DNA of 64,000 nt from Candidatus Latescibacterota bacterium (GTDB taxonomy: Bacteria > Latescibacterota > UBA2968 > GCA-2709665): the NCBI GenBank assembly GCA_021295655.1, contig JAGWBX010000013.1:876-64875 (forward strand), in the 5' to 3' direction. The notes under the pieces are model-generated. The model did no database searches. It was not told the DNA's origin and saw only the letters and a list, made by a program, of their open reading frames with translations. Positions 1 through 64,000 of this stretch are shown piece after piece (the stretch's first letter is position 1; the number at the start of each line of letters is the position of its first letter). The position numbers and the translations under genes were made by a program.

Positions 1-1205
1 ATCTCGTCCAGCGAGACTTCCCTTCCGAGCAGTCCCGACTCCAGAATCGCGTAGCTCAGGGCCAGGTCGATCGTCCCCTCATCCCCCGACATCCGTACCG
101 GCGAACCGTCGCGGATCGCCAGCAGCCAGTCCAGGTTCTCCAGCGCGAATGGATCGGTGATCCCGCCGGGCATCGCTTCGTCCCGGTCCCGTTCCGCGGC
201 CTCTCGCCGGAACCGGCGCAGGACGTCTTCCCCGTTTCCGTCCCCCGCGAAGATCTTCCCGTCCGACAACGCCCCCGTACTGCCGAATACGTTGGTTCCA
301 CCCGGAACCCCGATCTGCGTGCCCCTGGCGCTGCGGGCCACCGCGATGTGCCCGATCGCTCCGTTCGCAAGCCGGAAATTGGAAAAGAACGCGTCGTCCA
401 CCTGGTTCTCAACCTCGTCTGCAACCCCGCGGTCGTCGTCCGACATCAGCACCCGGACCGGCTCCAGAATACGCCACAGGGCCTGCACCGAATGCACCGG
501 TCCGCAGATCGTACGAACGCCATTGAAGAGATGTACGCCCAGATCGATCGACACCCCGCCCCCGGCGCCCAGCTTTGACTGCCTCCACGGCGTGCGTGCG
601 GCAACCAGATCAGGCCGGTGGGACCGGAACCCGATCACGCCGCGGTAGACCATCTGCACGTCACCGATCAATCCCTCCGTGACGGCCCATCGGTTCGCAC
701 GCACCGCGGGCGTGAAATTCACGTTTTCCGCAACGCTCAACACCGTGTTCGTCTCCGAAGCCACCTCACACATCTGCTGGGCGGCCCTGACCGAAATCGC
801 CATCGGCTTTTCGACCGTCACGTGCATGCCGGCCCGCATGGCATCGATGGCGATGGTGTGATGCGTATCGTGTCCCGTCAGAATGCATACCGCGTCGACC
901 GGTCCGCGTACCAGCATCTCGCGATAATCCGTGTAAACCGCCGTTTCCTGACCGGGATGCAGGTCGCTGATGTACGCGTGCGGCGCGTTCAGCGGGTCAC
1001 CCGGGGCCTCCACCGGCGCCGGTCTGGGACCCGGGCCTTCGCCACGCGTTCGAAAGCGGAGGGCGTCCTCACGTTTCCTTGCGCACAGCGCCGTCACCCG
1101 GAAGAGATCCCCGAACCCGGCTTCCTGCAACGTTCGGAACCCGCGCAGGTGTGCGTTCAGGATTCGCCCGCAGCCGATCACGCCAATCCGGATTACAGAA
1201 GACAT
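1..1205 (-). CDS. Gfo/Idh/MocA family oxidoreductase (3' end runs off the window)
   Basis: Not in the ORF track. Hand translation from ATG 1205 gives MSSVIRIGVIGCGRIL...HVTVEKPMA...DLALSYAILES, with a Rossmann GxGxI motif and EKP motif; GGAG RBS upstream. Confidence 0.85.
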   Translation of the reverse strand, partial: MSSVIRIGVIGCGRILNAHLRGFRTLQEAGFGDLFRVTALCARKREDALRFRTRGEGPGPRPAPVEAPGDPLNAPHAYISDLHPGQETAVYTDYREMLVRGPVDAVCILTGHDTHHTIAIDAMRAGMHVTVEKPMAISVRAAQQMCEVASETNTVLSVAENVNFTPAVRANRWAVTEGLIGDVQMVYRGVIGFRSHRPDLVAARTPWRQSKLGAGGGVSIDLGVHLFNGVRTICGPVHSVQALWRILEPVRVLMSDDDRGVADEVENQVDDAFFSNFRLANGAIGHIAVARSARGTQIGVPGGTNVFGSTGALSDGKIFAGDGNGEDVLRRFRREAAERDRDEAMPGGITDPFALENLDWLLAIRDGSPVRMSGDEGTIDLALSYAILESGLLGREVSLDE

Positions 1206-1311
1206 CAGGATCTCCATTATACGATTGAAGTGGCAGACCTCACGCCAAACGCGGATCCGAGGGCATCATCCGCGTGCCGACGCACCGGTCACATGGCCCG
1301 GCAAGTCGCCA

Positions 1312-2292
1312 TCAGATCCAGCCCGGCGTACCGATGGTATCCGCGATCGGGATCGCCCGTTCAAGTTCCGCATCCGTCAACGATGGCATTTCTGCAGTGC
1401 CGGCGTTTTCATCCACCTGCCGGCGGTTTTTGGCGCCGGCAATCACGCAGGACACACCCGGGTGATCCAGCACGAAACGCAGGGCCGCCTGTGCCATGGT
1501 TCGCGTCCGGTTCTGCAGAAACAGCAACTGCGGCAGCCGCTTCAGTCCATCGACCGTCTCGGGTTTGTTGAACCGTTCGTACCGCACGTCGTTTTCCGGG
1601 ATCGTCCGTGCTTCCGCTCCGAAATACTTGCCCGTCAGTTGCCCCTTTGCCAGCGGCACGCGAATCAACGTACCGATATTCTCCGCCTTCGCCCAGTGCA
1701 GAAACCCATCCGCCGTGCGTTCGAGCAGATTATAACCCACCTGCAGCATATGGACAGACCCGAACGCCCGGAGCCTCTCCACGGCTTGCCTGTCATTGGT
1801 GGAAATGCCGTACCACCGCACCTTGCCGGCCTGCCTGAGCTTCGCCAGCGTGTCCATTATCGTTGGCATCGCCCACTCGTAAGGCACGGCGTGCAACTGG
1901 TAGACGTCTATGTGGTCCATCGCCAACCGTTTGAGGCTGAGCTCACACGCCTCTGTAATTCGACGCCGCACCGCGGACACGTCCCGTGATTCAGGATCGA
2001 TGCCCGCGTTCGGCTGGACCTTCGTGGCCACAATCCATTTGTCTTTCCGTCCTCGCAGCGCTTTGCCCGTGAGAACCTCGCTGTGCCCGTCGCCATAGCT
2101 TTCAGCGGAATCGATCAGATTGATGCCGAGTTCCTCGCAGCGATGAATCAGCGCAATCGACTCGGAGTCCCCGGTTCCGGTCCATCCGAACCGCGTACCG
2201 TCGGCCTGCCGCTGCATCCCCGAAATGGGAAACGCGCCGAGGCCGATTTCCGAGACCGTCAGTCCGGTCTGTCCCAGCGTACGGTATTTCAT
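1312..2292 (-). CDS. aldo/keto reductase
   Basis: MKYRTLGQTGLTVSEIGLG, DSAESYG, ATK, IDVYQLH motifs; start trimmed to ATG 2292, which overlaps the upstream stop (ATGA). Confidence 0.92.
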   Translation of the reverse strand: MKYRTLGQTGLTVSEIGLGAFPISGMQRQADGTRFGWTGTGDSESIALIHRCEELGINLIDSAESYGDGHSEVLTGKALRGRKDKWIVATKVQPNAGIDPESRDVSAVRRRITEACELSLKRLAMDHIDVYQLHAVPYEWAMPTIMDTLAKLRQAGKVRWYGISTNDRQAVERLRAFGSVHMLQVGYNLLERTADGFLHWAKAENIGTLIRVPLAKGQLTGKYFGAEARTIPENDVRYERFNKPETVDGLKRLPQLLFLQNRTRTMAQAALRFVLDHPGVSCVIAGAKNRRQVDENAGTAEMPSLTDAELERAIPIADTIGTPGWI

Positions 2293-3851
2293 CGCACATC
2301 CTCCTCCAGGACCGCCCTGGTTTCGACTCCCGGCGGGAGGGAAACCTCCTGCCACGCCGCTCCCGGCCGCCGCCACGAGACGGCCTCCTCCGAGTCGCCA
2401 CCGTTGCAGATCCGCACGTTTCCAGTTGACGGGCCGGGCGGGACGACCAGCGAGACCACCCGTTCGGGCAGACCGTACTCGCCTCCAGACCTGCGGAATT
2501 CCACCGCGGGCATCAACGCGCCCAGGCGTTCCGCGGCGCCAAGCAACAGGGGCCCGTAACACCCGGTCACGGCTCCCGAACCCCAGTTTCGACCGTGGCC
2601 CGCCGCCACGGAGCAGACCGCCCCGCCCATGTCCGCGTGCTCCCTTCCACCCCTCAACACACGTCGCGCCACTTTCAGCTTCCGCGCCGCCTGCTTCAAT
2701 GCCCGCGATGCAAACGTCACGTCGCCGGTTATCTGGTAGGCAAGCGTCAACGCAGCCGTACACGGCTCGCGCGTCGGCGCGACGTGGTCCATGCCATCAG
2801 TCTGCACGCCCCAGTGCAGCATATCCGCCCGCTTCCCCACGCCGGGAAAGACCATCCGTGGAACCTCGGGCGCCATCAGCACGAGTTCGCCGGGTTCCTC
2901 GTCCGAAAGCCGCCGGACCATTTCCCGGATCCGGCCGTCCAGCGTATCGTCGCCAAAGGCGCAGCGGTAGAAGGACACGGCTGCGGCGCCGGGATCGCAA
3001 TAGGGGTCGTGAAGCATGCCGACGAGAGGCTCGACAATCCGAAATCCCGCGTCGCGAAATACCTTCTCGCCGGACAGCAGAAACAGATCGCCCAGCGCGT
3101 GGACGGCGCCTGAGGCAAGCAGCACCTCCACGCCCCTTGCCGGGCCGTCCGGCAGATGGTGGCTTGCGGCGCTCATCCGACGCTGCGATTCCGTATACTC
3201 GCATTCGCTCAGAGGCCGTCCGTCCGGCCCCCACATCACGGGTAGTTCCCCGTCAGCCGCGGCCACGATCATCTCCGCGCGGCGCCTTCCGTACCGCAAC
3301 GCCCAGTCCAGGTACCGATCCTGTTTCAGCACGCGGTAAGCCGCCAGGGCAATGTGAATGAACCGGAAGTGCTCCGCCAGTTCCACCGCGTGCTCCGGAT
3401 CCCGCCCCACGGTCCGTGTACCGATGTGGTATCCGAAGAACCGGTTCCGGTCCCAGTCGAACCACGCCGGAATCCCCTTCTCCCAGTTCCCGATGTGTTC
3501 GGCCGCATCCGCAAGCAGTCTCGCACCGACCCGGTCCTCCGGAAACAGACCCAGATAGCGCGGGAGAAAGAGCAGGAACGGCTCGGTGCCATGATGCGCC
3601 TCCGCCTCCGGCTCGTAGCCGTGCAGACATTCGCGCCGGACCCAACCCGCAAGCTGATCCCGGAGATACTCGAAATGCTCCACGACCGCCCGATCGCCCG
3701 TTGCAAGAAAGTGCGGGAACCAGGCCAGAGCGTAGTTGGCTTCGTCCTCGCCGCCGCCGTGTCTGCCCGGCGGATCCATGCGCCGGCTCTGCGCCAACCA
3801 GGCGTCCATCTCCTTCCGGAGAGCGGCATAGTATCGAAAACAGGCCTGCAT
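2289..3851 (-). CDS. hypothetical protein, probable (alpha/alpha) toroid glycosidase/epimerase-like fold
   Basis: 520-aa ORF tightly coupled between mgtE and the AKR; repeated helical motifs such as 'LAAYRVLKQDRYLDWA'. Fold is inference. Confidence 0.65.
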   Translation of the reverse strand: MQACFRYYAALRKEMDAWLAQSRRMDPPGRHGGGEDEANYALAWFPHFLATGDRAVVEHFEYLRDQLAGWVRRECLHGYEPEAEAHHGTEPFLLFLPRYLGLFPEDRVGARLLADAAEHIGNWEKGIPAWFDWDRNRFFGYHIGTRTVGRDPEHAVELAEHFRFIHIALAAYRVLKQDRYLDWALRYGRRRAEMIVAAADGELPVMWGPDGRPLSECEYTESQRRMSAASHHLPDGPARGVEVLLASGAVHALGDLFLLSGEKVFRDAGFRIVEPLVGMLHDPYCDPGAAAVSFYRCAFGDDTLDGRIREMVRRLSDEEPGELVLMAPEVPRMVFPGVGKRADMLHWGVQTDGMDHVAPTREPCTAALTLAYQITGDVTFASRALKQAARKLKVARRVLRGGREHADMGGAVCSVAAGHGRNWGSGAVTGCYGPLLLGAAERLGALMPAVEFRRSGGEYGLPERVVSLVVPPGPSTGNVRICNGGDSEEAVSWRRPGAAWQEVSLPPGVETRAVLEEDVR

Positions 3852-3858
3852 ATGCGGT

Positions 3859-5250
3859 CTACAAGAGTGTCTGCAGGAGCAGCGTCGCCAACCCCAGGTA
3901 GATCAGGATGCCGGCTACGTCGTTTGCCGTCGTGATAAACGGACCTGAAGCGACGGCCGGGTCGATCCCGATTCGATCGAAGACAATGGGTGTAATCACA
4001 CCGAGCAAGACGGAGAATCCGATGACCAGAAACATCGCCGCGCCAACGCAGATCCCGACAAGCGCCTGCCCGAACCATAGCCAGGCGACCGCACTCGCGG
4101 CCAGCCCGCACGCCAGCCCGATCAACGCGCCCGCGCCAACCTCCCGGAAGACCATTTTGAACATCAGACCCGAAGAAAGGCGGCCCGTTACCAGGCTCCT
4201 GACGGTCACCGTTGAAGCCTGCAGACCGCTGTTTCCTCCGGTTGCCATGATCACCGGAATGAACGACGCCAGGGTAATGGCCCGTTCGAGCGTCACTTCA
4301 AACCGGTGAATGACCAGGCCGGCCAGGAAACTCCCCAGCAGGCACATCAGGAGCCATGGCAGTCGGGTGAACGCCACACGCACCACCGAAGGCCGCTCGA
4401 TTTCGACGTCGCTGGTGCCCGCCATCTTGTAGATGTCTTCTGTCGCTTCCTCAATGATCACATCCATCACGTCGTCGACGGTAATCTGACCGATGACGCG
4501 CCCGCCGCGGTCCACCACGGGCATGGCCACGAGATCGTACCTCGCAAAGAACCGAGCAATGTCCTCCTGGTCGGTCTCAGGCGTCACGCTGATCACGTCC
4601 GTATCCATCAACCGGCCCATCGCGGCGGCGGGCGGCGCGGTGACCAGCAGATGCAGCGGCACAACGCCCTGCAACTTTCCTTCGGCATTCACCACGTACA
4701 AATTCAGGATCTCCGCCGACGCGGCTTCCCGACGCAACGTTTCGATCACTTCGAGGGCCGTGGACGAGACGTCAGCAAGGACCAGCCGCGGCGTCATCAA
4801 GCCGCCCCCCGAGTCCTCGTCGTGGGCCATCAAAGCCTGAACTTCCCGAGCCTCCTCCGACGCCATCAAACCCAGGACCTCTCCCGCGTCCTCCTCCTCC
4901 AGATCGGACAGCACGTCGGCCGCGTCATCCGGCGCCATCTCCTCAACCAGCCCGGACAGGGTCTCCGGTTTCAGGTCTTCGGCGATGGCGCGGGTGGTGA
5001 AGACGTCCGATTCGGCCAACACCTCAACCCCCAGGCCGTCCTGAAGCAGACCGAACACGATTTCCCGCGTACCGTCGTCCAGCCTGCGGATGAGGTCTGC
5101 CACGTCAGCCGCACGCTGCGCGTTCAATACGCGGGCAAGGGCTTTCCGGTCGTCAAGCGCGAGGAGTTCGGTTGTGAGTTCCAACAGCGCATCGATACGC
5201 GCCGCTGTCCCCCCGCCCGATGATTCGAATGTTCCGTAATCGTCCGCCAC
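3859..5250 (-). CDS. mgtE: magnesium transporter MgtE
   Basis: N-terminal MgtE domain, CBS pair, RLPWL, GGNSGLQ and DPAVASGPFITTAND motifs. Confidence 0.95.
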   Translation of the reverse strand: MADDYGTFESSGGGTAARIDALLELTTELLALDDRKALARVLNAQRAADVADLIRRLDDGTREIVFGLLQDGLGVEVLAESDVFTTRAIAEDLKPETLSGLVEEMAPDDAADVLSDLEEEDAGEVLGLMASEEAREVQALMAHDEDSGGGLMTPRLVLADVSSTALEVIETLRREAASAEILNLYVVNAEGKLQGVVPLHLLVTAPPAAAMGRLMDTDVISVTPETDQEDIARFFARYDLVAMPVVDRGGRVIGQITVDDVMDVIIEEATEDIYKMAGTSDVEIERPSVVRVAFTRLPWLLMCLLGSFLAGLVIHRFEVTLERAITLASFIPVIMATGGNSGLQASTVTVRSLVTGRLSSGLMFKMVFREVGAGALIGLACGLAASAVAWLWFGQALVGICVGAAMFLVIGFSVLLGVITPIVFDRIGIDPAVASGPFITTANDVAGILIYLGLATLLLQTLL

Positions 5251-5261
5251 AACGTCCTCTG

Positions 5262-6629
5262 TCAGGAGATCCGCTTCAGACCCATTTCGAACGCCGATAC
5301 AATCCGATCCGCTTCCTTTCGCGTCAAAATCAAGGGCGGCGCCAGGAAGAAAATACTCTCGGGGCCGTGCGTCACGTGGCTCATGCGTCCCACGATTACG
5401 CCCTGATCAACGATGCCGGCCTGTACCGCCGCGACCCGAGACGAGTCCAGCATATCGCCGTTCTGAGCCGCAAGTTCGACGGCGATCATCAGGCCCTTGC
5501 CCCGCACTTCGCCGATAAACGGAGAATCCAGTTGTTCCAATGCATCCAGAAGGTATGCGCCAACTTCCGCGGAATTCTCCCAGAGTCGTTCGGCCGTCAG
5601 AATGTCCAGATTCGCCAGGGCCGCCGTACAGCAGACCGGATGCCCGCCATAGGTGGCCACCGAGGAGAATTCCCGGTGCTCACCGGGTTCCCCCTTGAAG
5701 GTTTCGAACACCTCCGGCGTCACCGCACACGCACCGAGAGGCAGATAACCGCTGGACACGCCCTTCGCCATGGTCATCATGTCCGGGACCACACCCCAGT
5801 GCTCGGCGGCAAACAGCTTGCCTGTCCGGCCGAAGCCCGTTATCACTTCGTCGAGGATCAGCAGCACGCCGTATTGGTCACAGATTTCGCGAAGGCGCGG
5901 CAGGTACCCGTCCGGCGGGATGATCACGCCGCCGCCGCCGATGATCGGCTCGGCGATGACCGCCGCAACCGTTGTCGGGTCCTCCTGTACAATAACTTCT
6001 TCGACCTCGTTCGCACACGCCACGCCGCCGTCGGGATAGGTCAGTTTAGACCCAAAGCGAAAAGACCACGGCGGATTCACATGAATAAAGCCCGGCATCA
6101 GGGGTTCGAACCCGGCCCGCCTGGCAACCTGTCCCGTCGCGGACATGGCGCCAAAGGTGAACCCGTGATACCCCCGGTATCTCGCAATCACCTTGAACCG
6201 GTTCTCGCCCGGGTATTTCTGCCGGCCATACTGCCTGGCAATCTTCAGCGCGGTCTCGTTCGCTTCCGATCCGCTGTTCGAAAAAAAGAGATGGTTCAGA
6301 TCCCCGGGCAGAAGATCAGCCAGCCTGGATGCGAGCTTCGCGGCGGGAAGATTTACGTGCAGATGCGGATAGTACGAAAGCTGCAGCATCTGTTCGTACA
6401 CGGCTTCCGCGATCTCCCGGCGGCCGTATCCGACGTTGACGTTCCACAGCCCCGCGTAAGCATCCAGGAACTCCCGGCCCTCCGCGTCCACGACCGTGGT
6501 TCCCTTTGCCTTGTGGATCACCATCAGATCGCGGTGCTCCAGCGACCGGTGCTGTAACATCGGATGCCACACGTGCGCGCGGTCCTGCGCCCGAATCTCA
6601 CGAGCATCCAGTTGACGTTTGTCCTCCAT
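5262..6629 (-). CDS. class III PLP-dependent aminotransferase (omega-amino acid/diamine type)
   Basis: SGSEANE, GYHG, DEVITGFGRTG, MAKG (PLP lysine) and TYGGHP motifs. Confidence 0.93.
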   Translation of the reverse strand: MEDKRQLDAREIRAQDRAHVWHPMLQHRSLEHRDLMVIHKAKGTTVVDAEGREFLDAYAGLWNVNVGYGRREIAEAVYEQMLQLSYYPHLHVNLPAAKLASRLADLLPGDLNHLFFSNSGSEANETALKIARQYGRQKYPGENRFKVIARYRGYHGFTFGAMSATGQVARRAGFEPLMPGFIHVNPPWSFRFGSKLTYPDGGVACANEVEEVIVQEDPTTVAAVIAEPIIGGGGVIIPPDGYLPRLREICDQYGVLLILDEVITGFGRTGKLFAAEHWGVVPDMMTMAKGVSSGYLPLGACAVTPEVFETFKGEPGEHREFSSVATYGGHPVCCTAALANLDILTAERLWENSAEVGAYLLDALEQLDSPFIGEVRGKGLMIAVELAAQNGDMLDSSRVAAVQAGIVDQGVIVGRMSHVTHGPESIFFLAPPLILTRKEADRIVSAFEMGLKRIS

Positions 6630-6662
6630 CGAATTCTCCCGTTCAAAACCACGTTATTCGCC

Positions 6663-6691
6663 TTGACTCCCGAGGGTCTGGGATCTACTTT
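6663..6691 (+). promoter_or_regulatory. sigma-70-type promoter for the flavoprotein gene
   Basis: TTGACT-N17-TACTTT. Confidence 0.5.
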
Positions 6692-6902
6692 GTAGCCGCT
6701 CCTTCAAGAGCAACATCATACGGTTTTCAATGGCTGAAGTCAAGGTCAACGCCCAAGTTCACGTCCGCCCCTTCCACGCCTCGGATCGATCGCTTCCCCT
6801 GAATTTACGCACCGCCGGGGGCCCGCCTGATCTCCTCATGCGGGTGTATGACAATCGAATCTCACTGCGCATGGCGGACCCTCCGAGGTTACGGGAAATT
6901 CC

Positions 6903-8207
6903 ATGGCCGCACCCGAACACCATACCGTTATCATCGTGGGCGGTGGCCCGGCGGGTCTTCCACTTGCCGTCGTCCTCGGCGGGTGGCACCCGTATTATCG
7001 CGGCGGCGACCTTTTCAGTAGTCGATACGAGCAGGTCGACCGCTACCTTCGCAGCAAAAACGGCACGCTGCTGGGCCTCGACTTCAGAGCCGTAACGAAC
7101 GCCGGCATCCGTCCGGCGGACCTGTTTCGCATTCTGCACCATCCGGGGCAGAAGTTCCGCGGTGAGGGTGAAATCGCGCTGGATTTCCGCAGACGCCAAC
7201 CCGTCGACGTATTGCTGATCACACGGGAAGAGGTTGGCGGCGTGTGGAACAGCGTTCCGGAAAACATGCTTACGCTGTCACCGGGGCAATGGATGGAATT
7301 CGCCTTTCATCCGCTCGACCGGCATTGCCGCGAACAACGAATCGATCTTGACGTCAATGCACTGATTGCCAAAAGACACCTGATTGACTACTACCACGCC
7401 GTGCCGCGCCGCTTCGAAGTCGCCGACCGCATACGCACACACGAAGAAGTGACCCGCATCCTGCCTCACGACGCCGGCTTTCTGCTCACGTCCCGCGTTG
7501 TCGGCACGGATATCACCCGCCGTTACACGTGCAAGTACCTGGTCTATGCGGTGGGACAGCGTTGCATTCTGCGACAACTCAACGTGCCCGGCGAAAACCT
7601 TCCGTTCGTGACTTCAGGCTACGATCAACCCGGGAGCTATCCCGGCGAACGCATACTTGTCGTGGGCGGAGGCCGGTCCGCCGACTGGGCGGCAACCGAA
7701 CTGCACGACGCGGGCAGACAGGTCCACTACGTCATGCGCCAGCCTTTCGATCGCCACTGGCGCCTCATATCGGACAGCCGATGGGGCCTCCCTTACTACG
7801 CGCGGATCGCCGAAATCATGGAAAGCCGGTCTCCACGCCTGCATACCCGCTATGAGACCCGTGTCGCGGGTTTTGAACAGGGAGCCTCCGCCGGGCTGGC
7901 CAACCTTTGCCGCAACGGCGAGCGGGAAACGCTGGAAGTCGACCACGCCCTCCTCGAAATCGGCGGCATCGCGGATTACTCCCTGTTCGATGGGTTTCCA
8001 CCCCTTCGCCCGGTGGAAAAGTACGACAATTACCGCTTCCAGGTCCACCAGTTGCCCACCCATCCGCACAACTATGAATCCGCCGCGGTGCCAGGCATGT
8101 ACCCCGGCGGATACCTGGCCGAGGGTCTGGGTCTCGTCGTCATCGGCATGCACGGCACAACCTACGCGATCGCGGGAGACATTCTCCAGAAAGAAGGACG
8201 GCTGTAG
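6903..8207 (+). CDS. FAD/NAD(P)-dependent oxidoreductase, OSGIN1/OSGIN2-like flavin monooxygenase
   Basis: Two GxGxxG/A dinucleotide motifs (VGGGPAG, VGGGRSA); blocks GGVWNSV..MLTLSPGQWM and HPHNYES..PGMYPGG resemble OSGIN from memory. Confidence 0.8.
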   Translation: MAAPEHHTVIIVGGGPAGLPLAVVLGGWHPYYRGGDLFSSRYEQVDRYLRSKNGTLLGLDFRAVTNAGIRPADLFRILHHPGQKFRGEGEIALDFRRRQPVDVLLITREEVGGVWNSVPENMLTLSPGQWMEFAFHPLDRHCREQRIDLDVNALIAKRHLIDYYHAVPRRFEVADRIRTHEEVTRILPHDAGFLLTSRVVGTDITRRYTCKYLVYAVGQRCILRQLNVPGENLPFVTSGYDQPGSYPGERILVVGGGRSADWAATELHDAGRQVHYVMRQPFDRHWRLISDSRWGLPYYARIAEIMESRSPRLHTRYETRVAGFEQGASAGLANLCRNGERETLEVDHALLEIGGIADYSLFDGFPPLRPVEKYDNYRFQVHQLPTHPHNYESAAVPGMYPGGYLAEGLGLVVIGMHGTTYAIAGDILQKEGRL

Positions 8208-8370
8208 GGCTCCCATCAGTTCGGCACGCCGATGCGGGGCATGAGTGAGGCCCCGTCATCCGGCAACCCCTGTAAAATTACCTTGGACATTTCACCGCAC
8301 AGACCTTATTAAAGAAACCCGGGGACCGGGCTAACGTCTATATCCATCTCCAATCGCCTGGAGTCGATTC

Positions 8371-9570
8371 TTGTCCGCCACCATACGCGACCTCATCACC
8401 ATCGTCACCCAGCCCGCGGGATCGCGCCTCATCGTGGTCAAAATCGTCACGTCCCAGCCCGGCCTCTACGGTCTCGGATGCGCCACGTTCACCCAGCGAT
8501 TCCACGCCGTCCATACCGCCCTCGAAAAACACCTGAAACCCTTTCTCATCGGACGGGACGTTGACCGCATCGAAGACATCTGGCAGACGTCCATGGTCAA
8601 CGGTTACTGGCGCAACGGCCCCGTACTCAACAACGCAATTTCCGGCGTCGATATGGCGTTGTGGGATATCAAGGGCAAGCGCGCGGGGATGCCCGTGTAC
8701 CAGCTCCTCGGCGGCAAATGCCGGGAAGCCGCGGCCTGTTACGCACACGCAGACGGACGGGAGAAGAACGAGGTCCTGGACAACGTCCTGAAATTCCATG
8801 AACAGGGCTATCAGCACATCCGCGTGCAGATGGGCGGGTACGGAGGACGGACGTCCCGCCTGCGCGGCCCGGAAGGGGCCCGGGAAGGGTCGTACTACGA
8901 CCCGCGGGAATACGCGCGGGGGGTACTCGACATGATCGGGCATGTCCGCGCAAACACGGCCCCGCACGTCGAACTCCTCCACGACGTTCACGAGCGCCTC
9001 GTACCCATAGACGCAGTTCAGTTCGCGAAAGACGCGGAGCCCTTCAAGCTGTTTTTCCTGGAGGACCCGCTGGCGCCCGAAGACCTGGAATGGTTCCGCA
9101 ACATCCGGCTGCAATGCGCCACGCCGATCGCCATGGGAGAACTCTTCAACCACCCGCGAGAGTGGACGCCGCTCATCCAGGACCGGCTGATCGACTTTGT
9201 CCGAATGCACATCAGCCAGATGGGCGGCCTGACGCCCGCACGCAACGTGGCGGCATTCGCCGACATGTACGGCATTCGCACGGCCTGGCACGGACCGGGT
9301 GACGTTTCGCCGGTCGGCCACGCCGCCAACCTGCATCTGGACCTCTGGGCGCCGAACTTCGGAATCCAGGAGTGGTGCCGCTTCGACGAACGCGTGTACG
9401 AAATCTTCCCCGGCACGCCGGAAGTCAAAGGCGGTTTCATGTATCCCAACGACCGGCCCGGCCTCGGCATCGACGTTAACGAGGAACTCGCATCGAAATA
9501 CCCCTGTCAGAATGAAGTTATAGACTGGACGCAGACCCGCCTGCCCGACGGCTCACCCGCCAGACCCTGA
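8371..9570 (+). CDS. enolase-superfamily sugar-acid dehydratase (ManD/RspA, mannonate dehydratase family)
   Basis: YWRNGP, SGVDMALWDIKGK, LLHDVHER, FFLED, MGELF and WHGPGDVSP motifs; TTG start with GGAG RBS. Confidence 0.92.
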   Translation: MSATIRDLITIVTQPAGSRLIVVKIVTSQPGLYGLGCATFTQRFHAVHTALEKHLKPFLIGRDVDRIEDIWQTSMVNGYWRNGPVLNNAISGVDMALWDIKGKRAGMPVYQLLGGKCREAAACYAHADGREKNEVLDNVLKFHEQGYQHIRVQMGGYGGRTSRLRGPEGAREGSYYDPREYARGVLDMIGHVRANTAPHVELLHDVHERLVPIDAVQFAKDAEPFKLFFLEDPLAPEDLEWFRNIRLQCATPIAMGELFNHPREWTPLIQDRLIDFVRMHISQMGGLTPARNVAAFADMYGIRTAWHGPGDVSPVGHAANLHLDLWAPNFGIQEWCRFDERVYEIFPGTPEVKGGFMYPNDRPGLGIDVNEELASKYPCQNEVIDWTQTRLPDGSPARP

Positions 9571-9607
9571 GTGACCGCAGGCCTGAACCCAACCAAGGAG
9601 GGACGAA

Positions 9608-10477
9608 ATGATTAACATTGGAATTGTCGGCGCGGAGAACAGCCATACTGTCGCCATTTCGAAGACGCTGAACATCGACAAAAAGGTACCGGGCTGCCGC
9701 GTCACCCACGTGTGGGGCGAAGCCGCCCGGTACGCCAGGGACGCCCAGGACCGGGGACAGATTCCGAATATCGTCGAGACCCCCGAAGACATGATCGGTC
9801 AGGTCGACGCCGCGTGCGTGGATCATCGCGACGCGAAATACCACCTGCCCGCGGTATGGCCGCTGATCGAAGCCGGCATCCCGGTATTCGTGGACAAGCC
9901 GTTCTGTTATCGGGTTGAGGAGGGACGGCGCTTCCTGGATCGCGCGTCGGAACTCGGGGTCCCCGTCTGTTCCTTCTCGGTGTTACCCCGGCAGGAGTCC
10001 TTCCGCCAGCTTAAGGAGGACATCGCAGGATTGGGCCGGGTCGCCTCCGTGGTCACAACCGGGCCGTGCGACATCGAATCCGAGTGGGGCGGCGTTTTCT
10101 TCTATGGCATCCACCAGGTGGACATGGCCGTGCGACTGCTCGACAACGACGTTACCCACGCGCAGGTCAACCTGGGCGGGAACAACCATACCGGCACCCT
10201 CTATTCGTCCAGCGGCGCCATATCCACGCTCAATCTTTTCACCGAAGGGCACAGCGCCTTCCACGTCTCCGTTATCTGCGAGAAAGGACGCGTGGATCGC
10301 ACCATCGGGTACGACGAGAATCCGTATCTGGGCGGCGCCAGGGCCTTTTGCGACATGTTCAAGACCGGTAACACCGATGAAACCCGCGAGTCGATGCTCA
10401 TGCCGGTCGCCGTACTGGAAGCGCTGGAAAATTCCATCAGCCGGAAAACGAAAATCGAGGTCCCGTCCATCGGATAG
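9608..10477 (+). CDS. Gfo/Idh/MocA family oxidoreductase
   Basis: IGIVGAENSH, FVDKP and FYGIH motifs; AAGGAG RBS. Confidence 0.85.
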   Translation: MINIGIVGAENSHTVAISKTLNIDKKVPGCRVTHVWGEAARYARDAQDRGQIPNIVETPEDMIGQVDAACVDHRDAKYHLPAVWPLIEAGIPVFVDKPFCYRVEEGRRFLDRASELGVPVCSFSVLPRQESFRQLKEDIAGLGRVASVVTTGPCDIESEWGGVFFYGIHQVDMAVRLLDNDVTHAQVNLGGNNHTGTLYSSSGAISTLNLFTEGHSAFHVSVICEKGRVDRTIGYDENPYLGGARAFCDMFKTGNTDETRESMLMPVAVLEALENSISRKTKIEVPSIG

Positions 10478-10564
10478 CCCGGACCGGCGGAACCCGTCAG
10501 GCGTGACTCGGCGCCGCCCGGTGGAATCCGCGCGATCGGGCCCACGGGGATTCAGGGACGGGTT

Positions 10565-11608
10565 TCAGTTTCCCGTTGCTTCCGAAAAGACCCTGAGGTG
10601 ATTCCCGCCGAGAATCTTACGGACATCGCCCTCCGGGTAACCCCTCGCCAGCAATCCCTCGGAAATCCGCGGAAACGAGGTTGCGTCGTCCAGCAGCGTA
10701 CCCCCGCCGTCGAAGTCGGATCCGATGCCCACGTGGTCCGCGCCGACCAGTTGAACCGCGTGGTCGACGTGGTCGAGGAGGCGGTTGAATGAGGGCGCTG
10801 ACTTATCGACAAAACGGGGCACAAACGTGATGCCCATCGAACCGCCATTCTTCGCCAGAGCCCTGATCTGTTCATTGCTCAGGTTCCTCGGATGGTCGCA
10901 CACGCCCTTGCAATTGCTGTGGGAAGCGATCACCGGCCTTTGCGATACGTCCATCACATCCCAGAATCCTGTTTCGCTGATGTGAGAAACGTCCACCAGC
11001 ATTCCCAGGACATTCATTGCTTCCACAAGCCGCACGCCGAAACGCGTGAGCCCGCCCCGGCTGCGGGCTTCGGCATTTCCATCCGCGGCAAGGCTGCTGA
11101 CATCGTGCGTCAGGCCGATCGAACGCACGCCCACCCTGTACAGCATGCGAAGCACGTTTACACTGCCCTCTACCCCGTCGCTGTTTTCGATCGCAAGCAC
11201 GACCGCCAGTTTGCCGTCCTGCTTTGCACGCATAATGTCGCCGGCGGATTTCGCCAGGACCACGTCGTCCCCGTGCATTTCCAGTTCCGAGTCGAAAAAC
11301 CCGATTGCATCAAGTGCATAGGTCAGATGGTTCTTCACGGCAAGTGTGACGTCAACGGCGAAGAAGGCAGCGTCCAGACCTCCCTTTCGCATTTTCGGAA
11401 AATCGATCTGTACCGGGGATTCCAGGGCGGGCCTGTCCAGGCGCCCTCGTAATCCGGCCACACTGGCTAACCGGCGGTCTCCGTCGGGCGGTGGACTGCC
11501 GGAGAATCCCAGATTCCCCCGGCGAATGTGGTTGACGATCGCATCGTTGTGCGAATCGATCACCAGGGCGTCTCGATGCAGCCGTGCGGCGTCATTCCGG
11601 TCAGTCAT
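10565..11608 (-). CDS. membrane dipeptidase (peptidase M19)
   Basis: DSHND, LVDVSH, IASHSN, HPRN and GIGSDFDG motifs. Confidence 0.93.
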   Translation of the reverse strand: MTDRNDAARLHRDALVIDSHNDAIVNHIRRGNLGFSGSPPPDGDRRLASVAGLRGRLDRPALESPVQIDFPKMRKGGLDAAFFAVDVTLAVKNHLTYALDAIGFFDSELEMHGDDVVLAKSAGDIMRAKQDGKLAVVLAIENSDGVEGSVNVLRMLYRVGVRSIGLTHDVSSLAADGNAEARSRGGLTRFGVRLVEAMNVLGMLVDVSHISETGFWDVMDVSQRPVIASHSNCKGVCDHPRNLSNEQIRALAKNGGSMGITFVPRFVDKSAPSFNRLLDHVDHAVQLVGADHVGIGSDFDGGGTLLDDATSFPRISEGLLARGYPEGDVRKILGGNHLRVFSEATGN

Positions 11609-11705
11609 GAAGAACCCTCCTCAAACCTTGATTCGTGTGCGCTACGGGCGCCCCATCCGGTGCTGCAAACCGGCAGTCTGCGGCACGGTCGACGGCATGC
11701 GTCCG

Positions 11706-12986
11706 TCAGAAATAATAACTCACCGACACGAAACCCAGCGTTGGAAACGGACCGAACTCCGAAGGCACGTCAATCGAAACCGGGGATGAAGACACGCCTG
11801 AGCCCCTGCCATGCCCGAACAGCACGCCGCCGGAGATGGACCCATTCTGACAGACGCCGTACTCAAACGCAGCCGACATAAACGCCGACCGGTCCGTCAG
11901 GTTGCACAAAGCGGTCAGACGAACCGACCAGAGTGGTGTAAGTTGCCACGCCAGACCTGGCGCAACGTAGTGCCTCCCCAGCAGGAACACGCCCCCCGCC
12001 AAATAGGTCCGGTCCTCAAGGAGCGTGTGATAGTCTCGTGTGCGTGAAGCTCCGGCGCCGTTCAGGTGATATTCCAGGGTTCCGTAGACGCCGTTTGAGA
12101 ATCGATGATCGAGTCCTGTCGAGATCCGCGGAAACGACCGGCCGTCGGGTTTTCGGATCCACGCCGCCTCCACCCAGGCCCCGGCGTCTCCAAGCGGTCC
12201 GGCCACGTCCAGGCCCAGAAGCAGATGATCCCGGAACCCCATTGCCGTCACGTATACGTCGGCGCCGTGCGAAACGAAGCGGCCGCGAACAAAGCCGGCG
12301 CCGCTTTGCGTCGAAAAGTCTCGCCCGGGAACAAACCCCGCGTCCAGTTCCCCCATTATTCCAACCGGCACCCGCAACCGGATTGCATCCACACCCACGC
12401 GTTCTTCCTTGTCCAGCACTTCCGGAGAAAAGGGCGCGACGACGTCGGTTGGATTCACCGCTCGCGCCGAACCGAAAGCAACGACCTGCCGGCCAACGTA
12501 GACATCCGCGTGCGGCAGCGAAACCGTCACCACGGCCCGGTCCAGATTCTGTGTCATCGTAAAACCGCGGCCCGTGCCGTCGATGCGGGGATACAGTCTG
12601 GTTTCGAGATCTCGCACCCGGTAATCGAACAGCGCGCTCGACGGCAACCACGGCGTTGCCGGGGAAGGCGCACCGGTGGCTCTTGCGGACAGTTCGTACG
12701 CGAACTCGCCCGACACCTCCCGGGCCGGACGCCAGACCAGCTTCAGGCGAACCCGGTTCAACCACATCCTGCGGGATTCCGGTTTCCGGATTTCAGGGAC
12801 GGACACCCTTTGTTGCAACATGGCAAAGGACTTCGCGTATCCGCTCAGCCTGAATCGCCCTTCGTCCGTCGACCCCCTCGTCGGGTTCAGAGCCAAAAGA
12901 ACCAGACAACACAGGAACAACCCATGCGCAGACGGGCAAAACCCTCTAAGCCCCGCTCCGGGTGACATCCTGTACAAGGCTTCCAT
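11706..12986 (-). CDS. putative outer-membrane beta-barrel associated with the ABC cluster
   Basis: Hydrophobic signal-like segment, 'LDRA...VGRQ...G...NPTD' motif, amphipathic strands and C-terminal YYF; start uncertain. Confidence 0.7.
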   Translation of the reverse strand: MEALYRMSPGAGLRGFCPSAHGLFLCCLVLLALNPTRGSTDEGRFRLSGYAKSFAMLQQRVSVPEIRKPESRRMWLNRVRLKLVWRPAREVSGEFAYELSARATGAPSPATPWLPSSALFDYRVRDLETRLYPRIDGTGRGFTMTQNLDRAVVTVSLPHADVYVGRQVVAFGSARAVNPTDVVAPFSPEVLDKEERVGVDAIRLRVPVGIMGELDAGFVPGRDFSTQSGAGFVRGRFVSHGADVYVTAMGFRDHLLLGLDVAGPLGDAGAWVEAAWIRKPDGRSFPRISTGLDHRFSNGVYGTLEYHLNGAGASRTRDYHTLLEDRTYLAGGVFLLGRHYVAPGLAWQLTPLWSVRLTALCNLTDRSAFMSAAFEYGVCQNGSISGGVLFGHGRGSGVSSSPVSIDVPSEFGPFPTLGFVSVSYYF

Positions 12987-13650
12987 CCCTCAGCACCACC
13001 AGCCGTTTCGCCCGATCCATAATCATTCGATCGTGCGATGAAAACAGGAAGGTCATCCGACGGCTTTCGTTCAGTTCCCTCATCAGATCCAGCAGCGCGC
13101 CGCCGGTGGCCGAATCCAGATTGGCCGTGGGCTCGTCCGCAAGAATCAGGTCCGGCCGCGAGACCATCGCCCGGGCGACCGCCACCCGTTGCTGCTGCCC
13201 GCCCGAGAGCTGGGGAGGTCGCCGGTCCTCCATCCCCTCCAGGCCAACAGTAGACAGCATCTCCCGCACGCGTTCCCGGCGGGCGCGGCGCGACACGCCC
13301 TGCAGCAGCAGTATGTATTCGATGTTCTCCAGCACCGTGAGTACAGGGATCAAATTGAATGCCTGGAAAATAAACCCGATATGGTCGCGGCGAAAATCGG
13401 AAAGTACGCGTCCACTCATCTCGCTGATGGGCGTACCCGCAAGGCTCACCCGACCGGCGGTGGGGGTATCCAGTCCACTCAGGATATTCAGCAACGTGGA
13501 TTTCCCGGATCCCGACGGTCCCGCGACCGCGGTGAACTCACCTCGTACAACTTTGAGGTCCACGGACTTCAACGCCGATACGCTTATCTCCCCGACGCGG
13601 TAGACCTTGCTCACGCCTTCCGCTTCAATCAACACGGAATCGCCGGTCAC
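12946..13650 (-). CDS. ABC transporter ATP-binding protein (LolD/MacB type)
   Basis: GPSGSGKST, LSGGQQQRVAVARA and ADEPTANLD motifs; GTG 13650 with GGGAG RBS preferred over 13668. Confidence 0.93.
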   Translation of the reverse strand: MTGDSVLIEAEGVSKVYRVGEISVSALKSVDLKVVRGEFTAVAGPSGSGKSTLLNILSGLDTPTAGRVSLAGTPISEMSGRVLSDFRRDHIGFIFQAFNLIPVLTVLENIEYILLLQGVSRRARRERVREMLSTVGLEGMEDRRPPQLSGGQQQRVAVARAMVSRPDLILADEPTANLDSATGGALLDLMRELNESRRMTFLFSSHDRMIMDRAKRLVVLRDGSLVQDVTRSGA

Positions 13651-13678
13651 GCAACACTCCCATTCCACCGGTTCGCAT

Positions 13679-14905
13679 TCATTCGTACGTCTTCATCGCA
13701 TGCGCGGGTTTCAGCCGGGCGGCGTAGACGGCAGGATAGATCCCGGCGACGAGCGTAAACAGAAACACGCACGTCGGAAACAGGACGAACTGCTCCAACC
13801 GAAGGACCGGATAAATCATCTCCCTCAGGGTCACGCCCGCAAACTCAATGCCCGCGTAATCGATCCCCCGAATGGAATACAGGAACGTCACGACGAATCC
13901 GATACAGCATCCGATCAGGATGCTGAACAACGAAAGTGCGCCCGCCTCGAACAGAATCATCATCGCCATACGCCCCGGACGCGTGCCCACGGCCCGGAGT
14001 ACCCCGTACTCGAACATCCGTTCGTGAAGCGACATGAACAGGGTGTTTACAATGCCCAACGACACCACCGCAAACAGGATGACGCCTACAATCAACGATG
14101 AGAATCCGGACATATCCAGAACCGCGCTGAGCTGGGGCATCAGCTCCCGCCAGCTTCGGGCTTCGTTTCCGCTTTGCGAATATCGGGACCAGAAACCGGC
14201 GTCCGTTGCTTCGTTTCCCGAAAACCCCTTGAAATGCACGGCAATCTCGTGCACCTCACCTGGAAGTCCGAGCAGACGTTGCACCGTCTCAATATGCGCG
14301 AAGCCCACCCCGCCATCCAGTTCCCGGACATTAAAGTGGAATATCCCACCCACCCGGAACATATCCTGGGCCAATTCGCCGGATTCCGCCTCCGCCGCCG
14401 TCACCACCACCCGGTCGCCCAGACCAATCTCCAGCGCTTCCGCCAGTTTCGACCCCAGCAGGATCTTTCGCCGGTCGTTCCGCTCGAGGAACGACCCTTC
14501 CACGATGGCTTCGTCAACCCTTGAGAATACCCGCTCCAGGCCGGGGTCGACCCCGTAAAGCAGCACGGTGCCGGAAGTGGCCGGGGAGGCCAGCATTCCG
14601 GGCGTCTGCACCCGCAGTGAAATACGTTCCACTTCCGGTTCGGACTTCAGGCGCTCCAGCACGCCGGGCAGTTCCCTCACGACCCGCGCCAGGTCGCGGG
14701 TCCTCGTGAAACCCTCCGCGTGTACCTGGCCGTGCCCCATGAACGTGTCGGTCGCAATCCGTACAATGGAGTCGGACATCCCGATCATCAGACCGTCGGT
14801 AAAGATCAACGCCGCCAACCCGATACCGATGGCGAGCCCGGCCAGCAACGTCCGTCGTGCGTTTCGAAAGGAATTCATCCAGGCTATTTTCATTAAAAAC
14901 AACAT
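13679..14905 (-). CDS. ABC transporter permease (FtsX/LolC-E type)
   Basis: N-terminal TM, periplasmic MacB domain, 'ERMFEYGVLRAVG' and three C-terminal TMs. Confidence 0.9.
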   Translation of the reverse strand: MLFLMKIAWMNSFRNARRTLLAGLAIGIGLAALIFTDGLMIGMSDSIVRIATDTFMGHGQVHAEGFTRTRDLARVVRELPGVLERLKSEPEVERISLRVQTPGMLASPATSGTVLLYGVDPGLERVFSRVDEAIVEGSFLERNDRRKILLGSKLAEALEIGLGDRVVVTAAEAESGELAQDMFRVGGIFHFNVRELDGGVGFAHIETVQRLLGLPGEVHEIAVHFKGFSGNEATDAGFWSRYSQSGNEARSWRELMPQLSAVLDMSGFSSLIVGVILFAVVSLGIVNTLFMSLHERMFEYGVLRAVGTRPGRMAMMILFEAGALSLFSILIGCCIGFVVTFLYSIRGIDYAGIEFAGVTLREMIYPVLRLEQFVLFPTCVFLFTLVAGIYPAVYAARLKPAHAMKTYE

Positions 14906-14993
14906 GATGTATTCCTTTAGACGGAACCTCGGATCGCCTGCGTCAATCCAGACGCGCCGTGGGTTCCCGGGTCGGGGCTCGTACAGTCCATCC

Positions 14994-16214
14994 TCAATGG
15001 GTCCGCATCGCCCGTGCAGGCGCGACGCTTGCCGCGCGCGTCGCCGGGATCAGACTCACAAGAACGGCGGTGCCGAAGGTCAACACCGCCGGTATCCAGA
15101 CCGACCTGAACGAAACCATACTGATCAGACGATCGAATACATAGCCGCCGTATTCCACGGGCGTCGGGTAGGCGATGCCGTGTTTCGCCAGGGTCGCGTT
15201 GCAGATCGTGCCCAGAACCCCGCCGATCAGCGCACCGACGACCGACAGACATGCGGTCTCTCCCAGGATCAGGAGAAACACGGTTGCCGGCCGCGTACCC
15301 AGAGCCCGCAACACGCCGAATTCACGTGTGCGCTCCATTATGGCCATCAGTACGGTATTCAGCACGCCGATGGCCACGATCAGGTTGATGATACCCAGCG
15401 AGATCCACATCCCCTGGAGGTCGGCCTGCATCGCCCGGTAAAACGCGCTTTCTACCACCTGCCACGGCGAGACCTCGAACGAGCCGCCGGTCAGGAGGCC
15501 CTCCAGCTGACTGGCGGTACGCACCGACGCCGATGGGTCCGTAAGCACGGCCGCCACTTCGTGAACGCGTCGACCCAGTTCGAGGAAATGCTGCGCCTCT
15601 TCGAGGTGCATGTAACAGGCCACGCGCTGGTACGGATCCCTGTCGTCGCCCACGATACCCACAACGCGGTAGACGTCGTTGGCGATGGATCCGTCCGCTG
15701 CCTGCCCGATCAATATCACCTCATCGCCAGTGTTTGCGTCTAACGACTGTGCCAGTCCATGGCCCAGCATCACCTCCGGCCCGGAACGGACGGTCAGAAA
15801 CCGGCCTTCGCGCACTTTCAATCTGAGACGGGTTGTCCTTGCCTCACGGCCGGGCAAAACGCCCACAATCCGCGCGCCCGAGGTCTTGTTTCCCGCCGCG
15901 GCCAGAACGGGAGAATACACCCTGGGCGTCCATGCCTCGACAACGTCCAACGACTCGACGGTCGCCCCCACCCGGTCCGGATCGTCAATGGTATTGTAAA
16001 GCGTGGGTCTGTCGAGATAGCCTTCACCATGAATTTGAACGTGGCCTGTCCGGTCTCTGGTGAACGCATCGATCAGCCCCAGGTAGGTGCCGTCCGAAAT
16101 CCCGATGGACAGCGAGCACAGCGCAAAACCTCCCGCCATCGCCGCCAGGGTCAATACCGACCGCCGCCGCTGTCGAAAGAGATTCCGAAACGCGATTTTG
16201 AGCACCATGGTCAT
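14994..16214 (-). CDS. ABC transporter permease (FtsX/LolC-E type)
   Basis: 'AFRNLFRQRRRS' and 'ERTREFGVLRALG' motifs. Confidence 0.9.
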   Translation of the reverse strand: MTMVLKIAFRNLFRQRRRSVLTLAAMAGGFALCSLSIGISDGTYLGLIDAFTRDRTGHVQIHGEGYLDRPTLYNTIDDPDRVGATVESLDVVEAWTPRVYSPVLAAAGNKTSGARIVGVLPGREARTTRLRLKVREGRFLTVRSGPEVMLGHGLAQSLDANTGDEVILIGQAADGSIANDVYRVVGIVGDDRDPYQRVACYMHLEEAQHFLELGRRVHEVAAVLTDPSASVRTASQLEGLLTGGSFEVSPWQVVESAFYRAMQADLQGMWISLGIINLIVAIGVLNTVLMAIMERTREFGVLRALGTRPATVFLLILGETACLSVVGALIGGVLGTICNATLAKHGIAYPTPVEYGGYVFDRLISMVSFRSVWIPAVLTFGTAVLVSLIPATRAASVAPARAMRTH

Positions 16215-16326
16215 TTTTTCAGTTCACGTCCAAAGACCTGAAATATCCTGGTAATCCAACGTCAAATCGGCCTTCTCCACCCGGGTATATTTAATTTAAC
16301 GTCTCCGGAGAATCACGAATCAAGGT

Positions 16327-16352
16327 TTAACAGCCCGTTGGAAAAGTTCATC
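16327..16352 (+). mobile_element. MITE left-end remnant
   Basis: TTAACAGCCCGTTGGAAAAGTTCATC matches the left end of the 27712 element and contains the TGA stop of the LolA-like gene. Confidence 0.6.
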
Positions 16353-17100
16353 TGCGGCGCCGCAGATTCCGATGGCTGAACGTGTCCCCGGCCAGTGGCT
16401 GATCGAACCGTGCATCCAGATATCGTATCACCGTTCGGTGCCCCTCTTTCTTCAAAGGCTTCATTTCCAGCACCGCAGGCAAGGTTCGTCCTCCGAAATC
16501 CGAGGGATTCGTAAATGTCATTTCCCGCATCGGATTCCCGCGCTCGTCGAAATATACGTACGACAGCGGTATCAGATCGGACTTTCGTATCGTGAGTACG
16601 ATCCTGCCCCATACCGTGGGCGTCTCATCCCTGGGAGTCAGCACAATCTCGTACACGGCCTCGTTCCCCGGCGTCCCGAAGACGGGTCGGTAATCCGCTG
16701 CCAGCGAACTTTCCTTCACCAGGTCGTCATTCGTAAAATCCGAGCCCATCCAGGATCCCATCATCATCGAAGGCGGAACCTTGATCACTTTGTTGATTTT
16801 GGGAAAATAGTTCCACATCTCCGTGCCCACACGCAACGTCGCGGTTCCCGCCTCTTTCTTCGGCGCCAATATCGTGACAAAGGTCTTGCGCAACCCCTCA
16901 GTCCACATCTTCATCCGAAGCGTCCGCCGCCAGTGGGGAGTCCGGAGTTCCAATTCCAATTCGGCGAAACTGGTTTCGCTGCGGTACAACCGGTCCATGC
17001 GATCCACGAGCACCTGAATATCCCGGATCTCTTCCGCAAATCCGCTGCCTGCGCCCCCCAGAACCAGCCAGGCAAGAACGATCGCCCGCGTTGTGAACAT
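16348..17100 (-). CDS. outer-membrane lipoprotein-sorting protein (LolA-like)
   Basis: 'MWNYFPKINKVIKVPPSMMMGSWMGSDFTNDDL' signature; signal peptide from MFTTRAIVLAW; start trimmed. Confidence 0.85.
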   Translation of the reverse strand: MFTTRAIVLAWLVLGGAGSGFAEEIRDIQVLVDRMDRLYRSETSFAELELELRTPHWRRTLRMKMWTEGLRKTFVTILAPKKEAGTATLRVGTEMWNYFPKINKVIKVPPSMMMGSWMGSDFTNDDLVKESSLAADYRPVFGTPGNEAVYEIVLTPRDETPTVWGRIVLTIRKSDLIPLSYVYFDERGNPMREMTFTNPSDFGGRTLPAVLEMKPLKKEGHRTVIRYLDARFDQPLAGDTFSHRNLRRRR

Positions 17101-17164
17101 CCTATGCATCCTTCCCTTAAGGCGTCCGCCGCCTGGCCGTTCCATTGACCGGCCCGGCGAAGCG

Positions 17165-17923
17165 TTATCGCTTCCAGAATGGACTCGCAACGTCCGAGAA
17201 CCTCACCCGCCCGAAGTCGTCCGGGGCGTGAAACTGCGGCTCGGGCGTCCGGCTGGGGCACCACTGGCTGAACTGGGCGTTGGTTCTCCCGCCAAGCCGG
17301 TTCAGGTTCAGGTTCCAGACGTCACCGGGCGCCGGCGGCGTGTTTTTCGCAACGCCGGCGAAATTCTCAAACGGTATGGCAGCCTCGAGGACCCAGTACG
17401 AATCCGTATCCTCGTCGTCGTTCAACGTGCCGTTTATAAACGTTGAAACCTGAAGGCCCTGTACCCGCCAACCCGTGTCCACGACCTCGCCGGCGCCCCT
17501 GGGATTGAACCGGTCCAGGAAAATGCTCAGGACATTCATCTCGATATTGAAATAGACGTGCGGCTGGTCCGGATTCGGCGCTGTGAAGACCTCCACGCAG
17601 TCGTCATCGTACACGTCGCTGTTGCGCTCGGTGTGATCCGCCCAGATATGGGCGTCTTCACAGATATACGACACGTACAGATGGGTATCGTCCCAGAGCA
17701 TTTTGGCCACCGTCTGCTCCTGTTTGCCGCCGATGTACCACGGGAAGACGAACGCGCCCACGTCGGGCGCGGCCACCCACGCCGGTTCGTCCAGCCGTCC
17801 GTCGACCGTTATCGGGGTTCCGGCACGATAGATCGTGTAATTCGGCCGACTCTCGGCCTCGGCTGAATCCACCGTCATCAGGACCGCGGCAACCACAAGA
17901 CACCCCAGCAGAATCTCCATCAT
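17165..17923 (-). CDS. secreted carbohydrate-binding family 9-like (DOMON) protein
   Basis: Signal peptide; 'ITVDGRLDEPAW', 'LWDDTHLYV', 'DDCVEVF', 'WVLEAAIPF' and 'FHAPDDFG' motifs. Confidence 0.85.
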   Translation of the reverse strand: MMEILLGCLVVAAVLMTVDSAEAESRPNYTIYRAGTPITVDGRLDEPAWVAAPDVGAFVFPWYIGGKQEQTVAKMLWDDTHLYVSYICEDAHIWADHTERNSDVYDDDCVEVFTAPNPDQPHVYFNIEMNVLSIFLDRFNPRGAGEVVDTGWRVQGLQVSTFINGTLNDDEDTDSYWVLEAAIPFENFAGVAKNTPPAPGDVWNLNLNRLGGRTNAQFSQWCPSRTPEPQFHAPDDFGRVRFSDVASPFWKR

Positions 17924-17950
17924 CAGACCTCCTGTACTATCGATTCCCGG

Positions 17951-18727
17951 TTAACCGGTTCCCTCACACAACCCGCGCAAAAACGCGGCATCCGCCATCA
18001 AAGCGGCCTCGGGATCGTCCACCTTGACGAACTCGACTTCCAGGTACCCGTCGAAACCCGCCGCCGCGAGTTCCCGAACGACCGCGCGGTAGTCCACGTA
18101 ACCCGCCGATATCAGGCTGCGCGTGTTCCGCCCGGGCGTGGTATAGTTCTGCGCATGCACAGTTGCCACACGTGACGCCACCTGCCGCGCCACCTCAACG
18201 ACCCGGCCGGCGCTGTCCGTATACATCGGCTGGAAATTCAACAGGAAATTGGGCCGATCCACGCCCTCCACCAACCGCAGGCTGCCCCGGACCGTATCGC
18301 ACAGGTATCCCAGGTGCATTTCCAGAACAAGGCTCACGCCCCGGTCACCGGCGCAGTCCGCAAACCGGCGGAATCCGGAGATCACCTTCTGCCAGTCCTC
18401 GTCTGTCGCCTCGCTCGAACCGCAGGACCCCGCCCAGACCCGGATTTTGTCCGTACCCAGATCGGATGCGGTATCCAGTCCCTCCGCCATCTCCCTCTCA
18501 AAGCCTGGCGAGACCGGATTGATGTACGATCCGTACTGCGATACGTCCAGCCCTCGCTCCCGAATGGCCCGGGCCATCCGCCGGTTTTCCGCCGCGTTAT
18601 ACGAACCGGGCATATGATCGGGTTTCCCCCACGGCTCGACACCATCGAATCCGGCCCGGACCGCAAGGGTCAGGACGTCCTCGAACTTCCTGTCCTGGAA
18701 AGCAATCGTACACAGCGCAGTCTTCAT
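17951..18727 (-). CDS. sugar phosphate isomerase/epimerase (AP endonuclease 2 TIM barrel)
   Basis: AGFDGVE, IRVWAG, LVLEMH and GFDGYLEVEF motifs; start trimmed to MKTALC. Confidence 0.88.
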   Translation of the reverse strand: MKTALCTIAFQDRKFEDVLTLAVRAGFDGVEPWGKPDHMPGSYNAAENRRMARAIRERGLDVSQYGSYINPVSPGFEREMAEGLDTASDLGTDKIRVWAGSCGSSEATDEDWQKVISGFRRFADCAGDRGVSLVLEMHLGYLCDTVRGSLRLVEGVDRPNFLLNFQPMYTDSAGRVVEVARQVASRVATVHAQNYTTPGRNTRSLISAGYVDYRAVVRELAAAGFDGYLEVEFVKVDDPEAALMADAAFLRGLCEGTG

Positions 18728-18740
18728 CGTCACGTCTCCC

Positions 18741-18870
18741 AACCGCCCGTTGACAGAGTCCATCCGGGCTACCTGCCTGTGCGGTGCACGCAGACAGACG
18801 GCCGTCCCTGGCGGTCTAAATACTGCGTTGCCCGGCCTCGCCTGCAGAGCGACTCGATCAACGGACTGCT
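18741..18870 (+). mobile_element. degenerate MITE copy with internal deletion
   Basis: CCGCCCGTTGACAGAGTCCATCCGGGCTACCTGCCTGTGCGGTGCACGCAGACAG...CCTCGCCTGCAGAGCGACTCGATCAACGGACTG aligns to both ends of the 27712 element. Confidence 0.8.
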
Positions 18871-19078
18871 GTGAAATTGACCCATAATACCCCGGCCACG
18901 ATCCGATGTCAAACCGAATGATGGCATCAGGATGCGATTCGATGGACCGGATGTCGCGTTGGTTCCCTGCGAACGGAAACCCCGTTCCGTGTCCGGACGA
19001 ACGGTTCACCGCCAGTAAATGCGGGCCGGACGGGAAAAGATCCCCGGAATGCCGCGCTTACGGGAATCAACGATCCGG

Positions 19079-19107
19079 TTGACAGAGACGCGGTCCTTTT
19101 TTACTTT
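19079..19107 (+). promoter_or_regulatory. sigma-70-type promoter
   Basis: TTGACA-N17-TACTTT. Confidence 0.6.
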
Positions 19108-19222
19108 AGCCGGAAGCAGCGGAACCCCGGCGCCCGGACCCGATCCGTCCTCATTTTCGCGAAGGATACGGCAGGATGGGTTCTCTGAACAACTGGCAAA
19201 ATCGATATCGGGAAGGAAGGAA

Positions 19223-20062
19223 ATGGACCGGTTCAAATTCGGAATTCTGGAAGACGTAATTCAGTCGGACTGGGTGGACGTGTACCCGAAAGCGAAAGCG
19301 CTCGGTTACGACGGCGTTGAGCTGGGGGTTCGGGCAAGCACGTATCGTGCCTCCGACCTCTGGAACGATGAAGGCATCGACACCCTGGGACGGCGCGCGG
19401 AATCGGCGGGCGTGACGATCTTCTCCGTGTGTCTGCACACGTTCTGGCATTTCACCTTTGCCGACCCCGACGTGGCGAACCGCTTCATGGCCAAACAGAT
19501 CGTGTACCAGGCCATTCATGCATGTAACGTCCTGGGAATCCGAACCATACTCATTCCAGTCACGAATCCGCTGGGGTTGCCCCACCGCGAGGCAGCCCAT
19601 CGCTGGGCCTACGAAACCCGTGCCGTTGCCTCCCAGGCGGCCTCCCGGGGCATCCACATCGGACTGGAGAACGTTGGGCGCAGCCACGTCGTGACCGGTG
19701 AACAGATGTTGGAACTGATTGAAGCGGTGGACAATCCGTACGTTGGCGCCTACTTCGACGTCGGCAACGCGCAGATGCTGGGCAGCAACTCCGTCGCGGA
19801 CGTCCACACGCTGGGAGACCGGATTGTACAGGTCCACATCAAGGATCCGCGAACCGACCGGACGCCCTGTTACGTCGGCGAGGGCGACATCGATCTGGAA
19901 GGATGCCTCAGAGCATTGAACGAAGTGGGATACAGGGGCCCGCTCGTCTTCGAAACGCCCCCCATGGAAGACGCGCTGTCAACCGCGGAACGCAACCTGA
20001 GAACTCTGAAATCCCTGGTCGATACGGCCGCCGTGGAACCGAACCGTAACGTGAATTCGTAA
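19223..20062 (+). CDS. sugar phosphate isomerase/epimerase (L-ribulose-5-P 3-epimerase-like TIM barrel)
   Basis: GYDGVEL, IGLENV, YFDVGN, VHIKD and LVFE motifs; GGAAGG RBS before ATG 19223. Confidence 0.88.
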   Translation: MDRFKFGILEDVIQSDWVDVYPKAKALGYDGVELGVRASTYRASDLWNDEGIDTLGRRAESAGVTIFSVCLHTFWHFTFADPDVANRFMAKQIVYQAIHACNVLGIRTILIPVTNPLGLPHREAAHRWAYETRAVASQAASRGIHIGLENVGRSHVVTGEQMLELIEAVDNPYVGAYFDVGNAQMLGSNSVADVHTLGDRIVQVHIKDPRTDRTPCYVGEGDIDLEGCLRALNEVGYRGPLVFETPPMEDALSTAERNLRTLKSLVDTAAVEPNRNVNS

Positions 20063-20126
20063 ACGCGCCCGGAAAAAAAGGCCCGCAACAGTTTTCGGAG
20101 CGTTTCGGCCGGCGGGATTCCTCCTT

Positions 20127-20903
20127 TTATCTGTCCTGTGGTTTCCGTTTCCCGTACGCGTAAGCCAGCCCGTGCAGCACCAGGTCGGGTTCGGAATCGT
20201 GCGACGTTTTGATATAGGGTGAAAGGACGGGTGCGTCTCCGCCGGTGAGAACGACCCTCGGCGCGCCGTCCGCTGCGTGAATCAGCTCGTCCACGACACG
20301 GTCCACGGCTCCTGCCGCCCCGAACAATACACCCGCCCGTATACACGCCGTCGTGTCCCGCCCCACCGCCGATGCAGGCGCCGCGAGGTCTACCTCGGGC
20401 AGCAAACTGGTCCCCGTCGCGAGCGCTTTCGCCATCGCCTTCAGGCCTGGGGAGATCGTGCCGCCCATGAAACATCCTGCGGCGGAAACCAGGTCCACGG
20501 TAAGGGCCGTCCCGGCATCAATCACAATGACGGAACCTCCGACCTGCCTGAACGCGGCCCCGGCAGCCAGAAGCCTGTCGACGCCCACTGCCTCGGGCCG
20601 TTCCACGGCGACGTCGATTCCGGGACCGGTCCGGGGATCGGCCTCGATCAGATCAAACCCCGCCAACGTCCTGACGGCCCCGCCCATCACGTCCGTCATA
20701 TCCCTGACCACCGACGAGGCAATGGCCCCGTCCAGCGCGCGGACCCCTATGCCCGCGCGCTCCAGTACGTCGGCAAGGCGCATTGAGTACACGTCGGAGT
20801 CAAGTCCCGCGTCCGTGTCCATGCGCCAGCGAGTCCGCATATCGTCGCCGTCGAACACGGCGCAGCCGATACTGGAATTTCCAATGTCAAATGCGAGAAA
20901 CAT
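20127..20903 (-). CDS. coaX: type III pantothenate kinase
   Basis: FDIGNS, VGVDR, IDAGTALTVD, GGTISPG and LTGGDA motifs. Confidence 0.93.
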   Translation of the reverse strand: MFLAFDIGNSSIGCAVFDGDDMRTRWRMDTDAGLDSDVYSMRLADVLERAGIGVRALDGAIASSVVRDMTDVMGGAVRTLAGFDLIEADPRTGPGIDVAVERPEAVGVDRLLAAGAAFRQVGGSVIVIDAGTALTVDLVSAAGCFMGGTISPGLKAMAKALATGTSLLPEVDLAAPASAVGRDTTACIRAGVLFGAAGAVDRVVDELIHAADGAPRVVLTGGDAPVLSPYIKTSHDSEPDLVLHGLAYAYGKRKPQDR

Positions 20904-20931
20904 TCGGGTAAACGAAAAAGACACGCCGGCT

Positions 20932-20965
20932 GTAGCCAGGATGGACTCTTTCAACGGGCTGCTAA
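20932..20965 (-). mobile_element. MITE left-end remnant starting at the birA stop codon
   Basis: Minus strand reads TTAG-CAGCCCGTTGAAAGAGTCCATCCTGGCTAC versus TTAA-CAGCCCGTTGAAAAAGTCCATCCGGACTAC at 27712. Confidence 0.7.
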
Positions 20966-21993
20966 ATAAGCGTACCGCCTCCCACGTCGCCGGCCAGGAC
21001 CCTCCTGACCACGCCGTCCACGCCCCGGACCAGGAGCGCACCATCGGTCCCGACGTCTTCCGCCACACCCCGGACCGGGCCCGCACCCGTCATGATGCAA
21101 ACCGGTTTACCGAGCATCCGGGCCTTGCCCTTCCACCGTTCCCTGATCCTATCGGCATCCAGGCTGGCGAATACCGCTTCCAGCGCCCGCAACGCTTCGG
21201 CCAGCAGCGCCGTCCGATCGAATGCCCGACCCGTGACGCACCGCAGGGAGGTCGCGGTATTCTGCAGACCCACGGGAAAGTCGTCCTCGTCCTGGTTGAC
21301 GTTTATCCCAATGCCGAGAACGGCGAAGTCCACTCTGTCGACGCCGCGTAGCTCGGTAAGGATGCCCGCCAGTTTCCGATCGTTCAGGTACAGGTCATTC
21401 GGCCACCTGACGTCGGGCCGTATGCCTGTCGAAGCCTCTACGGCGTCGGCCAGAGCGACGGCCGCGCCGAGCGTAAGCATCCATGAGCGTGCAGCCGTCA
21501 GTTCGTACCGGAGTATCAGTGAGAACCAGAGCCCCACGCCGGGCGGCGAAAACCAGTTTCTGCCAAGACGCCCCCGTCCTGCCTTCTGATGTTCCGCAAG
21601 CACCACGGTGCCGTGCGCCGCACCGGCCAGAGCTGACCGCGTCGCCACGGCATTCGTCGAATCCAGCTCCAGAAAGCAGACGGGCAACCGGCCCAGGGCG
21701 CGGGTCCCGAGTCCTTCTACAAGGTGGCTCCGGACGATCACGTCAGTCTCGGTGACCAGGCGAATACCCGCTCCGTGACAATCCGAAACCGAATAACCCA
21801 GACGACGCATCGCGCCCACGGCGCGGCGGACGTCATCGGGATTGCACGAGAGCGCGGCTGCAATATCCGGAGCAGGAACCTCCGTTGCCCGGTGTTCACC
21901 CAGCGCCTCGAGAACTCGATACGCAACCGGGGTTTCGAAGCCGCCGGTTCGGGCTGATGACCCAGTGGAAGTGCACAACCGTTTTTCGGTCAT
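20962..21993 (-). CDS. birA: bifunctional biotin ligase/repressor (N-terminal HTH)
   Basis: DSTN, QKAGRGRLGRNW, RWPND, KLAGIL and GIGINV motifs. Confidence 0.93.
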   Translation of the reverse strand: MTEKRLCTSTGSSARTGGFETPVAYRVLEALGEHRATEVPAPDIAAALSCNPDDVRRAVGAMRRLGYSVSDCHGAGIRLVTETDVIVRSHLVEGLGTRALGRLPVCFLELDSTNAVATRSALAGAAHGTVVLAEHQKAGRGRLGRNWFSPPGVGLWFSLILRYELTAARSWMLTLGAAVALADAVEASTGIRPDVRWPNDLYLNDRKLAGILTELRGVDRVDFAVLGIGINVNQDEDDFPVGLQNTATSLRCVTGRAFDRTALLAEALRALEAVFASLDADRIRERWKGKARMLGKPVCIMTGAGPVRGVAEDVGTDGALLVRGVDGVVRRVLAGDVGGGTLI

Positions 21994-22853
21994 TGGAACA
22001 ACAGGCTCAGATCCAGGGAGGGCGGCGAGTGTGTCAACGCCCCGACGGAGATGAGATCCACGCCCGTCTCCGCAACGGTTCGAACGGTTTTGAGTGTGAC
22101 ATTGCCGGATGCTTCCAGAAGAAGGCCTTCCCGACCGAAGGACCTCGCGCGGGCCACCGCGAGGCCAGTCGTGTGCAGATCCATGTTGTCCAGCATCACC
22201 CGATCCGCTCCCGCGACAAGCGCGTCTTCAAGCTCCCGAAGGGTCTTCACCTCCACTTCGATCTTCACCCGCCTGCGGTCCCGGGCCATTGCCGACTTCA
22301 CCGCCGCCACGGCAGGCCCGATGCCGTCAGCCGCCTCGATGTGGTTATCCTTGAGGAGCACCATGTCGTGGAGTCCCATACGATGGTTGGCTCCTCCCCC
22401 GGCGACGACCGCGTACTTGTCCAGCATACGAAGACCGGGTGCTGTTTTCCGGGTATCCAGGATCCTCGCGCCCGTTCCCGCAACGGCGGCCACGTATGCT
22501 GCCGTAATCGTCGCGATTCCGGACATGCGCTGCAGGAAATTCAACGCCGTCCGCTCCGCCGTCAGGATGCCGCGCGCGGGGCCGGCGACCTTCGCCACCA
22601 CGTCCTCCACGTCGACGCGCGAGCCATCCTCCGTTCGGTGCGTCACCTGTATTCGGCAATCGACCCGGTGGAATACCCGTTCGGCCACCGCGAGGCCGGC
22701 GATTACACCCGGCGCTTTGGCAACAAGCACGGCTTGTGCCTGCGCGTTCGGACGCACGGTCCAGGCGGTTGAAATATCGCCGTCACCCACGTCTTCCATT
22801 ATCGCGGCGTCGACCACGCTGTCGACGCCATCCCATGCCATCGGTTCCGACAT
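21990..22853 (-). CDS. nadC: nicotinate-nucleotide pyrophosphorylase (carboxylating)
   Basis: AERTALNFLQ, DTRKT, HRMGL, KDNH, MLDN and ISVGALTHS motifs. Confidence 0.96.
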   Translation of the reverse strand: MSEPMAWDGVDSVVDAAIMEDVGDGDISTAWTVRPNAQAQAVLVAKAPGVIAGLAVAERVFHRVDCRIQVTHRTEDGSRVDVEDVVAKVAGPARGILTAERTALNFLQRMSGIATITAAYVAAVAGTGARILDTRKTAPGLRMLDKYAVVAGGGANHRMGLHDMVLLKDNHIEAADGIGPAVAAVKSAMARDRRRVKIEVEVKTLRELEDALVAGADRVMLDNMDLHTTGLAVARARSFGREGLLLEASGNVTLKTVRTVAETGVDLISVGALTHSPPSLDLSLLFQ

Positions 22854-22871
22854 CTCAGTCGATCTTCCCGC

Positions 22872-24887
22872 CTACGCAGCGTCGTCTGGGACACCCTTCA
22901 TGCGGGATTTCAGCTGGTTAATCCGGTCCCGGTATTCGGCCGCCCGTTCAAACGCCAGTTCCGCCGCAGCCCTGGCCATTTTGTCTTCGAGTTCCGCAAT
23001 CACGTCCGGTATATTGGCGCCGGCCTCGTACCCGGACGTTTCCTCCGCCGCAAGCGGCATCTCCTCCTGCCTGGCATCGGCGACCGCCGTGGATTGCAGA
23101 ATCTCATCCCTGCTCTTGTAGACGGTCTGCGGCACCACGCTCATCCGTTCATTGAATGCCTGCTGCACCTGCCGTCTGCGGTTGGTTTCTTCGATCGCCC
23201 GGCGCATGGAATCCGTAACCTTGTCCGCGTACATAATGACCTTGCCGGCCACATTTCTGGCTGCCCTGCCCGCCGTTTGAATCAGCGAACGCGTTGAGCG
23301 CAGGAAGCCCTCTTTATCCGCATCCAGGATGGCGACCAGGGACACTTCAGGCAGGTCCAACCCTTCGCGCAGCAGATTCACACCCACCAGAACGTCGAAC
23401 TCGCCCAGGCGCAGTGCCCTGATGATATCGACGCGTTCCAATGAGTCAATTTCCGAATGCATATAACGGGCGCGTATCCCCAGATCCCGCATGTATTCGG
23501 CCAGGTCCTCGGACATTCTCTTGGTCAGCGCGGTGACCAGCACGCGTTCGCTGCGGGCCACGCGCTCACGGACCTCATCGATCAGATCGTCCACCTGCCC
23601 GCGCACGGGACGCACCAGCATCTCCGGATCCAGGACGCCGGTAGGCCGGATAATCTGTTCGACCACAATTCCCTCTGTCATTTCCAGTTCATAGTCCGCG
23701 GGTGTGGCGGACATGAAAATCGCCGAATTAACCTTGCCTTCGAATTCCTCAAAGTAGAGCGGACGGTTGTCCAGAGCGGCGGGCAGCCGGAACCCGTGTT
23801 CCACCAGTGTTGTCTTCCGCGATCGGTCGGCGTTCCACATCCCCCGGATCTGCGGCAGCGTCACGTGCGACTCGTCGATGACGATCAGAAATTCCTCCGG
23901 GAAATAGTCCAGCAGCACGTGGGGCGGCTGACCGGGCTCCCTGCCGTCGATGTATCTGGAGTAGTTCTCGATTCCGGCGCAGTAGCCGATCTCGCGCATC
24001 ATCTCAATGTCGTACCGCGTTCGTGTCTCCAGCCGCTGGGCCTCCAGCAGTTTCCCCTGGTTCTTGAACGCCTCCAGCTGCGCAGTCATGTCAATTTCGA
24101 TCTGCCCGATGGCCTTCTCGATCCGCTGTCCGCTGGTCACGAAGTGCCGCGCCGGATAAATCGCGGCCCGTTCCTGCGAATCCAGCACCTCCCCTGTCAC
24201 GTGTTTCACCAGACTGATCGCGTCCACTTCGTCTCCGAAGAATTCCACGCGAACCGGATCGTCGCGGTCGGGTCGATAGATCTCCACCACGTCGCCGCGC
24301 ACCCGAAATGTTCCCGGTCCGAAGTCCACGTCGTTACGCGTGTAGTGTATGTCCACCAGCCGGCGAAGCAGATCGTCCCGGTCCACCCTGTCCCCCCGGT
24401 CGATCATGACGTGCATGCCCTCGTACTCTTCCGGATTGCCGATCCCGTAAATGCAGGATACGCTGGCCACGATAATCACGTCCTGACGCTCCATCAACGC
24501 GCTCGTCGCCCGAAGGCGCAACCGGTTGATCTCATCGTTGATGTCGGCTTCCTTTTCAATGAAGGTATCCGTTACGGGCTTATATGCCTCGGGCTGATAA
24601 TAGTCGTAATAGGAAATGAAATACTCCACCGCGTTGTCCGGAAAAAACGTCTTGAATTCACCATACAACTGAGCCGCCAGCGTCTTGTTATGCGAAATGA
24701 CGAGGGTTGGCATCTGTATCGCCTCGATGACTTTCGAAATCGTATACGTCTTACCCGTTCCGGTCGCCCCCAGCAGGGTCTGAAACCGGTCGCCACGTTG
24801 AACGCCCTCGCTCAATTCTGCGATTGCCTCCGGCTGGTCGCCGGCCGGCTCAAACGGCGCCTTGACCCTAAAACGCTTCATCATCAC
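22872..24887 (-). CDS. uvrB: excinuclease ABC subunit B
   Basis: [30 protein letters not shown] and C-terminal UVR motif. Confidence 0.98.
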
Positions 24888-25200
24888 CTCGTGACACTTT
24901 TCGCAGCCGAAAAACAGTGACCAAATGTATAGATAATTTAGACATGGTTCGTCACAAAAGCAAGAACTATGCTACGAATCCCAATCTCGCCGGAATTGAC
25001 ATTTTCTGTCTGTACTGCCGGCCGTATTCGGATTGCCATCCCGGTCTCGACCATGAAAATACGTGGAATCGGCGCTCATTGTACTTTTTTTTTGGGTTCA
25101 AACTGGTTAAATTTCACAGGACAGACGCAAAATCACGTACATGGAACCCGCTGGACCGGGTCTTGAGCGTATACGTATCCCGTCATTGGATCTGTCGCAT

Positions 25201-26376
25201 ATGAAGCCTCTCCTTCATCTGGCATTTGCGTTCGCCGTTGCCGGCGCGCTCTCCGCTTGCGGCGGCAAGACGCCACCTGCTCCGGTGTCTCCCCCGGAAA
25301 CCGGAAGCAACGGTGAGGCAGGCAGTGCAGCGCCGCTGCCGTCAAGAAACTTTCTGAACGTATCGCGCTTTCCCATGAACCGTCTGATCAGCGGCGGCGT
25401 GGCCAAGGACGGCATCCCCGCGCTGACGGATCCGGATTTTGTCCGCGCGGGTTCGGCATACGCCACCTATCTTCTGGACGAGGATCTCGTACTCGGGGTT
25501 TACCTCGACGGCGTCGCCAAAGCCTACCCGCACAATATCGGCTGGCACCATGAAATCGTCAACGACGTCGCGAGCGACCGTGCCCTTGTTGTCACGTTAT
25601 GCCCGCTCACGGGCACCGGGATGGTCTTCGACGGGCAGGGCGAGGGCAACGGGCGGCTGGAACTCGGCGTCTCCGGTCTGCTGTTCAACAACAATCTCGT
25701 GATGTACGACCGTCGATTTGAAGACACCCTTTACCCTCAGATGACCCATATCGGCATCAGGGGCTACGGCACCGAGCAGGAACTCACGTTGATGCCCGTG
25801 GTCGAAACCACCTGGGGCAACTGGAAAAGGATTCACCCCGGCACGCTGATCGTCAGTTCGGGTTCCACGGGCATGTACCGGCCGGAGCGCTATTCAACTT
25901 ACCCTTACACGGGCTACCGGGAACCGGCGTCGGCGCCCATGTTTCCCCTGTTTCCGGAACCGGACGACAATCCCATTGTACACGATTATCCGCCGAAAGA
26001 GATCGTACTGGGGGTTCGATTCGGAAACGTCGCCAAGGCGTATCCCTTTTCTCAAATGGGTGACGACCGGTCCGTAATCAACGACCGGGTCGCAGATCAG
26101 AACGTCCTCGTCGTTTACGACGCCGCAGCGCGCATGGCACTGCCCTTCCGCCGAGATCTGGGCAATCTGACACTCAACTTTGAGAAAGTGCCTTCCACGG
26201 ATCGGCGGTTTGACTTTTTGATGAGAGACCTCGAAACCGGGACCACCTGGAACCTGCTGGGTCAGGCACTGGCGGGCGAACTTCGAGGTAACCAGCTCTA
26301 TCAGATCCCCGCACACAACGCATTCTGGTTTGCCTGGGCCACCTTCTGGCAGGATACCGCGGTCTACCGGCCCTGA
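25201..26376 (+). CDS. DUF3179 family lipoprotein
   Basis: Lipobox LSAC; GGVAKDGIPAL, AKAYP, HEIVND, LCPLTG, GVSGLL and FWFAW motifs. Confidence 0.85.
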   Translation: MKPLLHLAFAFAVAGALSACGGKTPPAPVSPPETGSNGEAGSAAPLPSRNFLNVSRFPMNRLISGGVAKDGIPALTDPDFVRAGSAYATYLLDEDLVLGVYLDGVAKAYPHNIGWHHEIVNDVASDRALVVTLCPLTGTGMVFDGQGEGNGRLELGVSGLLFNNNLVMYDRRFEDTLYPQMTHIGIRGYGTEQELTLMPVVETTWGNWKRIHPGTLIVSSGSTGMYRPERYSTYPYTGYREPASAPMFPLFPEPDDNPIVHDYPPKEIVLGVRFGNVAKAYPFSQMGDDRSVINDRVADQNVLVVYDAAARMALPFRRDLGNLTLNFEKVPSTDRRFDFLMRDLETGTTWNLLGQALAGELRGNQLYQIPAHNAFWFAWATFWQDTAVYRP

Positions 26377-26495
26377 CCGAAGAACGAGGAATACCCTGAA
26401 TGCCGAGCCCGATTGGATATGCTATTGGATACTTCAGCATCGCAGGTAAAGCCGACGTGGTTCACGTGTCCTGATTCCGACCCGCGGTACGGTTC

Positions 26496-27443
26496 ATGAA
26501 GAACGTGCTCCTCAAGCCCGCCGCGGTCGGACTGCTCGCGGCCATCGCCTGCCCGATACCCACGGACGTTTTCGCAGGCGCGTGGACGCTTCCCAGGAAT
26601 CACGTGTGGTGTAAAGCAGCCTTCCTGAGCCAGACGACCGACGAAGAATACGTGGGCGCGGCCGGATCGGGAAGAGGACCGGATCCAGGGAGGATCTACA
26701 ACGTCGGGAACCGCGCCCGGTATCGGTTTAACGGCAGGTACCGTTCCCGTGCCCTGTTTTTCGATCTCTTTTACGGTGCAACGGACAGAATCGACGTCGG
26801 CCTGCAGTTGCCCTTCTTCAAACAGGAGTACCAGGATACGCCGCTCCTCACCGGCTTTGGAGAACCCAGAAAGGCGACCGGTTTCGGAGACGTCCGCGGA
26901 TTCCTCAAGGTCAACCTGTTGAACCGGCGCACCGTGGGCACGGTGAAGCTGGGTTTCAAGGCGCCATCCGGCGAATTTGTCAATGAAGACGGCCTGATTC
27001 CGGTTGGGGAAGGACAGTGGGACTTCGACGCAATCGTTCAATTGGGCCGCTCCTTCTGGCCCATGCCCGTGTATGTCAATGCCGACGTCGGTTACAGGCT
27101 CCGCCTGAGGAACGCGGAGACCGACCGTGACCCCGGTAATGAGTGGACCTTCCTCGCGGAAGCCGGCGTTCAGGTGCGCCGTTCAACGCTGGTCGGCGTA
27201 AAGATCCATGGCGTCAGGGGCAGAGCCGCTACGGTCTTCGGCGTTAGAATCCAGTCGGACATCAAGAGAATTACCTATATTTCACCTGGGATCAGCCTGG
27301 GGCCATTCCGCGGGATGACGCTGGAAACGGCAATGAACATTTCGGTCCACGGCCGCAACTATCCGGCCGGCTGGATGGCCGTCGTCGGCATTTCCTACCA
27401 GGGCAACGCGTTTGCGCGGGACTACGAGCCCGGCGGGAGATGA
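26496..27443 (+). CDS. outer-membrane beta-barrel, SphA/'MetA-pathway phenol degradation' transporter-like
   Basis: Signal peptide, 'TGFGDV', 'KAPSG...PVGEGQWD' and alternating beta strands. Confidence 0.65.
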   Translation: MKNVLLKPAAVGLLAAIACPIPTDVFAGAWTLPRNHVWCKAAFLSQTTDEEYVGAAGSGRGPDPGRIYNVGNRARYRFNGRYRSRALFFDLFYGATDRIDVGLQLPFFKQEYQDTPLLTGFGEPRKATGFGDVRGFLKVNLLNRRTVGTVKLGFKAPSGEFVNEDGLIPVGEGQWDFDAIVQLGRSFWPMPVYVNADVGYRLRLRNAETDRDPGNEWTFLAEAGVQVRRSTLVGVKIHGVRGRAATVFGVRIQSDIKRITYISPGISLGPFRGMTLETAMNISVHGRNYPAGWMAVVGISYQGNAFARDYEPGGR

Positions 27444-27711
27444 GCGATCCGGACATGTCCATGTGCTTCGCTAAATGCGGTTACTCATATGGCCGGCCGA
27501 ACAGGTCCGACCTGCGCCGGCGGGGCTATGCCACGCACTACGTCAGCGCGAGATGCCGCTATACCGGACCGGCCGAGAATAACGACGCGATGCTGGTCCG
27601 GGGCGCCGCCGTTCCCGGTTGTATCTGAAGCCGCTGTGACGGCGACGGCAACAGCGCAAAGCCGGCAGCCGTCACGGAAAGAAAACCCGCTGGCCGGGAA
27701 ACGAACACCTC

Positions 27712-27881
27712 TTAACAGCCCGTTGAAAAAGTCCATCCGGACTACCTGCCTGTGCGGTGCACGCAGACAGGCGGCCGGCCCTTGCGGCCGAACACCTGCG
27801 TTGCGCTCCCTCGCCGAATCTTGTCTTCGGCCACAATGACTCGGCCTCGCCTGCAGAGCGACTTTATCAACAGACTGTTAA
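27712..27881 (+). mobile_element. complete MITE-like element (162 bp) with imperfect terminal inverted repeats and TTAA flanking duplication
   Basis: TTAA-CAGCCCGTTGAAAAAGTC ... GACTTTATCAACAGACTG-TTAA; internal hairpin CCTGCCTGTGCGGTGCACGCAGACAGG; no coding capacity. Confidence 0.85.
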
Positions 27882-27897
27882 CGAAAGGAGTCGCGCC

Positions 27898-28521
27898 ATG
27901 AAAAATGCTATCGTCGTTCTTGCAGTTGGGATGCTGTCCTGGATCACCCCGGCGCATGCGGATTTTTTTCCGGGAGAGGAGCCGGATGATGAAAGAGGCG
28001 TAACGCTGAGTCCCATTCGGGCCGGACGCCTGGAGGTTATCCCCATTCTTTCCGCGGGCATAAACAACGGCGAGGTGTTCTATCGGGGCGGTGTGTCGGT
28101 AGGATATGCATTGAGCCGCCTGCACCAGATCGGCGGGTCTTTCGTGGTGGGCAACCGGGCGTATGATCGCTTTGGAGATCAAAATGAGATTATCGAGACG
28201 CCGGTCCTGCCCGTACAGACCACGGCCGGATATCCCGTGTCGGCCGAAGACGGTTTCGGTTCCTCCCTGTCCGGCTTCTACAGGCTCAACATTCCGCTGA
28301 GAGTGGACAGGCGCACATCCCCGTTCCTCGAGGTGTTCGCCGCCAGAGACTACTGGGGGTGGGCAGGCGTAAGCGAAGTGGGCGGCGGCGGCGGGTTCAG
28401 GAGGTCAATATCCGACCGTACGGCACTGACCACACGATACGCGTACGTCGCACTGTTTACCGACGGCCAGCGCCTGAACCGCCACGTCGCGACCGTCGGC
28501 GTCTCGGTGTTCTTCAGGTAG
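27898..28521 (+). CDS. small outer-membrane beta-barrel protein
   Basis: AAAGGAG RBS, signal peptide ending AHA, C-terminal strand ATVGVSVFFR. Confidence 0.7.
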   Translation: MKNAIVVLAVGMLSWITPAHADFFPGEEPDDERGVTLSPIRAGRLEVIPILSAGINNGEVFYRGGVSVGYALSRLHQIGGSFVVGNRAYDRFGDQNEIIETPVLPVQTTAGYPVSAEDGFGSSLSGFYRLNIPLRVDRRTSPFLEVFAARDYWGWAGVSEVGGGGGFRRSISDRTALTTRYAYVALFTDGQRLNRHVATVGVSVFFR

Positions 28522-28676
28522 GCCCCGGCAGAAAGAAACACACCTGGCCCGGTGCCGTCTCTACGGGACCGGGCCATTTGCGGCAGGAAGAGGATTCTCG
28601 CGACCGGCGATCTCGTCCGCGATCGGACGTGGTCATCTACGAGGCCGTCCGAATTCCACGCCAATCACGACTCCGG

Positions 28677-29909
28677 ATGACTCACTTCACCGCACGACCC
28701 GCGTTCCGACTTATTCTGGGGTTTCTCGCAGTCAGTGCAGCCGGCTGCGGAAGAGAAATGCCCACCGATCCCGAAAACGGTTCCGATAGCTCCGGCGGCC
28801 GGACGTTCAAGACCGTACTTCAGGACAACGCGGCGGGCGGCGCCGACTCCAGCCGGGTCGGGTCGGTAGCATTCACCGGACGCAATTTCCTGAACCCCCT
28901 GACGTTTCCGCACGACAGGATCGAGAGTGTCTACGAAAAAGATGCAACGCGCGCCTTGATCGACCCGCGGTTCGTTCCGGCTGCTTCAGCGGAGGCTCGA
29001 TATATTTCGGACGACGACCTGGTCATCGGAGTGCGTCTCAATGGCATTTCCAAAGCCTATCCCCACAAGATGGCATGGTACCATCAGATCGTCAACGACC
29101 GGATTGGCGGGCAGCCCATTTCGGTGACGTTTTCACCATTAACCGGGAGCGGCATCGTATTCGCGGCATGGAGCGGCGGCGCGATCAACCGGCTCAAGTT
29201 CGGTGCGTCCGGAGAACTTTTCAACAACAATCTGATCATGTACGATCTGAATGACGACCAGATTCGCTATCCCCAGATGACCCACACGGGCATTTCCGGC
29301 GTGAGGGCCGGATGGGTCCTGAATACCCCGCCCTTCATCGAAACCACCTGGCGATACTGGAAGCAACTCTACCCCGACTCATTCGTTATCAGCATCAATA
29401 CACCCGGCGCGTTTGATGCAAGTGTTTACAATGTATATCCTTATGGATCGTACCGGGATCCTGAGTCCGGCCCGCGGTTCGCTGTGTTTCCACGTCTTGA
29501 GGACAATCCGCTTGTCGGCCTTTTTTCACCGAAGGAAATGACTTTCGGAATTCGGTTTTTAGAAGCGGCTAAAGCATACCCCGCGCCGACCCTTGGCGAG
29601 GAGGCGGTGATCAATGACGCACTGGGGGGAAAAAGCATTGCGGTCGTATGGTATGGCGCTGAGCAGATGGCTGTCGCCTTCAGTCGGGACTACGGGCAGC
29701 GGACGTTGGTCTTCGACAGAATTCCGTCGACCTCCCAGACTTATCCCTTTATGCTGCGGGACCGGGAGACACTCACCACGTGGGACCTGAAGGGGCGGGC
29801 GATTGCGGGGCCCCTCAAGGACAGCGTTCTTCAACGGATCCCCGGTCACAACGCGTTCTGGTTTGCCTGGATCACGTTCTGGCAGGACACGGAAGTGTAT
29901 GAAGATTAA
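28677..29909 (+). CDS. DUF3179 family lipoprotein (paralog 2)
   Basis: Lipobox AAGC; SKAYP, HQIVND, FSPLTG, FGASGEL and FWFAW motifs; collinear with the 25201 paralog. Confidence 0.85.
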   Translation: MTHFTARPAFRLILGFLAVSAAGCGREMPTDPENGSDSSGGRTFKTVLQDNAAGGADSSRVGSVAFTGRNFLNPLTFPHDRIESVYEKDATRALIDPRFVPAASAEARYISDDDLVIGVRLNGISKAYPHKMAWYHQIVNDRIGGQPISVTFSPLTGSGIVFAAWSGGAINRLKFGASGELFNNNLIMYDLNDDQIRYPQMTHTGISGVRAGWVLNTPPFIETTWRYWKQLYPDSFVISINTPGAFDASVYNVYPYGSYRDPESGPRFAVFPRLEDNPLVGLFSPKEMTFGIRFLEAAKAYPAPTLGEEAVINDALGGKSIAVVWYGAEQMAVAFSRDYGQRTLVFDRIPSTSQTYPFMLRDRETLTTWDLKGRAIAGPLKDSVLQRIPGHNAFWFAWITFWQDTEVYED

Positions 29910-29980
29910 CCCCGATTTGAAAAAAACAACAACTCGGCGACGCGACGAAAACCCCTGAAACGAGGCGTAACGGCCAGGGT

Positions 29981-30580
29981 TCACGCTGCCAGGTACAGGG
30001 CGGCCACGACCCATACAACGAGAAAGCCCATCCCGCAGCCGGCCGCAACCTGCGGAAGAGAGTGCGCGCCAAGAACCACGCGCGCCCATGAAACCGCCAA
30101 CGGAACGGCCAGCCCGTATACGACCGAAGGCCCGATCAAATGATGGAGCATTGCCAGGGGACCGCACACGCCCGCGCCGTGCAGGCTGACCTTCCACAGC
30201 GTGTTCGTCGCGGCGGCCAGCAGTCCCAACGCGACGTAACTGAGCAGGAACGCACTCATCGGCGGTGGCGCGCCGGTAGCACGCAACAGAAGATACCCCA
30301 CAAAACAACTCGCGGAACTCACCAGGAGCGGAACCAGCCGGCGGGATCGGTCCGCGATATAGAATCCATCCACCTTCTTGCGCGCCACCAGGAAACCCAC
30401 GTACAGCATCGGCAGACAGGTTGCAAATATCAAACAGATACCCAGCCACCCGACACGATGAACCATAGGCGCCGGGATCCTGGAAATCAACAGGATCGAC
30501 ATTCCGCCCGCCGCAATCGGGGGGCTGAGTAACGCCGAGATTGTCCTCGCAACAACCCGCTGAGCGTAGAATAGGGTCAT
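29981..30580 (-). CDS. PAP2-family membrane phosphatase-like protein
   Basis: About 6 TMs; KVSLH and WARVVLGAHSLPQV motifs. Confidence 0.8.
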   Translation of the reverse strand: MTLFYAQRVVARTISALLSPPIAAGGMSILLISRIPAPMVHRVGWLGICLIFATCLPMLYVGFLVARKKVDGFYIADRSRRLVPLLVSSASCFVGYLLLRATGAPPPMSAFLLSYVALGLLAAATNTLWKVSLHGAGVCGPLAMLHHLIGPSVVYGLAVPLAVSWARVVLGAHSLPQVAAGCGMGFLVVWVVAALYLAA

Positions 30581-30712
30581 TGGGTCTCTGAAGAAACTCC
30601 CATAACGCGGGGGAGCCCCCGCTCAAAATGCCACCAGGCGCCGCGACAATATACGGATGGAACGCTCGATATCCCGTCTTTTTCTCTTCAGACGGGAAGC
30701 GGGTATTGTGGC

Positions 30713-30741
30713 TTGACACAGGCAGTTATATATTCTATACT
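30713..30741 (+). promoter_or_regulatory. strong sigma-70 promoter
   Basis: TTGACA-N17-TATACT. Confidence 0.75.
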
Positions 30742-30898
30742 GCTTCAATGTCCTGTCCCGGAAATATCTCACCATCCGGCCGCCGATTCAGGTAACCGAT
30801 TTCCGGAACAGAGCATGAATCCGGATTACCGACGCGGGGAGTCGGTTTTTTCGTTTTTGCGCATGTCTCCCGCTTCCAAAACGCAGAACTCAGGGTGA

Positions 30899-33454
30899 AT
30901 GATGAAGTTGCGAGCCGTACTCAGCCTCCAGCCCACCGACAGACTCCACGGGATCGCCGCTGCAACCGACCAGCCGATTCACACCGGCGCCAACAAGACG
31001 GTGCTGATCGACATGCTGTGTCGCCATCTTTCCAACCCGTCGTTGGTCCGTAAACGACTGGATACGCTTCAGCCCCAACACAGGGAGTATGTGGTCAATC
31101 TGGCCTCTGAGGGAGGCGAACTCCTCAAGCAAGACGCCATAAGCGAGTTGGGGGCGGGATTCACCCACCGCTTCCAGACGATGCAGGACGCGGTCTCCGA
31201 TCTTGGGCTGGTCTTCGAGGACGTCGAAACACTCGGGACGGGCGACAGTCTCGTTGGGATTCCGGAACCGATCCTTAAGGCCATTCCACTGCCGGCCAGG
31301 GATCTTGGAAGGCTCCGCCGCCTGATGCAGTCCCGGTCGATCGGGCTTCTTCGCGCATTCGCGAGGGAACTTGGGTGCCCGTCTGAAGATTCTCGACGGG
31401 TTTTTGTGGCGCGCGCGATCCGCAGCCGGCTACTGAATCCGGAACATCTGAAAGCCTACATTATCAACCTGCCGGATACAAAGAGAGCCATTCTCGATCT
31501 CTCCGTAGCCAAAGATGTGATCACACAGCATGAAATCTTGAATGCCATGGGCGAGGACGGACTTCGCGCGCTCGACGAGATGGTCTGGAAGACGCCTCTG
31601 TTTTTCCATTCGACAGATCGACTCCTGACCGATACACACCTGCAACTGGCCTCAGACCTGAAGCCGGCAATTCAGGCCCTGGGCGACCGGATTGAAGACA
31701 CGTTCGAGAAAAACCTTGTGAGCACCGGGCCCGACCCCGCCCTGACCCGGGAACAGACCTCCTTCCTGGTACCTAATCTGTGTACCCTTCTTGGATTTGT
31801 CGAGCAGCGCAGGCCGCGTGTGCTGAAACAGGGCGGCGTTTCCAAGGCACGGCTCCGGGATGTGGGCAAATACTACCGGGGCCACATAGATCCGGGTTAT
31901 TCCGAATTCCTGCTGCTGTTTGCAGAGACGGCCGGATTCATTCGGCGCGATGCCGGTACCTGGCGTCTCGCCTGTGACGCTGCCGACCGACTCTCAAGTG
32001 TGTTCGGCGTGCGGAATGCGCTCTTTTCGGTCTGGCGAGAGACCGACCGCTGGAATGAGTGGACCGCCGAACGATCCGGTACACGGGTACGCAACAGGAC
32101 TGACACGCTCAGAGCGCTTCGCTGCGACCTGCTGGACTGTCTTGCCAGCTGTCCCGAGGACAGTTGGATATCCTATCCACATTTCTACACGCTGCTCACG
32201 CGCAGGTCCGAATCCTTCGCGCACCTCGATGGTCGGCCGCCGGCAGCGCGAGACCCGGTCGGCGGCGGCGGAGACGAACTGCTCAGACGCATTCTCGTTT
32301 CCGCGCTGACGTGGATGGGCATGGTCGTCCTGGGGAATCCCGATGCATTCAGTGAGCCGCTCGAGCCGGACCACCGCGGTGTCTTCAAACTTACCGGAGC
32401 CGGCGCTGCACTCCTTCACGGGCGCGAGCCAGTGAGTGCCAACAGAGAGACGGCGTCCGGTCGCAACGGTCGGTTTATCCTGCAACCGAACCTTGAAATC
32501 CTCTCGCCGCCGGACCTGTCCTTCGCCCTTTACATGCAGCTGTTTTCCATCGCGGAACTCAAGGAAGTGGACGTCCTGGCAAGATTCCGGGTTTCGCCAC
32601 AGACTGTGCACCAGGCGATGAGCAGGGGATGGGATGGGGCTTCCCTCAGAACGTTTTTGCACACTCACAGTGCCACAGGATTGCCGGAGATGGTGGACGC
32701 CCTGATCCAGGAGTGCGAACGCAAACACGGCGAAATTGAAATCGCGTCGGCTTCGGGCTATCTGGTCAGCGAACGACCCGAACTGCTGGACGAACTCCTC
32801 GTTCAGAAAAAGGTTGCTTCCCATCTTGGCGTTCGACTCTCGCCGACAACGGCCGCACTCAACCCGTCGACGCGCATCGAGGAACTTGTGGATGCCCTGA
32901 AAGGGCGCGGCTATATGCCGAACGTGGCCAACAAAAAGCCGAACGATGAACAGCACAGTATTTCGCTGAAGCGGTCGGAGCTGCTGCAACTGGCAGGATT
33001 TCTCGAAGCCGCCATTCAGTCTTGCGCCGCACGTACGGTTCCGCTGCCGGAGGATCTGGATCGTCTTCTGAAACGGATCCGCAGCAACCTCCGAAGCATC
33101 CCGGACGTCGACTCCGGAGGCGACTCGAACGACTATTGCCGGTCCTTTGAATCTCTGTTCAGAGGCGGGTCGTACCGCGACGACATCCAGGCGCTCTCAC
33201 GGTTCCGGGGCGCCAACCCCGCTGCCGGCGAGGACGACATCGGCCGACTGGTCGAATACGCCATCGAATATCGTCTGGGCCTTGAAATTGAATACATTGC
33301 CGAACGCACCGACAAAACCACGTCCCGCTCTATTGAGCCGATTCTTGTGGATCACGGCGTACTGTATGGCATCTGCAGGCACCGCAAAGGCGAGCGCCCG
33401 TTCAGTCTGGACCGGATTCGAAGCGCCAGATTGACGCTTTCAATTTCAGAGTGA
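30899..33454 (+). CDS. XPB/Ssl2 helicase-associated (Helicase_C_3) domain protein with C-terminal WYL domain
   Basis: 'ILQPNLEILSPP...FRVSPQTVHQAMSRG...FLHTHSATGLP' block; C-terminal 'LEIEY...RSIEP...GICRHRKGERPFSLDRI'. Confidence 0.8.
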   Translation: MMKLRAVLSLQPTDRLHGIAAATDQPIHTGANKTVLIDMLCRHLSNPSLVRKRLDTLQPQHREYVVNLASEGGELLKQDAISELGAGFTHRFQTMQDAVSDLGLVFEDVETLGTGDSLVGIPEPILKAIPLPARDLGRLRRLMQSRSIGLLRAFARELGCPSEDSRRVFVARAIRSRLLNPEHLKAYIINLPDTKRAILDLSVAKDVITQHEILNAMGEDGLRALDEMVWKTPLFFHSTDRLLTDTHLQLASDLKPAIQALGDRIEDTFEKNLVSTGPDPALTREQTSFLVPNLCTLLGFVEQRRPRVLKQGGVSKARLRDVGKYYRGHIDPGYSEFLLLFAETAGFIRRDAGTWRLACDAADRLSSVFGVRNALFSVWRETDRWNEWTAERSGTRVRNRTDTLRALRCDLLDCLASCPEDSWISYPHFYTLLTRRSESFAHLDGRPPAARDPVGGGGDELLRRILVSALTWMGMVVLGNPDAFSEPLEPDHRGVFKLTGAGAALLHGREPVSANRETASGRNGRFILQPNLEILSPPDLSFALYMQLFSIAELKEVDVLARFRVSPQTVHQAMSRGWDGASLRTFLHTHSATGLPEMVDALIQECERKHGEIEIASASGYLVSERPELLDELLVQKKVASHLGVRLSPTTAALNPSTRIEELVDALKGRGYMPNVANKKPNDEQHSISLKRSELLQLAGFLEAAIQSCAARTVPLPEDLDRLLKRIRSNLRSIPDVDSGGDSNDYCRSFESLFRGGSYRDDIQALSRFRGANPAAGEDDIGRLVEYAIEYRLGLEIEYIAERTDKTTSRSIEPILVDHGVLYGICRHRKGERPFSLDRIRSARLTLSISE

Positions 33455-33526
33455 TGCGGCGTGGACCTCCACCCGGGCTTCGCGTTTGCAGTTCGTACGT
33501 CCCCGCGGAAACCAACGGTGCTCTAC

Positions 33527-33555
33527 TTGACACGCCGCGTGGCAGAACCTATATT
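33527..33555 (+). promoter_or_regulatory. sigma-70 promoter
   Basis: TTGACA-N17-TATATT. Confidence 0.65.
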
Positions 33556-33651
33556 GCGCGGTGCGCCTTGCGGCGCATTACATCATCGATCTGATGCCCG
33601 TGAACAAACGTCGATCGGCGGGCCTTCCTTCGGACATTCGGGAAACTGGAT

Positions 33652-34467
33652 ATGCCGCTGAAATACTCCATACGCGAAAATATGGCGCCGGGAAACTCCA
33701 TCCTGGAAAAATTCCGCAACCTCGCGGATATCGGCATGGAAGGTATCGAAATCACAACCAGCAGTTGCGCGGCACACGCCGGTGAGATCCGAAAGGCATC
33801 CGCGGAAACCGGCGTCACCCCCAACATCCTTTCAATCCGTGGATCGATGGGCCTCCTGGATGCCAGGCTCGAGGAACGAAAGCGGGCGGCGCAGGACCTC
33901 AAGGACGCGCTTACACTTTGCGGCGACCTGGGCGGCGTCGGTGTCATATTCCCTCCGTTGATCGCCATTAAGCTACAACATGGGCGCCGTATTCCGGACC
34001 TGTCTCCTTTTGCGACCACCGCGCACCTGGAATCTCGGCTGCTCACCGAGATCCTGAAGCACGAAATCGGTCCGCACGCCCAGGCATGCGGATGCAGCGT
34101 CATCATCGAGCCGCTCAACCGGTACGAACAGTGGTGGCCATGCACCCTCGCGGACGCGCTCGAGATCTGCAATGCCGTTGACAGCCCCGGGGTCACGCTA
34201 ATGGCCGACTTCTTTCACATGAGCATTGAAGAGTCCAATATGGCGGAAGCGATCCGTAGCTGCGGCAAGCGGATCACCAACGTGCATCTGGCCGACAGCA
34301 ACCGGGTCCTCCCCGGCTATGGGCATACCGACTTTGCGCCCGCTCTGCAGGCGCTGAACGATATCGGTTACGAATATTTCAGCGGATTCGAATGCGCCAT
34401 CCCGCCAGGAAGCGACCCCAAAGCCGAGCTCAGGAAGTCCATGGACTATCTCGACGATCTCCGTTAG
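33652..34467 (+). CDS. sugar phosphate isomerase/epimerase (D-psicose/IolO-like 3-epimerase family)
   Basis: EPLNRYE, ADFFHMSIEE and VHLADSNRVLPGYGHTDF motifs. Confidence 0.9.
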   Translation: MPLKYSIRENMAPGNSILEKFRNLADIGMEGIEITTSSCAAHAGEIRKASAETGVTPNILSIRGSMGLLDARLEERKRAAQDLKDALTLCGDLGGVGVIFPPLIAIKLQHGRRIPDLSPFATTAHLESRLLTEILKHEIGPHAQACGCSVIIEPLNRYEQWWPCTLADALEICNAVDSPGVTLMADFFHMSIEESNMAEAIRSCGKRITNVHLADSNRVLPGYGHTDFAPALQALNDIGYEYFSGFECAIPPGSDPKAELRKSMDYLDDLR

Positions 34468-34790
34468 GATCGCGTGTTCTGTCCCAATTTCGTCGAATGC
34501 CGGAACCTCAGGAAATACTGGGAAGCTCGAGGTCGATGGACCGAAATGTCCCCGGTAAAACCGTGCATTTGAATTTGCATCTTCCGATACGAGAATGCAT
34601 CGAGACTCAAGCCGCATACGGGCGTCAGAGAATTGCATAGGTATCTCGAAGCCAGTGTGATCATCCTGCAATCTGACCCGGACGAATGGTTGACGTTCCC
34701 CAATGGTTTTATCTCCGTCGACTCCGACGGCGAAGCAGGGATTTCCTGTTCCAATCATACTGACAACCACCGACATACCGGAGATCGCCA

Positions 34791-35201
34791 ATGGACCAGC
34801 CTTCGGAAAAGAGCCTGAAGCGTATGTGGGTCTACTTCGAGAAATATTGTGAGAAAACCGGAACCACCGGCCATCCGGACAGCGGCATCACCGACGCCGT
34901 CGTCAACGGCCTGGCCGCACACGTCGACGAGTTCGGTCGTCCATTGTGTCCCTGCAACTTCTACCCCGACAAGAAAGCGGAAATCGAACGCAGCAGGGAA
35001 TGGATATGCGCCTGCGACGAAATGAAAATCTACAAATACTGCCATTGCCTGCTCTTTGTTACCCCCGAAGGGCTGCCCATCACAGAATACCTGCCGGAAG
35101 GTCATGAAGGCAGGGAATCCTACGGGCTCGTAAAAGATCCCACCCCCGATAAGGGCCGTGAAGCCCGCCGACGCGCTGCAGAAAAAGAATCCGGTAATTG
35201 A
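34791..35201 (+). CDS. ferredoxin-thioredoxin reductase catalytic (beta) subunit-like protein
   Basis: GL...GRPLCPC...ICAC...YCHCLLF cysteine pattern. Confidence 0.88.
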   Translation: MDQPSEKSLKRMWVYFEKYCEKTGTTGHPDSGITDAVVNGLAAHVDEFGRPLCPCNFYPDKKAEIERSREWICACDEMKIYKYCHCLLFVTPEGLPITEYLPEGHEGRESYGLVKDPTPDKGREARRRAAEKESGN

Positions 35202-35214
35202 AGGTCGGATCAGA

Positions 35215-36714
35215 ATGCGCTTCTTTCGCTTTCTGGCGTCGTTCGCCTGTTTCGTCGTCGTCCTTACGGACGTCCCCGCCCGGACGCAGGAACTTACGCA
35301 ACTCAGACGCAGAGCCAGAGAGATCGAGGACGAGGTCTCAGCGATCCGGGAGCTTGCGTTCAAGTGGCCAATCGACGTGGCGGTGCAGAGTCCATCCGAC
35401 TTCAAGGCGTACGCCGAACGCCAGATGGAACGGCAATTTACCGCTGCCGAGTGGGAGAATTACGACCCGGTGATTCGAAAACTGGGGCTTTACAGCGGTG
35501 ACGCCGTCCTCGATCGCTCACTTGTACTCTCCTTCCTGCAAGCCGGCGCGCTCGCGTATTACGATCCGGATACAGACAGATTCTACATCCTGAAAGAAAA
35601 CCTTCCCGCGGGTCTGCTTGACGTCGTTTTAGCGCACGAACTCAGCCACGGTCTGCAGGATCAGCACTTCGACCTCAACAGGTACCTGCCGGCGCGCGCC
35701 GATTCGTTGAATACCGACGAACAGCTCGCGCGACAGGCGGTCGGGGAAGGCGATGCGACGTACGTCGAGACCATCTGGTATTTGTATAGCCGGACCGGGC
35801 GCATGCCGGTTCGCGGGCTGTTGCGGAGCATGATCCGCGATCAGCTGGTATTTGACGCGGAGACGCTCCGGAACAATATGAAGCAGCTTGCGCAGTTACA
35901 GGGCAGTTCACCGCAAGCGCTGCAGACAATCGATAAACTTCCGGATTTCATGTTGTTACAACAGGCTGTCGTTTACGCCTACGGCATGAATTTCGTCCAC
36001 GAGATTCAGAGGGACGGATGGAGCGCCGTCAATCGACTCTACGCTGAGCCACCGGTTTCAACCGAGCAGATCCTGCATCCGGGGAAATGGATTGACCGGG
36101 AAGAACCGGACCGGTTTACGTGGCCGCCATTTCAGGAAGAGGATCTTTTCGACGACTGGAATCTGCTGGACGTGGATACGATCGGAGAACTGACCTGGCG
36201 GATCATTTTCGCCGATTTTGACATGGATGTTCGTGGCGAATCGGCGGCGGAAGGATGGAACGGCGACCGGTACGCCGTATTCCGGTCGAAGGATGGACGG
36301 AACCTGTTGCTGCTACTCTACACGAGTTGGGATACGGAAGACGACGCGGACGACTTCGCGGATGCTTATCGTGAATTGCTTACGTTAAAATATCCGTCCG
36401 ATTCCGGATCGATTGACGTATCGCAGGACGGGAGAGACGTACTGATACTGGAATGCGACGAATGGGTCGATTCCAATGCAATTCTCGCGTTCATGGGAAG
36501 AATACGCACCTGGGAACGGGAGGCGATCGTCCGGGTGGATTTCGACGGCAACGGGCGGGTGGACTTCAACGATTTCCTGCTTTTTGCCAGGCATTTCGGA
36601 AGGCAGGAGGGCACCACCGGCTTCGATCCTATGTTCGACCTGAATCGGGACGGGCAGATCAACTTCCCTGACTTCCTGACCTTTGCCAGGCATTTCGGAA
36701 AATCGGTATCCTGA
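35215..36714 (+). CDS. secreted zincin-like protein with C-terminal EF-hand/dockerin-like domain
   Basis: Signal peptide; LAHELSHGLQDQHF...EGDA; PPVSTEQILHP; two DxDxxGxVDFxDF-type repeats at the C-terminus. Confidence 0.8.
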   Translation: MRFFRFLASFACFVVVLTDVPARTQELTQLRRRAREIEDEVSAIRELAFKWPIDVAVQSPSDFKAYAERQMERQFTAAEWENYDPVIRKLGLYSGDAVLDRSLVLSFLQAGALAYYDPDTDRFYILKENLPAGLLDVVLAHELSHGLQDQHFDLNRYLPARADSLNTDEQLARQAVGEGDATYVETIWYLYSRTGRMPVRGLLRSMIRDQLVFDAETLRNNMKQLAQLQGSSPQALQTIDKLPDFMLLQQAVVYAYGMNFVHEIQRDGWSAVNRLYAEPPVSTEQILHPGKWIDREEPDRFTWPPFQEEDLFDDWNLLDVDTIGELTWRIIFADFDMDVRGESAAEGWNGDRYAVFRSKDGRNLLLLLYTSWDTEDDADDFADAYRELLTLKYPSDSGSIDVSQDGRDVLILECDEWVDSNAILAFMGRIRTWEREAIVRVDFDGNGRVDFNDFLLFARHFGRQEGTTGFDPMFDLNRDGQINFPDFLTFARHFGKSVS

Positions 36715-36760
36715 GCGGTATTCTGTACTGCCGTCGGTACCGCGCCCCGACCGAGCCGGA

Positions 36761-37663
36761 TCAGGAATCGGTCACGAACGCGTCCGCAATCGAATCAGCC
36801 GGGAGCCCTGCCAGACAAGCCATCTCGTCTTCCACCTCCTGCATCAACAGCATCCGCAGGTGCGAATCATCAACCGCCTTGCGCGCCATCCCGTTCGCTT
36901 TTTTCGTTACTTTGTCGCGCGCCCAGGCCGACACGCCTTCCGCGCCGAGACAGTCGGTTTCAAAGGCTGATACTTCACATGAGCCGGGAACCAGTGTCTC
37001 GAGATCCAGCGCCAGCGCCAGAATCAGATGTCGAACGAAATCGCTGAACCCGCACTCGTCCACGGCCTCGGCAAACGGATGCAGGACTGACGACGGAAGA
37101 AGCCGGATGAAGTTCAACCGGGCGTGCAGTCCCCGAAACCCGGCGTAATCCTTCAGCGGGTCCACGTGGTCTTCGTCTTCGTCCTCCCCACCCGTAACCA
37201 TCCAGGTCTCCGGGACCACGCGGGACCAGCGGTCGATCTGCGAAGCATAATCCCGCATTAGACGCGACTCCGGCCGTCCCGGGATCGAGCGGCACACGCG
37301 ACCCATCTCCGCCAGCCGCGCGTACGCTTCCTCCCAGCCCCGTTTGCGAATACGCTCGAAATCGCCTTCGGCAAGCAGTTCCACGCCCCGGTTGAGATCC
37401 TGATCCGAAACAATCGTCAGGCCCAGTTCGAGGCTGATCAACGTCTTGCTCACCCCCTGCTCAAAAACACCCCGCGAAACGGCAATCCCGGTCCGGTACC
37501 GCTGGCCGAATCTTATCCCAACAGTACGCAAATAGGCAATCAAAATATCCGGAGTATGTTCGGACAGTCTTCCGTACTTGACCCCCAGGGCGATAGCCTG
37601 TCCCAGGAACCCCTCGGAACCGATCCTGAGTTTCTCAAAATCAACGCCTGCCAGGACGTTCAT
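36761..37663 (-). CDS. hypothetical protein (resembles the C-terminal half of DUF6178)
   Basis: 300-aa ORF overlapping the upstream gene; 'ISLELGL...DLNRGVELL....FERIRKRG' pattern. Family call is tentative. Confidence 0.6.
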   Translation of the reverse strand: MNVLAGVDFEKLRIGSEGFLGQAIALGVKYGRLSEHTPDILIAYLRTVGIRFGQRYRTGIAVSRGVFEQGVSKTLISLELGLTIVSDQDLNRGVELLAEGDFERIRKRGWEEAYARLAEMGRVCRSIPGRPESRLMRDYASQIDRWSRVVPETWMVTGGEDEDEDHVDPLKDYAGFRGLHARLNFIRLLPSSVLHPFAEAVDECGFSDFVRHLILALALDLETLVPGSCEVSAFETDCLGAEGVSAWARDKVTKKANGMARKAVDDSHLRMLLMQEVEDEMACLAGLPADSIADAFVTDS

Positions 37664-38666
37664 CGGCCTGTTCTCCGTTTTCCTCGCGCTTCAGATTCGG
37701 CTGTCCGCCTCCGTTTTCTTCATCATCTTCGGCGAGGGACCGTTCCCACGCCCCGCGGATGATCACGGAGAGCAGGTAGGGGTCCGCCTCATACAGCGCG
37801 TCTAGTACGATGCCGGTTTCCGCGTCGTCGATAAAGGCGCTGGGACGCGTCCCGCCGAGTCCCTCCGCGGAAAAAAGCCGGAAACGGTAGACCGGAAAGC
37901 CGCCAAAGCCGACGACGTCATTGAGATTCAAATGTTCGAGGCGGTCCAGCAGCGCATCCTCCAGAAGCGACGGATCCACGGCGCGCAATAGCTCGGCCCT
38001 GCGGTCGAAATCCCTGAGCGTCGCCAGGGCCTGCAGCCATTCCCAGGATACCCGCGCGCGCAAGCCGGGATTGTCGACCCGGTCCAGTGTCTCGGCCATC
38101 GTGCTTTGCAGAACGCCCGGTGACATCGCCCTGATCAGTTCCGTGTTGAACTTCCGTTCATCGGGGTCTATTGAAATCAGATTTCCCAGCGTCTCGGCGG
38201 GCAGCAGTTCCACAACCCCCGGGCTGTAGCCGGGTACGCCGGCGCTGTCGGCGCCTGTCATTGAGAGCACTTCCTCGGACTCTTCGCTGATCGCCACCAG
38301 CGCGGCCTGCTCCTCCACGGGTAGCGCTTGCACCAGCGTTCGAGCCTGCTCGGCTTCACCCGTCTCAAGCAGTCGCCGCACCTCCCTTTCGCGCCCGACC
38401 AGATCCATCAGATTTCCGGACCAGTCCCCCGCCAATACCAGATTTCCCCTGACTTCGACCGAATCGCGTGCGGCCGCCGCCGCCGCTCCAGCCGCGACAC
38501 CTCCGGCTTCGTCCCGACCATCGTCCTTGCCGGTCGCGAGTTCCCGATCCTTCTGACATTGTACGCACGTTGACACGGCAGGGATCTCCAGCCTGCGACT
38601 CTCAGGTATTTCCACACCGCAGACCGCACAGTGCTTCCGGCCGCGAATGTTCGGTTTCCGGTCCAC
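37641..38666 (-). CDS. TraR/DksA C4 zinc finger fused to a helical DUF6178-N-like domain
   Basis: CAVCGVEIPESRRLEIPAVSTCVQCQ; GTG start after a GGGGAAGGGG RBS. Confidence 0.7.
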   Translation of the reverse strand: MDRKPNIRGRKHCAVCGVEIPESRRLEIPAVSTCVQCQKDRELATGKDDGRDEAGGVAAGAAAAAARDSVEVRGNLVLAGDWSGNLMDLVGREREVRRLLETGEAEQARTLVQALPVEEQAALVAISEESEEVLSMTGADSAGVPGYSPGVVELLPAETLGNLISIDPDERKFNTELIRAMSPGVLQSTMAETLDRVDNPGLRARVSWEWLQALATLRDFDRRAELLRAVDPSLLEDALLDRLEHLNLNDVVGFGGFPVYRFRLFSAEGLGGTRPSAFIDDAETGIVLDALYEADPYLLSVIIRGAWERSLAEDDEENGGGQPNLKREENGEQADERPGRR

Positions 38667-38755
38667 TGACACCCCTTCCCCGAAAGTAAAGAAGAGTCCC
38701 GCCAGCAACAGCTGGAAAGGAAGGGTCAGAACAAGGGACGAATCATCTACACGAA

Positions 38756-38784
38756 AAAATACGAAACGGTTTCAAAAAAGTCAA
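38756..38784 (-). promoter_or_regulatory. sigma-70 promoter for the zinc-finger operon
   Basis: TTGACT-N17-TATTTT on the minus strand with an AT-rich upstream tract. Confidence 0.55.
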
Positions 38785-38817
38785 TATAATATTCTGTTTT
38801 TAAAGGATTTAAATTTA

Positions 38818-38846
38818 TTGACTTCGTGTGGGATTATTGTTATATT
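38818..38846 (+). promoter_or_regulatory. strong extended -10 sigma-70 promoter
   Basis: TTGACT-N14-TGn-TATATT (17-bp spacer) preceded by an AT-rich UP-like tract. Confidence 0.65.
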
Positions 38847-38858
38847 ATTACCGAGCAG

Positions 38859-38891
38859 AGGGCCGGGGCCGCGAGCCGCTTCGGCCTTTTT
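38859..38891 (+). terminator. intrinsic terminator just downstream of the promoter
   Basis: AGGGCCG...CGGCCTT stem followed by TTTTT. Confidence 0.55.
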
Positions 38892-39151
38892 GGTTTGCAT
38901 ATGGCATCCGGCAAATCACAAAAATGCCCGATCGGTCCGCCATTCGTCCCGAAAAGCCGGTGAAACCGGTGTTCTGCCACAGTGCGGGTTCTGTCCCGAA
39001 GTTAAATTGCCCTTGACAGAAACGATAGGCACGCTGTAATTTCCGCCGTCAGGTTACAGATCCCCGTTCGACCGGGATGACGTTGACTGAACCCATTGCC
39101 TTCCGGAGCGATTTCCGCCGCAATTTCGCGGCAAGATGTCACGCCCATTCT

Positions 39152-39835
39152 ATGTCCCACATCCTGCTGCTTGCCAGTGAAACAGAAGGCATCCGCCTGA
39201 AGTCAGACCTGGAATCGGTTGGTCATTCCGTTTCACGCCTGGCCTGGAACCACGAACGTGTTACGTTGTCCGACACCGGCAGCCAGCCGGGCAATCCTGT
39301 TGATCTCCTCGTCGTCGACGACACGTTCCCCGGCCACCTGCCCAACCGGGTTCAGCGCCTGTTGCGGCCCCCCGCTTCCCGTAACACGCCCGTGCTGCTC
39401 ATCACAGACGAGGCCCGCGTCGCAAACGTCGACTTCTCTGCAGGAATCACAGACTTCATCACACGGCCCTATTCCCTTGAGCAGATGGAGACCCGCCTGC
39501 GGCTGATCCTCGGGAGTACGGAACGAAGGGACGTAATCCGGCTGGACGAACTGGTAATCAATCTGGTGCGCTACGAAGTCCGCGTCAACGACGTCCTCGT
39601 GGACCTCACGCTGAAGGAGTACGAACTGCTGAAGTATCTGGTCGTCCACCGGGGTCGCGTCTTTACGCGTTCGGATCTGCTCGACCGCATCTGGGGGTAC
39701 GACTATCACGGCGGTATGCGCACCATCGACGTACACGTCGCGCGACTCAGGACGAAACTGGCCGGCTTTAACGGCGCGATTTCCACGGTAAGGGGGGTCG
39801 GCTACGGGTTTGACTGGCCGCCGGTCCCAACTTGA
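39152..39835 (+). CDS. orphan OmpR-family response regulator, GlnR-like atypical receiver
   Basis: Winged helix LTLKEYELLKYL..RGRVFTR...WGYDYHGGMRTIDVHV; receiver lacks the acidic pair and the conserved Lys. Confidence 0.88.
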   Translation: MSHILLLASETEGIRLKSDLESVGHSVSRLAWNHERVTLSDTGSQPGNPVDLLVVDDTFPGHLPNRVQRLLRPPASRNTPVLLITDEARVANVDFSAGITDFITRPYSLEQMETRLRLILGSTERRDVIRLDELVINLVRYEVRVNDVLVDLTLKEYELLKYLVVHRGRVFTRSDLLDRIWGYDYHGGMRTIDVHVARLRTKLAGFNGAISTVRGVGYGFDWPPVPT

Positions 39836-39940
39836 TTCTGCATCCGGCGCATGCCGCGCCACGCAGCTTTCAAGCGTGGCTCCAATCCCACAACCTGTTG
39901 TTATTCCTGCACCTGAAAACCGCGAAGACGGAGGACGGAT

Positions 39941-40498
39941 ATGGATGGCGTAACCCATTTGACAATGAAGGAACTCGAACAGGGTCTGGACGACGTCCGG
40001 AACTCACCAGAGGACGAAGGCGTTCTGAAAATGATCGTGCGTCGGCCGGAGGTCGAACAGCGCGAAGTGCTCGCCGAAGGTGAACTTCACCCGTCGGAAG
40101 GCCTCGTGGGCGACAACTGGAAGTCCCGTGGCAGTTCCCGAACCCCGGACGGATCGGCCGATCCCTTCACACAACTCACCGTCATGAACGCCCGGTGCGC
40201 CGCCCTCGTCGCTCAGGACGACAGCCGCTGGCAATTCGCCGGCGACCAGCTGTACATGGACCTGGATCTGAGCGAAGACAACCTGCCGCCCGGCAGCCGC
40301 CTGTCGCTCGGCACCGCCGTGATCAGTGTGTCCGAACAGCCCCATACGGGTTGTCGGAAGTTCGTGTCCCGTTTTGGCGTCGATGCGATGAAATTCGTCA
40401 ATTCGCGCCAGGGCAAGCGGTTCCGGCTCCGCGGACTCAACGCGCGAGTGGTGCAGCCGGGCACCATTCGGGTGGGCGATATCGTGAGGAAGGTGTGA
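39941..40498 (+). CDS. MOSC domain-containing protein
   Basis: GLVGDNW, AGDQLYMDLDLSEDNLPPG, PHTGCRKF and RGLNARVV motifs. Confidence 0.88.
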   Translation: MDGVTHLTMKELEQGLDDVRNSPEDEGVLKMIVRRPEVEQREVLAEGELHPSEGLVGDNWKSRGSSRTPDGSADPFTQLTVMNARCAALVAQDDSRWQFAGDQLYMDLDLSEDNLPPGSRLSLGTAVISVSEQPHTGCRKFVSRFGVDAMKFVNSRQGKRFRLRGLNARVVQPGTIRVGDIVRKV

Positions 40499-40535
40499 GG
40501 GCCGGAACGGGCGGTCCAAACCGCCGGAGACGCAA

Positions 40536-41324
40536 ATGGGATTCAGATTCCGTGATTCACTGATCCAGGACTACCGCACACGGGGTTGCGCGATTTTCCG
40601 CCAGATCCTGCCCCCGTCGCTCATTCGCGACCTTCGTCGCGCCACGGCGCAAGCCCATCACTATGCCCACGAAAAGCGGGGTCCTCAGGCACAGCGCCTC
40701 CAGCCCATCGTCAACTACAACATCGACATCAAACCCTTTTGGGACTATGCGGAACTTCCCCCGCTCGTCGATGCAATCAGCAAGGTGCTCACCCCCGAGC
40801 ACAGAATTGCCAATAGCGGGCTCGCGCGAACGGGACTGCTGCTGGAGCCGCGGGACAAACCCTGGTGCACAGCGTGGCACCGGGACATCCGGGAAACATC
40901 CAACGTACCCGACCTGGATGAGTTTCGCCGCCTGAACCGCGACCCGATCTGGTTCAATCAGATCAACTGCCCTCTATATGAGGACAACTGTACATGGTAT
41001 GTGCCAGGCAGTCACCTGAGAGACGATCTGCCGGGTGAAATCGACGCCGCCGGGACTCCCCTGCCTCCGGAAGACGAACCCTGCGAAGAAAGGGAGCGCG
41101 CGTGCCTGGAGTATTCCGGGGCGATGCCGAGTGCGGAGCGGTTGTTTATGGACGCGGGAGATTTTGCGCTCTACCATCCGAATGGTTGGCACCTCGGCAA
41201 CTATCTGCCCGGACGCAGACGGGTAACGATCCACGATTTCGCGCCAACTCCCCAGTTGCTGGATTGGTACGATCGTTGGGAGCGCAAACGGTCCCGTCAG
41301 AAAAAGGAAGAATCGAAGACTTAA
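40536..41324 (+). CDS. phytanoyl-CoA dioxygenase (PhyH) family Fe/2OG protein
   Basis: WHRD, VPGSH, AGD...WHLG and R motifs. Confidence 0.85.
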   Translation: MGFRFRDSLIQDYRTRGCAIFRQILPPSLIRDLRRATAQAHHYAHEKRGPQAQRLQPIVNYNIDIKPFWDYAELPPLVDAISKVLTPEHRIANSGLARTGLLLEPRDKPWCTAWHRDIRETSNVPDLDEFRRLNRDPIWFNQINCPLYEDNCTWYVPGSHLRDDLPGEIDAAGTPLPPEDEPCEERERACLEYSGAMPSAERLFMDAGDFALYHPNGWHLGNYLPGRRRVTIHDFAPTPQLLDWYDRWERKRSRQKKEESKT

Positions 41325-41436
41325 CGGGCGCTTCCCTGTTCAAGCCGACCGGCAAAACAGATAACCCGGTAATTATTAACGTCAGTCGACAATTCCGCTG
41401 GTTTTATCAGTGTTCTGTCCCAGGAAGGAAGCCATC

Positions 41437-42288
41437 ATGCAGAAAAGCTGGACGTGGACCACGACCGGTTACGGGCTTGCCGAAAAGTCCCACCGTGAAA
41501 TCATGGAAACCTGTCGCATTGCCGGTCTGGCAGGAATCGAAGGCTCACCCCCGCTCTTTGAAGGAAACACCGAATCCGAACTTCAGACAATCGGCGGCAG
41601 TTATCGATCGGCGGGACTGTGCATCGAGACGTTTCACCTCCCATTTTCTCCCGACGATGACATCGCCTCGTTCTATGAAACCACGCGCCGGAGGGCCGTG
41701 GACAAGATGCGCCTCTGGATGGGAAGAGCATCGCTGGTCGGGGCAAAAGTTGGCATCCAGCATCCGACCACGAACCGGTCGGACGCCGACGTGGAGGGGC
41801 TCGAAACCTATTTCATCCAGATCGGCAAGAGCCTCGACACCCTCCTGAGGGAAGCGGAAGTCCTCAACTTCAAGATCGCTCTTGAAAATATGCTTCCGTC
41901 CGACGGCGGACGGTTTACCTCCAGACCCGAGCATTTCGAGCGGATCGTCCGGGACTTCGCCCATCCCAACCTGGGCTTCTGCCTCGATACGGGCCACGCC
42001 CTGGTGGCCTCACGCGGCGATGCGCACAGGTTCTTTGACGTCATGGGCCCGCGGATGGTCGCATTTCATCTGGCTGATAACGCGGGCGACCGCGATTCCC
42101 ACCTCGCCCCCGGCCACGGACGGGTGAATTGGCGCAGATTCTTCAGGCAAGCGGCGCGCATAGAGTACAGGCGCACAATGTGCATCGAAACCCAGCCCTT
42201 TGACTTCGGCCCCGATTATACCGACAGCGCCTGGAAAAAGATGGTGGCCGATACCGAGGCACTGGCCGAATCCGCGCTGAAAGACTAG
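41437..42288 (+). CDS. sugar phosphate isomerase/epimerase (TIM barrel)
   Basis: IALENM, CLDTGH and HLADNAGDRDSHLAPGHG motifs. Confidence 0.88.
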   Translation: MQKSWTWTTTGYGLAEKSHREIMETCRIAGLAGIEGSPPLFEGNTESELQTIGGSYRSAGLCIETFHLPFSPDDDIASFYETTRRRAVDKMRLWMGRASLVGAKVGIQHPTTNRSDADVEGLETYFIQIGKSLDTLLREAEVLNFKIALENMLPSDGGRFTSRPEHFERIVRDFAHPNLGFCLDTGHALVASRGDAHRFFDVMGPRMVAFHLADNAGDRDSHLAPGHGRVNWRRFFRQAARIEYRRTMCIETQPFDFGPDYTDSAWKKMVADTEALAESALKD

Positions 42289-42317
42289 AGATTTCCGATC
42301 GGCAAGGAGCCGCCCGC

Positions 42318-43106
42318 ATGCAATGGCACGAAAAATACGGTCCATGGGCCCTGGTAACCGGCGCGTCTTCCGGACTGGGAGCCGAATTCGTAAAGCAACT
42401 GGCGGCCAGGGGCCTGAACGTGGTCCTCGTAGCCCGCCGGGAGCAACGGATGGCGGCGCTTGCAGACGATGTCCGGCGGAGCCGGGGCGTAGCCACGCGC
42501 GTTGTTCCCGTGGACCTTACGGGTCGCGATGCCTGCCGCCGCGTTGGAGATCAAACGAGCGACCTGGAAATCGGTTTACTGGTAAACAATGCCGGATTCG
42601 GCCTTTTCGGCGCGTACGCGGACCTGGACCCCGATCGCATGGTAAACATGACCGTATTGAACTGCGTCGTTCCGGTTCTGCTCACCAACCAATACCTGCA
42701 GCCAATGCTGAATCGGGGTCGCGGCGGTCTTATCTTTCTGGCGTCCACCGCCGCATACCAGGCGACTCCGTACCTCGGCGTCTACGGCGCCTCCAAGGCC
42801 TTCAATCTGTTGATGGGAGAATCCCTCTGGGAAGAATACAGGACAAGAGGCATCGACTCACTGGCGCTCTCTCCCGGATTCACGAAAACCGAATTCACAA
42901 GCGTTGCGCAGATGAAGGACGCCAGCGGCTTAAGAGAGGCCACGCCCGGTGCCGTTGTGGCCCTGGCACTCAGGAAACTCGGCAAGAGACCCTCCGTGAT
43001 CCACGGCCTCGCCAACAAGGTGCTGAATTTCACGGGACGACTCATCCCTCGCCGCGCGGCCATCGCCGTCACCTCGGCCATGCTGAAAGGGAGAACCATG
43101 TCATGA
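42318..43106 (+). CDS. short-chain dehydrogenase/reductase (17-beta-HSD/3-ketoacyl-CoA reductase-like)
   Basis: TGASSGLG, NNAG and YGASK motifs. Confidence 0.92.
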   Translation: MQWHEKYGPWALVTGASSGLGAEFVKQLAARGLNVVLVARREQRMAALADDVRRSRGVATRVVPVDLTGRDACRRVGDQTSDLEIGLLVNNAGFGLFGAYADLDPDRMVNMTVLNCVVPVLLTNQYLQPMLNRGRGGLIFLASTAAYQATPYLGVYGASKAFNLLMGESLWEEYRTRGIDSLALSPGFTKTEFTSVAQMKDASGLREATPGAVVALALRKLGKRPSVIHGLANKVLNFTGRLIPRRAAIAVTSAMLKGRTMS

Positions 43107-44221
43107 CGCTGCAGATCGTCTGCCAGGCCTGCAACATGGTACATCGCCAGGATACCCGCCTCTGGCGATGCGGCTGCGGCGGGCCTCTGGACGTCGGTTT
43201 CCGCGGAACCATCGACATGGACATGATCGGGCGTCGATCGCCGGGAATGTGGCGATATCGGGAAGCGCTGCCGATCGGGGCGGATGCCCGCGTCGTCTCG
43301 TTCAATGAAGGGTTCACGCCGATCGTTCGAATGCAGATCGACGGTAAACCTCTCACGGTCAAGCAGGAGAACCTCTTTCCCACGGGCTCCTTCAAAGATC
43401 GCGGCGCTTCCGTCCTGATCAGCCGTGCCCTCGAGTTAGGGGTTGAAAAGGTCGTGGAGGATTCGTCGGGCAACGCGGGTGCCGCGGTTGCCGCGTATGC
43501 GTCAAGAGCAGGCATTGAATGTGAAATTTACGTGCCGGAGTCCAATTCACCCGGAAAACTGGCACAAATCCGACTCTACGGCGCAAAACTGATCCGCGTA
43601 CCCGGCTCCCGGGAAGCCACGGCGCGTGCGGCGATGGAAGCGGCCGAACACCACTTCTACGCGAGCCATGTCTGGAATCCGTTCTTCTTCCAGGGCACAA
43701 AGACCTATGCGTTCGAGATCTGGGAGCAACTCGGTTTCAAAGCGCCGGATACATTAATCGTCCCCACGGGACACGGCACAATGCTTATCGGCGCCTTCCT
43801 CGGATTCCGGGACCTTCTGGAAAACGGGCTGATCGACCGGCTGCCCAGGATGGTCGCCGTGCAGGCCGCGAACTGCGCCCCGCTGTACCGGATGTGGCGC
43901 GATCATCCGGCTGAACTTTCCGCGGCGCCTTCAGGCGATACGATAGCCGAAGGGATCGCAATTGCGGAGCCCGCACGGGCGCCTCAGATCCTGGACATCA
44001 TTCACGAGACCTGCGGCCGGATTGTTACCGTTACGGACGCTGAAATTGAAGTCGCCCTGTTGGATATCTGTAAACAGGGCCTGTACGCCGAACCCACCTC
44101 CGCGACCGCGGTTGCGGCCTTCAGGAAGTTCCCCGAGAACAGCGACGAGTGCGTTGTAGCGCCGCTGACCGGACACGGACTCAAGTCGACTGAAAAGATG
44201 CTCAAACTGACCGGAGACTAG
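43103..44221 (+). CDS. thrC: threonine synthase-like PLP enzyme with N-terminal Zn ribbon
   Basis: CxxC...CxCGG, PTGSFKDRG, DSSGNAG and EPTSA motifs; ATGA coupling to the SDR. Confidence 0.8.
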   Translation: MTLQIVCQACNMVHRQDTRLWRCGCGGPLDVGFRGTIDMDMIGRRSPGMWRYREALPIGADARVVSFNEGFTPIVRMQIDGKPLTVKQENLFPTGSFKDRGASVLISRALELGVEKVVEDSSGNAGAAVAAYASRAGIECEIYVPESNSPGKLAQIRLYGAKLIRVPGSREATARAAMEAAEHHFYASHVWNPFFFQGTKTYAFEIWEQLGFKAPDTLIVPTGHGTMLIGAFLGFRDLLENGLIDRLPRMVAVQAANCAPLYRMWRDHPAELSAAPSGDTIAEGIAIAEPARAPQILDIIHETCGRIVTVTDAEIEVALLDICKQGLYAEPTSATAVAAFRKFPENSDECVVAPLTGHGLKSTEKMLKLTGD

Positions 44222-44301
44222 CCACCCGTCCGGACACGCGCGTCCGGCGGACGTTGCCAGGCCGCCGCGACGTTCGATTCACAGTAGCCGGCCTCGATCC
44301 G

Positions 44302-45174
44302 TCAGGCGGCCCGAATACCCAACCACCCGTTCTGGCTAACGACCTCCACCACGTGGAGTCCGGCCGCGCGTACCGCCTTCAGAAGCGTCGCCTGCTCCTT
44401 CGCCAGCACGCCCCCGAGGATCAGGTTTCCCCGTACCGCAACACGTGACGCAAGCTCAGGCAGCATACCCGCGAGCGTGCGGACGTCGATATTGGCCACC
44501 ACAACGTCGAACGCTCCCGTTACACACGCAAGCGTTCCCCAGCGAAAAGCCACGTTACCGGGATTCCCGTTCAGGCGCATATTCGCGCGGGCATTCTCAA
44601 CGGCCAGCACATCGGTATCGATACCTGTCACCCTCGCGGCGCCGAGCCTGGCCGCGGCGAGGCTCAGGATCCCGGAGCCCGTGCCCACGTCCAGCACGTC
44701 GTCGCACGGTTTCACGACGCCATGCATCATCTTCAGGGCCAACCGGGTCGTCTCGTGCTGCCCGGTTCCGAAAGCCGTCTTCGGCTCGATCACCAGACTG
44801 AATCCGCCTTCAGGATCATCGACCCGTTCCCAGGGAGGACAGATCGCGATGCAGGAAGTCGGGTAAACGGGCCTGAATCGGGACTTCCAGGACGAGGCCC
44901 AATCCTCCAGCGGGACCTGGTCCACTTCCACGCGAAAGGCTCTCATATCACCGGTCAGCGCATGCAGTCCGCTCCAAAGGCCGGATATCACGCGGCCGCT
45001 GTCCCGTCCAACGGGAAAGTATGCCGTAAGCCCCGTCTTGCCGGAAGCCGAACCACCGTGTACCTGCAGACCGCAGCTCCCAAGGCCAAACAACAGTTCC
45101 GACACCGTTTCCGACGCACGGCAAGGCAGGTCCACGCGTACTTCGAACCACCCGCGTACAGCTTTGCAGTTCAT
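44302..45174 (-). CDS. prmA: ribosomal protein L11 methyltransferase
   Basis: EDWASSWK, AFGTGQHETT and VLDVGTGSGIL motifs. Confidence 0.93.
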   Translation of the reverse strand: MNCKAVRGWFEVRVDLPCRASETVSELLFGLGSCGLQVHGGSASGKTGLTAYFPVGRDSGRVISGLWSGLHALTGDMRAFRVEVDQVPLEDWASSWKSRFRPVYPTSCIAICPPWERVDDPEGGFSLVIEPKTAFGTGQHETTRLALKMMHGVVKPCDDVLDVGTGSGILSLAAARLGAARVTGIDTDVLAVENARANMRLNGNPGNVAFRWGTLACVTGAFDVVVANIDVRTLAGMLPELASRVAVRGNLILGGVLAKEQATLLKAVRAAGLHVVEVVSQNGWLGIRAA

Positions 45175-45209
45175 TCTCGAGAATCGCTCGAAACAGGCCT
45201 GAGTCGCAA

Positions 45210-46865
45210 TTACACAACCACCAGTTTCAACGCATGCCGGTCCACTTCTGCCGAGAAGGGCAAAACGACGACCAGTCGAGCTTCTTCTATGGTCGAGTCT
45301 CCCGCCTTCCGGTACGGGTTATGAGGCAAGGCTGGCCAGACCACGCGGCTTCCGGGCGGCAGGTGCAGGCGCCAGCCGGCATGCTGCACCCACGCTTCGC
45401 CGGTCCACTCCGCCTTCTCCTCTCCCAGCACCGCTGTCTTTCCCGATGCAAACCGCACCTCGCGGTCCAGGTGCGGGATGAGCGTCACGTGTCCGTCCAC
45501 CGGCAAACCTGAATTTCCCGTTGCGGCGTAGACGAGCGTCAAACCGGTTTCGGACTCGACCGTCGCGTCTACGCTGCACGTTTCCTCACCGTAGCGCATC
45601 CGCAGCCGGCCGCCATCCTCGCCTGAGTCATACGAAAGCTCGTCAGGCACGTGGATCAATCCCTCGGGTACGTCGAAGTCCGGGTCTTCGTCTCCCGGCG
45701 TGTGCGACAGAAGCGCTTTGTCACCCACCGTGAAGCTGCTCCACAGCGGCTGCAGCTTTGTGTTGCCGCCGCCCACGACCAACCCCACGCTGTCGTGGAA
45801 CACGCTTAAGAAGTTCTGCCTGTCCTGGCCCCAACGATTCTGTGGGAAATCCACAACGAAGGCCGAAAGACAGATGAACCAGGGACCATTCCTGACCGCT
45901 GTCGCCTCGTCCCCCATCCGGAAGACGTGCCGTTCCTTCCCCGCAGCCGTCTCAACTGCCTCACCATCGCCGCCATATAACAGCAGACTCGCCGCGTAAT
46001 CCGGAGCGAACCCTGTTCCCTCCTCCAGCAAGAGTCTGTGCTGTTGCGCCAGGTACCCTCGGCCCGCGGCCGTATGGCTGAAACCCGGGTTGCCCTCGTG
46101 CACGCCGCCGTGGTAGGGATTGCGCCCATCCACGGTCTCAACAGTACTGCCATCGGGATACGTCAGACTCGCATGGTAAGCAGCCGCACGTTCCAGCGCG
46201 GGCAACACAGCCGTGTCGCCCGACATCCCGAAGTATATCCCCAGCGAATCCGAATAGACGAAATTATACGCCACGACCGGCCCGCTATGCTCCGGCCACC
46301 AGCCCTGCGGCGACTGTGCGTTCGCCACCTTCGCCATAAACGCCCGCGACTGTGTTCTCCAGTCCTCCCGTCCGAATACAGTACCCGCGCAGAAAAGGGC
46401 CATCGAATGGTGGGCGGGTATATTGTGAACGTGCGCCAGGCAAGTCCTCGAAATACCGTCGAACCCCATCAGCAGTGCATCATCCCACCGGGCTCGAGCG
46501 TCGCCGCGCATTGCTTCCTGAACCAGTTGATAGGCACGAATCCAGCGGCTGTAGGTCCAGGGCATGAAAATCTGCCCCCACTCCGAATAGTCCTTTTTCA
46601 GAAACGTCCACTTTCCCTGTTCGTCCTGGGCGTCGATCAGCGCGTCCCCGCCGCGAACGATCGCAGCAAGGACGGCTTCATCGCCGTAGTATCTGCTCTC
46701 CTCAAGGTGCCATGCCGCAGAGAGGGGAAAAATCACGTTCTGGTCTCCGCAGATCCACGGCTCCGTACCGAACTGCCCGTTCTCCTTCTGAGACGCCAGG
46801 ATTCCCGGTACTGCCGCATCCAGCGCCTCCAGCAGTTCCGGTTCCGGTTTCCATACTCCCGCCAT
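45210..46865 (-). CDS. hypothetical protein, heparinase II/III-like alpha-toroid plus beta-sandwich
   Basis: HNIPAHH, GWWPEHSGPVVAYN and YPDG..VETVDGRN motifs; AAGGAG RBS. Fold is inference. Confidence 0.65.
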   Translation of the reverse strand: MAGVWKPEPELLEALDAAVPGILASQKENGQFGTEPWICGDQNVIFPLSAAWHLEESRYYGDEAVLAAIVRGGDALIDAQDEQGKWTFLKKDYSEWGQIFMPWTYSRWIRAYQLVQEAMRGDARARWDDALLMGFDGISRTCLAHVHNIPAHHSMALFCAGTVFGREDWRTQSRAFMAKVANAQSPQGWWPEHSGPVVAYNFVYSDSLGIYFGMSGDTAVLPALERAAAYHASLTYPDGSTVETVDGRNPYHGGVHEGNPGFSHTAAGRGYLAQQHRLLLEEGTGFAPDYAASLLLYGGDGEAVETAAGKERHVFRMGDEATAVRNGPWFICLSAFVVDFPQNRWGQDRQNFLSVFHDSVGLVVGGGNTKLQPLWSSFTVGDKALLSHTPGDEDPDFDVPEGLIHVPDELSYDSGEDGGRLRMRYGEETCSVDATVESETGLTLVYAATGNSGLPVDGHVTLIPHLDREVRFASGKTAVLGEEKAEWTGEAWVQHAGWRLHLPPGSRVVWPALPHNPYRKAGDSTIEEARLVVVLPFSAEVDRHALKLVVV

Positions 46866-46882
46866 CGAGTATCTCCTTCCGT

Positions 46883-47034
46883 TTAACAGCCCGTTGCAAC
46901 AATCCATCCGGGCTGCCTGCCTGTGCGGTGCATGCAGACAGGCGTCCGGCCCTTGCGGCCGAACACCTGCGTTGCGCTCCCTCCACGAATCCGCCGATTC
47001 GCCTCTGTTTCGCGCCTTGTCTTCGTCCACAATG
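46883..47034 (+). mobile_element. MITE copy lacking the right end
   Basis: TTAACAGCCCGTTG...CCTGCCTGTGCGGTGCATGCAGACAGG..GGCCCTTGCGGCCGAACACCTGCGTTGCGCTCCCTC...CTTGTCTTCGTCCACAATG is near-identical to 27712-27840. Confidence 0.85.
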
Positions 47035-47049
47035 GCAAGTGTTCTGTTT

Positions 47050-48114
47050 CTATCTGATCCCTGCAGCGGACCCCCGCCAGTAACGCAGCCAGTCCACCGG
47101 CGCATAGTCGTCGGTCAATTCCGGAACGCCCCGGACCACGGGCTTCCGCTCACCGTAAGGGGTCGCCGGTATCAGCAGTTCCAGCGTGTCGCCTGTTCTC
47201 GTCTTCAACTCACGAATCGACCGTACGATCTGATCGCCGTTGAGCCTGGCTCCATCCAGCGTTGCCACGGCTACGATATTGCTCCGCTCCGGTACCTGAA
47301 ACAGGTACACCTGTGGGAATACCCGCACCAACGTACGAATGATCGAGAGGTACAATACGCCGGGCCCGAGCGGCGCCACGTTCATGGTTACAACGCCGCG
47401 GGGCGTAAGTATTCTCTTTACTTCATCGAAAAACTCCGCGGTTGCCATATGGTGCGGCATGGAGTCCGCATGAAACGCGTCCAGAACAACCCAGTCGTAC
47501 CGATCGGTCGTTCGTTTGACGAACATCCGGCCGTCGTCCACGTGAATCCTCAGACTGCCGTCCGCGTCGACGCCGAAGTACCGTTCTGCCACGCGAACCA
47601 CGTCGGGGTCGAGTTCCACCACGTCCAGAGCAACCTCCGGGCGAACGGACCGTACCAATCGGGCTACCGACCCGCCCGCAAGTCCGATCATCAGCGCACG
47701 CTCCGGATTCGTGAAAGCCATCCCCAACGCAAGATACGCGGTGTAGGGCACGCGCAGCGCGATGGGGTTTCCGAGGGTCATCGCGCTCTGTTTTGCACCG
47801 TACCCGAACCGGAGGTACCGTGCTTCGTCGTCTTCGGAAACCACGATGTGATTGTACAGGGAGTCGTGGACGTAGACCAGTCTTTCCTGCTTCGGTATCT
47901 CCGGCCGGACGTCGCATGCCGCGAGAGTAAAGACCGGGATTATCAAGAGCGGAAGCCTGAATGAAAGCAGTCTGACAACAAGCCGTTTCAAATTCAGACC
48001 CGGCGCGGTGCCGCCAGCGGCGGGTGCTGCCCGCCATAAAGCCGCCGCAGATTTCCTCGATATTGCGACAGTCCCCATCCTTCTACCGGCGCGGCCCACC
48101 GGATCGTGATTCAT
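47050..48114 (-). CDS. spermidine-synthase-like class I SAM-dependent domain (C-terminal half of 'fused MFS/spermidine synthase'), putative lipoprotein
   Basis: QSAM, IGLAGGS, VELDP, DDGR, LDAF and LTDDYAPV motifs; lipobox LAAC; alternative TTG start at 47991. Confidence 0.8.
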   Translation of the reverse strand: MNHDPVGRAGRRMGTVAISRKSAAALWRAAPAAGGTAPGLNLKRLVVRLLSFRLPLLIIPVFTLAACDVRPEIPKQERLVYVHDSLYNHIVVSEDDEARYLRFGYGAKQSAMTLGNPIALRVPYTAYLALGMAFTNPERALMIGLAGGSVARLVRSVRPEVALDVVELDPDVVRVAERYFGVDADGSLRIHVDDGRMFVKRTTDRYDWVVLDAFHADSMPHHMATAEFFDEVKRILTPRGVVTMNVAPLGPGVLYLSIIRTLVRVFPQVYLFQVPERSNIVAVATLDGARLNGDQIVRSIRELKTRTGDTLELLIPATPYGERKPVVRGVPELTDDYAPVDWLRYWRGSAAGIR

Positions 48115-48713
48115 CGCGTGTCCCCTGCTGGTTCCGTGCGACTGTACACCCCCCGCAGAGCCATCGCCGACAAAACCAGAAGCACCGCACCGATCAGGTA
48201 CAAGATATGCCCAACCCCCATAGCGGGTATCAGATAGAACGCCGTTCCCAGCGTTCCCACGATGCTTCCCAGGGCGGACAACGCGGAAACCGTTCCCGCA
48301 ACGCCCCCGATCCGGTCGACGCGTTCAGCCAGCAGCCGAATAATAAAGGGCGTGACGGCTCCCAGCGCCACACCCGGAATTGTAAACAGTACGACCGAGG
48401 CCAGCAAAGGGCCGCCCCGGGGTCCCAGATTCATCAGGAAAACCGCCCGATTGACCGCCGCCGCCACCCAGGGCATCGCAAACGCCATCAGCCCGGCCAC
48501 GCCCAACAACGCGGCAAGAGGCGGTCCCGTAGGCATGCGATCTGCCAGCCTGCCCCCCGTGTACGCGCCAAGACTCAGCGCGGCCAGCACCACCGCGATC
48601 AGGCTGCCCCAGACGAAAACCGAACTGCCGAAATACGGCGCAAGCACCCGGCTGCCCGCAATTTCCAACCCCATCAGCGCTGCGCCGGAAAAAAACGCTA
48701 TTGACTTCAACAT
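48111..48713 (-). CDS. membrane subunit (N-terminal half of 'fused MFS/spermidine synthase')
   Basis: MGLEIAGSRVLAPYFGSSVFVWGSLI, GGRLADR and GSIVGT motifs; about 6 TMs. Confidence 0.88.
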   Translation of the reverse strand: MLKSIAFFSGAALMGLEIAGSRVLAPYFGSSVFVWGSLIAVVLAALSLGAYTGGRLADRMPTGPPLAALLGVAGLMAFAMPWVAAAVNRAVFLMNLGPRGGPLLASVVLFTIPGVALGAVTPFIIRLLAERVDRIGGVAGTVSALSALGSIVGTLGTAFYLIPAMGVGHILYLIGAVLLVLSAMALRGVYSRTEPAGDTR

Positions 48714-48896
48714 GCCGTTACCGGATGTATATCCACGCAAGACCACCGATTTTCCGCTCGCCGGGTGCGCGTGAGTTACATCCCGGCCGCAGATACGTAC
48801 TCGATGTACGTACGGCACAAGGGGCTGCAGAAAGAACCCGCAGCCCTGTGACCTCGGATCATCCCGTGCGATTCGCGCTGTCCACAACCTCCGCGC

Positions 48897-49400
48897 TCAG
48901 AACGGGAGATCGTCGTCGGCGGCGCCGAAGGGCGGCGGGCCCGACCCGCCCGATCCTGTATCTCCGCCGCCTCCGTTTTCGGAGGATCCTGATCGCACGT
49001 CCCGCGTTCCTTCGTTCTGTTGGCCGGGACCCTGCGATGCACTCCCGCCGGAATCGAATTCTCCCCGGGAGTCGAGCATTTGCATATCTCTTGCGACAAC
49101 CTCGGTGGTATACCGCTTCTGTCCATCCTGCGTTTCCCAACTGCGGGTCTGAAGGCGTCCCTCGATGAAGACCTTGCTTCCCTTCCGCAGATACTGATTG
49201 CAGATCTCCGCCAGCCGTCCCCACACCACAATGCGATGCCATTCGGTTCTCTCCTGGCGTTCCCCGGCGCTGTCCGTCCAGTTCTCGTTCGTGGCGATAT
49301 TGAAGTTCGTAACGGCGGTTCCGCCGGCTGTATATCGCAGTTCGGGATCCGCTCCAACGTTGCCAATCAGAATCACCTTGTTTACACCACCGCGTGCCAT
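48897..49400 (-). CDS. ssb: single-stranded DNA-binding protein
   Basis: [22 protein letters not shown] and C-terminal DDDLPF. Confidence 0.98.
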
Positions 49401-49478
49401 AACCGGTCTCCTTTAAATAATAGAAAAACAATCTGATATGGACGATGGCACGATCCTTACCGAAATCGTGTTCAATCG

Positions 49479-49507
49479 AATATACTCGTGACTTCCGGGC
49501 TTGTCAA
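49479..49507 (-). promoter_or_regulatory. ssb sigma-70 promoter
   Basis: TTGACA-N17-TATATT on the minus strand. Confidence 0.7.
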
Positions 49508-49545
49508 TAGGGCCGGCGTTCGGGTCGATGAATCCTTCGTGCATT

Positions 49546-50382
49546 TCATTTCATCGACCTGAAGAAATCACGAAATCTTACGGTCTCGGACAGGGTGTCG
49601 CATTCGTTGCAATGCTCCCAGTCGATCCAGATGTATTCGATGCCGAGCCATCCCCGATATCCGCTGTCCCTCATCACTTCGACGATCCGCCGGTAATCGA
49701 TAACATTGTGATCGAAAGTCGTCTGCAACCGACCCCGCCGCGCACCGCGCGCATGGAAGTGACTGGCATATTTCATCAGTGGTTCCACATCCGAATCCGG
49801 CAGGCCGATTTTCGTGAAGTGCGTGTAATCCAGCGTCAACGTCAGGCCGGGAACAGTCTGTACGAGGCGTTCCGCCGATTTCGGCCTGGGAACCAGAGAA
49901 CCGACGTGCGCCTCAACGCCAAATACGATGTCGTGTTCCCTGGCCCGCGCCACACGCCAGTTCAACTCATCGACGGCGCGGCTGAATGAGTCGGCGCGCT
50001 TCTCATCCCGGTAATGAACGCCCGGCAGCGCCGTAACGTGCGCGCACCCGCACTCGGCGGCGTACTCCAGGGATTTCAGAAACCAGTCTCGCGCTCTCTG
50101 ACGCCGGGTGCGCTCCGGATGATTGATCGCGTAGGGCACGAAATCCATCGCCATCTGCAAAAACACGTCGGCCGGCTCGAGTCCGACGTCATCCAGTTTT
50201 TCCTTAAGCGTTCGGGCGGAGCGCGGCACATCGTCGAACTCACGCGAAGGCCACAGATGCGACCTCTCTTCGAAGAGTCCGATATCCACGCCCTCGAAAC
50301 CCAGCATTGAGACCAGTTGAAGCGCGTCTTCGTGCGGAAGCAGGGGAAAGGTAAAATCCGAGCATGCCAGTCTCGTGTTCAC
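49546..50382 (-). CDS. sugar phosphate isomerase/epimerase (TIM barrel)
   Basis: GFEGVD, GVEAHVGS, TLDYTH, HFHARG and GIEY motifs; GTG start overlapping the SDR stop. Confidence 0.85.
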   Translation of the reverse strand: MNTRLACSDFTFPLLPHEDALQLVSMLGFEGVDIGLFEERSHLWPSREFDDVPRSARTLKEKLDDVGLEPADVFLQMAMDFVPYAINHPERTRRQRARDWFLKSLEYAAECGCAHVTALPGVHYRDEKRADSFSRAVDELNWRVARAREHDIVFGVEAHVGSLVPRPKSAERLVQTVPGLTLTLDYTHFTKIGLPDSDVEPLMKYASHFHARGARRGRLQTTFDHNVIDYRRIVEVMRDSGYRGWLGIEYIWIDWEHCNECDTLSETVRFRDFFRSMK

Positions 50383-51188
50383 GGCTCCTCCGTAAATCGA
50401 GTTGGACCCGACGTCTCCCATTCGGCAGCGGCGATATACCCGCCGTCGACCACCAGGGACGTGCCGGTAATTCCCGCTGATCCCTCGGAGCAGAAGTAAA
50501 CCGCCGCCTGCGCAACATCCTCAGGCCTGATGACGGCTCCGGTGGGGACACGCCTCAGGCGCTGCGCCAGCGTGGCCGCCGGGTCCGGCGTCGTATTCAG
50601 ATGGTACCTCAGCATGGGCGTATCCGTTATGCCCGGGCAGATACAGTTGCAGCGCAGTCCGTCTCCGGCGTAGTCCAGCGCGATCGAGCGGCTCAATCCC
50701 AGCACAGCGTGCTTGGACGCGGTATACGCGGGTGTTTCGGCCTGACCGACAAAGCTGCCCACAGATCCTATGTTCACCATATAACTTCGCCGATGCTCCC
50801 TGAAGTGAGACATGGCGTACTTGAGTGAAAAGAAGATCGACTTGAGATTGACTCCCATCAGCCGATCCCAATCTTTTTCGGAATATTCATGGAGACACCC
50901 GACGTGCACGATTCCCGCGCAATTCACAACGGTCTGCAACTTCCCGAAACGCGCCACGGTCGCTTCAATCGAACCCCGCACCTGTTCTTCCTGCGCCACG
51001 TCGCACACAAGAAAGATCGCGTCTCCGCCCTGTTCCACGATGCGGTTCACCACGTCGCGACCACGTTCTTCCTGAACGTCGGCAACGGCCACCCGGGCGC
51101 CTTCGGCGGCGAACAGTTCGGCCGTGGCCTCTCCCATGCCGGATGCGCCGCCACTCACCCAGGCGACCTGTCCCTCCATACGCCCCAT
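50379..51188 (-). CDS. short-chain dehydrogenase/reductase
   Basis: GGASGMG, NCAG, YTASK and ITGTSLVVDGG motifs. Confidence 0.93.
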   Translation of the reverse strand: MGRMEGQVAWVSGGASGMGEATAELFAAEGARVAVADVQEERGRDVVNRIVEQGGDAIFLVCDVAQEEQVRGSIEATVARFGKLQTVVNCAGIVHVGCLHEYSEKDWDRLMGVNLKSIFFSLKYAMSHFREHRRSYMVNIGSVGSFVGQAETPAYTASKHAVLGLSRSIALDYAGDGLRCNCICPGITDTPMLRYHLNTTPDPAATLAQRLRRVPTGAVIRPEDVAQAAVYFCSEGSAGITGTSLVVDGGYIAAAEWETSGPTRFTEEP

Positions 51189-51192
51189 TGCG

Positions 51193-52668
51193 TCACGTCA
51201 CTTTCGTGATGCGAATGACAACGTCGTGCCGAAATGCCTGCAAAACCACCCGGCGCGATTCGCCCCCATCAAGAGGGACACGAGGAGAATAAACGCCGTC
51301 CGCAGGAGAAAAACAGGACATTTCGAACGTGCCCTGCGGCAGGTCGAAGCATAGCCCTCCCTCGATTGGATCGCCGCACCCGGTATCCTCCCGTTCGCGG
51401 GCGTCAGCCAGATAGATACAATAATCCTCGCCCGCAACCGCAAACACCGATTCCAGTGTATGATCGGGTCGTTCCAGAAGCCAACCCGGCATGACCGGGT
51501 GCGCCCTGGCAAGATCGATGGAATGGATAAAGCCTGCCAGATTGCCCATCCACCGTCGAATCCCGCTTCTCGAGTCGGGCGTTCCCGTCTCGAGGTACGG
51601 CAGGATGGAAAAGTCGATCATATCGTAATGAGCCCCGGAAAACAGCGCTGTCCACGCCCGCTTGCGGTGCACCGTCCATCCTTCCACTTCCTTGTACTGG
51701 GTTGCGATATTGTCTTCGTCGTGATTCAGCGGTTTCGGGCGCCCGTAGGCAGCGAGGGTAAAATCACGCAGCGGCCGCAACTTGAGCTGTTTGGACATGA
51801 AGTCGCCGAGGTCATAACTTCGGCCGCCGCACACGGTATTTGGCAGCGGGTGAATATTCACGACGTCGAAATCCATCGCTTCGAACGAACCGTCGGAGGG
51901 TTGATCGAACGGTCTGATCGTCATCGCTTCCTGTCCGGCGATCAGGTGTCGGTTCGGCATCCCGCTCTCGATTTCTCGGATTTGCGCAATGAACTGCGCC
52001 TGCCAGCCGTTCACCTCCTCCGATCCGGGTAAATCGCCGGTATCGGGGAAATAACACGGCTCATTGCAGATCTCGTAGATTACGTTCCCGTACCGATTGG
52101 TTTCCTCCACGATACGACGCACGTGCGCGCGCTGCCAATCCAGCAGGTCCTTCCGGCGGCACGTCATATACTCCTGCCAGGGTACCGGCTGTTCCGGGGG
52201 TTCCATTGTTATGTTGTTGGCCGGATTCAGCGGATTGAGCGCCCAGACCTCGTCCTTGTACGTGTTGCTGAACAGTACCACCTCCACGATGATGCCATAC
52301 GACTCCGCAAGAGACAGAAATGCGTGCAACCGATCGAAGTACTCGGCATTCCAGCGCGCAAGATCGTATTGCGGCTGCCCGTCCAGCGCGTTTCCCGGCC
52401 CCGTCCGTTCGAACGGCGCGACAAAATCGGGTGATTCGGGCTTGCAGGTCGAGTAGGGGTTTACAGGCGTTTGCAACTCTCTGAATAGCGTAAACAACCG
52501 CGTCAGCGTCTGTCCCCGTTCAGACGCGTCCTTCAAATACCGTTCGAACCGAAACGGCCGGTTTATCACCGCCCCATAGTGTTCGGTCGCACATAGCAGC
52601 ACCAGGGCGCGACCGCGATAGTCGAAGACTTTTCTGTTTTCCGGATGAATCCTGATGACGTCAGCCAC
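51193..52668 (-). CDS. GH-A clan (GH5/DUF4038-like) putative glycoside hydrolase with C-terminal beta domain
   Basis: YFDRL...GIIVEV, YEICNEP (acid/base) and HDED motifs; GTG start with GGGGGAGG RBS. Confidence 0.7.
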   Translation of the reverse strand: MADVIRIHPENRKVFDYRGRALVLLCATEHYGAVINRPFRFERYLKDASERGQTLTRLFTLFRELQTPVNPYSTCKPESPDFVAPFERTGPGNALDGQPQYDLARWNAEYFDRLHAFLSLAESYGIIVEVVLFSNTYKDEVWALNPLNPANNITMEPPEQPVPWQEYMTCRRKDLLDWQRAHVRRIVEETNRYGNVIYEICNEPCYFPDTGDLPGSEEVNGWQAQFIAQIREIESGMPNRHLIAGQEAMTIRPFDQPSDGSFEAMDFDVVNIHPLPNTVCGGRSYDLGDFMSKQLKLRPLRDFTLAAYGRPKPLNHDEDNIATQYKEVEGWTVHRKRAWTALFSGAHYDMIDFSILPYLETGTPDSRSGIRRWMGNLAGFIHSIDLARAHPVMPGWLLERPDHTLESVFAVAGEDYCIYLADAREREDTGCGDPIEGGLCFDLPQGTFEMSCFSPADGVYSPRVPLDGGESRRVVLQAFRHDVVIRITKVT

Positions 52669-53797
52669 GTGCCTCCCCCTTTTCCGGCGTCCGCTTCCGG
52701 CTTGATTGCCGCTGGTGAAGCCGTGCGGTTGCCTGGCCACCGCGAATCCGTCCACTGCAAAGCCGTGACCACTTCTCCTGAAATCCCCGGCTGCGGAATA
52801 CTTCCGGATTTACCACGCCGTGAGGACGCGTACCGAGTGACAAATCCACCATACTCCGGCAGGCCGCCCGTCCGATGTCACGGAACAATTCACCTGTCCA
52901 GGCCACCGAATGGGGCGCAAGCAGGACGTTGTCGAACTTACCGAACCGTTGCGGTTCCACTACGGGTTCCTCCGCGAAACAATCCAGTGCTGCGCCGGCT
53001 ATCGCGCCGGTTTCCAGGGCGTCGAAAAGTGCATCCTCATCCACAATGCCGCCCCTGGCCGTATTGATCAGATAGGCGCCCCGTTTCATCGCTGACAATT
53101 CCTGCCTGCCGATCAGTCCCTCCGTCTCCCGGGTCAGCGGACAGTGGACGGAAACGAAATCCGACGCCGCCATCAACTCCTGAAGCGACACCAGGGCCAC
53201 TCCCAGCTTACCGGCCTCGTCCGGGTCGACGTATGGGTCGAATGCAAGGGGCGGATTCATCCCGAACGTACCCAGCAACCGTACGGTCTCCCGAGCGATT
53301 CCGCCCAGCCCCACGGCCCCGAACGTACGGTCTCTCAACTCACTCCCCATATATCGGGTTCGTGCATCCCACCCGCCGGTACGGACCAGGCGGTCCTTGA
53401 CGCGCATGTGGTGCGTTAGCGCGATCATCCAGCCCACCGTTGCCTCGGCAACGGAACGGTCGACCGCGCCGGCCGTGATGAGCACGACGACGTTGGCCTC
53501 GGTACAGGCGCCAACGTCGACCGAGTCGTACCCCACGCCGAAGCGCACGATGGCCAGCAGATCCTCTGACGCCGACACGGTCTCGGCGGTCACCGCGGGC
53601 GTGAGTACGACCACGCCCTGTACGTCCGCTACCTGCTCGGCGCCGATCTCCGGCCGATGCACGTCGAATACCGACGTTTGAATATGGGCATGGCTGTCAA
53701 ATAACGCCAGACCCATATCCCTGAATCTGCACGCCCCCTCCGAATCGTAAAAATCGGCGGTCAGCGCCACGCGGAAGACTCTGCCGTCAAAGGCCAT
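52661..53797 (-). CDS. D-isomer-specific 2-hydroxyacid dehydrogenase (SerA-like)
   Basis: GVGYD, VGLGGI, HCPL, INTARG, EP and APH motifs. Confidence 0.9.
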   Translation of the reverse strand: MAFDGRVFRVALTADFYDSEGACRFRDMGLALFDSHAHIQTSVFDVHRPEIGAEQVADVQGVVVLTPAVTAETVSASEDLLAIVRFGVGYDSVDVGACTEANVVVLITAGAVDRSVAEATVGWMIALTHHMRVKDRLVRTGGWDARTRYMGSELRDRTFGAVGLGGIARETVRLLGTFGMNPPLAFDPYVDPDEAGKLGVALVSLQELMAASDFVSVHCPLTRETEGLIGRQELSAMKRGAYLINTARGGIVDEDALFDALETGAIAGAALDCFAEEPVVEPQRFGKFDNVLLAPHSVAWTGELFRDIGRAACRSMVDLSLGTRPHGVVNPEVFRSRGFQEKWSRLCSGRIRGGQATARLHQRQSSRKRTPEKGEARG

Positions 53798-53881
53798 GCT
53801 TAACCTTGATTCGTCATTCTTCGGGGAAGTAAAGCCGGATATATGCAGGTAGACAAAGGCGATTTAACATTGATTCGTTAT

Positions 53882-53898
53882 TTTTACGGGACGTAAAA
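53882..53898. promoter_or_regulatory. palindromic operator candidate
   Basis: TTTTACG-GGA-CGTAAAA in an AT-rich tract about 85 bp upstream of the dehydrogenase operon. Confidence 0.45.
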
Positions 53899-54082
53899 TC
53901 GAATATAGGCAAGTGGATGAAGGTGATTTAACGGCTGATTACCAGGATACACCCGGTCACTGGACGTGAACTGAAAAAACGTCCTTTTTGACGACCGTTT
54001 CACCCCGTTTCGTAAGCGTTTATCGCGGCGTCGCGCTGCTGTTTTTTCAAATTGGGGTAAACGCTCTCTCGTGCGACTTTGC

Positions 54083-55504
54083 TCACATCCGCCCAAACTC
54101 CCAGATCACACACGCCACGGCGAATGCGATGTATACGAGCGATGCAATCGACATCATACCGGTGCATAGCCATCCGGGGCGGGCGGCCGCGGGCAGATGA
54201 CGATGATTGATGTAGAGCGTCAGCGGCGTATAGAGCGCCATTGCAAATCCGCCAATATACGCAGCGTTAAACAGGAACCCCAATTCACTCACGCCACGGG
54301 CCTCCATCACATAGGTGATCACACACCCTGCCACAATCCATGTCGCCGCAACGACCAGATACCACCAGCTCAGATCCCGCTTTCGCGCCACGCTGAAATT
54401 GGTGTAGATGATATCCGCGATCGATCGCGAAACCCCGTCGACCAGAGCGAGCTGCGTACTGAACAACGTAGCCAGCCCCACAACCAGAAAGACGTACCTG
54501 CCCGTCTCGCCCCAGACCGTTGCCAGAACCGCTGCTTCGTCCCAGATCAGCGTGCCCCTCGCAGGTACGATTCCATTGGGATGCAATACCGCAAGCGCAC
54601 CGAAGATGAAGAGCAGAATGGTTACGGAATTCAGGGCCCAGAAAAACAGCATCTGATCTTTCTTCACATAGTTGAACCAGCTCTTGAAACGACCGATATT
54701 TTCTTCTGTCTCCTCAAACCGGAATCCGGTCGAGGGCATCGCCTCGGTCCGACCTCGAAGCGGATTCCGCATCTGGGGCAGATGCGCGCCCATCCCGACG
54801 TGCTTGTCGCGCAGGTAGAACGTATAGAAGAGATTGGCCGTACCTCCGGCGCCGGCGAATACGAGCGCGATGAACATCGCCTTGACACTCATTCCCGGAT
54901 CGATGTAACCGATATTGGCAATACCCCTCCCCAGCGATGCCCATGTCTGGGCCGATCCCACCGCGTACGCGACCGCGATCAGGCCGACAGTCACCACCAC
55001 AACGAGCAGTTCGATACTCCGCTCGACGGACTGGTATATCAACTTCGGACCGAAGAGAATCAGCGCCACGCCCGCGAAGGTGACGATCGTCCAGAACGTA
55101 TCCGAACCCCAGCCATGCGGCCCCGCAAGCAGCGCCTTCAAGGCCAGTCCGGATGCCCGTCCCCATCCAGGTGCAATCCAGCTGAAAATCGTCAACAGAA
55201 CAAATATGGGAGCGAATCCTCGCCACACCCGGCTGTATCCGGTATATACCGTTTCACCTGTGGCAACCGTCCAACGTCCCACTTCGAAGTTGATCCAGAG
55301 TTGCAGGAATATGCCGAGGCAGGCCGCCCACACCATGCCGGCTCCGTATTCGGCGACGATGCGCGGCCAGATAACGATCTCGCCCGCACCGATGGAAAGC
55401 CCCACCAGGATTGCGCCCGGACCGGCCAGTTTCCAGAAGGACGTCTTCCGCTCCGGCATCTTTCTGACTTCGAAGTTTTTCAGCGGCTCAAAAAACCTCG
55501 CCAT
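54083..55504 (-). CDS. Nramp/APC-fold membrane transporter
   Basis: GPGAILVGLSIGAGE..IWP, GRWTVATGE and LFSTQL..DGVSR motifs; about 11 TMs. Confidence 0.85.
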   Translation of the reverse strand: MARFFEPLKNFEVRKMPERKTSFWKLAGPGAILVGLSIGAGEIVIWPRIVAEYGAGMVWAACLGIFLQLWINFEVGRWTVATGETVYTGYSRVWRGFAPIFVLLTIFSWIAPGWGRASGLALKALLAGPHGWGSDTFWTIVTFAGVALILFGPKLIYQSVERSIELLVVVVTVGLIAVAYAVGSAQTWASLGRGIANIGYIDPGMSVKAMFIALVFAGAGGTANLFYTFYLRDKHVGMGAHLPQMRNPLRGRTEAMPSTGFRFEETEENIGRFKSWFNYVKKDQMLFFWALNSVTILLFIFGALAVLHPNGIVPARGTLIWDEAAVLATVWGETGRYVFLVVGLATLFSTQLALVDGVSRSIADIIYTNFSVARKRDLSWWYLVVAATWIVAGCVITYVMEARGVSELGFLFNAAYIGGFAMALYTPLTLYINHRHLPAAARPGWLCTGMMSIASLVYIAFAVACVIWEFGRM

Positions 55505-55699
55505 AACATTTCTCCTTGCGGCAACCGCGAGGATGTGTTCGCCGCGGCTTGCATTCCGTCGGCATTAAACACCGCGATGATCGTGCCCTGACGTGAAATC
55601 ACCCGTCTCGAAAGAAAGGCAGATGATCCGTCTTCGCCAGGGTTGCCGGTGCGGCTGATAACAGGCCACTGAGATCTCTGCCGAGGTCGTGGCACGGAC

Positions 55700-55817
55700 A
55701 AAAAAAAGGCTCGGAGAATTGTCCGGCCCTTTCCGTGTCGGAGTCCTGGCGACGGTGATTCATCGGGAAACCCGCACCCCTTGCAGGATTTCAGGTCAGC
55801 TCCTGTAGATTGGCGAC
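55700..55817 (-). ncRNA. candidate riboswitch/cis-regulatory RNA with intrinsic terminator
   Basis: Closing GUCG/CGAC, CAGGA/UCCUG, GGUG/CACC and CGGG/CCCG stems, possible CCUG/CAGG pseudoknot, then a hairpin followed by U8. Confidence 0.5.
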
Positions 55818-55854
55818 GCGATTGCGACGCCCGATGCCGGAAAACCTGATAACG

Positions 55855-56373
55855 CTAGCGCACCCGCGTCCATTTGTCCACAAATACGTCGGGAAAAGTC
55901 GCGACCATCTGATCGCCGCGGAACTCCTCGCTGTACCCCCGCTCGTGCGTGATGCGAATCAGCCCGTCTTCCAGCGTAATCTTACCCTTTTCGACCTTTG
56001 CCTTATGGTAGATCGTGATCGGCGCGTCGAATGACGAGCGGTAGCCCTGCCGGATGAGCAGATACCTGGAACGCGTAATAGCGGAGGTCGAGATCTCGTA
56101 CTTGCTTGCGGCAAAATCGAACGTCCTGGGTTTTTCGCCGACCGCGTTCACCAGCATATTCAGCGTCACGTGGGCCTTCCTTGAATCGATCGGCTGCCAC
56201 GAGAACACTCCCGAAACCTCGGGTTTTCGAAGCACCGTGCCGTCGGGCAGGGTTCGTGACTCCAGTTCCCACTTGCCCGCAAGCTGCTCCTGCATATGCG
56301 CCAGGCGGTCACTACAGGCAAGTGTCATCCCCGCGCACACTGTCAAAACTGCGAACATCAATCGGCGATTCAT
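55855..56373 (-). CDS. lipocalin-like lipoprotein
   Basis: MNRRLMFAVL...TLAC lipobox; 'LAGKWELES' start motif and 'DKWTRV' end motif. Confidence 0.7.
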   Translation of the reverse strand: MNRRLMFAVLTVCAGMTLACSDRLAHMQEQLAGKWELESRTLPDGTVLRKPEVSGVFSWQPIDSRKAHVTLNMLVNAVGEKPRTFDFAASKYEISTSAITRSRYLLIRQGYRSSFDAPITIYHKAKVEKGKITLEDGLIRITHERGYSEEFRGDQMVATFPDVFVDKWTRVR

Positions 56374-56438
56374 CCCTGTCTCCATAAAGGACCATTGAGC
56401 CTGCGTCGATGATGATGCCACGCTGCGACGCGCCGAAC

Positions 56439-56467
56439 AGTATATTTCCCGGAATTCACGCTGTCAA
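56439..56467 (-). promoter_or_regulatory. sigma-70 promoter for the lipoprotein gene
   Basis: TTGACA-N17-TATACT on the minus strand. Confidence 0.7.
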
Positions 56468-56468
56468 G

Positions 56469-56504
56469 AAAAAAAGCCCCGATCCTGTCTTGCTCTCGAG
56501 GCTC
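56469..56504 (-). terminator. hup terminator
   Basis: AGCCTCGA...TCGGGGCT stem followed by a T7 run on the minus strand. Confidence 0.55.
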
Positions 56505-56530
56505 TATTTGCAGAATTGGCGATGGGTCGG

Positions 56531-56806
56531 CTAGTTGACAGCGTCCTTAAGCGCCTTGCCAGCTTTGAAACGAACGGTCTTACCCGCGGAAATCTGAATT
56601 GTCTCACCCGTCTGAGGATTTCGACCGGTACGTGCGGCTCTGGTTCCGACCGAAAACGTCCCGAAACCGGAAATGGCGACGCGATCACCGCTCTTGAGCG
56701 AATCCCTGATTTCGTTCAGAACGACCCGCAGTGCGTCTTCCGCATTCCTTTTTGACAGACCGGCCTGATTTGCAATGGCGTCGACTAGATCGGTCCTGTT
56801 CGACAT
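56531..56806 (-). CDS. hup: DNA-binding protein HU
   Basis: GFGTF, RTGRNPQTGE and FKAGKALK motifs. Confidence 0.96.
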   Translation of the reverse strand: MSNRTDLVDAIANQAGLSKRNAEDALRVVLNEIRDSLKSGDRVAISGFGTFSVGTRAARTGRNPQTGETIQISAGKTVRFKAGKALKDAVN

Positions 56807-56838
56807 GGTAATTCACCCCCTTTCAGGAATTTGCCCTG

Positions 56839-56868
56839 AATATAGGCCCGATTGTGGGAATTTGTCAA
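56839..56868 (-). promoter_or_regulatory. hup promoter
   Basis: TTGACA-N18-TATATT on the minus strand. Confidence 0.6.
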
Positions 56869-57007
56869 GTGCGCCGATACCGATTGACGCAAAAAGACGG
56901 TTCTATCGTCGATTTATTCGTCAAAACGCCGCGACGAAACGGGCTGCGGCAGGATCCCCGTCCAGGATACCCGCATCGACAACGCGGCCGGCCGGCACCG
57001 GAAACCG

Positions 57008-57043
57008 AAAAAAAACGGGCGGAGACCATTTTCCGTCTCCGCC
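57008..57043 (-). terminator. intrinsic terminator after the sigma factor gene
   Basis: GGCGGAGAC-N8-GTCTCCGCC followed by a T8 run on the minus strand. Confidence 0.75.
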
Positions 57044-57118
57044 ACGAGAACTGCGATATCGGAGTCGATACGATCCAGTAGCCGGCAAGAGAAACATGCG
57101 GCCCCGGCAGTCGACCCT

Positions 57119-57970
57119 TTACGCCGACTCCATCAGCGGTTCGAGTTGCAGCCGTCGACGCGGATGCCGCAGTCGCCGGAGGGCCTTTTCCTTGATCTGC
57201 CGCACCCTTTCCCGCGTAAGGCTGAACCTGGTGCCGATCTCTTCCAGCGTCATCGCTTCTTCGTCGCCTAACCCGAAATAAAGCCTTAACACTTCCGCTT
57301 CCCGCGCGTCAAGGGTTTCAAGGACCATCTTCACCTGGTCCTTGACCGACTCGTCGACCACTTCGAGGTCCGGCGCTTTCTGAGAACTGTCCGGGAGAAT
57401 ATGCAGCAGGCTGTGGTCGTCGTCGTCTTTGAAAGACGCATCGAGCGACCAGACGTCGCGCGCCCGGAGGAGCGTATCCTGTACCATGTCCACGGAAACG
57501 CCAAGTTTCTCCGCAATCGTCTCGGGATCGGGGTCGGCCTCTTCCGTCTGTCGAATCTCCCGCGAAACCTTGGCGATGTTGTGCAACAGATCGATACGGT
57601 TGATGGGCAGCCTCACCACGCGTGAGTCCTGCGCAAGGCTCTGATGAATGGCCTGGCGTATCCACCAGACCGCGTAGGATATGAATTTGAATCCCCGCGT
57701 CCCGTCAAATCGTTCGGCGGCCGTCATCAGACCCATGTTCCCCGCGCTGATGAGATCGGCCAACGGCACCCCATGGTTCTGGTATTCCCTGGCAACGCTG
57801 ACCACGAAACGGAGATTCGAAGCGACCAGCCTGTCTCTGGCCTTCTGGTCTCCCTTTCGGATCCTGTGCGCGAGCGCGATCTCTGTCTCGGCGGTAAGCG
57901 GCTCCGAAGAAGCAATATCCCTGAGATAGAGATCAAGAGACTCGCTGTCCTGAATCATTATTCCAGCCAC
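57119..57970 (-). CDS. RNA polymerase sigma-70 factor, RpoD/SigA family lacking region 1.1
   Basis: SLDLYLRDI, NLRFVVSVA, RGFKFISYAVWWIRQAI and TLEEIG..LTRERVRQI motifs; GGAGGA RBS and GTG start. Confidence 0.95.
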   Translation of the reverse strand: MAGIMIQDSESLDLYLRDIASSEPLTAETEIALAHRIRKGDQKARDRLVASNLRFVVSVAREYQNHGVPLADLISAGNMGLMTAAERFDGTRGFKFISYAVWWIRQAIHQSLAQDSRVVRLPINRIDLLHNIAKVSREIRQTEEADPDPETIAEKLGVSVDMVQDTLLRARDVWSLDASFKDDDDHSLLHILPDSSQKAPDLEVVDESVKDQVKMVLETLDAREAEVLRLYFGLGDEEAMTLEEIGTRFSLTRERVRQIKEKALRRLRHPRRRLQLEPLMESA

Positions 57971-58007
57971 GTGTCCATCCTCCGGAGAATCAGTGTGCGA
58001 TACGCGT

Positions 58008-58556
58008 CTAAGTCGCCGAAACGTGCTCCCTGCACGCCTCCGGCAGAGCCCCGTGCAGGCGCATCTGTCGCAGCAGTAGTCGATTCATCTGCACTGCAGT
58101 TCGGGACTCGAGAAAAGTTCCGGTGATATCCTCGTGGAAAAGCCGGCACAAATAGCCGAGAAGCGGCAGGTATCTTATGTCGCCCTCCGCGGGCACGGCC
58201 ACGAGGCAAATGAGTCGAACGGGCTCAGGATACAGATCCGAGTGAAAGTCCACACCGTGATTTGAAATGCCCAACGCCATTCCGAGGTGCGCGGCAGAAC
58301 CACAACGTGCATGGGGAAACGCGATTCCGTTACCGACTGCGGTACTCTCGAGGTCTTCCCTGTCCAGAACCGATTGAAGGAATCGCAGACTGTCCGTCAC
58401 GTAGCCCGAGCCGTGCAAACGGTTCACGAGCGCCTTGATTGCGCCCATCCGATCCCGGGATTCCAGGTTCGGGACCATCGTCGTGGGGTGGAACCCGACC
58501 ACACCGCTCAGGTCCGTTTCCCATTCACTGCTATAATGGAACTTCGATAGCGCCAT
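58008..58556 (-). CDS. PTS IIA (PtsN/fructose-mannitol type) domain protein
   Basis: 'VLDRE..ESTAVGNGIAFPHAR' with the phospho-His; start uncertain (58556 vs TTG 58736). Confidence 0.8.
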   Translation of the reverse strand: MALSKFHYSSEWETDLSGVVGFHPTTMVPNLESRDRMGAIKALVNRLHGSGYVTDSLRFLQSVLDREDLESTAVGNGIAFPHARCGSAAHLGMALGISNHGVDFHSDLYPEPVRLICLVAVPAEGDIRYLPLLGYLCRLFHEDITGTFLESRTAVQMNRLLLRQMRLHGALPEACREHVSAT

Positions 58557-58786
58557 GTCTGCAACCGGGATATCCCAGGTCCGGCTCAAACCGGATATGC
58601 GTTCGGTATCAAGTGTGCCTGTGTCCCCGAACCCAGTCGTACTTGAAATGCAATTATTGCAGCAAGCCCGGCGTGAATGCACGCTGCCAACGCGACATCC
58701 TGCAGCTGAATCACCCCGGTAAACAACGCCATCCAATGGTTTTCGCTCGTATCAGCAAATCCGATGGAATCGTCGCCCTATTTATA

Positions 58787-58802
58787 AGCAACTTTAATGC
58801 CA
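58787..58802 (-). promoter_or_regulatory. sigma-54 (-24/-12) promoter
   Basis: Minus strand TGGCATTAAAGTTGCT = GG-N10-GC, one mismatch from TGGCAC-N5-TTGCW. Confidence 0.8.
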
Positions 58803-58901
58803 GTTTTATGAGATAATGTACAGGTGCTTATTAAAAATAAACTTACGCCCGGCGATTTCAATCGCCGGGCGCGAAATATTCAATCCCGTGTCCCTACTGA
58901 C

Positions 58902-58945
58902 GCAATATTTGCACTCGAATCCCGGCAGATTGCGCAAAAATTGCA
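58902..58945. promoter_or_regulatory. tandem enhancer (UAS) candidates for an NtrC-family activator
   Basis: GCAATATTTGCA (58902) and GCAAAAATTGCA (58934), 32 bp apart and about 100-145 bp upstream of the sigma-54 site, with an AT-rich tract between. Confidence 0.6.
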
Positions 58946-58994
58946 GCGCGAGACCCGTCGAGGCTCCGAATGCGCCATTTGTGCCGACTTTACC

Positions 58995-60353
58995 TTATCC
59001 CAGGCTGTATTTCTTGATCTTGTAGTGTAACGCGCGCACGCTGATACCCAGAATTCGGGCAGCTTCCTTCCGGTTGGAGGTCACGTGGGCCAGCGTATTC
59101 TCGATTAACAGGCGTTCCATGTCCTCTATGGAGGAATTCGATGGTATAACAAGATCCTTCTGAACCGGTGTGGTCGCGCGAATGTCCGTGGGCAACCGTT
59201 CAGGGCCGATCCGGGTTTCCGGACACGTCACCACGATACGCTCCACCGCATTCTTCAGTTCCCGGACGTTTCCAGGCCAGGCGTAATTCAGTATCATCCG
59301 CATCGCATCGGGGGTGAATCGTTTCCTGGATTTTTGATGAATCTTGCAGAGTTCATCCACAAACGTCTTCACAAGCAATGGAATATCTTCCTTTCGGTCC
59401 TTCAATTGCGGGAGCCGAATGGGAACGACGTTGATCCTGTAAAACAGATCTTCGCGGAATCGACCCTCCCTGACTTCCAGATCCAGGTTTCTGTTCGTGG
59501 CAAAGATGATCCGCGCGTCGGCCTTTCTCATGTCGTTGCTGCCAACCGGTGTGTATACCTTCTCTTCCAGGACGCGCAGAAGGTCCACCTGATTCGCCAG
59601 TGGAATCTCACCGACTTCATCGAGGAATAACGTGCCGCCCTCAGCGGCAGCGAAACGTCCCGGCTTGTCTGCGTGGGCGCCCGTAAAAGCACCCTTGACG
59701 TGGCCGAACAACTCTCGCTCGAACAACGTTTCCGGAACGGCTCCGCAATTCACCGCCACAAGCGGTCCCTTGCGGCGGTTGCTGTGTTGGTGCACGGCTC
59801 GGGCGACAAGCTCCTTACCCGTGCCGGTATCGCCCATCACAAGTACCGGAACATCGGTTATCGCCGCCTGCGCCAGCGTGTCGCAGACCTGCTGCATGGA
59901 GGCGCTCCGGTTCACAATCTGACCGAAGGCCTCCGTCGAACCCAGCCAGGCCCGGAGTTCCTTGTTCTCCGCAACCAGTGCCTGATGTTCCAGAAGGTGT
60001 TGCAGGGACAGATGCAGCCGCTTGAGATCCACCGGCTTCGCGAGGTAGTCATACGCGCCCAGTCGCATGGCATCAACCGCCGTGGAGACCTCTCCAAAGG
60101 CCGTGATGATGATGACGCCGGTATCGGGGCTGGTTTTCTTAAGCCGCTTCAACAGGGCAATTCCGTCGATTCCCGGCATCTTGAGATCCAGTATAGCCGC
60201 GTGGTAGACCCGCGCCTTCAGGTGTTCGGCCGCTTCTGTGCCGTCGTAGGCGACATCGACCGAATACCCGACGTTTGTCAACGACTCCTTGAGTCCCTCA
60301 CATATGTGGTACTCGTCGTCTGCCACAAAGATCCTGATGTCTCTCGTTTTCAT
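58995..60353 (-). CDS. sigma-54-dependent response regulator (NtrC/AtoC family)
   Basis: Receiver (DDE, DLKMP, KP), GDTGTGKE, GAFTGA, LFLDE, WPGNVREL and Fis-type HTH. Confidence 0.96.
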   Translation of the reverse strand: MKTRDIRIFVADDEYHICEGLKESLTNVGYSVDVAYDGTEAAEHLKARVYHAAILDLKMPGIDGIALLKRLKKTSPDTGVIIITAFGEVSTAVDAMRLGAYDYLAKPVDLKRLHLSLQHLLEHQALVAENKELRAWLGSTEAFGQIVNRSASMQQVCDTLAQAAITDVPVLVMGDTGTGKELVARAVHQHSNRRKGPLVAVNCGAVPETLFERELFGHVKGAFTGAHADKPGRFAAAEGGTLFLDEVGEIPLANQVDLLRVLEEKVYTPVGSNDMRKADARIIFATNRNLDLEVREGRFREDLFYRINVVPIRLPQLKDRKEDIPLLVKTFVDELCKIHQKSRKRFTPDAMRMILNYAWPGNVRELKNAVERIVVTCPETRIGPERLPTDIRATTPVQKDLVIPSNSSIEDMERLLIENTLAHVTSNRKEAARILGISVRALHYKIKKYSLG

Positions 60354-60519
60354 CTCACTCCGTCAGCGCGACCGCTGTTTCAGGTCGCCAACGCCTGAAC
60401 CGGCCTGGAATCTGTTCACGGACGTCGGGTGAATGCGCCCTGCGTCGATTCGTGCGTATTCACGATGATCGGTGTACGGCTGCCCGGCGTTCCGGCGCCG
60501 GTACCGATCAGCCGGAAGG

Positions 60520-61593
60520 CTAACCGGGTTGTCCGGCAATTGGCATATGAATCCTGAAAACGGTTCCCTTTCCTGTTTCGCTTTCCACCTCGATGTGGCC
60601 CCGATGCTGGTAGACAATCTGCTGGGCGATGGAGAGTCCGAGTCCGGTTCCTTCATCGCGAGTTGTATAGTAATACTCGAAAATCCGATCGATCTCCTCA
60701 TCCGGAATCCCGCAGCCGGTATCGGAAATTGTCAGGCAGACATGGTTACCGTTGGAATCCATAAACGTCCGCGCGCGCAGTTGCCCACCGGTTTCCATTG
60801 CCTGGAATGCATTTACCGTTATGTTCAGGACGGCCTGGCCCAGCTGGCTATCGTCTCCTTCCACCGCGGGAAGACCGTCGCGAAGATCCAGGTTCAGTTG
60901 GACGCCCCGTTCCCGAGCTTCCGGAGAGACCAGATCGAACACATGCTGAATCACGTCGTTCAGGCTGATCCGTTGCAGGTCCAGCCTCGGCGTTCTGGAA
61001 AACCTCAAGAAATTGTGCACGATCCGGTCAAGCCGCTTCATCTCCATCCGGGCGATATTGAGCCTGCGGAATGCGCGGTTCCGCATCCCCGTATCCACTG
61101 TCCGAAGGTCGTCTTCCAGGAGTTGTAACTGAATGTCCACGGCACCCAGCGGGTTCCGGACCTCGTGCGCGACGGATGCGGCCAGGCGACCGAGCGCGCT
61201 CATCTTGGCTACCTGGAACATCTCCCACTCCATCTTCTTCAGGGCCGAAACGTCCTGGACAACCAGAACCAGTCCCTGTTTCAGATCCGCTTTCAAATAC
61301 GATGTGGTGGCGCCCAATCGACGCATCCCGACCTCTTCCTGCTGCAAATTCAAATCCCTCGGTTCCGGATACAGACGACCTCGAAACCCCGCCTCCAGAA
61401 TCTTCAGCAGTTCAGGGCTTCCGACGAACAGCTCGTCGGCTCCGCGCCCCACCACCTCCTGCCCGGCCAGTCCCAGCAGGCGAATCGATGCCCCGTTGGC
61501 CAGCACGGCAAAGCGATGCCGGTCGAACGCAATCACGCCTTCGTTCAGGCCCTCCAGCAGCGCGGCGCTGTATTCCGAGGCGGATCTCGGCAT
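60520..61593 (-). CDS. cytoplasmic PAS-domain histidine kinase (NtrB-like)
   Basis: PAS domain, AHEVRNPL, N box, DTGCGI and GTGLGL; no TM segments. Confidence 0.93.
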   Translation of the reverse strand: MPRSASEYSAALLEGLNEGVIAFDRHRFAVLANGASIRLLGLAGQEVVGRGADELFVGSPELLKILEAGFRGRLYPEPRDLNLQQEEVGMRRLGATTSYLKADLKQGLVLVVQDVSALKKMEWEMFQVAKMSALGRLAASVAHEVRNPLGAVDIQLQLLEDDLRTVDTGMRNRAFRRLNIARMEMKRLDRIVHNFLRFSRTPRLDLQRISLNDVIQHVFDLVSPEARERGVQLNLDLRDGLPAVEGDDSQLGQAVLNITVNAFQAMETGGQLRARTFMDSNGNHVCLTISDTGCGIPDEEIDRIFEYYYTTRDEGTGLGLSIAQQIVYQHRGHIEVESETGKGTVFRIHMPIAGQPG

Positions 61594-62040
61594 GACGGCT
61601 CCCCCGATGACCTTCGTTTCCAGTTAACCTATGCAGTCCATCCCCAAAAGGCAAGCCCGATTATCCATCCGAACCTCGCAACTGCCACAACGGTCTTTTC
61701 GGCATTGCCGACGGCGTTAACCTGACCAATCCCCGACTCAGTACATACAACCTTTCATTCGAGAATAACCTGCATCGTCCGTGGCTTCTTAACGGCAGGG
61801 CGGGTTCTCGAAGGGAGGCCGGAGTCCGCCCCCGTGGTCTGACACCGGCTGACAAGATGGAGCGACGGATCCTGCGCGGCACCAATATGCGGTCGGTCTC
61901 GCAGTCCGTGAGGCAACGACCGCGGCCGCCGTCGGGTCACGTTGTTATTCGGATTGACGTCAGCACCCCCGCTTCGGGTGCGGATCCTGCGGAACAACCG
62001 GGAGACATTTTTCTATCTTCCGGAAAAATAAAGAAAAAAC

Positions 62041-62069
62041 TTGACAACCCTTATCTCTTGGTTTACTTT
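62041..62069 (+). promoter_or_regulatory. rho promoter
   Basis: TTGACA-N17-TACTTT with an A-rich UP tract. Confidence 0.7.
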
Positions 62070-62300
62070 TTCAGTGTAATTCTTCCGCTTCCTTCCCACT
62101 TTTTTACCGCATATATACAGACGGCTCCTCGCTTCCTGCATCCTTGGCTTCACGAACTTCCTCGATCCGCCTCCTTTTTCCAGATTCGTCCGATCCGCTT
62201 TTCCGCCGTTTGCCTCCGGCTGTCCGGGTCCGGCCGTAATCCATGAGAGATAAGCCGCCTGTATCCCACACGAGGCAACGTCAACATATCGGATCCGCCA

Positions 62301-63608
62301 ATGGCAACCGGAACGACCAGAGAAATCCCGAAAGCGCCGCCCCGGGCAGGTGGCGTGGATATACTTGAACTGCAGAAAATGACCATTTCGGAACTCGCAC
62401 GGTTGGCCCAGACCCTTGAGATCCAGAGCTACGGCAGCCTGAGAAAACAGGAGCTGATTTTCGCCATCATTCAGGCACAGACTGCGAAAAACGGGCTCAT
62501 TCTGGCCAAGGGCGTTCTGGAAATTCTGGAAGACGGCTTCGGATTCCTGCGTTCGCCCAATTATAATTACCTCCCGGGCCCGGACGATATCTACGTTTCG
62601 CATTCGCAGATCAAACGCTTCAACCTCCGCACGGGAGACACCATTTCCGGACAGATTCGCCCGCCAAAGAACGACGAGAAGTATTTCGCGCTCATCCGGG
62701 TTGAGGCCGTAAACTTCGAAGATCCGGAACTGGCCAAACAGAAAACCCTCTTCGACAACCTCACCCCGTTGCACCCCCGGCAGCGCATGAAGCTGGAATA
62801 CGATTCGAACGACTTCTCAACTCGAATCATGAATCTGCTGACACCCATCGGCAAGGGCCAGCGCGGCATGATCGTCGCCCCTCCGTTTACCGGCAAGACC
62901 ATGCTGCTTCAGAAGATAGCCAACGCAATCACCGAGAACCACCCCGAAATCAATCTGATTGTGCTCCTGATAGACGAACGTCCTGAGGAAGTGACCGACA
63001 TGCTGAGGTCGGTCAACGGAGAAGTCATCAGTTCCACCTTCGACGAACCTCCAACCCGGCATGTACAGGTGGCGGACATGGTCATCGAAAAGGCCAAGCG
63101 TCTGGTGGAACATCAACAGGACGTCGTCATCCTCCTGGACAGCATCACTCGCCTCGCCAGGGCCTATAACAACGTCGTCCCTCATAGCGGCCGCATCCTT
63201 ACCGGAGGGCTCGACTCCAGCGCCATGCAATGGCCCAAACGATTCTTCGGCGCCGCGCGAAACATCGAAGAAGGCGGCAGTCTGACCATCCTGTCCACTG
63301 CCCTCGTTGAAACGGGAAGCCGTATGGACGAGGTTATTTTCGAAGAATTCAAGGGTACCGGCAATATGGAATTGAAACTGGACCGGCGCCTGAGCAACCG
63401 ACGCATCTATCCCGCTATCGACGTTACCCTGTCCGGAACGCGGAAAGAGGAACTGCTCCTGGACGAAAAAGAACTCAACCGGGTCTGGATCCTGCGCCGG
63501 CTGCTCAACCAGATGCCTGCCCTGGATGCCATGGAGTTCCTCAAAGAGAAAATGGCAGGTACCAAAAACAACGAGGCGTTTCTGGATTCAATGAACCGGC
63601 AGTTATAG
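62301..63608 (+). CDS. rho: transcription termination factor Rho
   Basis: [30 protein letters not shown] and FKGTGNME motifs. Confidence 0.98.
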
Positions 63609-63662
63609 GAATCCGGCGAAAACGGCCGTCAGGCTCCGGCAGGCCGCATTTAGCCTTTAACC

Positions 63663-63691
63663 TTGCGCATGATTACTGTTTTGCATATATT
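63663..63691 (+). promoter_or_regulatory. rpmE promoter candidate
   Basis: TTGCGC-N17-TATATT. Confidence 0.5.
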
Positions 63692-63741
63692 ATGTGGCTG
63701 ATTCTGTCGTCGATTCATCCGGATCAGAGGATAAAGATCTC

Positions 63742-63999
63742 GTGAAACCAAATATTCATCCTGAATACGTGGAAACCACCATCACGTGCGCCTGCGGGAA
63801 TTCCCTGGACACGCACGCGACCGTGCCCGGGCTGCGGGTGGACATCTGCTCCAACTGTCATCCGTTCTATACGGGCAAGCAGCGACTGGTGGACACCGCG
63901 GGTATGGTGGAACGGTACCGGCGGCGTTACAATTTGGACGAAGAAGAAGCCGGGGAGGTTCCTGAACAGGCTGACGCGAAGGCAGCCGCCGAAGATTAG
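63742..63999 (+). CDS. rpmE: 50S ribosomal protein L31 (Zn-binding type)
   Basis: [25 protein letters not shown]; GTG start. Confidence 0.96.
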
Positions 64000-64000
64000 C

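Follow-up and report, generated by a model that had tools for sequence, protein, structure and literature searches.

The locus examined here constitutes, as judged from its sequence, a regulatory module of four genes that is conserved in the uncultured phylum Candidatus Latescibacterota, and in which a dedicated two-component system quite probably drives a sigma-54 to sigma-70-family cascade together with a presumably co-transcribed EIIA. The window, i.e., the whole stretch of DNA that was analysed, comprises 64,000 nt of contig JAGWBX010000013.1 (assembly GCA_021295655.1, Candidatus Latescibacterota bacterium; forward-strand positions 876 to 64,875). On its minus strand, the genes for a kinase and an activator are followed by two palindromes, a sigma-54 site, a third palindrome, the EIIA gene, the sigma gene and a terminator (Table 1).

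In the mechanism that we favor, the soluble PAS histidine kinase would phosphorylate the adjacent NtrC/AtoC-type enhancer-binding protein, which would bind three 13-bp palindromes (TGCAA-N3-TTGCA) placed around a sigma-54 promoter, at approximately -163, -131 and +121, and activate it. One transcript would carry the PtsN-like EIIA and a group-2-like sigma-70-family factor and end at an intrinsic terminator. In this way, an intracellular signal would determine whether an additional sigma factor is produced, while the EIIA may add the phosphorylation state of the PTS as a second input, exerted on the sigma factor, the kinase or the activator.

A preliminary description of this DNA had proposed a self-contained cascade, leading from a kinase and a GAFTGA activator through enhancers and a sigma-54 promoter to an EIIA and an RpoD-like sigma factor. 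All of the features that it named (genes, palindromes, -24/-12 site, 37-nt gap between the EIIA and sigma genes, and terminator) were found where it had placed them, and the proposed chain has strong comparative support. The term "self-contained" is too strong, since the module needs rpoN and probably EI and HPr, which are encoded elsewhere. Searches of the accessible literature for a kinase-activator-EIIA-sigma module in Latescibacterota recovered no description of one, in agreement with the preliminary description.

Table 1. Coordinates of the module within the window; positions in brackets are relative to the inferred transcription start.
Feature	Coordinates	Strand	Basis or remark
Soluble sensor histidine kinase, 357 aa	60520..61593	-	PAS, HisKA and HATPase_c by domain search
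NtrC/AtoC-type enhancer-binding response regulator, 452 aa	58995..60353	-	Response_reg, Sigma54_activat (229 bits), HTH_8 (Fis-type)
Distal upstream palindrome, TGCAA-N3-TTGCG type	58933..58945	.	Presumed activator site (centre ~-163)
Proximal upstream palindrome	58901..58913	.	Presumed activator site (centre ~-131), 32 bp from distal
GC-rich hairpin, 12 pairs, then T-rich tail	58845..58872	-	Terminator-like scan
AT-rich tract between hairpin and promoter	58803..58844	-
Sigma-54 promoter TGGCATTAAAGTTGCT, TGGCAT-N5-TTGCT (-24/-12)	58787..58802	-	Motif match and conservation
Leader, ~220 nt, from inferred start (~58776) to EIIA ATG	58557..58776	-
Downstream palindrome TGCAATAATTGCA	58649..58661	.	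Presumed third activator site (centre ~+121, within leader)
PtsN-like EIIA, 182 aa	58008..58556	-	PTS_EIIA_2 fold; PTS_EIIA_2 match 76 bits
RpoD/RpoS-like sigma-70-family factor, 283 aa	57119..57970	-	Regions 1.2, 2, 3 and 4, without region 1.1; group-2-like
Intrinsic terminator closing the EIIA-sigma operon	57008..57043	-	Stem 57043-57018, then T run

Gene order and distribution in the phylum

Domain matches and the GAFTGA motif in the translation of the activator (AAA+ sigma-54 interaction domain) confirmed that a kinase and a GAFTGA activator are encoded directly upstream of the intergenic region. The kinase is AtoS/ZraS-like, yet falls under every equivalog cut-off, and it has no membrane part, its alignment covering only positions 266-609 of AtoS. 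The best model scores of kinase and activator were those for AtoS/AtoC, NtrC and ZraS/ZraR; because all of them lie below the equivalog cut-offs, the two proteins are not orthologs of these systems.

The synteny asked about in the preliminary description recurs: in the 45 loci of the main clade, the gene order, the -24/-12 boxes and all three palindromes are kept, while the spacer and the flanks differ, and a diverged sister clade retains the module as well. Activator, EIIA and sigma genes are adjacent across the order. In a first set of loci, the sigma gene followed the EIIA gene in 30/30 and the activator gene lay within 1.5 kb in 29/30. In another set (L039-L093), the activator gene was upstream of the EIIA gene in all 55 loci, the sigma gene was downstream of it in 54 (the contig of the 55th ends there), and the kinase gene was upstream of the activator gene in 52, a contig end accounting for two of the three exceptions. 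The module is not universal: of 168 genomes of the phylum, 90 have an EIIA ortholog (E <= 1e-40), and none occurs in ten families, represented by 37 genomes.

The sigma-54 promoter and the palindromes

Within the window, TGGCAY-N5-TTGCW is matched by the promoter TGGCATTAAAGTTGCT and nowhere else, against an expectation of 0.08; 7 of 100 shuffled sequences had at least one match. Genome-wide, the strict motif has 13 matches against ~7 expected by our arithmetic from base composition, an approximately twofold enrichment; a single match therefore proves little, and the real evidence is conservation across loci. TGGCAY-N5-TTGCT is present upstream of the EIIA gene in 30/30 loci of one set and in 45/45 main-clade loci of another, which bears out the GG-N10-GC conservation expected in orthologous loci. 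When 45 distinct segments of the main clade were compared, conservation of 90% or more was confined to TGGCA and TTGCT, and the spacer between them took 12 different forms. In the divergent clade, sigma-54-like boxes were seen in 9/10 loci, with a weak box in L083. We infer from this site that transcription starts near 58776. Neither a conserved RNA structure nor an Rfam family was found in the leader.

The intergenic region is AT-rich and holds the palindromes and the promoter, as had been described; to this must be added a terminator-like hairpin with a 12-bp stem, which separates the promoter from the two upstream palindromes. It probably terminates the operon of the kinase and activator genes and would shield the sigma-54 promoter from read-through. 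A strong hairpin occupies the equivalent place in all 13 loci of this genus as well as in some further lineages, and is absent from the largest sister genus. An IHF-like motif (WWACAW-N4-TTR) was present at -50 to -52 in 28/55 loci; in the AT-rich tract of the window's genus, 0/13 loci matched it.

The palindrome motif YGCAA-N3-TTGCR is found three times in the window (0.35 expected), a count reached in none of 100 shuffles. An equivalent of the distal upstream site was found in all 45 main-clade loci, as was the proximal site, which also occurs at -130 to -144 in 9/10 divergent-clade loci. The two upstream sites, reported previously to lie about three helical turns apart, are indeed 32 bp apart, and their spacing is 31-33 bp in 43/45 main-clade loci. 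The third palindrome of the preliminary description is likewise present, with a counterpart at +96 to +141 in every main-clade locus; in the genus alignment it is invariant and its flanks vary. Two sites upstream and one downstream is thus the pattern in 45/45 main-clade loci, and one upstream and two downstream is that of 9/10 divergent loci and of 3/3 further genomes (L157, L158 and L160).

The downstream site admits a second interpretation, possible though rather doubtful, in which the sigma-54 promoter is real and the site is a negative element instead of an enhancer: the activator, possibly in its unphosphorylated form, or a different protein would limit EIIA-sigma expression there by roadblock or autorepression. 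The site might also control a second, unrecognized promoter near the EIIA gene, in the manner of NtrC at glnAp1. The f9 lineage (L154 and L155) departs from the common layout: other genes lie between activator and promoter, and an inserted transglycosylase gene parts the promoter from the two EIIA-proximal palindromes by ~0.9-1.0 kb. That these palindromes are nevertheless found no more than 150 nt from the EIIA start fits the second interpretation. In the main clade, however, the downstream site holds its distance to the promoter (+120 to +123 in 12/13 loci of the genus), whereas the distance from the start to the ATG varies from 146 to 230 nt. Moreover, distances between the downstream and proximal upstream sites step by approximately one helical turn, suggesting a face-of-helix relation between them, and no conserved sigma-70-like promoter was found in the intergenic region.

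The EIIA and sigma genes

The EIIA open reading frame had been listed as 58736-58008; the alignment of relatives begins at the ATG at 58556. His82, in an A-F-P-H-A-R motif, is invariant across 24 sequences. Among solved structures, its nearest relatives are those of PtsN proteins, and the predicted structure (pLDDT 83.5) has a target-normalised TM-score of 0.86 to the IIA-Ntr of Neisseria, while the score against the PtsN equivalog is 27.5 bits (cut-off 138.7). The genome encodes two further EIIA paralogs together with EI, HPr and HprK, and no glucose/fructose-type EIIC was detected in it. The EIIA would most likely bring the PTS phosphorylation state to the module as a second input.

The sigma gene starts with GTG, preceded by GGAGGA, and encodes a conserved N-terminus, MAGIMIQ. 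It is not the only RpoD of the genome, a case that would have told against a cascade, but one of seven RpoD-like paralogs and not the most conserved: across the order, the identities of paralog C59, the presumed housekeeping sigma, are 99/93/92/88/86%, and those of the module sigma 100/89/81-83%. Since C59 is the more conserved, the module sigma is probably an alternative sigma factor. In regions 2.4 and 4.2 it is almost identical to C59. In a tree, the module sigmas of the two clades group together to the exclusion of the genome's other paralogs (support 95/91). The score of the module sigma against the RpoS model (268 bits) is below the cut-off of 379, so it is not an RpoS ortholog. The gene rpoN, on which the cascade would depend, is present on a different contig (435 bits; cut-off 277).

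Co-transcription of the two genes is suggested by their spacing. The gap, 37 nt here, is 17-48 nt in 46/53 loci, with a conserved GGAGG ahead of the start and no terminator-like element noted, and the pair is unsplit in 54/54 loci of sufficient length. As described before, a stem and T run follow the sigma gene; this stem ranks second among terminator-like matches in a 6-kb scan. We consider it unlikely that the sigma gene is transcribed mainly from a promoter of its own that a consensus scan does not see, with the sigma-54 promoter serving mostly the EIIA gene or a conditional boost, and hence no strict cascade. A TTGACA/TATAAT-like promoter in the 300 nt upstream of the sigma gene was found in 0/54 loci, below the 5.4 found in shuffles, although a genome with seven RpoD-like sigmas may have promoters that such a scan does not fit. 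In favor of a separate promoter, three loci carry an insert of 165 bp between the EIIA and sigma genes. The sole RNA library with part of the stretch gave three small contigs, on the HU gene and two parts of the sigma gene, and none on the EIIA gene or the leader, which lends weak support to a separate promoter, as contigs drop low coverage and DNA carry-over is possible.

The presumed activator and comparison with known systems

We presume, from adjacency and co-conservation in a genome with ten strong activator genes (E <= 3e-60), that the palindromes belong to the neighboring activator. That another regulator binds them (another enhancer-binding protein or an unrelated dimeric repressor), leaving the adjacent two-component system to control other targets, is improbable despite the nine further activators, for the activator gene and three sites occur together in 45/45 main-clade and 9/10 divergent loci, the two upstream sites at about -130 and -160 have an NtrC-type arrangement, and the motif is nearly absent elsewhere in the 4.6-Mb genome (11 matches, three at the module and eight loose and unpaired), which makes a regulator with a larger regulon unlikely.

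In the classical NtrC-type layout, tandem dimer sites approximately three helical turns apart precede a sigma-54 promoter by ~110-160 bp, and by model scores the module kinase and activator resemble NtrBC (glnAp2) and AtoSC (atoDAEB) of Escherichia coli. The TGCA-rich inverted repeat presumably also resembles the reported AtoC site. Unlike these systems, the module has an extra conserved downstream site, and the operon that it targets encodes a sigma factor instead of metabolic functions.

In the flagellar sigma-54 to sigma-28 cascades of Vibrio, Pseudomonas and Legionella, a sigma-54 activator likewise controls synthesis of a sigma-70-family factor. Natural ftr sites of Caulobacter also occur downstream of the start site. 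By binding ftr sites, FlbD of Caulobacter activates some promoters and represses others (PMC3930126). The module differs from the flagellar cascades in that no flagellar genes are adjacent, and its sigma is not of the FliA type but RpoD/RpoS-like, with regions 1.2-4 and recognition regions nearly identical to those of C59.

Effects of EIIA-Ntr on kinases and on the selectivity of sigma factors have been reported, and the module EIIA shares with the PtsN of Proteobacteria its fold and its phosphorylatable histidine. PtsN is tied genetically to sigma-54 via the rpoN operon (PMC3162934). In contrast, the gene of the module EIIA is a proposed sigma-54 target rather than a neighbor of rpoN, and would be co-transcribed with a sigma-70-family gene.

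The closest parallel in circuit logic is Hk2-Rrp2-RpoN-RpoS of Borrelia burgdorferi, where a kinase gene adjoins that of an NtrC-type activator, and activator and sigma-54 drive an RpoS/RpoD-like sigma gene from a -24/-12 promoter (PMC1976401). Rrp2 is described as acting without an enhancer, binding within 238 bp upstream not having been found (PMC1976401). The Latescibacterota module, whose sigma is not an RpoS ortholog, differs in that three conserved palindromes flank its promoter, which is presumed to be enhancer-dependent, and in that the operon it targets, which also encodes an EIIA, is the immediate neighbor of the two-component genes.

Gene content, order and distribution of the module

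The features of the module are collected in the table. Every position in the preliminary description proved correct and the features that it named were confirmed in the window, while two points were amended. The EIIA start was placed at ATG 58556 rather than at the longest-ORF start, because residue 1 of the relatives aligns there and because the open codons upstream number only five more in one relative. The GC-rich hairpin between the candidate enhancers and the promoter had been omitted, and is probably the terminator of the kinase-activator operon.

Features of the module in the window and of the promoter region in L154, a locus of family f9
Feature	Position	Strand	Length or spacing	Details
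Histidine kinase gene, soluble product	61593-60520	minus	357 aa	PAS, HisKA, HATPase_c
Response-regulator activator gene	60353-58995	minus	452 aa	Receiver, sigma-54 interaction domain with GAFTGA, HTH_8
Activator-EIIA intergenic region			438 nt
Upstream palindrome pair	58933-58945 and 58901-58913		32 bp apart	YGCAA-N3-TTGCR
GC-rich hairpin	58872-58845	minus	12 pairs	T-rich tail
AT-rich tract				Between hairpin and sigma-54-type site
Sigma-54-type site	58802-58787	minus		TGGCATTAAAGTTGCT
Third palindrome	58649-58661			Downstream of promoter
EIIA gene	58556-58008	minus
Sigma-70-family gene	57970-57119	minus	283 aa	Begins 37 nt past EIIA
Intrinsic terminator	57043-57018 (stem)	minus		Stem followed by T run; ends EIIA-sigma operon
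L154 promoter	3852-3868
L154 palindromes beside EIIA	4764-4776 and 4864-4876			SLT lytic-transglycosylase gene between promoter and EIIA

The activator fits the NtrC-family (bEBP group I) architecture of a receiver, an AAA+ sigma-54 interaction domain and a C-terminal Fis-type HTH, with all of its domains above cut-off (Response_reg, 103 bits; Sigma54_activat, 229; AAA_lid_14, 90; HTH_8, 43). Assignment as an AtoC, NtrC or ZraR ortholog was rejected, its scores being below the NCBIfam equivalog cut-offs (430 vs 714, 404 vs 559 and 395 vs 760, respectively). Ten strong activator genes were found in the genome.

Related loci were recovered from Candidatus Latescibacterota MAGs, a few of them labelled Gemmatimonadota. 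In a same-order set of 30 loci from 30 genomes, the window's own included, the sigma gene follows EIIA in all 30, and the activator lies within the 1.5 kb taken upstream in 29. A wider set of 55 loci with 6-kb flanks (L039-L093) showed the activator before EIIA in 55/55 and the sigma gene after it in 54/55, the last locus meeting a contig end; the kinase precedes the activator in 52, and of the three exceptions two are truncated at a contig end and one is L065. This wider set includes a main clade of 45 closer loci and a divergent sister clade (L083-L092), which retains both the gene order and a sigma-54-like site. No sigma gene was found on the same strand behind a generic EIIA gene in any of 25 outgroup loci (L094-L118). 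Of 168 genomes of the phylum, 90 carry a single EIIA ortholog at E <= 1e-40, with 18/21 in family f1, 30/31 in f2, 39/76 in f4, 2/2 in f9 and 0/37 in the other ten families.

Downstream of the operon, an HU-type gene (56531-56806, minus strand) is preceded by a near-consensus sigma-70 promoter, TTGACA-18-TATATT (56839-56868, minus strand; 11/12), and canonical -35/-10 boxes are therefore in use in this lineage. Two further minus-strand ORFs, of 473 aa (54083-55504) and 188 aa (55855-56421), had no Pfam match. DNA runs containing most of 57000-61600 bear either the label sponge metagenome or a coded organism name, and a 7.9-kb contig from one of them, across 57180-62400, shows 67 differences.

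The sigma-54-type promoter and the flanking palindromes

The putative promoter carries GG and GC doublets ten bases apart, as in TGGCAC-N5-TTGCW. The strict promoter motif has 13 matches over the two strands of the 4.6-Mb genome, against about seven expected from base composition by our own arithmetic, and was found in 7 of 100 shuffles of the window; the genome is GC-rich, and its abundant spurious long open frames hamper calling the 13 matches intergenic. Thus, a lone strict match is weak evidence. Conservation of the site across loci carries more weight. TGGCAY-N5-TTGCT lies upstream of EIIA in 30/30 same-order loci, and the -24/-12 boxes are kept in 45/45 main-clade loci, so that the GG-N10-GC pattern of the preliminary description is conserved in the orthologous loci. 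Ungapped comparison of 45 distinct main-clade promoter segments showed at least 90% conservation in TGGCA and TTGCT only, and the five spacer bases between these boxes take 12 different forms, which argues for selection on the boxes rather than recent common descent. The rpoN gene that a sigma-54 reading presupposes was found on contig C95 of the same genome (TIGR02395, 435.5 bits vs a cut-off of 277.35).

Transcription of the sigma gene from a sigma-70 promoter, the alternative raised at the outset, is unlikely. In none of 54 loci do the 300 nt ahead of the sigma gene contain a TTGACA/TATAAT-like promoter, compared to 5.4 in shuffles, and no sigma-70-type promoter between activator and EIIA was conserved across the related loci compared. 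A weak sigma-70-type match in the window (58861-58834; 9/12) was set aside, being without conservation. An IHF-like motif at -51, present in 28/55 loci, was missing throughout the window's genus and was dropped for the window.

The palindromes are stronger evidence than the single promoter match. Three occur in the window, where 0.35 are expected and 0/100 shuffles attain three, and three of the 11 matches in the whole genome fall within 300 bp at the module. Counted from a start placed 12 nt past the GC doublet, their centers lie at -163, -131 and +121, and the gene for the GAFTGA activator adjoins. These conserved palindromes are candidate sites of that neighboring activator. Each of the 45 main-clade loci carries a pair of sites upstream of the promoter and a single site downstream, with the proximal upstream site at -119 to -134 in 43/45, an upstream-pair spacing of 31-33 bp in 43/45, and the downstream site at +96 to +141. 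Nine of the ten divergent-clade loci instead combine a single upstream site (-130 to -144) with a downstream pair, a pattern also found in three further genomes (L157, L158 and L160).

The distance from the proximal upstream to the downstream site ranges from 227 to 283 bp in the main clade, and falls into groups of 227-232 bp (17 loci), 239-242 bp (7) and 250-254 bp (16), with single loci at 263, 272 and 283 bp. These groups step by about one helical turn, from which loci at 266 and 267 bp depart. A Rayleigh test on the 19 distinct distances gave p of about 0.004-0.03, depending on the assumed pitch; since the loci are related, we regard the stepping as a hint, not proof.

In the window's genus, the downstream site stays at +120 to +123 in 12/13 loci while the distance from start to ATG varies from 146 to 230 nt, which suggests that the site tracks the promoter and not the gene start. 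Counter to this, in family f9 (L154 and L155) a lytic-transglycosylase gene separates promoter and EIIA, and both downstream sites remain beside EIIA, about 0.9-1.0 kb from the promoter. This family belongs to another class, and in its loci (L154:400-4930 and L155) the activator is separated from the sigma-54 promoter by an HTTM-domain gene and by a 412-aa ORF that has no Pfam match.

A structured leader RNA was also considered. The single-sequence fold of the leader gave z = -3.2; for 11 aligned sequences of the genus the consensus energy was -5.75 kcal/mol, covariation was virtually absent and the palindrome alone was invariant, and this candidate was dropped. An Rfam scan of 56400-62400 at E <= 1 returned no family. 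A short block, AACC(C)TTGTTTT(T)ACA, was observed at about +50 to +60 in the leaders of L049, L054, L058, L062, L075, L084 and L086, which do not otherwise align; its spacing from the promoter is similar in all of them, the divergent clade included. Part of it coincides with an inverted IHF-like motif, which was matched at +39 to +63 in 14/55 loci. Three small contigs of one RNA library map here, to the HU gene and to the 5' and 3' portions of the sigma gene; they show neither starts nor levels and may reflect DNA carry-over. They leave the promoter uncovered as well as EIIA, the leader, the activator and the kinase, and for these genes and the leader the missing cover is not evidence of silence.

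The EIIA protein and the module sigma factor

The EIIA protein matched PTS_EIIA_2 (PF00359) with 76 bits vs a cut-off of 27, and by profile its closest solved relatives are PtsN proteins. Its predicted structure (pLDDT 83.5) gave a target-normalised TM-score of 0.86 to Neisseria IIA-Ntr (entry 2a0j), and the phosphorylatable histidine, His82, was unchanged in 24 sequences from both clades. It was rejected as a PtsN equivalog (TIGR01419, 27.5 bits vs 138.7), and location in an rpoN operon was excluded, rpoN being on another contig.

The genome encodes both EI and HPr, a PTS phosphorelay that could charge EIIA. The genes for HPr (101 bits) and EI (586 bits) adjoin on contig C68, HprK is on C2, and there are two further EIIA paralogs. 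EI, HPr, HprK and three EIIA-2 genes together occupy contigs C68, C2, C27 and C43. No PF02378 EIIC was found in this 97% complete genome, and its PTS may be purely regulatory; PF02378 was the one EIIC family checked. Fused (Rosetta-stone) forms of EIIA were absent among 722 longer candidates, an absence that is weak evidence.

The module sigma belongs to group 1/2 (RpoD/RpoS-like), since Sigma70_r1_2, r2, r3 and r4 each scored above cut-off. It was below all equivalog cut-offs for RpoD (280 vs 555) and RpoS (268 vs 379 for TIGR02394; 261 vs 394 for NF004207), and was assigned to neither. It is not the only RpoD-like factor of the genome, as the preliminary description had allowed it might be: we counted seven paralogs, and those with a clear start are about 275-290 aa long. 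A housekeeping (group 1) role for the module sigma is disfavored, because the paralog on contig C59 is the better conserved of the two within the order (99, 93, 92, 88 and 86% identity in five genomes, vs 100, 89 and 81-83% for the module sigma) and is the likelier housekeeping factor. Regions 2.4 and 4.2 are almost identical between the two proteins, and group 2 sigmas share near-identical regions 2.4 and 4.2 with their primary sigma.

In nearly all main-clade loci the module sigma has a length of exactly 283 aa; its sister-clade counterpart is only about 55% identical. In a tree, the module sigmas of both clades grouped together (support 95/91), apart from the genome's six other paralogs, which suggests that the module is old and not a recent copy. 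The closest paralog (contig C1, 114836-115654; 58% identity) has one in-frame TGA, which may mark a pseudogene or result from misassembly.

The gap between EIIA and the sigma gene is 17-48 nt in 46/53 loci, and GGAGG is conserved before the start codon. In three genomes of the window's genus, L039 (6550-6753), L043 and L044, a MITE-like element of about 165 bp whose ends are inverted separates the EIIA stop from the start of the sigma gene, in an equivalent place; in L045 the gap is 72 nt and contains a short hairpin that resembles a remnant.

The predicted circuit and known systems

Since no cultured Latescibacterota are among the related records, regulation of the module is read from sequence alone. 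On that footing, the core of the preliminary description, in which the kinase and activator would act through a sigma-54 promoter on the EIIA-sigma operon, is well supported by conservation. An extension of this reading, which we consider unlikely as it stands, places the sigma-54 promoter inside a loop closed by the activator and makes EIIA a phosphorylation-switched partner of the sigma, giving a two-input gate. Three dimer sites are always present in this proposal, either two upstream and one downstream or one upstream and two downstream, and three dimers would make up one hexamer. Sites on both sides of the promoter, together with the helical-turn steps of the main clade, would then point to a hexamer templated across the promoter and not beside it. 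The co-transcribed PtsN paralog would be the switched partner of the new sigma, such that the PAS signal might set sigma synthesis and the PTS state its activity.

With a dedicated sensor pair, conserved boxes and three precisely placed sites, the module is among the clearest predicted circuits for the phylum, and its output, a sigma factor, would change the expression of many genes. Confirmation would add a second, independent case to the Borrelia cascade from sigma-54 to an RpoS-like factor and, unlike in Borrelia, one with enhancers; it would also tie sigma factor production directly to a PtsN-type protein, which bears on the long-standing question of EIIA-Ntr function. Furthermore, flanking, helically phased sites would offer a natural system for studying assembly of activator hexamers on DNA.

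A full-text literature search, whose coverage excluded most subscription journals so that absence is unproven, returned no description of the module. A comparative sigma-54 survey gives Borrelia sigma-S and, by prediction, enterobacterial sigma-32 as sigma factors that sigma-54 controls, and describes PtsN genes that adjoin rpoN (PMC3162934). Sites of Caulobacter FlbD serve both activation and repression (PMC3930126). The nearest system described is the Hk2-Rrp2-RpoN-RpoS cascade of Borrelia, in which rpoS activation is enhancer-free and Rrp2 did not bind the 238 bp upstream of rpoS (PMC1976401). Judged by its genes and motifs, the Latescibacterota module would work like the Borrelia cascade. 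Unlike that cascade, it appears to be enhancer-dependent, with putative activator sites that flank the promoter, its sigma factor is predicted to be co-transcribed with a PtsN-like protein, and its conservation extends over much of an uncultured phylum.
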